Source: Zygophlyctis sp. KS116
Taxonomy: Eukaryota > Fungi > Chytridiomycota
NCBI GenBank assembly: GCA_054661495.1
Contig: BAAFSQ010000048.1
Coordinates: 21,204-53,203, forward strand
DNA length: 32,000 nt
Direction of reading: 5' to 3'
The notes beneath the pieces were generated by a model, which ran no database searches, was not told the DNA's origin, and saw only the letters and a list, made by a program, of their open reading frames with translations. The translations under genes and the position numbers were made by a program. Position 1 is the first letter of the stretch; every line of letters begins with the position of its first letter. Below are positions 1 through 32,000 of the stretch, one piece after another.

Positions 1-23
1 GTAAGATTAATAAAATTCAATAG

Positions 24-702
24 AAAAACAGGTTACAATAATGATTCTAATTTGTCATTTCAGACATTTTCTTATCAAGAGTCTCAGTATTCTCAACCTT
101 CTCAACAGTATTCATCTTACTCTACAAATTATCCTCAAAAAGTGACTTTAGAATCAATACGGTCTGCATTCTCTTGTGATGGATTAGGAAATGAACCGCC
201 ATTACTACAGGAATTGGGAATAAATTTCCAACATATTCTTTCAAAATCTCTAGTTGTACTAAATCCCTTGAAAAAAGTTGATGGTCATTTAATGGATGAT
301 GCGGATTTAGCGGGTCCTCTGATTTTTTGTTTTTTATTTGGTGGACTATTATTATTATCAGGAAAAGCACATTTTGAATACATTTATGGTGTTGCGGTTG
401 TTGGTGTACTCTCAATTTATGGAATTTTAAATTTAATGTCTGAAAATGGTATTGATATTTATAGATCTGCTTCTGTTATGGGATATTCTCTACTTCCAGT
501 AGTTTTATTTACTTCTCTATCTACTATTATGGGATGGTCTGGTTATTTGGTACTGGGAATTTCATTATTTTCTATAATTTGGTGTACTTACTCTGCATCT
601 TTAATATTTACAACTGTATTAGCAATGGATGAAGTAAGATTGTTGGTAGCGTATCCAATTGCATTAGTGTATAGTGCTTTTGTGTTACTGGCAGTTTTCT
701 AA
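24..702 (+). CDS. YIP1: Yip1/YIPF5-family Golgi membrane protein (5' part outside window)
   Basis: Motifs EPPLLQELGINF, DADLAGPLIFC and SVMGYSLLP, plus several TM helices. Bases 1-23 (gtaag...tag) look like a 23-nt intron, and the frame is open from 25. Confidence 0.92.
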
Positions 703-1252
703 AGACACAAGGAAGATTAAGAAATATAAATTCTTCTTGATTGACTAGTGCAAGCGAATTTTCTTGCAAGATCTGAGATTTGCTTAGCGACTGAGTTTCA
801 ATATCCTTCACTTCTAAAAGTTCTGATGGGATCGTAAATTCTCCTTGAGATACCTAGAGATTAATAACAAAACATTTACTATTTTAGGATATCCCTTTCT
901 ACATGCAACTGCAAGAGGCCTAATATAAGATGTGAATGAATTCATACGTTGATCCATATACAGGACGTTTGCAGTTTACATTTGCTTTGTCCCATAGTTT
1001 CATATAAACCTAAAAACATCAATCTCTTGAAACGATTACTTTGTCTAGATCTCCCGATTCACAAGCTTCTAATAGCTGTTGATCATTAACAGTTAAAGGT
1101 TTCTTAGTTGGAATAATTTCAGGAATTCCCGAATCATTGGCTAATGGATTTGATTGAACTGGACTCAATGAAAATTTCCCCTTTTGAAATCTTGAATTGA
1201 CAGAACTGGAATTTTTAACCAATGGCCTTGATTTGATCTGCTTTGAAGTCAT
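608..1252 (-). CDS. Small ankyrin-repeat protein, 3' end uncertain or possibly chimeric
   Basis: Spliced reading (introns 1010-1039, 920-947) gives LLEACESGDLDKV...ANVNCKRPVYGSTPLAVACRKGYPKI. It ends at 814 if unspliced. If 854-879 is an intron it runs to 608 and overlaps YIP1. Confidence 0.6.
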
Positions 1253-1280
1253 AAAAAGCAATGACGTAACAAAATCTATA

Positions 1281-1864
1281 TTATACTCACATCATGTAAT
1301 GCTACACACGTGACAGCTTTTTGATGTCCATTATAATGTCTAATAGTCTCACCATTTGATAAATCCCACAACCTAGCAGAATTATCAGATGATCCAGTAA
1401 CTAAATATGCAGAGTCTGCAGAAAAAGAACAATCCCAAACCCATCTTTGATGTCCAGAAAGAACCTTGTCTAATTTAAATTTGTAATATAGATACTGATC
1501 TAACAGGTATATCTTCTTCAGGTATTAATTCATGAGTACATGAATTCTCTGTTAAATCCCAAATCTTTATGCTCCCCGACTGATCACCCGTGATTAATTC
1601 CCCTAATATTATCTAATCTGGACAAACCTTGATTAGGATGAATCATGACATCATTTACAGGATTCTAAAACATAAATATATTATACTTACATTCAATTGA
1701 TAATCTCTTTGAATCCCTGGCGCTCTAATATCCCATATTTTAACAGTTCCATCTTCTGATCCAGTACACAACCATCTTCCAGCCGACTGAAACCCAGCAG
1801 AAGTCACATTCCCTGTATGGCCTTCAAATGAAGTTATAGAGTTTGCAGAATTAGACTGAACGTC
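1281..1864 (-). pseudogene. LST8: LST8 (TOR complex WD40 subunit), 5'-truncated, with internal deletion and frameshift at ~1486
   Basis: FEGHTGNVT...[32 protein letters not shown] and [11 protein letters not shown] are followed directly, in a shifted frame, by [30 protein letters not shown]. Introns 1665-1690 and 1603-1627 are retained. Confidence 0.88.
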
Positions 1865-1913
1865 ACTTAACATGTAATTTATGACATAATCCACATTCTA
1901 GATCGAGTCTATA

Positions 1914-2401
1914 CTATTTACATCCCTTCTTATTACATTTTCCATCCTTTTCAAATCTAGGACAAGAAAAAACATGTAAAGAATTACATTTTGATCCTAG
2001 AGAACAGAATCCTGAATCTGCAAAATTACTACAAATTTTAGCATCAATATCATGCTTTATATGTAAAAATTTACAAACTGATCTATTACAATTGCCTTTT
2101 TCATAAAAGGTACAATTAGGAGTAATAAATGTGTTTGGAGAATGATTTAAATTACATTCTTCATGACAATCTTGTCCTAATAGGTATTTAGGACATGGAG
2201 AGATTCTATTTGGATCATGAATAAATCTACAGTTTCCTTTACATTTTCCAAATCTAAAAAATTGACAGTGTTTTTTAGATTTTTTGAGAATTAAATTGCT
2301 AGATTTTGGTTTTTTTAGACCTTTTTTTACAAGAGAATTACCAATTTTTGAGTATAAAACTCCAGATTTATCTTTTAAGAGAGTGGTGAGACAGACTGGG
2401 G
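1914..2401 (-). CDS. ZC3H3/Red5-like tandem CCCH zinc-finger region (no own start codon; absent from ORF track)
   Basis: Open frame with CQFFRFGKCKGNCRFIH, CPKYLLGQDCHEECNLNH, CTFYEKGNCNRSVCKFLH and CSNFADSGFCSLGSKCNSLH. A fifth finger, CPRFEKDGKCNKKGCK, is cut by TAG at 1914-1916. Confidence 0.8.
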
Positions 2402-2446
2402 CTTAATTTCAATTAGAATGAAAGTATAAGAAAACAATGTAACCAA

Positions 2447-3187
2447 TCAAAGACTTTTACGTGCTGCTCTTCGCTGCTTCTTAGCTTGCGTTTCTGTTTC
2501 TTTATTAGCCTGCTGCAGGTGGTCTAGAAGTTTCTGTAATATGTCAAACAGGTGGTCGACTACACTGGTCTTCTCATAGCTCCGGTTGATTGCTTGGTGG
2601 AAGTTTGTTTCCAACCTTTCCGGTACTAGTTTTAAATCATTGAACAGTTTTAATAATTCTGCGTCATAAAGTTTTATCTGGTCGACCAAGGTGTCGTAGA
2701 TTTGGGTTTCCACTTCACGACGTCGTCTCCCATCCAAATCGGACAATGACTTTAACTCGTGCTCTTTTCTTAACAATGAACTCTCCAACAGTTCTATTTT
2801 TCTCTCACACTGGGTCACTTGCTCTTTAAGTACAGGCAGCTTTTGCGCTTCAGCACGGACACTATAGAGTTCAAAATTCGATCCAAGTAGACGGGAATTA
2901 AAATAAGTGGCCCTTCCATCGGCATCCTCTATTTCCTGGAGATAATTACGAGATACAATAACTGAATCCACAAAGCCAAGTTCGTCCAACAAATTTCCAA
3001 TTTCTAAAACCTAGAAGGTAATCAAAAACCAATAATTCCTTACATTTTCAGGATTCTCTCTTTCTTCTTCTATAACTTCGTCCACAGTGTAATTTCCCTG
3101 TCCATCATGTCTCCTTTTTCTGTGTTGATAAAATGAGTTTTTGACTTTAAACTTCTCGGGACATAGCGAGCACTTGAACATTATCAT
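2447..3187 (-). CDS. C2H2 zinc finger + coiled-coil protein of unknown origin
   Basis: Exon 3187-3044 encodes MIMFKCSLCPEKFKVKNSFYQHRKRRH (C-x2-C-x12-H-x4-H). A 33-nt intron (3011-3043) joins it in frame to the heptad-rich ORF 2447-2992. The segment is GC-richer than its flanks. Confidence 0.7.
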
Positions 3188-3246
3188 TTTTTATTTGAAC
3201 AAATTAAAACGGAGCGGAGCCAAGCATCAAATGCCCTAGCCACTTG

Positions 3247-3424
3247 GACAGAAGTGACAGAATGTGACAAAAATGACAGAAGTGACAGAATGTGACAAAA
3301 ATGACAGAAGTGACAGAATGTGACAAAAATGACAAAAATGACAGAAGTGACAGAATGTGACAGAAGTGACAAAAATGACAGAAGTGACAGAATGTGACAG
3401 AATGTGACAGAATGTGACAAATGT
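3247..3424. repeat. Compound minisatellite of 19 units (GACAGAAGT / GACAGAATGT / GACAAAAAT), partly a 28-bp higher-order repeat
   Basis: Read directly: order ABC ABC ABC C AB AC AB B B plus a final variant unit. Confidence 0.97.
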
Positions 3425-3607
3425 ATTAAATGCGCTGCAATCGATCATACATTTATAAAATACTTTCCAAAACTCTTTTATTGACTACTAAAATTAAGTA
3501 CATCCACCAACACTGAATTTGACAAATTGTTAAATAATGATTGTAATTTAGAGTCTTTAATATAATAGTAGAAATTTTTATACATATCCAACCTTGCTTC
3601 GTTACTC

Positions 3608-3974
3608 CATGATTTTGCTTCAATATATAGTGGAAGAGTGACTCATCTAAAGGTTAATATGCATCCAGATGGAGGTATTGCAAGGTATGTATAACTTGAC
3701 TTATTCAAGGTTGCGAGTTTTTGGAAGTGTGCAAAAAGATTGGACAAAAGTTTCAAATGCAGATATTTTGGATCTTGCGTGTTTAGAAAATGGAGGAAGA
3801 GCTATTTCTTGTTCAAATGCTCATTATGGTCAACCTATGAATCTTCTTTCTAGAGATACTTCTAAAGGTACGCTATAAAGTTTTAAAAATGAAGGAATGT
3901 TTGATGGATGGGAGACTGCGAGAAATATTAACCGTCCAAAATCATATGAATATGGGATTAAATTCCACGACTAA
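3608..3974 (+). pseudogene. DAL2: Allantoicase internal fragment
   Basis: VTHLKVNMHPDGGIARLRVFG...LDLACLENGGRAISCSNAHYGQPMNLL...GMFDGWETARN, with introns 3685-3709 and 3868-3894. Both ends of the enzyme are missing. Confidence 0.85.
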
Positions 3975-4334
3975 AATTGGATCCAAGATTTGAATTTCTT
4001 GAGACTCGTATAAATCTTTCTTATCAACCACCAATTCTTCTTTTGACTGTATTGTATCTGGCTCTAAATCATACCCCTTTAAATTCCTTATTGGAGACTC
4101 TAATTTCCTCCCAACCATACATACTTTTAATTCAGGCACAGGAGATCTATCCCTTTCCTTTTGAATACTATTGTCTTCTCTAGTTTTTTTAGCAATTGTA
4201 TTTCTTTTAATTTTGTAAATGAATTCATTGACTGATACTTTTTCTTTTCCTTTTAGACTAGAGACTTTAGGAACCTTGATCTTGTTAATTTTAGGAGCTT
4301 CTTCCTCTTCTAGCAATTTTTTAAATTTAAAAAA
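3942..4334 (-). other. Orphan open frame (charged, K/E-rich), probable fragment of another gene
   Basis: About 130 open codons in AT-rich DNA, no ATG at its 5' end, abutting the kexin start. Confidence 0.4.
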
Positions 4335-4336
4335 TT

Positions 4337-6475
4337 ATGAGAGATTACCATAATTTAGTTTATTATGCTATACAAGCAAAGAATCATAATATTCATGAGG
4401 TGTCAAGTGAATATGGACTAGAGTTTATGCATAGAATTGGAGAATTGGATGATTATTATTTAGTTTCTGCTCCAAAATCTGGTTTTAATTCTTTAAAGAG
4501 GAGAAGTTTATTATTGGATGATAGAGTTTTATGGATGGAAGAACAAATTCCTCAAAAGAGATTATTTAAAAGAGTTGGTAAACAGACTATACAAAGCTCT
4601 ATACTAAATAGAGAAATTCCCGGACCAGAGACAATAATTGAAAAATTGGGAATAAAGGATCCTGGGTTTCCAAATCAGTTTCATTTATATAATAGAGATG
4701 AAAAAGGTCATGATTTGAATCTGACGGGAGTTTGGTTTCAAGGAATTACAGGGAAAAATGTTACTATAACGCTCTTGGATGATGGTGTAGACTATGAACA
4801 TCCAGATATTAAAGATAATTTCTTTGCTCAAGGTTCTTGGGATTTTAATTTACATACTAATCTTCCAAAACCTCTATTATGGGATGATTATCATGGAACT
4901 AGGTGTGCTGGAGAAGTTTCAGCAGTAAAGAATGATATTTGTGGGATTGGGATTGCTTATGAGTCAAAAGTTGGGGGTATTAGAATTCTATCAGGGTCTT
5001 TAACAATTGCAGATGAAGCGGCTGCAATTACGTACATGTATCATAAGAATCATATCTTTTCGTGTTCATGGGGTCCTAGGGATGATGGTGCGACAATGGA
5101 TAAACCTCCTAAATTAGCAGCAGAAGCATTTAAAAAAGGAATTAGTTCTGGTAGAGATGGGCTTGGAACTTTATATGTTTTTGCTGCTGGAAATGGTGGA
5201 ATGCAGGGTGATAATTGGTAGCAATTTCAATTTTTTTTTTAATTTTTTTTAGTAATTTTGATGGTTATACAAATAGTATTTATACAATAACAATTGGAGC
5301 TATAGAAAAAGATAATAGTCATCCTAGTTATTCTGAACAATGTTCTGCTACATTGTCTGTAACTTATAGTGGTCATGCTGGAAGTGGAATGTCTGGGATT
5401 GTAAATTAATTTTTATTTTACTTAATAGTATACAACAGATGTACATGGTAAATGTACTAGTGCCCATGGAGGAACGTCTGCTGCGGCTCCTATGGCTAGT
5501 GGAGTTTTGGCGCTTGTTTTATCTATAAGGTATCTATAAATCTTTTAAAAAAAGACCTGATCTTACATGGAGAGACGCACAAGCATTGATTGTTCAAACA
5601 TCTGTACCAGTTAATGTGGATGATCCAGACTGGCAGACAGTTGGTAAAGGAAGGAAATTTAATCATAAATATGGCTACGGAAAATTGGATGGATATAGAA
5701 TTGTAGAAGCTGCAAAAACATTTCAAAGCTTAAAAATGCACACATCCTTATCTTCAACATCTATTCTAGTAGAAAAAGTAATACCTGAAGATTTATTTGG
5801 ACTAAACAGTACATTTGAGGTTACTGCATCTGATCTTGAAAAATATGATTTGAAAACACTGGAACATGTAACCGTGTCTCTTAATGCCAAACATGCTCGA
5901 CGTGGAGACATTAGTTTAACTCTTATATCTCCTAATGGATATAAATCAGAACTTTTAACAGTAAGATCCATGGATATGAGCACAGGTGGTTTTGAAGACT
6001 GGACTACAATGTCTGTCAAGCATTGGTACTTTTATATTTTAATATTAGGGATGAAAATCCATTAGGAATCTGGACACTTAACCTCAAAGATTCCCAATCA
6101 AACTCAAACACTGGAAAATGGAATCATTGGAATATTACTTTTTGGGGAGGAAGTAGTCGTCCAAACGTCATTTTAAATCCTCATAACAGGTCTGCAGTTA
6201 ATATTATAAAGAATTCAACCAGTAACTCCTCAACTGTACCCGTCCAACCAGGAATTATTATCGAAACATCCTATTTTAGCATTATATTTGGATTTTTTTG
6301 TCTTGTTATGGTTGTTTTTGGAATTGGATCTGCAACAACTTTTTGGAAGAGAATCACTAGAAACAAGAATAGATCTAATATAGCTGATGCTGACAGATAT
6401 ATTCCTATAGAAGATGAATTAGACGATGCATTTTTAGAAGCTCAGTTGAGGGAAGTATTGGATGAAGAGTTGTAA
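4337..6475 (+). CDS. KEX2: Kexin-type proprotein convertase (S8B) with P-domain and C-terminal TM
   Basis: Catalytic motifs DDG, HGTRCAGE, GNGG and GTSAA; KRLFKR propeptide site. Introns 5218-5252, 5401-5428, 5530-5554 and 6026-6048. Confidence 0.95.
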
Positions 6476-6629
6476 TCTATTTTAGGATTGGAAATCTGGA
6501 ATAATTTAATTGTCAATTCAATCTTGTAAATAATAGTCACAATAAATCATTGGAATTTTCTGAGTTATAACAAGAAGACTAGAGCTTTTTGCAGAGTCCG
6601 AAGCGCCGTCGACGCGAAAAAGTAAAAAA

Positions 6630-7908
6630 ATGGACGAAAACTCTATACCAAAAGTAAGGATTATTGACTAATTCTAGATTCCAAATTTAGATCTAGCTCA
6701 GCTTCTATTTTTAGCTAAAAACGGAACAGACTGCAAAAAACAGATTTTGGATTTGGTGCAAAAGGATGGTATGAAATTCAACTAAGTGTTAGAAATGGCT
6801 CCGTTTTACTCGTTTGCCTGTTCGCTGTTAAAATGGACTCTGGACGCTAAATTTCTCAAGGGACTGGAAGATGCGAATTCGTTGGAATTGAAGAAATTGA
6901 ATGAAAAGATTCTTGATGCAGAAACTAATTTGGGAGAAACTGATGTTTCTAATGCATTAATAGAAAAGGCTCAATATTTGGCTAGAATAGGAGACAAGGA
7001 AAAGGCATTGTCGGCATATCGAGTTGCGTTTGATAAGACTGGTCCATTAGGAGCGAGAATTGATATTGTTTTTGCAATCTTGAGAATTGGATTCTTTTTT
7101 GATGATGATGATTTGGTATTTAGGAATATTGACAAGGCAAAGTCGTAAGTTTACTAAAATTTAAAAATAAATTAGGTTGATTGAAGAAGGTGGGGATTGA
7201 GATAGAAGAAATCGGTTAAAGGTTTATCAAGGAACTTACTTGATGTCTATTAGAAACTTTTCAGAGGCTTCACAATTGTTTTTAGAGACTTTGGCGACTT
7301 TTACTTGTACAGAGTTATATGATTATAAGCGATTTGTTTTATATACTACAATTTGTGCAGCGATTACTTTAAATCGTCCGGATTTTAAGCAAAAGGTATT
7401 TCAAGTTTAATGTTTACAAGATAGGTGATTAACGCGCCAGAAGTTTTAGAGGTTATTCACCAAGTTCCTCATTTAGCAGATTATGCAAACTCTTTTTACA
7501 ACTGTCAATATGACAAGTTTTTTATAGCTTTGGGTATTCTTTAAATTTTTTTAAAGATAATTAGCGGCTTTGGAGACTAGCTTAAAGTCTGATCGGTATC
7601 TGTTTCCTCATTACAAGTTTTATGTACGGGAAATGAGAATTACGATTTATAATCAATTATTACACTCTTATCAAAGTTTGACTATAGAATCTATGGCAAA
7701 ATCATTTGGAGTTTCTGAAGATTGGATAGATGGAGACTTGTCTAAATTTATTTCTCTTGGTCGTGTGAATGCGGTGATTGATAAAGTTGGTGGAGTTATT
7801 GAAACAAATCGTCCAGATGCAAAGAATGCTCAATATCAGAGTGTTATAAAGCAAGGAGATGTTTTATTAAACAGAATTCAAAAGCTCTCTAGAGTCATCA
7901 ATGTATAA
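6630..7908 (+). CDS. RPN7: 26S proteasome lid subunit Rpn7/PSMD6, with in-frame TGA at 7198-7200
   Basis: [18 protein letters not shown] and [21 protein letters not shown]...[15 protein letters not shown]; five short introns (the first is 6654-6677). Confidence 0.95.
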
Positions 7909-7921
7909 ATCTTATTGATGA

Positions 7922-9852
7922 TTAAAATTCAATTCCTTTGAGACCGGCTTTTTCCAAAACTTTTTGAAACTCTTTTTTGACTTTTTCTTTTGCATTTGCA
8001 ATTTCAGATTGTTCAAAGAGAGCTAATCTCTGATTTATTCTTTGATTCATTTCCTTGAGTTCATTCTTGTGTTCTAATTCGCGCTGTTTTTGCGCTAAAA
8101 TCATTATATTTCAATATTTTTACCTTTTTTGAGTCTTTGAAGACTATCATTGTGTCTTTCTGATGTTTGTTTATCGTGAAGGTAGAGTTTTGCTCTCAAT
8201 TTGGCGGCGACATCCTTTCAATAAACGGAATATTTGTACCTTTGATTGTTGTTTTTTAAGTGCTATTTCTTCCTCATCTTGTTTTATCTTTTCTTTTAAT
8301 GCCTCTTCATGTGCTTTGCGATGTTCTACACAAAGTTTCCAGGCCTTTGTTTCATGGGGCTGCTATATGATCAGATTAATATATTTATTACCTCAACCAT
8401 CATAGATGGTGGGATTATTGCCTGGTAGTATGGAATTCTATTGGATTTTTGCTTATTTATCTCTTCCTTTTCTGAAAGAAGAATCTCTTTAACCTTTTTC
8501 ATCTTTAAGGCCTGTCCCTCTTCCTGATGCTTCTGAACCTTTTTAAAGGGCAGTGGAACTGTGGGAGTTCTAGAAGATTTCTTTTTTTCCAATTTAGAAC
8601 TAAATTCATTATGCAACTTTTTGTAATCTGGAACAACTTTTGAGATGACTGGTTGGAAAGTATGTTCAGCTGTTAATCCAGCACGCCTCTCATTCTCTAC
8701 TAGCCTCGCTCTCCTCCTCCTTCCTTCATTTCCTGCATCTATAATCGTGGGAGAGGTAATTTTTCCCGCCTTAAGCTTCAAATCTTCTTTTTGAATATCA
8801 TAAAGAGTATCTTGAACAGTATTGCTCATTGTTGTCTTCTGTTTAATTCAATTTTAAACATACCTGAATTTTAGTCCGCTTGATTTCTGTAGCTTTCTGT
8901 CTTATTTCTGTAGCCTTATTGCATTTTGTGCTCATAATCGCTTTATACTTTGGAATCAGTGAAGATACTGGAATAGGATTCGCTTTGAAGTTCTTGTTTA
9001 ATTCAATTAATAGCTCTGCTTCTCTTTTAGCAATATCCTGTTAATATTACAAAATTCCAATTTGCACCTTTTCTAATTTTTGCTTTACGATAGATTTCTT
9101 GGCATTATTACAAAGTTTCCATTCTTTTTTCTTCTTTTTACCATATTTCAAGAGCTTTGTATCTGTAGCTTTCCAAAACTTTACATTAATCAATTATAAA
9201 TTACTGAAGGATACTCTGGAAAGTAATCTTGAACTTGATATTCGTTACCCCATCTGCCTTGCATACTCTCCAAATCGTCAGAAACCATCATTTGCCTTAG
9301 ATTATTGAAAAAATCTTTGGATATATTAGGATCTTGTAATGCATATTCATGGTCGCTTGAACTTCTTAAAGCACCCCACATATCGTTTAAGTTCATTTGA
9401 TTTTTATCCAATGGTATCGTCCATGGAACATCAGTCCAGCCATAATATCTAGATGCCAGCTTTCTAGATTTTATTCTTAATTCTATTTCTAGTCTATGCT
9501 GTAGTTGATTAGCTCGTTCTTCAAGCGCTTGTTTTTCTGCATCAAACGTTAACGCCTGATAATAAAATGTTGGATCGCTGAATTCTGCAGCCTGTTGCAA
9601 TAAGCTGATTGGAGTTAACTGCATTTCTTCAATTTCATCCGAGTCTTCAATTTCATAATGTTTACTAGCTCCCTGACTTGGATATGAATGCTCTTGACTT
9701 ATGTCCGAATCTTCTTGTTCGGGACAATCTTTTGGAATTGAGTTCCTAGATCCAATAATCATTAAGCCATCATTATCTACAGATTTAATTTTGATGGGTT
9801 TATAGGTGGATTTTTTATGCATTCTATTAAACTTATCAGCCATGGACATCAT
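7922..9852 (-). CDS. FAM161: FAM161 (UPF0564) centriole/cilium protein
   Basis: FKANPIP and HTFQPVISKVVPDYKKLHNEF...TPTVPLPF motifs, coiled coils; exons join through short GT-AG introns. Confidence 0.8.
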
Positions 9853-9899
9853 CCGGATATTTAAAGGGAATATTTCCGATCAACTTATTTATTCAGTGA

Positions 9900-12623
9900 T
9901 TACATTCTTTGATACGAATTAGCTTTTGAGCTCCTCTGAATCAATAGTCTTCCTGGCTCATACATGAGATCAATGATGGCTGCATCATTAATGATTTCTT
10001 CTTCTTCCTCTTCAAAAATATTACTTTGAGGAGTTGATTTACGGCTATTATCTTTTTTGGATGATTCAGATTGATCACGGCCTGCATTTCGAGTGGTTGG
10101 GGACTTTTTCTTGTTTTCTTTTGGAGGTTCTTTATAATGTGATGATGCGGATAATGACTGCTTTCGAACATCTACAGTATTCCAGGCACGGTTATAATCT
10201 CCCCGTACCAAAGTGCATGGTGCTAATCCAACTCGATCACATATGGCCTTGAATAATAAGGAACGATGATAGAAAGTCCCTTGAGTAATTTTCCCAATTG
10301 GGATAACATTTGATTTAAGCAACACTTTATGTTCATAAATTTGAAATTTGAATGAAAAATCATTTGCTTTTCCTTCTATAAGTGAGCCTCCCATATACTT
10401 TGCTACAGTTTGAGCAATTTGACGGAGCTGACCAACTGCATTTTTTAAATGTAAATTTTCTGTAGCTTCGTTGAATACAGTTTGAAGAGATTGGTCGTTT
10501 TCCCAGTCGATTAGAATTACTTCTCGTTTTTTATCAGGCGGGTTAGTTTGAAGCTCTGCCAAAGGAGGAAAATTACTAGTTATTCCATTATTTGGCCCTG
10601 ATGATCCAATATCGTAAAATCCACTCTTAATTATATCGTCGGATGAAAGTTCATTTTTAAGCCAATATTTTGCAGGTAAATCTATAATGTAAATGAAATT
10701 CATAATTTTTACGATAGTTGAGAAGTTTTTCAGCCGCATCAGCTGCAAAGTTTGAAGCGTTTTTAATAGGATCCTTGATCAATGTGACCAGAGACTCTAG
10801 AGCTTTTGATTTGCAAGCTGTTATGGCATTTAAATCCAGTTGGCATGAAGAAGATAGAGCAAATGCAGCGTGTCTACAAACTGAAACTTCACTTGAATTA
10901 AGCAGTTCAATTAAACGTAGAATTCCTCTGTTATTTGTGGCGTTAGCTATAATCTGTTGTGCTTCCACTTATCATTACAAAAATATTCTTACAGTCTTGC
11001 AAACAACATCCTAGTGCTAAACAAGAAATGCTTTGAATTTTATGACTCGGCTTTTCGATGATTGACAGTAAATCAGTTACGCACCCATTTTTGATAAAGT
11101 CCGATCTATTGCCAGCTAATATTAATGTGAAAACAAAATACGATCGGATCCCAAGACGGAAATGCATTCACACGCGTTTATAACTGATAGTTCGTCATCT
11201 TCCTGCAGGAGTTTAACAATAAGTGGCAAGCACTCTGGTGATGAGCGAATTTTTGCTTTGATTTTTGAGTTTGGATATAGACTGCAGTAAACTCTGACTG
11301 ATTGCCGTTTTACATCAAGATCCTCATGATTCACAAGACGATTCAGTACATCAATCACGCCCATTTTGTTCAACTCAATCTGATTAATTTCTATTATATG
11401 AGAATTATAGGCAGCTATACCATTAGTGGCTAGATTTGATAGAGCCTGAGCTGAGGCACTTGCAGTTCCTGTATCATAATAAGATAGATTGCTAAATAAA
11501 ACTGAAAGAGCTCCTGCTTCCCGCAAATAATTGGTATTTCGATCTAAAAATTTCGATTAAAATTAATTACCTATTCTGGCTATCTTATGAATCACTAGAG
11601 CTGCCATTCTTCTAATTTTAACGTCTTCTGATGAAGCCAATGATATCAATACGGGAAGACCTCCTGTATCAGGGAATATGCTACACGATTCATTGTCTTC
11701 TAGACACAAAGTCAGACAAATTAAGATTTTGGGCTGCAGGATATTGATATTCAGAGCTAATAGATCCACCAATTTTTTGATTCCATTCAGCTTTCTAATT
11801 TCAATTCTATTACCATCTTTTGTTAGAATAACAAAATAATTACTGTCTTCTGCACATTTAATTAGAGATTCTAAAGCGTTTTCCTGAATTTCGGTATAAT
11901 CAGCGCTTAATAAGTCCAGCAATGGCCCCAAACCATTTATGTATCTTATTTCGGCCCTGTTAGCAACTAATTTGTATTACTAGATATTCAATTACAGTCC
12001 TCCAATAGATTTGATAATGCCAACCCAGCATTCTTTTTAACGTCTGGGTCTGGTGATTCAAGAACACGAATTAATGCTCTAATACCACCTGATTTTCTTA
12101 TATCGGCCTTATTTCCATCTATATATTAGCTTAAGGCAAAATCTTACAATCTTTTGCCAGATTTGCCAAGGCAAAAGCAGCTTCGTCCTGAACTTCTGAA
12201 ATCTGTGACAAAGATAAGCTTGAAATTAGCGCATCAATCAAGTCCCGTCGACGTAAATCCTCGTGAGATTCATCTTTGAAATTTAAGATTATTGGAATTT
12301 ACTCATTTCAGTAACAGCAGCAATACATGCAACAGCAGCCTTTTTGATGTTGGGATCATTTGATGACATTAGATCGATCAAAGGCTTAATGATCTTGAGA
12401 CCCAACAGCTGCAATCGATTCTTAGTTGCTATAAATAAGTTTCAAAAAAAGAATTACATAATTCCGCAAAGTTTGTAATTGATTCAATAGCTCCTTTACA
12501 TACACTGATCTCTGGGGAATTCAATAACAAAATCAGTGTCCGGACATCTCCTATCGCAAAACTGGAACTTTGACACTATAATTAGAGAATGATTTAATAT
12601 ACTGTAATTATTTCAGACATCAT
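9900..12623 (-). CDS. ARMC3: ARMC3-like armadillo-repeat protein with C-terminal EDR1-like domain
   Basis: Many ARM repeats, then GFYDIG...GTFYHRSLLFKAICDRVGL...VRGDYNRAWN and IIDLMYEPGRL. Confidence 0.88.
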
Positions 12624-12704
12624 TTTGGGGAGTAAAGAAGAAAGGGAATTTTAGCCAGTGACGTAGTCCGCTGGTCAAAGTCACTAGATAATAAATTTGA
12701 TCAT

Positions 12705-15212
12705 CTAATCATAATATTTTATATATCGAAGAGCTTCATTTCCACTGAGTAAATATCCAGGCTTAAACATTAAATCTAAAACTAATAGATTATTTGAATC
12801 ATCAAATGCGCCTTCATGCTCACATTCATCAGAATCGGACAATATTTTTGGGGGCGATTGTGAATCTAAATTCATCGAAGGTGTTGTAATGATAATATTT
12901 GATTTGTCTGCTGAAATCCATGCCATTTTTCTATTGCGTATTAATTCACATGGTCCAACGCCTAATCTATCACAGATAGTTTTGAAAAGCAATGCCCTAT
13001 GATAAAAAGAACCAATTTTTAATGATCCTAACTTTAATATTGCACTTTTTTCTTCGCTCTTTAGCTCAGATATATGCGCCGTGACTTCTTTATCAAAAGA
13101 ATCGACTGATTTAATCCCACCCATAGTAGCTATGACAATTTCTGCGATCGACTGAAATTGCTCAAAAGCAGTTTTGCTTGGAATTTGTTCACTTAACTTG
13201 GATATTAATGAACAAAGATTTGTGTCCAGATTGAAATCAACTAAAAAAAATGTTCTCCCAAGTTTGGACATTAATTCTTCTCTCCTAGGTAGCCTATGTA
13301 TCGAGTGATAATAGTCTCCGGCGTAACCAATATCTAAAAATCCATCTTCAATTTTGTTGCGATCGGACAACCTATTTGTAAGCCAAAATTTGGAAGTAGG
13401 ATCTAGATATGAGAATAATTTAAAATCATACTCTGCTCGATGATTTTGAATAATGTAGTTTTCGCAATATGTGATACCTTTTTAGTCGAATCATTCACAG
13501 CCGATAGCAAATTATCGACCACATTATACTGAAAGGACAATTTACAAATAAAATCAGATTTACATGCATTTCCCAAAGCTAATATGCTATTTCTGGATAA
13601 ATCTTCAAGTGGGGAGATAACATTTGCGACGAGCTTCTCAATAATTTTGCTATTTGATTTTGATAAAATAAACCTAGCTTCTTCATCATGCAAACCAATT
13701 GATAAAGCTAAAGTTGCGGAAGACGCTATAAGTGGTGACTTTTCAATGACATTGATAAGTGATGATATCAAACCAGCCCTAATAAATTCACTCCTTATAT
13801 GAGCTTTTACATTAAAAAATAGAGTATTTACCGTCTTTTAAAAGTCTAAAAATGCATTCGGCAGCGTTTCTAGACGTTTCATGATCGTCAGACTGTACAT
13901 GATTCAGTAGAGAAGTATATAAATCTGGGATTTCTCTCGGCTTCGATTTTGCTTATTCTTTAGAAATAAAAGTTCTCTTACCTTTAATTACGACAGCATT
14001 AACCAATAGCAGTATCGCTCTTTTGACTAATAAATGATCTGAGCGTAATAGTTTCCCCATAATTTCTTGATTTACAGGTTTTGATAATTCCACTGCAATA
14101 AGTTCTTCTTCTACCATATAACAAAGAATACTTATAGCTCGACTGGATATATTGCTATCACTTGATCCCAGCAACAAAATGATCTTTTGAACTATTTCAG
14201 ACTCTATAAATAACAATCTATTTTCCTCTATAAAGTTAATTATATCCATTACTTTTTTCACTTGCAACTTGTATCATCTGCAAAACATCAATCCTTAATT
14301 CTTCTTTACTAAAATTATCAATAATTGCATCTGTTGGGAAATGATAAGGAAATTCATTCAACATTTCATGATTTTTCAATATTTTTGCCAAAGTCTGAAT
14401 AGTCAAATGTAAAATAGAATCATTTGTACATGTACCAAACACTTGAATAACCATTGACAAAAACCCAAGCTTTTTTAACTCTAATATGGTTTGATCATCC
14501 TGTACGAGTTTCAGTATACAGTTTAAAGCAACTATACAAATTTCCTCGTAATCAGAGTTGATTAAACTAATAATCTTATTTATCCCTTGTATTTTCCTGA
14601 ACTCTATTTTATTCATACAATCTGTGAATAATTGATCTAGCGCTCGTAATGAATTTAATAAAACATCTGGATCCTTCTGATCCAAACAATTAGTGAGTGC
14701 ATTTATTCCTCCATATTTCTTAATTTCAAATTGGTTTATCGCTTATGTTATAATCTATTAATCTTACAATCTTTTGCAATATTTCCAAGTCCGAAAGCAG
14801 CATCATCTTGCATTTCTATTACATTTGATTTCGCACCATGAATCAGCGTCTTTATTAAATCAGGTCTTTGTAATTCTGAATGACAGAGGCCATCAGTGAC
14901 TGATGACAATAGAGAAATACAAAGAGTTTTCAAATGATCATCAAATGTCCGATTATAAAGATCTATAATGGAAGTTATAGATTTTGAATCTAAAAACAAC
15001 TGTTTTGAATGCTGATTTTTCTCTGTAAATATCATTAATTCTTGTAGCGCTTGAACTTGAAGATCATACTCTGGACAGTTTGCTAGAAACAAGAGCGACT
15101 GGACTGATGACACTTGAAGCACCTGCTTGGTTTCAAGCTTCAAGTCAGACAGAGGTTCTGTTTTGGTGAGAGTCTTTTGACCACAGACGGTGGGTGTGAT
15201 GGTTTCGGCCAT
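12705..15212 (-). CDS. Divergent tandem paralogue of ARMC3
   Basis: ARM repeats (QDDAAFGLGNIAKD) plus GFLDIG...GSFYHRALLFKTICDRLGV and LDLMFKPG. It shares intron positions with the neighbouring copy. Confidence 0.82.
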
Positions 15213-15254
15213 TCAGAGTACAAGGGTGGGTCAGCAAAAGGCGTCGGTTGAGCA

Positions 15255-16679
15255 ATGGTATTACTTTCCCACTTAACTGTAGGACGATCAAAAGCAAAAT
15301 GTTAAACAAAAGCTTACTAAAGCCGAAAGAAGAGAATTGCAAGAGAAACAAAGAGCTGCAAAAGCTGCAAAATCTTTAGAAAATCTAAAATCTCCAAAAA
15401 AACCAGCGTCTCCAATGAACTCTTCAACAACTCCAAAAACTCCAAATGACATGCGAGCAGACGATCGCCGATTAAAAAAAGCAAAGGCTGGAGGAATAAC
15501 TAGGACAGTTGCAAAGAAGCCGGTGGCTCTGTTTTCTCATTTAATGCAATGGGAGAAACTAGATCATTTGACTCTGGAGAAAAATATTCATCCAATCGTC
15601 CAAAGCTTGGGATTACAGTTTTCAGAATTTTTGATTGCAGGAGGTAATGCAAGGTAAAAAAACTATTTTAATAAAAGATGTATTGCCATGATGGTGGCTT
15701 TAAAAGTAGTTATACAGGATTATGCAACTCCCCCAGGAACATTTCTACAAAAACATCTAACTTCTACATTATCAAGACAAATTGAATTTTTAAATGCTAC
15801 TAGAGCTTTGGCCACGTCAATGAAGACTGCTATAAAATTTTTAAAATATCAAATAAGTTTATTGGATATTGATACGCCCGATCAAGATGCTAAAGCGGAA
15901 TTATGCATGATTATTGATAATTTCATTCAAGAAAAAATTGTGCTAGCAGGAAAAGTTATTATTGACCAAATGATTGATAATCAAAAGTTGAGATCAGGAG
16001 ATGTTGTTTTGACTTTTGGATATTCTTCAGTGGTTCTTTCACTTTTTGAATCTGCAAAGGCTAGAGGACTTGACTTTAGAGTTGTAGTGGCTGACTCAAG
16101 ACCAAAATTAGAAGGAAAAGAAGCTGTAAAGAAACTTTTGGCTGCAGGAATTTCTTGTACTTACATTTTAATCAATGCACTTCCAATAGTTATGCACAGT
16201 GTAAGATTTATCATTTATAATTCTAGATTACAAAAGTAATAATGGGTGCATCAGCCGTATTTTCTAATGGAGCTGTAATGTCAAGAGTTGGAACATCTGT
16301 TGTAGCTACAATGGCTAATCACTATAAAAAGCCAGTCATTATTCTCTGTGAAACTTTTAAATTTTCTGAAGCAGTTCGATTAGATTCGTTTGTTTGGAAT
16401 GAAATTGGAAATCCAGAAGAACTCGTGGATATCAGAATCTTGTCACCTTCTGAAAAGCTACCATCTTTACTTGTTCACGGTAATAGCAATACAAAAGGAC
16501 CTTTAAATGACTGGCGAACTATTAATCCTCTAAAGCTCTTAAATATCCATTATGATGTTACACCATCCAAGTTTATAACAATGATTGCATGCGATCTTGG
16601 ACAAATACCACCAACAAGTTGTTTAAGTGTTTTACGAGAGTGTGGAGGAATTGGAGGAGAAAATTTTACCAGCGGATAA
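15255..16679 (+). CDS. GCD2: Translation initiation factor eIF2B delta subunit
   Basis: LTKAERRELQEKQRAAK, GGNARC, DSRPKLEG and CETFKFSE. The first coding exon is ATG only, then intron 15258-15282; further introns at 15654-15677 and 16201-16226. Confidence 0.93.
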
Positions 16680-16693
16680 ATCCAATCTCTTAA

Positions 16694-18123
16694 ATGTGGA
16701 CCCCTAATTCTTGGAAAAGTAAAGAGTGTGCTCAAAATATATCGTATCAAGATCCTATCGCTTTGGATCGATCTTTAAAAAAGTTGAGTTCACTTCCTCC
16801 ATTGGTGTCTGTTCAAGACATTCAGCGTCTAAAGTCTCTGATGGCCGATGTAGCAATGGGAAATAAATTCCTCTTACAGGGAGGCGATTGCGCTGAAATG
16901 TTTGATTATGCGGCAGAAGAACCAATTAAAAATAAGCTAAAAGTTCTTTTACAAATGTCATTGATATTAACATGGGGCGGAGGCACATCAGTAGTGCGCA
17001 TTGCAAGAATGGGCGGACAGTATGCTAAACCCAGATCAAATCCGTCTGAAATTGTGGATGGGAAAGAGATCCCTACTTTCAAGGGAGAAATTATTAATGG
17101 AATAAATGCTAACGGTAGCCATGATCTCTAAAATATAGATCGAACACCAGATCCATCTAGATTAGTAACTGCTTATTTTCATTCTTCGGCTACTATAAAT
17201 TATGTCAATAATCTACTTAAAGAAGTATTTTGATCAAACTAATAGCTAGGATTTTGCAGATTTACATCATCCAGACTCTTGGGATATTGAAGGATGGGAT
17301 TTAGATCATGTTCTAAATAAACAACTTAAAAAGGAATATACGCTTATAGTGGGACAATTACAAAAGGCAATTGGATTTATGAGAACAATTGGAGCAGATG
17401 ACTCAAATAGCTTAAAAACTGTAGATTTATTCATGTCGCATGAAGGTCTCCTTTTAGATTATGAGACTTGTCTGACACGTCAAATTAATGGTAAACATTA
17501 TAATTTAGGAACTCATTTCCTTTGGATTGGTGATCGTACTCGTCAATGTATTTATTTTTCTAAAATAATTACTATAGTGAATGGAGCGCATGTAGAGTAT
17601 TTTAGAGGTTTAGAAAACCCAATTGGACTTAAAGTTAGTTCTAATATGGAACCTTCTGAACTTGTTAGGATTCTGGACATTTTAAATCCTAATAAAGAAG
17701 TAGGAAAAATCACATTAATTACACGATATGGCTATAAAAAGATATCTGAATATCTTCCATTACATATAGAAGCTGTAAAAAATACAGATCACAAAGTTGT
17801 ATGGATTTGCGATCCCATGGTAATTTTACACTATTAAAACAAAGCATGGAAACACGACCACAACCAAAAGTGGCCTCAAGACTAGAAATTTTGAATTTAT
17901 CCTTGAAGAACTAAAGTCTGCATTCTCTATCCATTCTTTAAATGCCTCTAAATTGAATGGAGTACATTTTGAATTGACTGGCGATCGTGTCACTGAAGTA
18001 GTTGGAGGATCTCAAGGACTAGAAGAAGAAGATTTAAAAAAGAATTATCAGACTTTTTGTGATCCAAGATTGAATTATGAACAATCTCTGGACATGGCAT
18101 TCATGATTAGTAGTTTTCTTTAG
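16694..18123 (+). CDS. Class II DAHP synthase
   Basis: FLLQGGDCAE, RMGGQYAKPRS, LWIGDRTRQ, CDPMHGNT and CDPRLN; four short introns. Confidence 0.95.
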
Positions 18124-18197
18124 TCTTTTTCTAATTCAACTGATTGCCTAGATAATCAAACAACTTAAAACGTCGTCGTTTACGTCTAGGTTTTAAA

Positions 18198-18515
18198 ATG
18201 AGCAAATCGATCACTCCAGAGTTAAAAAGGTAAAAGCACCTCTATTCATAGATTAGATATATGGATAAAAAGCTATCTCTCTCATTAAATGGAAATAGAC
18301 AAGTTGTAGGAATTCTAAGAGGTATTTCCTGATTTCTAATTCACAGGATATGATCCATTTCTAAACCTTGTCTTGGAAGAGGCTATTGAAGTTACTCCTG
18401 AAGCAACTAAAGCGATCGGATCAGTTGTAATTTTTTTATTTTTTTTAAAAATTAGATTGTCAGGGGAAATTCTATTACTGTATTAGAAGCATTAGAAAAA
18501 ATCCCTGCTAATTAA
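18198..18515 (+). CDS. SNRPG: snRNP core protein SmG (missed by ORF track)
   Basis: Spliced: [47 protein letters not shown]...IGSVIVRGNSITVLEALEKI; three introns (the first is 18230-18256). Confidence 0.93.
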
Positions 18516-18797
18516 TTTCTCATTCTTATTCTAGGATTTGAGATTATAAATAAACTGAACCAATGAGCTCCAAATCCAATAGTGTCTAGGTTCTGTATTA
18601 GAGTCAAAGAGTAATTGAGAATGAATTTTGTTAGATTCCTGACCAACGTTTTTGGTTTTGGATGGGGTTTGATGAGTTTCTGTTTGGAAATTTCATGTCC
18701 TGGATGCAATTGATGCTTATTCCTAAAGTAAAGTAGTGCGAATCCAATGTCCGAAAACAACTCAAGCGAAGTTTATTTTTTTATTCAAGATCGGCTG

Positions 18798-19431
18798 CTA
18801 GAAAATGAAAACACTAGCCAAAGAGAGTAAAATCGATAAATAAGGAGATACAGACTTTGCACTCCCAGTATTTAGTTTGCCTGCTGTTTGGCACTGATCT
18901 TTTATAGATCTGGTAAACTCCGTTTTGAAGTCGCTTGTGCAAACAGCGATTTTATTTGAGCTTTAAGATTAGTATGAAACTTTGATTTACCAATCAGAAT
19001 ATCCAGAATAGTGGGAGCAGGCACAATCCAATGAAGGATTGTTAATGCATGGTTTTCGAAGAAATTCGTCGTTGCAAGTATAAAGTTCTTTTTGACAAGG
19101 TAAGAGGTCGCATAAAGATGAATATATTGCTTTGTTTCCATCATAGATTGGTTTCTTGGCAGCATCATCACATGACGTAACTTTGGCCACACTTGAATCA
19201 ATAAATCATGGTAACTTACCATTCATCCATAATCTTCAAATGTGAACAAGAACATTCTTGTCTATTGATATCATCGAAAATCGTCGATTCAGTAGTATTT
19301 CGGGAATTGCAACTTTGGCCAAAAGATTCTTCTAACGCATTCTGACAAGCAGTAAGGCCTTGAAGGCATGCTGGCGACTGAGCAATTGTCTGAGATAGAA
19401 GCATGGCTGGAATGATGAGAATGGCAAACAA
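18798..19431 (-). CDS. Cys-rich secreted/putative GPI-anchored protein, copy 1 (TTG where copy 2 has ATG; possible pseudogene)
   Basis: Signal-like N-terminus, two Cys modules, two introns that each split a Cys codon, hydrophobic C-terminal tail SPYLSILLSLASVFIF. Confidence 0.75.
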
Positions 19432-19439
19432 TATATCTT

Positions 19440-19556
19440 TGTTGATATAAAGTGGTTAAAGAGTTATAATTTATTTTCTAACAATGAATCTTCCAAAACA
19501 TCATTCAGTTGACGTTTTACGAGTGACGTAGCTCTGTTGCATTTCACGCTTCAACA
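19440..19556 (-). repeat. Putative 3' LTR, 117 bp
   Basis: Bounded by the inverted termini TGTTGA (19440) and TCAACA (19551-19556). On the minus strand it is preceded by purine-rich AGATGAGAG (degenerate PPT) right after the RNase H end. Confidence 0.75.
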
Positions 19557-20410
19557 CTCTCATCTGAAATCGGCACTCCTAAGTTCAGTTTATCCTTGAA
19601 TGACTGAAACAATGGTTCATTTAAAGGTTTCGTGAATGCATCTGCCACTTGATCTTTTGATTGAATGTGAGTGACATTGATCACACCCATTTTCACGTGG
19701 TCTCTTATAAAATGATAATGTACATTCACTTGTTTGATCATTGACTTGTATACTGGTTTTTAGCAATTTGAATTGCTGCCTGGTTATCATCATATACTTC
19801 AATTGGTGTTTCAACTTCTAAATTTAACTCCATCAATATTGCCCTGACAAATAGTACATCTGATACCCCTTAACGCAACATATTCTGACTCTGCTGAGCT
19901 CTTAGCTTTAATTGATTGCTTTAGTGACTTCCAACAAACAAGATTCCCATTCACATAGACTACCCATCAAAGAGTTTATTTCTCTCCTTGGGGTGCATAT
20001 GATGCATCTACAAACACTTCTAGAGTAAATTTTCCATTTCCTGATTTCTTATACAGCAATCCTTCAGTCAAATATTGTAGAATTCTCTTTACTGCAGTAA
20101 CCTCTGTACTCTTCGGATTTACTTGATAGCGTGACGCATCAGAGACAGCAAAAGAAAGATCTGGTCTAGTGCAATTTACAAGATGAAAAAGACTTCCAAT
20201 TATTGATCTATACTTAGTTGCATCTTCTACTTTCCCATCAACTCCTAAGACTACTTGAGTGTCAAAAGGTGTAGACTTCCGTGCCAAATCTCTTTACAAT
20301 TTCATCACTAGCCTTAGCTTGTGGATATCATATTCTGCGTTCTCTGTATTTTCCACTGCAAAAATTGATTTGAGGTCAAATCTCCCAGGTTCTTTCCAGG
20401 AAATACTCAA
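19440..20410 (-). mobile_element. Degenerate, 5'-truncated Ty1/copia LTR retrotransposon (RT C-terminus, RNase H, 3' LTR)
   Basis: KNLGDL...DEIVKRFG, YRSIIGSL...TRPDLSFAV, DASYA, SSAESEYVA, DNQAAI and HFIRDHV...QVADAFTKPL, with frameshifts and stops. Confidence 0.93.
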
Positions 20411-20819
20411 GTGGGAAAAGTCAAGACAATCGCAGAAGTTGTGAAACAATTTCCAAAAATGATCGAACAGTCTTCACAGAAGGATTTAGATTTGAAAAGG
20501 TAAATTTTCAGAGTTGCTTGTGGAACTCTATTCCCCAATGACTGTAGTTAGCAAGCGCATCGTTTAGTATTGGATATGTATCCTTTGTGAGGTCGCTCCG
20601 GAGTGGATGGAAAGAGCAACTTTGATTATACTATCAAAAGATGAATTTAAACAAAATATCCTTCACATTTACTAAATCAATAAAACGAAGAAGTATTCAA
20701 AAGCTTATGATTTTTTGAAATATAAATTCTAACTTGCAAAATAAGACAGCATTTTATTAAATCAGCATTTATATGACGTTTGTTAAAATCGAGGAAACTT
20801 CCATTCGTTAATTAAAATT

Positions 20820-21326
20820 TTAAACAAATGCCACCTGGACTCGAGTATTCTGATTAAAGAACTTTCCCGACCAAACAAGATATGCGCCAACGGCTAATAA
20901 TATTACTCCTACCACAAGTGAAAGTCCGCCTATAATATAAAAGGATAGTATTGGTGTGATTGAGTACAAATTAACAATATAACCTAGAGGAAGTAGTAGT
21001 ACTCCCATGACACAAGAAGAAATAGTGCATCCGATAAAGATTGCTCTTCTTACTGTGTTTTCATTAGAAATCTGGTTTATTTCACCGTCAACTGGTTCAG
21101 GAGAAACCGTTGAGGTCTTGATGATAGGGGGCCCAGTCTTCATCTTATGGCTTTGTAAGTAAGTTTTGAGTTTTGCATACTCATCCATGGTGAATCCATA
21201 CGCTTCTGCCTCATTATACTTCATTTGAGCAATGTCTTCTGTTATCAGTCCTTTTGATGACATGGCATAAAGTTTGGGTTGATTCAATTTAACAGCCAGC
21301 GTTTCAATACTTTCATAGCGGTCCAT
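20820..21326 (-). CDS. Hypothetical intronless protein with two C-terminal TM helices
   Basis: 168-aa ATG-initiated ORF with two hydrophobic segments; no family recognised. Confidence 0.65.
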   Translation of the reverse strand: MDRYESIETLAVKLNQPKLYAMSSKGLITEDIAQMKYNEAEAYGFTMDEYAKLKTYLQSHKMKTGPPIIKTSTVSPEPVDGEINQISNENTVRRAIFIGCTISSCVMGVLLLPLGYIVNLYSITPILSFYIIGGLSLVVGVILLAVGAYLVWSGKFFNQNTRVQVAFV

Positions 21327-21504
21327 TTTTGAGTAGGAAATTTATTAATATAATGATTGACAAATGCGTCAGCCCTGCGTGGATGCGAATGGCAAAGTCA
21401 TTTTCTTTGATTAGAAGAACTGATTTCTGATCTTGAAGATCTGATTTGTTTTTTATGTATTTCAATGTCCGAAAACAACTAAAGCGTTTATGAATACATA
21501 TGTG

Positions 21505-22180
21505 CTAGAAAATGAAAACTGTAGCCAAAGAAAGTAAAATCGATAAAAAAGGAGATACAGACTTTGAGCCTCCAGGAACAGGTTTACCGGCTTTTTTGCA
21601 TTCAGATTTCATAGAATCAGTTGAATTTTTGAGCAAAGTTTTACTGCAAGTTGTAATTTTGTTTACGCTAATAGATCAGCATTAAAATGTGATTTACCAG
21701 CCAGAAAACGCAGTATATCGGGGACATATACAATCAAATGAGCCACTAAAGGATGAGTTTTGTCCAAACGTCGGCTTTATATTGCATGGTTTGTAAAGAG
21801 TGTTATCTAAACAAGTGAGATGTTCTTTTTGACAAGGTAAACTGTCGCATACAGCTACTTCTAAATCGATTAATATATTAGAAATCTGTTTTGAGACAGC
21901 ATCATCGCATGCTGTAACTTTGGCAAGACTTGAGTCAATCAATCATGATAATTTACCAATCTTTGTATGTTTTTGCAGCTGGGCAGCTACATTCTTGTTG
22001 TTGAATTACATCCAAAATTGATGATCCAGATGTAACAGGTGTAGCTCGTAAAGAGCCGCACGTTTGATTTAGAGATAACGAATATGCATTCAGACAAGCA
22101 GTACGTCCTTGATTGCATTGATCTGATTGAGCAATTGTCTGATAAAGAAGCATGGCTGGAATGATGAGGATGGCAAACAT
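21505..22180 (-). CDS. Cys-rich secreted/putative GPI-anchored protein, copy 2
   Basis: MFAILIIPAMLLYQTIAQ; same exon structure and tail as copy 1. Confidence 0.82.
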
Positions 22181-22422
22181 AATAGCTAATTTGAAAGGGG
22201 GGATTAATCAATTTATTTTCCGAAATTACATCTTTCAATAAATTACATCACTTATCGTGACCATCAACTTAAATGTTTCCATCCAAGAGATCATATTGCA
22301 CTGCATCATGCAGATGACACTCTACGTCACTAATCCATGTCCGAATTCAACTAAATCATAAAAGATTGAGATTTCCAGGAAAAGTTTCCAAATATCTTTT
22401 ATTACAAATCAGACTTGGCAAG

Positions 22423-23050
22423 CTAAAAAATGAATACTGAAGCCAAATAAAGTGGAATCAGTAAACTAAGAGATACAGATTGTACACCACCATTTGCTTG
22501 TTTCGAAGAATTCTTGCACTGATTTGTAAAATCATTCACGAATGGATCTAGCTGATTCATCATTCCAGTTTTACAAGTTGTGATTTTTTTACGACTTTAT
22601 ATTAATTTTAAAGATAAATACCAATCATCAAATGCAGAATAGTTTGGACATGCACAATCCAATGAAGATTTCGAGTAGGTAGTTAATGAGAGATTGAATT
22701 TACATGGCTTAAAGAGTATGTTATCAGCACAAGTAAACAAATCTTTCTGACAGGGCAAATTCATACAGGAACTATGTAAATTTGGCACCACCAAGGAATT
22801 ATTGCATCGTGGAGCTTTGATTATACTAGAATTAAAAAAAAAATATATATTACCAATCATCAAGTGTTTTTTGAGCTGTACATGCACAATCAAGTCCCTG
22901 AATTGATTTAGAAACATCACCTTCTTTAGGAGCAGGAGATAGACAAGAATTTAGAATTTTATCGAAATCTGTATAGCAAGTAGTACAAACTTGTGACTGG
23001 GCGTATGCTTGAGATATAAGAAATACTGGGACAAATAAAACAGAAATCAT
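22423..23050 (-). CDS. Cys-rich secreted/putative GPI-anchored protein, copy 3
   Basis: MISVLFVPVFLISQAYAQ; LPCQKDLFTC...KPC...LDCAC; tail SLSLLIPLYLASVFIF. Confidence 0.82.
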
Positions 23051-23283
23051 TTATTTAAAAATAGTTTAAAAATAGACGCATGCGGCATTCTGAAACGCCA
23101 GACAAGTTCTAACCTTAGTTAAACCTTTAGTTAAACTATGGGGTAAACTATGGGGTAAACCTAGACATTCTAAACTCTTTCAGCTAATTCATATAGTAGG
23201 GCTCATTGTAGTATGAATAATTTTTAGGTGGCGTGAATTTCCTCTTGGGTCGAGGGTAATATTCAAGTTTTTTTTCTCAAGAA

Positions 23284-23672
23284 ATGGCGTCGCAAAGATC
23301 AAAGTCTAGAAAAGCACATTTTACAGCTCCTTCTAATGTCAGAAGAAAGATCATGTCTTCTCCTCTCTCAAAGGAACTCAGAGAAAAGTACAAGGTCAGA
23401 TCTATTCCTATTAGAAAAGAAGATGTTGTACAAGTCACTCGTGGTCTTCACAAGGGAAAAGAAGCAAAAGTAGTAACTGTTTACCGAAAGAAATATGTTA
23501 TTTACTTGGAAAAATTAACTAGAGAAAAGGCTAATGGTAATTTATTTTATTTTTTTTAATTTTTTTAGGATCTTCTGTCCCTGTTCCTATTCATCCTTCT
23601 AATGTTGTTGTTACAACTCTTAAACTAGACAAGGATCGTAAAAATCTCTTGGAAAGAAAAGTAAAAAAATAA
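23284..23672 (+). CDS. RPL26: 60S ribosomal protein L26 (uL24)
   Basis: RKAHFTAPS...[11 protein letters not shown]...; an intron near 23537-23568, then [25 protein letters not shown]. Confidence 0.96.
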
Positions 23673-24251
23673 CTAGGATTGATTTAATACAAACTTCTTT
23701 TCTACTCTTCTCTCTAGTCCATGATCATCTTCAAAGAGAAGAATATAGTTTAAAGGTTCTATTCTAGAAACTGTAGCATTGTAAAAACAAGATGATCCAG
23801 GAAATAGAGCTAATACTTGAGATCCAATAGTAAATTCTATAGGTTCTGATGATAATTTTATAATATCTATAGGATCTGAAATGTATTCCTTTGAGTCTTC
23901 AGCATCAATTATAGAATATTTTTGTAAATTTGGTAAATATTTTCCAACAATTGCCAAAATCCATACTTTTTCGTGTTTTACTATAACTGAATCTCCAGAT
24001 TGTAAATCTATTTTTTTTAATTTCTTATTGCTAGATTCTAGCTCTAAATTTTTTCTTTTTTTTTGAGATTCCATTGATAGAATTTGTAGAATTGCAGACT
24101 TGTGAGAGACAAGTGCTTCAATGACTCTAGGATACAGTTCTTGAATAGATTCAGTGTCTGGATTAGGAGAGTCTCTTAAAGATGAGTGAAGACTATCTAG
24201 TCTCAAGTATAAATTTCTATTTCCAGTTTTAATTTGTGATAGATTTTCCAT
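23673..24251 (-). CDS. SGF29: SAGA subunit Sgf29 (tandem Tudor)
   Basis: WILAIV...YSIIDAE...VLALFPGSSCFYNATV...YILLFEDD. Confidence 0.8.
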   Translation of the reverse strand: MENLSQIKTGNRNLYLRLDSLHSSLRDSPNPDTESIQELYPRVIEALVSHKSAILQILSMESQKKRKNLELESSNKKLKKIDLQSGDSVIVKHEKVWILAIVGKYLPNLQKYSIIDAEDSKEYISDPIDIIKLSSEPIEFTIGSQVLALFPGSSCFYNATVSRIEPLNYILLFEDDHGLERRVEKKFVLNQS

Positions 24252-24379
24252 TGATTACAGAGAGACTACAAATAGCACTAGAAATTGACTAGTGCAATGG
24301 ATTTTTATAATGTTATTAAATTCTAATAACATGTGGAATTATATGCATATAAGAGTTTTATTAGGTCTGAGGGTTTAGC

Positions 24380-26298
24380 ATGGAAAGCAAAGGGCAAATT
24401 GTGCAAGAGTTGGTACTTGCTGCACAGAATGGGAATTTATCATTTATAAAAAAGGCTTATGAAGAGGATGCATTGGTTTTATCAAGTGTTGATAATGATA
24501 ATTGTAGTTTATTGCATTGGGCAGCAATTGTATTTTAAAGTTTTAATAGGTTTTAGAATAATCACTTGTCAATTGTGCAATTCTTGCTAGATAATGGGGT
24601 TGAGCCGGATGTTGTCGGTGGGAGTTTGAATGCGACGCCGTTACAATGGAGTGCAAGGTTTGAATTTCTTGATAATGGGTAGAGAAGGACATTTGCAGAT
24701 TGTAGATGTTTTAGTTGATTATGGGGCTAATATACATTTTTTTGATTCTCAAGGGTATAATTCACTGCATTTGGCGGTTCATGGAAAACAATCAAATATG
24801 TTGCTATTGCTTTTAGCTCTGAATGGGAATATAGATTCTAGGGATTCTTTTGGAAGGACTCCGTTAATGTGGGCAGCTTACTCGGATGGTCATGATGATT
24901 TGATTACAGTATTGTTGGGTTGGGGTGCAAATACTGATTTAAGAGATGTTACTGGATATACGGCTCTTCATTGGGCGGTTGTTTCTTCAAATTTTTATCA
25001 TGGTAAACGGCTCATAGAAGCAAATGCAAATCAAGATATTCTAGATGAGAAAAATAAAACTGCTAGAGATTGGGCGGTTGAAAGGAAATGGACAAGGCAG
25101 TATGATGAAATGATTGTTTCTACTAAAGCAAGTTGGTTTACAAAGAAACAGGGAGATTTGATAATGTATGGGATTCCAATGGTTGTACTTCCAGTTTACT
25201 TTTATATTTTTGCATACAAATCGATATATTTTTCACTGCCAGTTATACTAGTGTCGGGATTCGCTATAAGTAGATTTATAGAGATCATATTAGCAAATAA
25301 GGATTCAATGAAACTTATGAATAGTCCAATAATGGCTTCAGTTTTACAATCATCAATGCTTTGGGCATTTGTAAAGTGGGTTTGGATTTTTACATGTATT
25401 TAAAGATTTTCTAATTTATAGACACGCCATATCTAATATTTTGGCATAGTTTTTTTCTTATTGTATTTATTGTTTGTGTGTATACGCTTTATAAGGTTAT
25501 AAATACTGATCCTGGGTTTATTCCTAAAGAAAATGATGCAGGTATTCGTTCAGAGGTATTTTGAAAGTTTTATTAAAAATTAGGAGATTCTTTGTTTAGT
25601 TCGTTCTGGAAAACTCTCTTCTAGAACATATTGCATAACATGTTTATCAAGGAAACCAATTCGTAGTAAACATTGTAAACTGTGTAATAAATGTGTAGCT
25701 AGATTCGATCATCATTGTCCTTGGGTATATAATGTAAGAACTTTTTAATTGCTTATCAATAGTGTGTCGGTGCTGGTAATCACAAGTATTTTGTTCTATT
25801 TCTTGCTGCGATTACAGCTGAATCTGTGGCCACTTTTCAAATTTTTTCAGCTTGTATTTTATTTAATTGATTTTAATTGACATAGATATGTATATGGAAG
25901 CACCCAAGAATATTTCCATTAATCCAGACTGTATGCTTTTGACTAGACTTTGTGAATTTTTTGAATTTGATGGATGGGCAATCGTTATTATGCTCTGGAC
26001 AAGTTTTGCAGGATTTTTAACATTCTTTTTATTAGTATCACACATATACATGATTGCTACTAATATGACGACAAACGAAATGTCTAATTTCTGGAGATAT
26101 GACTATCTTGTTCGTGATGGCGATATGACTAAACCTTCTTATAATCGAGAATTCTTTAATCCATTTGATTATGGACCTTTGGATAATATATATACCTTTT
26201 GGAATGAATCAAAAAATATTTGGATAGATATGATGGAAGTGCCGGAAAGACGCCAAAAGTCATTGTGGGTCAAGGATAAAGAGTATAGTATTGTTTAA
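24380..26298 (+). CDS. AKR1: Ankyrin-repeat DHHC palmitoyltransferase Akr1/ZDHHC17
   Basis: Ankyrin repeats (TPLQWSA, TPLMWAA, TALHWA), then [24 protein letters not shown] and TTNE; six short introns. Confidence 0.94.
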
Positions 26299-26379
26299 GT
26301 TTTGCTTTATAGAGCTTGGCCTAGATAATAAACTATTTTATAAAGCAGAGTAGACTAAAGATGTTTATTATTGAATTTT

Positions 26380-27408
26380 TCAAACTTTGGAAATATTAGA
26401 ACTTCCAACCAAGATTGATCTTATCGGAGCCTTTAAATTGACCTTTGGTTGAGCTGAAGATGGCAGAGAAATACTAACTTTCTTATTGAAAAGCTTGACT
26501 TGCTTGATTGAAGATGACCACTTTACAGACTTTTTCTCTGAAATTTTCTCTAAAATCTTGCTCTTCTTCAAGTCTTGTTTAACAGTATCTTTTCCCATTG
26601 ATTTTCTTTTTTTTAAAATCTTTAATTTTCTTTGAGTTTCTTTGCATTCAAAAATCAATTTTCCCTTTAAAACCAAATCTTTTAAACTTTTTGCATCCAA
26701 GACTTTAGTTTCAGTAGAAATTTTTTCTAAATTTTGCAAAATAAGTTGCAGTTCAAACTTTGCTACAAATTTTAAAAAATTTGAAATATACCTTTGAATA
26801 TCTTTTCAAAAACTTCCAATAGTCTATTATATAGTACAAGATCTTTTGTAGAAAACATCCCATAATACATTTCAATCCATGCTACATCATAATTTTCAAC
26901 ATGAATCATTTCTTCAACAAATGCTTCTGTACTATGATAAAGTAACCCTAGAGGTAGCTTTGGGTTTGAGTTGTCAAAGAATCCTTGTCTTAAAAGACTA
27001 GAGAAACCTGAAACTAACCCTGGTTCTTTTGCAGAAATAGTTAGTATTTCCTTAAAAATTTGTCTAGAGAGAGAATAAAACTTGTCTAGTCTTCTAGAAT
27101 CTATTCCATTCCATTCTCTTGCCAAAGTTTGAAAATAACCTTTTAAAAATGCAAAAATTTTGAGAGAATCCTTTAATTTCCAAATCAATTTAGAAATTTT
27201 TTTAGCCAATTCCAATTGAATTTTAGACTTGTCCGACATCCAATAACCTATTACAGTTTAAAATATAAAAATTACAATAATATAATCCTTTCCACAACTT
27301 TAACCACTCCAACTCTTGTAAATCATTTGTAGAGATATAATTAGCCAATGCTTCTAGTGCTTGATCTCTAACCTTTTTGTCTGCATGAGCCAATAAACTC
27401 CCAAACAT
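26380..27408 (-). CDS. RRP1: Rrp1/Nop52 rRNA processing protein
   Basis: KLWKGLYYCYWMSDK and REWNGIDSRRLDKFYSL; two introns. Confidence 0.9.
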
Positions 27409-27440
27409 TTTTCAATACACTAACCCTTGTCATTTAAAAA

Positions 27441-27995
27441 ATGTCGTTTTATGGCACAGAGTCTGATGTTGTCCGTAAAAGATTTACTCCTCAGAGTACT
27501 ACAAGTACAACAACAACTACTCAAAGTACTAGACAAGAAGTAAAATTAGCCTCTGAAAAAAGAGAATTACTAGACTTGAAAACTCAAGTTAATACTGTAA
27601 AAGTTGTAGATTCCACAGAAAATTCAGGATTTTATTGTTCTGCTTGTAAAATTACACTTAAAGACTCTTCTTCTTATTTGGATCATGTTAATTCTAGAGC
27701 ACATGCTAGGAATTTAGGACTAGAAATGAGAGTAGAAAAGGCAACTTTAGAAAAAGTACAAGCTAGAATTGAATATCATAAAAAGAAACTAAAAGAACCA
27801 AGAAAAGAGTCTACAGAAATCATTCAAGAAAAGAGAAAATTACAAGTAGAATTAGATTTACAAAAGAAACAAGAGAGAAAAAGTAGAAAACTTAAGAGTC
27901 TTGTCAAGAGTCTTCCTAAGAGTGAAGAGGAAGTTACTCTCGATCCACTCCTAATAATAATGGGATTCTCAGATTTCAATTCTTCAAAGAAATAA
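27441..27995 (+). CDS. SNU23: Snu23/ZMAT2 U1-type zinc-finger splicing factor
   Basis: GFYCSACKITLKDSSSYLDHVNSRAH...MRVEKATL; C-terminal MGFSDF. Confidence 0.9.
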   Translation: MSFYGTESDVVRKRFTPQSTTSTTTTTQSTRQEVKLASEKRELLDLKTQVNTVKVVDSTENSGFYCSACKITLKDSSSYLDHVNSRAHARNLGLEMRVEKATLEKVQARIEYHKKKLKEPRKESTEIIQEKRKLQVELDLQKKQERKSRKLKSLVKSLPKSEEEVTLDPLLIIMGFSDFNSSKK

Positions 27996-28007
27996 TTCTT
28001 TTTTATT

Positions 28008-28364
28008 TTAAATTCTAGATGGATAAAGCATCTATAATATTTAAACAAAAAAACTTACAATACGAACAGCAGATCCAAAAGATTTTGGTGGTAGATTAGA
28101 AGTGAATTTAGCTCTAACAGCTCCAGAATTTCCATGCGTTCTAGTAATACGACCCCAAATAGCTCTAGTTTTAGATCCCTTGATTGCTCTCTTGGCAGAA
28201 TAAACATACGCCACTCTTTTTCCTAGATAGAATTCTGCATCAGATGGAACTCGAACTCCTTCAATCTGCAAGAGAGATGTGTTTTCATTTACATTTCTCT
28301 TTGCTCTCTGAAAACCAGTAATGACTCCTTTAGCATAGAGACGATGTGGTCGAGTTTCTGTCAT
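28008..28364 (-). CDS. RPL33: 60S ribosomal protein L33/L35a (eL33)
   Basis: RLYAKG...[11 protein letters not shown]...[11 protein letters not shown]; intron 28032-28058, then MLYPSRI. Confidence 0.97.
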
Positions 28365-28467
28365 TTTTTTAACGTTGACCTAGGACTAGTAAAATTACAG
28401 AATTCCGCAGGCATCCAACCTACTTTGAATTACTGCAAAAGACCTAGAAGTAAGACCTACTGACAAG

Positions 28468-29534
28468 ATGAGTTTAACGAATAATCTAGTGTTGGACACT
28501 CTAGGGGCAAGAGGTTTAGACTCTTCAGTCTACAATTATAAACAGCTTGAAAGATTGGGGGAGGGGACGTATGGTGTGGTGTACAAGGCTACAGAGAATA
28601 ATGTTGATTTTGTTGCATTAAAGAAATTAAGAATTGATTCGGAGGATTCGGACGGGTTTCCTCTTTCAGCTCAAAGAGAAATTTCTATACTTGGCAGATT
28701 GGATCATGAGAATATTGTAAAGGTTTTAAAAGTAGTCGTTGGAAGAAAATTAACAGATGTTTTTCTGGTTATGGAATATTGTCATTATGATTTGGCTTAT
28801 TTAATGGATAATGTAATCTCTAAAAAAGGTTATTCTATTCCACAAGTAAAATGTTTAATGATTCAATTATTGCAAGGGATTTATTATTTACATTCAAAGT
28901 ATATTATACATCGTGATTTGAAATTATCAAACTTGTTATTGACAAGTGATGGGATTCTAAAAATTGGTATTTTTTTTTAAATTTAGAATTAGCTGATTTT
29001 GGTTTAGCAAGGCATTATGCAAAGCCTTTTACTAAAATGACTCCAAATGTGGTTACATTATGGTATAGAGCTCCAGAACTAATACTGGGAGCAGATGAAT
29101 ATTCTACTGCTGTAGATATATGGTCGGCAGGATGTATTTTTGGAGAATTTTTACAATCTAATCCTTTATTACCAGGTGAAACGGAATCTCATCAACTTTT
29201 ACTCATTCATGATCTTTTAGGATCTCCAAATCAAAAAGTATGGGCTGAAATGTCTAATCTACCATTTGCACATTTATTTTCTTTTAAAGAAAAGACTCAG
29301 GATTTAGACAAGAGATTTTCATTCTGTTCAGATGCTGGTATAAGATTAATAACTAGACTTTTAAGATGGTGTCCTGAATATAGGCCAACAGCTTTAGATG
29401 CTTTAGAATCATCATTTTTAAGGGAATCTCCAAAGGCTTGTTCACCGATTTTACTTTGTACTCCCTCGACAACAATTCAAAGGAATGATTCTGAAATTAA
29501 TAGAGGAAAGAGACCAAGAGTAGAAAAAATTTAA
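28468..29534 (+). CDS. CDK10/CDK11-family cyclin-dependent kinase
   Basis: GEGTYGVV, GFPLSAQRE, HRDLKLSNLL, intron 28967-28992 before DFG, MTPNVVTLWYRAPEL. Confidence 0.9.
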
Positions 29535-29613
29535 AATCCGTGGGGGCGGAGATTGAAGAATTCGCGTCAGATTGCATGGGACTACTATTCGGCCGGTTGT
29601 TTAATAGCGCGAA

Positions 29614-31769
29614 ATGGAGTTTAGAAGACGTGACCGTTTAGCTTCCATTGTCCATGAGGCTTCTCAAATGGATTTAAGGGATTTTGATAGGCCAGACTGG
29701 AACACATTTTACATTCCTGAAAATACTTCATTAAAAACATCTATAAAGAAAATCCTCTTGGATTTTTTCTTTAGTCCACTAATAAATCAGTTTTCAGACT
29801 ACTCTTGGTCAGATTTCACCCTTGATTTCTTGGCGGCAATCACAAATGTCTGTACAATTATTCCTTCGGCAATTTCATACGCATCAACTCTTGCATTCGC
29901 CTCTAATAGGGCAGGACTAGCCAGCTGTGCTATTCCTCCAATTATATATACATTTTTTGGAACATCTAGGCATTTAAGCATTGGACCATCTGTTTTAACA
30001 TCCATCATTACTGGATCAATTGTTCAAAACACAATGAGAGACTTTAATATGAGCGCTTATATTCTTCAAGGAAATTTGTCATTTTATACAGGAATTGTTT
30101 GCATTGTATTATCCATATTCCAAGCTGGATTTCTGGATAATATCATTTCTGGATATCTTTTGTCTGGATTTATTTCATGTATTGCTATTATGCTAATTAC
30201 AAATCAAATTCCTCTAATTTTAGGAATTCCAATGCAACTTGCTGCCGATGAGCCTATATATATGAAGATCTATAATATTAGTATCAACATTCTAAGCGCC
30301 AATAGCAATTCTTTAGCTTTGGGCCTTGGTTCAATCATTTTTCTTTTCTTTAGTCATTATTTCATTGCTTTTGTAAGCAGAAAAGGATATGAATGGGTTC
30401 ATAGAATTCCTATTGTATTTGTGCTTATATTGTTGACATCAATATTGTCATTTGCTTTCGATCTAAAATCACATGTAAGTGCTTTATATTTTAATTCAAG
30501 GGAATTCAACACTTAGACACCACATCTGATATGCGACTGAATGATCCTTCGTTGATATTTTTATCTCATTCGCATCATCTTGAAATGATCAAATCAGTTT
30601 TACTTCTCACTATAGTCGGCTATGTTGAAATGCAGTCTGTTTCGAGGTCTAACTCACTTCAAACTGGCCATCCTGTAAATGGTAATCGTGAGTTTTTTGC
30701 AATAGGGATGTCTAATCTTGTTAATTCTTTTTTTGGAGGATATGTTACTTTTGCTTCCACGACGAGAAGTAAGACATTGCTGATAAATGGCTCAAAAACC
30801 AAAATGGTAAATCTTATATCGGGGATTTTGTCAATTATTATAGTTTATACTCTTCATAGCGGTTTGCAATATATTCCTCGCCCTGTATTAGGCGCTATTG
30901 TAATTAAATCTGCATGTGTCTTATTCCCTGCAAAGGACATCGCATTCATCTTTAAAATTCACGCCTGGGAAGACCTCTCTCTATTTTTGATCAGCTTCTT
31001 AATAACTTTCTGCACTTCAATTTTTGAAGGGATTATATTTTCTTTGGCTATAGCTATCCTTGTGATTATCAAAAAAGTTTCGTTTGTCAGCTTATCCATT
31101 TTAGGTCGATCCAAGGATAGAACTCCAGGAGGAGCACTAGGTGTAAGTTATGTGGACATTAAAGATCACCCGAATTCTGAAATAATTGCTGGATTAATGA
31201 TTGTATCTGTAAAAGGACCCTTTCTTTTTTACAATTGTTCTTCGTTCCCATATATACTCAAGCAACTGATGAAGGCGGATGTACAGCTAAAAATTGATCT
31301 TGAGAAGGATCTGGATATAGCAGGCTCATCTCAGACGATGAATAATGTTGGATTTGATGAACCCTCGGATATTTCTGAAAATAACTTTACAATCAGATCT
31401 CATCGCCTTCTGGAACGAATAGTCCAAGAAGTTAGACGGTTGGAAAATATCGCTACAGCAAATGTCAATACCCATCCATATATACTGATCATTGATTTTT
31501 CAAAGTGTGCTGAAATAGATACATCTGCATTGCTGGTGCTTGTACACGTTATTCGCTCGGAAAAGTCTTATGAAACTAGGTAAACGTTTTTCTTTTAATA
31601 CTGAAGAGTTGTATTTACTGGCATTCATGATAATCACAGATATAAATTTTTGAAAGCATCAATTATAGATATGGTCAAAGAAGAAAATATTTTTTCCACT
31701 GTTGATGAGGCTATAGAGCGTATTCAATCTCGCAGTTTGCCTTCAACAGGCGATCTGGACATTGTATAA
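29614..31769 (+). CDS. SulP/SLC26 anion transporter with STAS domain
   Basis: FGTSRHLSIGP, NREFFAIG and STAS IIDFSKCAEIDTSAL; introns 30475-30500 and 31580-31606. Confidence 0.92.
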
Positions 31770-31779
31770 TTTATCATCT

Positions 31780-31875
31780 AGTAAATCATCTGTAATAATC
31801 CCATCAATTCTTTCTAAATTCGCCAATTTTGCATCTGCCTCATTAGATGCCGCAACAAATTCAACTCCAGTCTGT
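31780..31875 (-). pseudogene. Degenerate XPG-I (EXO1/FEN1-like) nuclease fragment
   Basis: The minus frame reads GVEFVAASNEADAKLANLERIDGIITDD, resembling the APYEADAQ...DGIITEDSD motif. No credible continuation follows. Confidence 0.5.
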
Positions 31876-32000
31876 CAAAAAACATCATTTTATTTTGTAG
31901 AAATGCAAGATCTCTTTCTATAGTGCATTGGACCCCAAATCTTTTGGCCCATTCTAGACATAATACCAAAACTCATTATCAATGTCAATGATCAAAAATC

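Follow-up and report, generated by a model that had tools for sequence, protein, structure and literature searches.

A 3.6-kb patchwork of copied gene fragments around an intact orphan gene in a chytrid genome, probably built by templated-insertion repair

Most of what is known of multi-donor templated insertion comes from cancer cells and engineered breaks, and gene-capturing elements typically carry arrays of fragments, introns included, from several genes. In templated insertions (MMBIR, synthesis-dependent end joining, 'chains of templated insertions') short stretches from several unlinked, intact donors are joined in mixed orientation through microhomology of a few bases or short filler; multi-donor insertions of this kind at breaks have been described (10.1101/2022.09.30.509517), and are also reported in PMC8421209. 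The locus analysed here lies in a 32,000-nt stretch of the genome of Zygophlyctis sp. KS116 (the window) and resembles these insertions in each of the features named, but differs from the described cases in that it has become fixed in the germ line of an organism that is free-living and fungus-like, is old (3-19% diverged), comprises at least ten pieces and includes one intact gene for which no donor was detected. Capture by Helitrons or Pack-MULEs likewise produces mosaics of exon-plus-intron fragments from unrelated host genes with the potential for chimeric transcripts; the locus differs from these in its termini, target duplication, second copy and similarity to resident Helitrons, none of which was found.

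Self-comparison with the genome resolved the interval 703-4336 into a 3.6-kb patchwork of at least ten pieces that are 81-97% identical to at least nine other contigs (Table 1). The patchwork lies between two + strand genes, a Yip1-like gene whose stop codon occupies 700-702 and a kexin-type protease gene whose ATG is at 4337. Every mapped piece has its 81-97% identical counterpart on another contig and the two flanking genes have none; the 11 mapped matches are distributed over contigs C14, C132, C4, C270, C584, C153, C26, C151 and C215. The pieces range in length from 72 to 620 bp, are found on both strands in mixed orientation, and retain introns and intergenic DNA, so that the copying must have taken place at the DNA level. 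Long open frames are kept at the donor loci (309 codons on C4, 385 and 373 on C14, 322 on C151 and 236 on C26), whereas those of the window pieces end at the piece edges. An intact donor could be identified elsewhere for each inserted piece, with the exception of the cassette, as the two-exon gene at the centre of the patchwork is called here, and the fillers 1866-1915 and 2385-2446. Neighbouring pieces overlap by 2-5 bp at three junctions (866/865, 3496/3494 and 3613/3609), filler of 6, 6 and 50 bp is present at other junctions, and 240 bp of the C132 donor are absent between its two pieces. The outermost pieces both derive from one C14 gene and lie in collinear order; they could go back to an older, partial duplication of this gene, broken up later. 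No telomere-repeat scar was detected at the junctions within the patchwork, the sole TTAGGG/CCCTAA in positions 1-6000 being located at 1601, inside a C132 piece.

Table 1. Features of the patchwork and their positions in the window
Feature	Position	Strand	Identity to donor, remarks
Piece of C14 multi-exon gene, including part of an intron	726..866	-	96% identical
C132 piece: 3' part of WD40 gene, intergenic stretch, start of next gene	865..1481	-	96%
Second C132 piece: WD40 exons and retained 26-nt intron	1488..1865	-	97%
50-bp filler without attributed source	1866..1915	.	completes TAG stop of CCCH frame
Copy of CCCH zinc-finger gene from C4, cut at both ends	1916..2384	-	97% nt, 95% aa
Unattributed stretch 3' of cassette stop; contains most of candidate intron 2402-2460	2385..2446	-
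Cassette exon 2	2447..3010	-	187-codon open frame ending in TGA 2449-2447
Cassette intron, 33 nt, GTAAGG...CTAG	3011..3043	-	exon 1/intron boundary kept in C584 copy
Cassette exon 1, 48 codons from first ATG	3044..3187	-	one C2H2-type finger, then basic patch
Tandem array, ~18 TGACA-core units	3247..3424	-
5' end of trypsin-like (HtrA-type) peptidase gene from C26, 72 bp	3425..3496	+	93%
Exon piece of unnamed C151 gene, 120 bp	3494..3613	-	97%
Piece of C215 allantoicase gene, 347 bp, retained 25-nt intron	3609..3955	+	95%
Second piece of C14 gene, with indels, collinear with 726-866	3962..4311	-	87%

Break repair by templated insertion would be the likeliest origin of such a patchwork, in preference to transposon cargo. 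A probability of about 0.6 was assigned to the reading in which 703-4336 is a fixed patchwork drawn from at least nine genome sites by templated-insertion repair, holding an intact orphan cassette and a CCCH fragment, with the open path that joins these two as a by-product. A chromosome break, or several successive breaks, would have occurred between two working host genes and would have been repaired by the copying of short stretches from other loci (templated insertion via template switching, by MMBIR or synthesis-dependent end joining). The copied pieces would thereby have been strung between the Yip1-like gene and the kexin gene and the patchwork then fixed, and the stitching of the CCCH fragment beside the cassette would have opened an in-frame path as a by-product. 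The hallmarks of template switching are present at the locus, namely intact donors (the cassette and fillers apart) and microhomology or short filler at the junctions. Divergence is uneven: identity is 87% for 3962-4311 and 93-97% for the majority of the donor pieces, while the cassette and its copies are 81-84% identical, so the pieces may have been acquired in more than one event. An empty site was sought in relatives, but none of the seven metagenome contigs carrying Yip1 relatives (55-72% identical) matched the gene order downstream of the Yip1-like gene here. If the repair reading is correct, the locus would provide a clean, datable natural case of a multi-donor templated insertion that became fixed in a fungal genome of small size. 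Patches of this type can bring a spare RNA-binding module into frame with an intact gene that has its own promoter, and so supply raw material for new genes.

It is unlikely that the whole 3.6-kb unit is instead the cargo of a fragment-capturing transposon (Helitron, Pack-MULE or similar) inserted between the Yip1-like gene and the kexin gene. Such an element would fit the array of intron-bearing fragments from several genes, and the genome has 15 sites with Helitron Rep domains, one of them inside an intact 1646-codon Rep/helicase frame. However, the unattributed bases at the two ends of the patchwork number only 23 and 25, too few for termini; comparison of 703-730 with 4300-4336 gave no inverted pair beyond AT-rich chance matches, no duplicated flank was found at the outer borders, and Helitron ends (5'-TC, 3'-CTRR and a subterminal hairpin) were likewise not found. 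The unit is single-copy, neither it nor its junctions having a second copy in the genome, and no frame in 703-4336 encodes a transposase, in line with what a model-made first account of the window (the sequence-only reading) had reported on transposases and convincing terminal repeats. Nothing in the window resembles the Rep/helicase loci, and capture by a Helitron was rejected after a blastn comparison of 600-4400 with the genome's Helitron loci returned 14-nt chance matches only.

With 1175 contigs the assembly is fragmented, and each piece edge coincides with a break in the k-mer contigs, as would be expected if the pieces had been brought together by misassembly or whole-genome amplification and were not truly adjacent, but the evidence makes this extremely improbable. 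Pieces and donors have diverged at 3-19% of sites and are thus separate old copies, which excludes a chimera produced by assembly or amplification. In three DNA runs, each from a different study, contigs match the window-specific versions with 0 differences, and in all three runs contigs starting at 2355 cross 2384/2385 into the cassette. The cassette/CCCH junction, whose absence from reads the sequence-only reading had named as the mark of an assembly chimera, is thus carried by all three, with the qualification that the two CCCH copies do not differ over the 35 bp of 2350-2384, a stretch longer than k-1, which leaves k-mer contigs alone ambiguous as to which copy joins the cassette.

The CCCH block had been taken for a resident host gene whose N-terminus was replaced by the cassette, and neither part of that proposal held. 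The block is a truncated duplicate, one of at least ten copied fragments, and the host gene is intact on C4 as a single-exon gene of 299 aa with its own N- and C-termini; judged by this homology, the block is a dead-end fragment of a ZC3H3-like gene that survives whole on C4. The C4 parent is presumably comparable to ZC3H3 and to the fission-yeast Red5-type tandem CCCH proteins. The window piece shows the tandem C-x8-C-x5-C-x3-H fingers and basic lead-in of this type, as does its parent, but differs in being a fragment: the first ~85 residues and the 60-residue acidic C-terminal tail are missing and, although four fingers are complete, the fifth lacks its final His. There is no Met in frame and no start codon of its own, so that the copy is without the own start, the full set of fingers and the C-terminal tail of a functional ZC3H3-like gene. 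The upstream break falls within the exon of the parent, whereas at the other end the TAG stop (1916-1914) takes its first base from the last C4-derived base and the remainder from the 50-bp filler. A zf-CCCH Pfam match was obtained in this last block (1916-2384). Of the coding differences between copy and parent, 4 are synonymous and 11 non-synonymous (pN/pS 0.66), and the copy, with one finger cut, looks unconstrained. A 151-nt contig from an estuary RNA library (2109-2258) fits the window copy and not C4 at four diagnostic sites, which hints that the fragment is transcribed, this contig being from a metatranscriptome, at depth 2, and ending short of the cassette/CCCH junction. The change in composition and homology lies at 2384/2385 and not at the TTAA that had been proposed as its landmark; this TTAA (2375-2378) is inside sequence shared with the C4 parent and is therefore no target-site mark.

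The cassette consists of two exons encoding about 235 aa. Its first ATG is at 3187 with an in-frame TAA 6 nt upstream, exon 1 carries the finger pattern C-x2-C-x12-H-x5-H (a sub-threshold Pfam C2H2 match), and exon 2 is all-helical and coiled-coil-like, its AlphaFold model (pLDDT 59) being too poor for a fold search. The GC content of exon 2 is ~41.5-41.6% compared with 28.1% for the CCCH block, which places it in the top 0.5% when the window is cut into 550-bp tiles, with a single equal near 15051; the GC contents given earlier for three sampled 60-mers were reproduced (48.3%, 46.7% and 23.3%). GC3 is 0.41 in exon 2 and 0.375 in exon 1, compared with 0.14-0.32 in 14 other long frames of the window, and the cassette is foreign-looking in composition. 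Exon 2 may also have a 54-bp in-frame variant, at 2631-2684. It is judged to be a real, intact gene with one C2H2 finger and a conserved helical domain because a 187-codon open frame occurs in a genome of 34% GC, because its intron is a proper one and because four remote homologues have conserved blocks in common with it.

These homologues (P0001-P0004, E 4e-7 to 1e-4 against 1.84 billion proteins) are long coiled-coil proteins of uncultured freshwater eukaryotes that resemble exon 2 over ~130-150 residues at 26-31% identity, but are much longer than the cassette and have no C2H2 exon in their available parts. No close relative of the cassette was found among public proteins, though relatives of the organism are well sampled, and the cassette family is low-copy in public data (clusters of 1-2 members). 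Searches with the spliced model, which covered it exon by exon, yielded the four remote relatives together with the C2H2 and zf-CCCH matches already given, and for the cassette itself no Pfam match above cut-off; matches in the PDB profile search were all to generic coiled coils or due to chance, the Atlas gave no usable match, and word search gave no homologue. For P0001-P0004, too, no Pfam match passed the cut-off, and what similarity the PDB and Atlas showed was of a generic coiled-coil kind or due to chance. A viral origin of the cassette was considered and rejected, IMG/VR being without any relative of the cassette domain.

Within the genome, three decayed partial copies of the cassette, 81-84% identical to it, were located on C584, C153 and C270 amid transposon debris. 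AT-ward changes in these copies numbered 29 versus 18, which is not significant by a rough binomial estimate. The foreign GC3, the three old copies and the want of a close public relative would fit a gene that was once repeated or mobile. The proposal that the cassette is a foreign mobile element accordingly survives in its foreign composition and its old copies and fails for transposase, terminal repeats, target duplication and Helitron ends, the suggested search for copies having returned these three and neither element ends nor TSDs. In the reads of run X1 no near-identical cassette source was found, depth over 2434-3219 being that of a single contig, and the cassette is therefore not simply another copied piece; it may be the original resident or else have been captured. 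On the metagenome contig L063 a compact same-strand block combines a cassette homologue with an OTU protease frame and a relative of the GC-rich gene of C869, and on C584 relics of the cassette and of the C869 gene lie 340 bp apart with a retroelement relic between them. Two other contigs with C869 relatives have no cassette homologue. That the cassette and the C869 gene belong to one larger element is thus no more than a lead: the two are neighbours on L063, but the link fails on two contigs.

The three exons of the proposed fusion (3187-3044, 3010-2461 and 2401-1914) do join in frame, their translations being open and their phases fitting, as had been claimed. The 59-nt intron between the last two (2402-2460) is in frame and about twice the local intron size, as described, but is only one possibility, since a 65-nt intron ending in CAG (2460/2395) is equally in frame with the 59-nt one (2460/2401). 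Between the last codons of the cassette and the CCCH frame, all of the eight donor/acceptor pairs (2 donors, 4 acceptors) are in frame. The in-frame path is most likely a by-product of stitching that would yield, at most, a read-through or occasionally spliced chimeric transcript, although a real cassette-CCCH fusion protein is possible. A gene caller would probably predict the 393-aa fusion here, and the protein may not exist, a caution for annotation.

It is quite unlikely that the cassette comes from an undescribed mobile or virus-like element and that the adjacent CCCH fragment has made of it a real, expressed chimera of ~393 aa (C2H2, coiled coil and 4 CCCH), i.e. a new gene arising by fragment shuffling. 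The eight in-frame pairs, the loose GTA.. donors and AAG acceptors that host introns also use, the same orientation of all sequence downstream of the cassette and the fit of the RNA-library contig to the CCCH copy of the window are consistent with such a gene, as are, for its mobile origin, the foreign GC3, the decayed copies and the same-strand block of L063. They are set against a stop codon of the cassette's own 12 nt past the proposed donor, a candidate intron ~2x the length of the readable host introns (25-36 nt), and a CCCH copy that is relaxed, with its fifth finger incomplete and the parent's tail gone. The shallow RNA contig stops short of the junction, neither transposase nor element ends were found, the family is low-copy, and the C869 link does not extend to the two other contigs. 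Very doubtful is the combined version in which templated insertions chained together in the germ line have only just produced a new expressed gene, C2H2/coiled-coil plus four CCCH fingers that bind RNA, its cassette being left over from a mobile or virus-like element of chytrid-like fungi that is undescribed and low in copy number and may have had the GC-rich DnaQ-fold gene of C869/L063 as a partner; if true, it would represent an early stage of exon shuffling in which neither transposons nor retroposition took part.

The TGACA array, which has a period of 9-10 with higher orders of 28 and 37, lies 59 bp upstream of the cassette ATG and probably acts as the promoter or regulatory region of the cassette, a promoter use that we infer. 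Remnants of the array are likewise found upstream of the cassette copies on C584 and C153, and short TGACA-type arrays occur in intergenic DNA by host genes, one of them ~350 bp upstream of a beta-tubulin ATG.

The tandem CCCH fingers that adjoin the cassette on the minus strand (2399-1914; 161 codons, then TAG) were found in a search of the own genome (assembly of 12.7 Mb in 1175 contigs) to have a 97% identical copy on contig C4, where they belong to an uninterrupted single-exon gene of 299 residues that has its own N-terminus and runs 60 residues beyond the end point of the window copy. Similarity to C4 breaks off midway through the parent exon (2384/2385) and again at 1916. The window copy has a fifth finger lacking the final His, its frame, which opens only at 2402, contains no Met, and its stop codon (TAG, 1916-1914) takes the first base from the last C4-derived position and the rest from a 50-bp filler with no donor. 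The 15 differences between the copies comprise 4 synonymous and 11 non-synonymous changes (pN/pS 0.66), which, in these small numbers, looks like relaxed constraint on the window copy. The sequence-only reading had a mobile cassette replace the N-terminus of a host ZC3H3-like gene, with the break near a TTAA at 2375-2378; the CCCH block is instead a truncated spare copy whose parent is whole on C4, and the TTAA lies inside C4-derived sequence and marks nothing. Rather than having invaded a host gene, the cassette adjoins this spare fragment inside a patchwork of copied pieces.

The patchwork fills the interval from the stop of a Yip1-like gene (702) to the ATG of a kexin gene (4337). At the donor loci, long open frames continue beyond the edges at which the window pieces are cut, and Pfam names for the donors are WD40, Trypsin_2, Allantoicase and zf-CCCH. 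Introns and intergenic DNA are kept in the pieces, which were therefore copied as DNA. Upstream of the cassette the orientation alternates, from it downstream everything is minus, and the junctions either share 2-5 bp (866/865, 3496/3494, 3613/3609) or contain fillers of 6-50 bp. No terminal inverted repeats or duplicated flanks were found at the patchwork ends and no TTAGGG snippets at its junctions, the sole CCCTAA in 1-6000 lying inside a C132 piece at 1601; the own-genome search returned no extra copies of the flanking host genes. The remainder of the window has few extra copies except for a repeated family at 18795-22192, for which many partial copies of 66-94% identity were observed on more than 20 contigs.

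Pieces of the patchwork and cassette segments with their matches on other contigs of the same assembly
Window positions	Contig	Identity	Content
726-866	C14	96%	exon and part of intron
865-1481	C132	96%	WD40 gene end, intergenic DNA, start of next gene
1488-1865	C132	97%	WD40 exons; the donor's 240 bp between the two C132 pieces absent
1916-2384	C4	97%	CCCH fragment
2738-2947	C270	84%	part of cassette exon 2, decayed copy
3030-3231	C584	81%	cassette exon 1 and leader, decayed copy
3113-3186	C153	84%	part of cassette exon 1, decayed copy
3425-3496	C26	93%	trypsin-like peptidase gene, 5' end
3494-3613	C151	97%	exon, unnamed gene
3609-3955	C215	95%	allantoicase fragment
3962-4311	C14	87%	further piece of the C14 gene matched at 726-866, collinear with it

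With 3-19% divergence between pieces and donors, mis-joined reads and amplification chimeras are excluded. Logan contigs from three DNA runs of three studies (one labelled as the organism, two as freshwater metagenomes) cover the window-specific versions with zero differences, and in each run a contig starting at 2355 crosses 2384/2385 into the cassette. Since the 35 bases of 2350-2384 are identical in both CCCH copies, these k-mer contigs establish that the cassette is joined to a CCCH copy but do not tell the two copies apart. An apparent joint of 866 to 3962 stems from the diverged C14 gene and is no empty allele.

The anatomy of the patchwork fits multi-donor templated insertion, by which a chromosome break would have been repaired, because the donors are intact, the pieces are short, intron-bearing and of mixed orientation, the joins show microhomology or filler, and element ends are absent. 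Multi-donor insertion at breaks has been described (10.1101/2022.09.30.509517; PMC8421209). A gene-capturing transposon is a possible alternative source, as Helitrons live in this genome, but nothing in the window supports it. Templated insertion itself is a poor fit if taken as a single event, as the pieces are unequally diverged, both outermost ones come collinearly from one C14 gene, and the cassette has no donor; the collinear C14 end pieces suggest that a partial duplicate of that gene already existed and was subsequently broken up. Separately, an uninterrupted 1646-codon Helitron Rep/helicase frame was observed at C167:2652-7589 (region L068), with a 509-codon frame beside it on the other strand that was taken for a transposon frame by eye, and Helitrons may be active in the genome. 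At the kexin edge of the patchwork, the kexin frame (4337-5221) begins directly with pro-domain-like sequence, and no signal peptide could be seen; its ATG lies just 25 unattributed bases from the patchwork, and an overlapping plus-strand frame (4219-4353) carries a hydrophobic stretch. The kexin gene may thus have its first exon and promoter within the C14-derived piece, or these may have been shifted elsewhere.

Judged by its reading frames, the cassette is a proper gene, because an in-frame stop precedes the first ATG, the 33-nt intron (3043-3011) has fitting phases, and exon 2 holds an open frame of 187 codons (183 of them over 3010-2462) in an AT-rich genome (window GC 33.8%). Exon 1 (3187-3044) encodes 48 residues from the first ATG with one C2H2-type finger. 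The GC values sampled earlier in 60-mers (48%, 47% and 23%) were correct, and over whole exons GC is 41.6% in cassette exon 2 versus 28.1% in the CCCH block; exon 2 ranks in the top 0.5% of the window's 550-bp tiles and is equalled only near 15051. GC3 is 0.41 in exon 2 and 0.375 in exon 1, both above the 14 other long window frames (0.14-0.32) and two transposon frames (0.29 and 0.32), which confirms the foreign-looking composition.

The exons also join in the phases claimed for a 393-aa fusion of C2H2 finger, coiled coil and CCCH fingers, through the 33-nt intron and a proposed 59-nt intron (2460-2402); an alternative 65-nt intron with a CAG acceptor at 2396 is likewise in frame. By its sequence, the cassette-CCCH splice is permitted: host introns have loosely defined GTA.. 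donors and end in TAG or AAG. It is disfavoured by the candidate intron, which is double the size of the organism's readable introns (25-36 nt), and by a TGA 12 nt past the donor that closes the cassette frame itself; the predicted fusion is probably fortuitous. A 151-nt contig of depth 2 from an estuary metatranscriptome matches 2109-2258 exactly, with C4 differing at four sites, and stops short of the cassette-CCCH junction. It hints at transcription of the CCCH fragment, DNA carry-over being possible, and the organism or one of its near relatives may live in estuaries.

Upstream of the cassette lies an array of about 18 TGACA-core units with a period of 9-10 and higher-order periods of 28 and 37, unique in the genome at high stringency. 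As remnants of it precede the cassette copies on C584 and C153 and similar arrays adjoin host genes, it is a putative regulatory region. Short TGACA/TGTCA-core tandem arrays of 9-10-nt units were seen in intergenic DNA beside ordinary genes on C121 (L049, ~1500-1525), C345 (L050, ~1500-1540) and C106 (L048, ~1500-1525), and one such array lies ~350 bp upstream of a beta-tubulin ATG; these arrays may be a common regulatory motif of the organism.

With the spliced model searched exon by exon, Pfam gave the cassette protein no family above cut-off, a word search no relatives and an Atlas search no usable match. An exhaustive HMMER search of 1.84 billion representatives returned four weak matches (E 4e-7 to 1e-4) with clear conserved blocks in common over ~130-150 residues. 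Each of the four is a long coiled-coil frame whose cluster has 1-2 members, and they come from metagenomes or other public assemblies. The predicted model is all-helical, at low confidence. Contigs of two metagenome runs suggest a cassette variant without 54 bp (2631-2684; in-frame, 18 codons), which is absent from the organism's own run, is backed on one side by 29 letters only and may be an artefact or another organism's sequence.

Elsewhere in the genome, only three short and decayed pieces of the cassette occur (C270, C584, C153). In run X1 no second copy was found at 90% identity or more, and the depth over 2434-3219 equals that of one contig, so the cassette was not copied recently from another place in the genome. 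Three old pieces from one 1-kb gene are far above the number for neighbouring host genes, and the cassette was either once multi-copy or a favoured donor. The earlier observation thus holds for the most part and its interpretation only in part: what stands is an orphan cassette of foreign composition that was formerly repeated, and not its invasion of a host gene. The regions of the three copies also hold retroelement relics, recognised from a sub-threshold aspartyl-protease match and an RT-like motif seen by eye, and a hAT-like relic, likewise seen by eye. In the C584 region (L002), a palindromic telomere-like snippet, TTAGGGTTAACCCTAA, lies at ~1440-1460, just upstream of the decayed copy's ATG; the window cassette is without it.

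A larger element linking the cassette to a second gene is taken as a lead rather than as evidence. On the metagenome contig L063, the cassette homologue stands in a compact same-strand block of intron-less frames, followed downstream by an OTU-protease frame and a 291-aa frame, the latter with an intact homologue of 35% identity in the organism's own genome, on contig C869 (L071, 1.7 kb; 501-1628, minus strand, two exons, 107-nt intron). At 41% GC and GC3 0.35-0.42, the C869 gene is as atypical for the genome as the cassette; its protein has Cys-rich N-terminal motifs, and the predicted model (pLDDT 73) shows weak similarity to exonucleases of the RNase T / DnaQ type. Its relatives, 45-85% identical, occur in chytrid-type metagenome contigs, repeatedly within ~1 kb of contig ends, and the best named one is from Chytridiales sp. 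JEL 0842 (55% identical). Two contigs with closer C869 relatives carry no cassette homologue. On C584, the cassette relic and a 131-bp relic of the C869 gene are 340 bp apart, with a retroelement relic between them.
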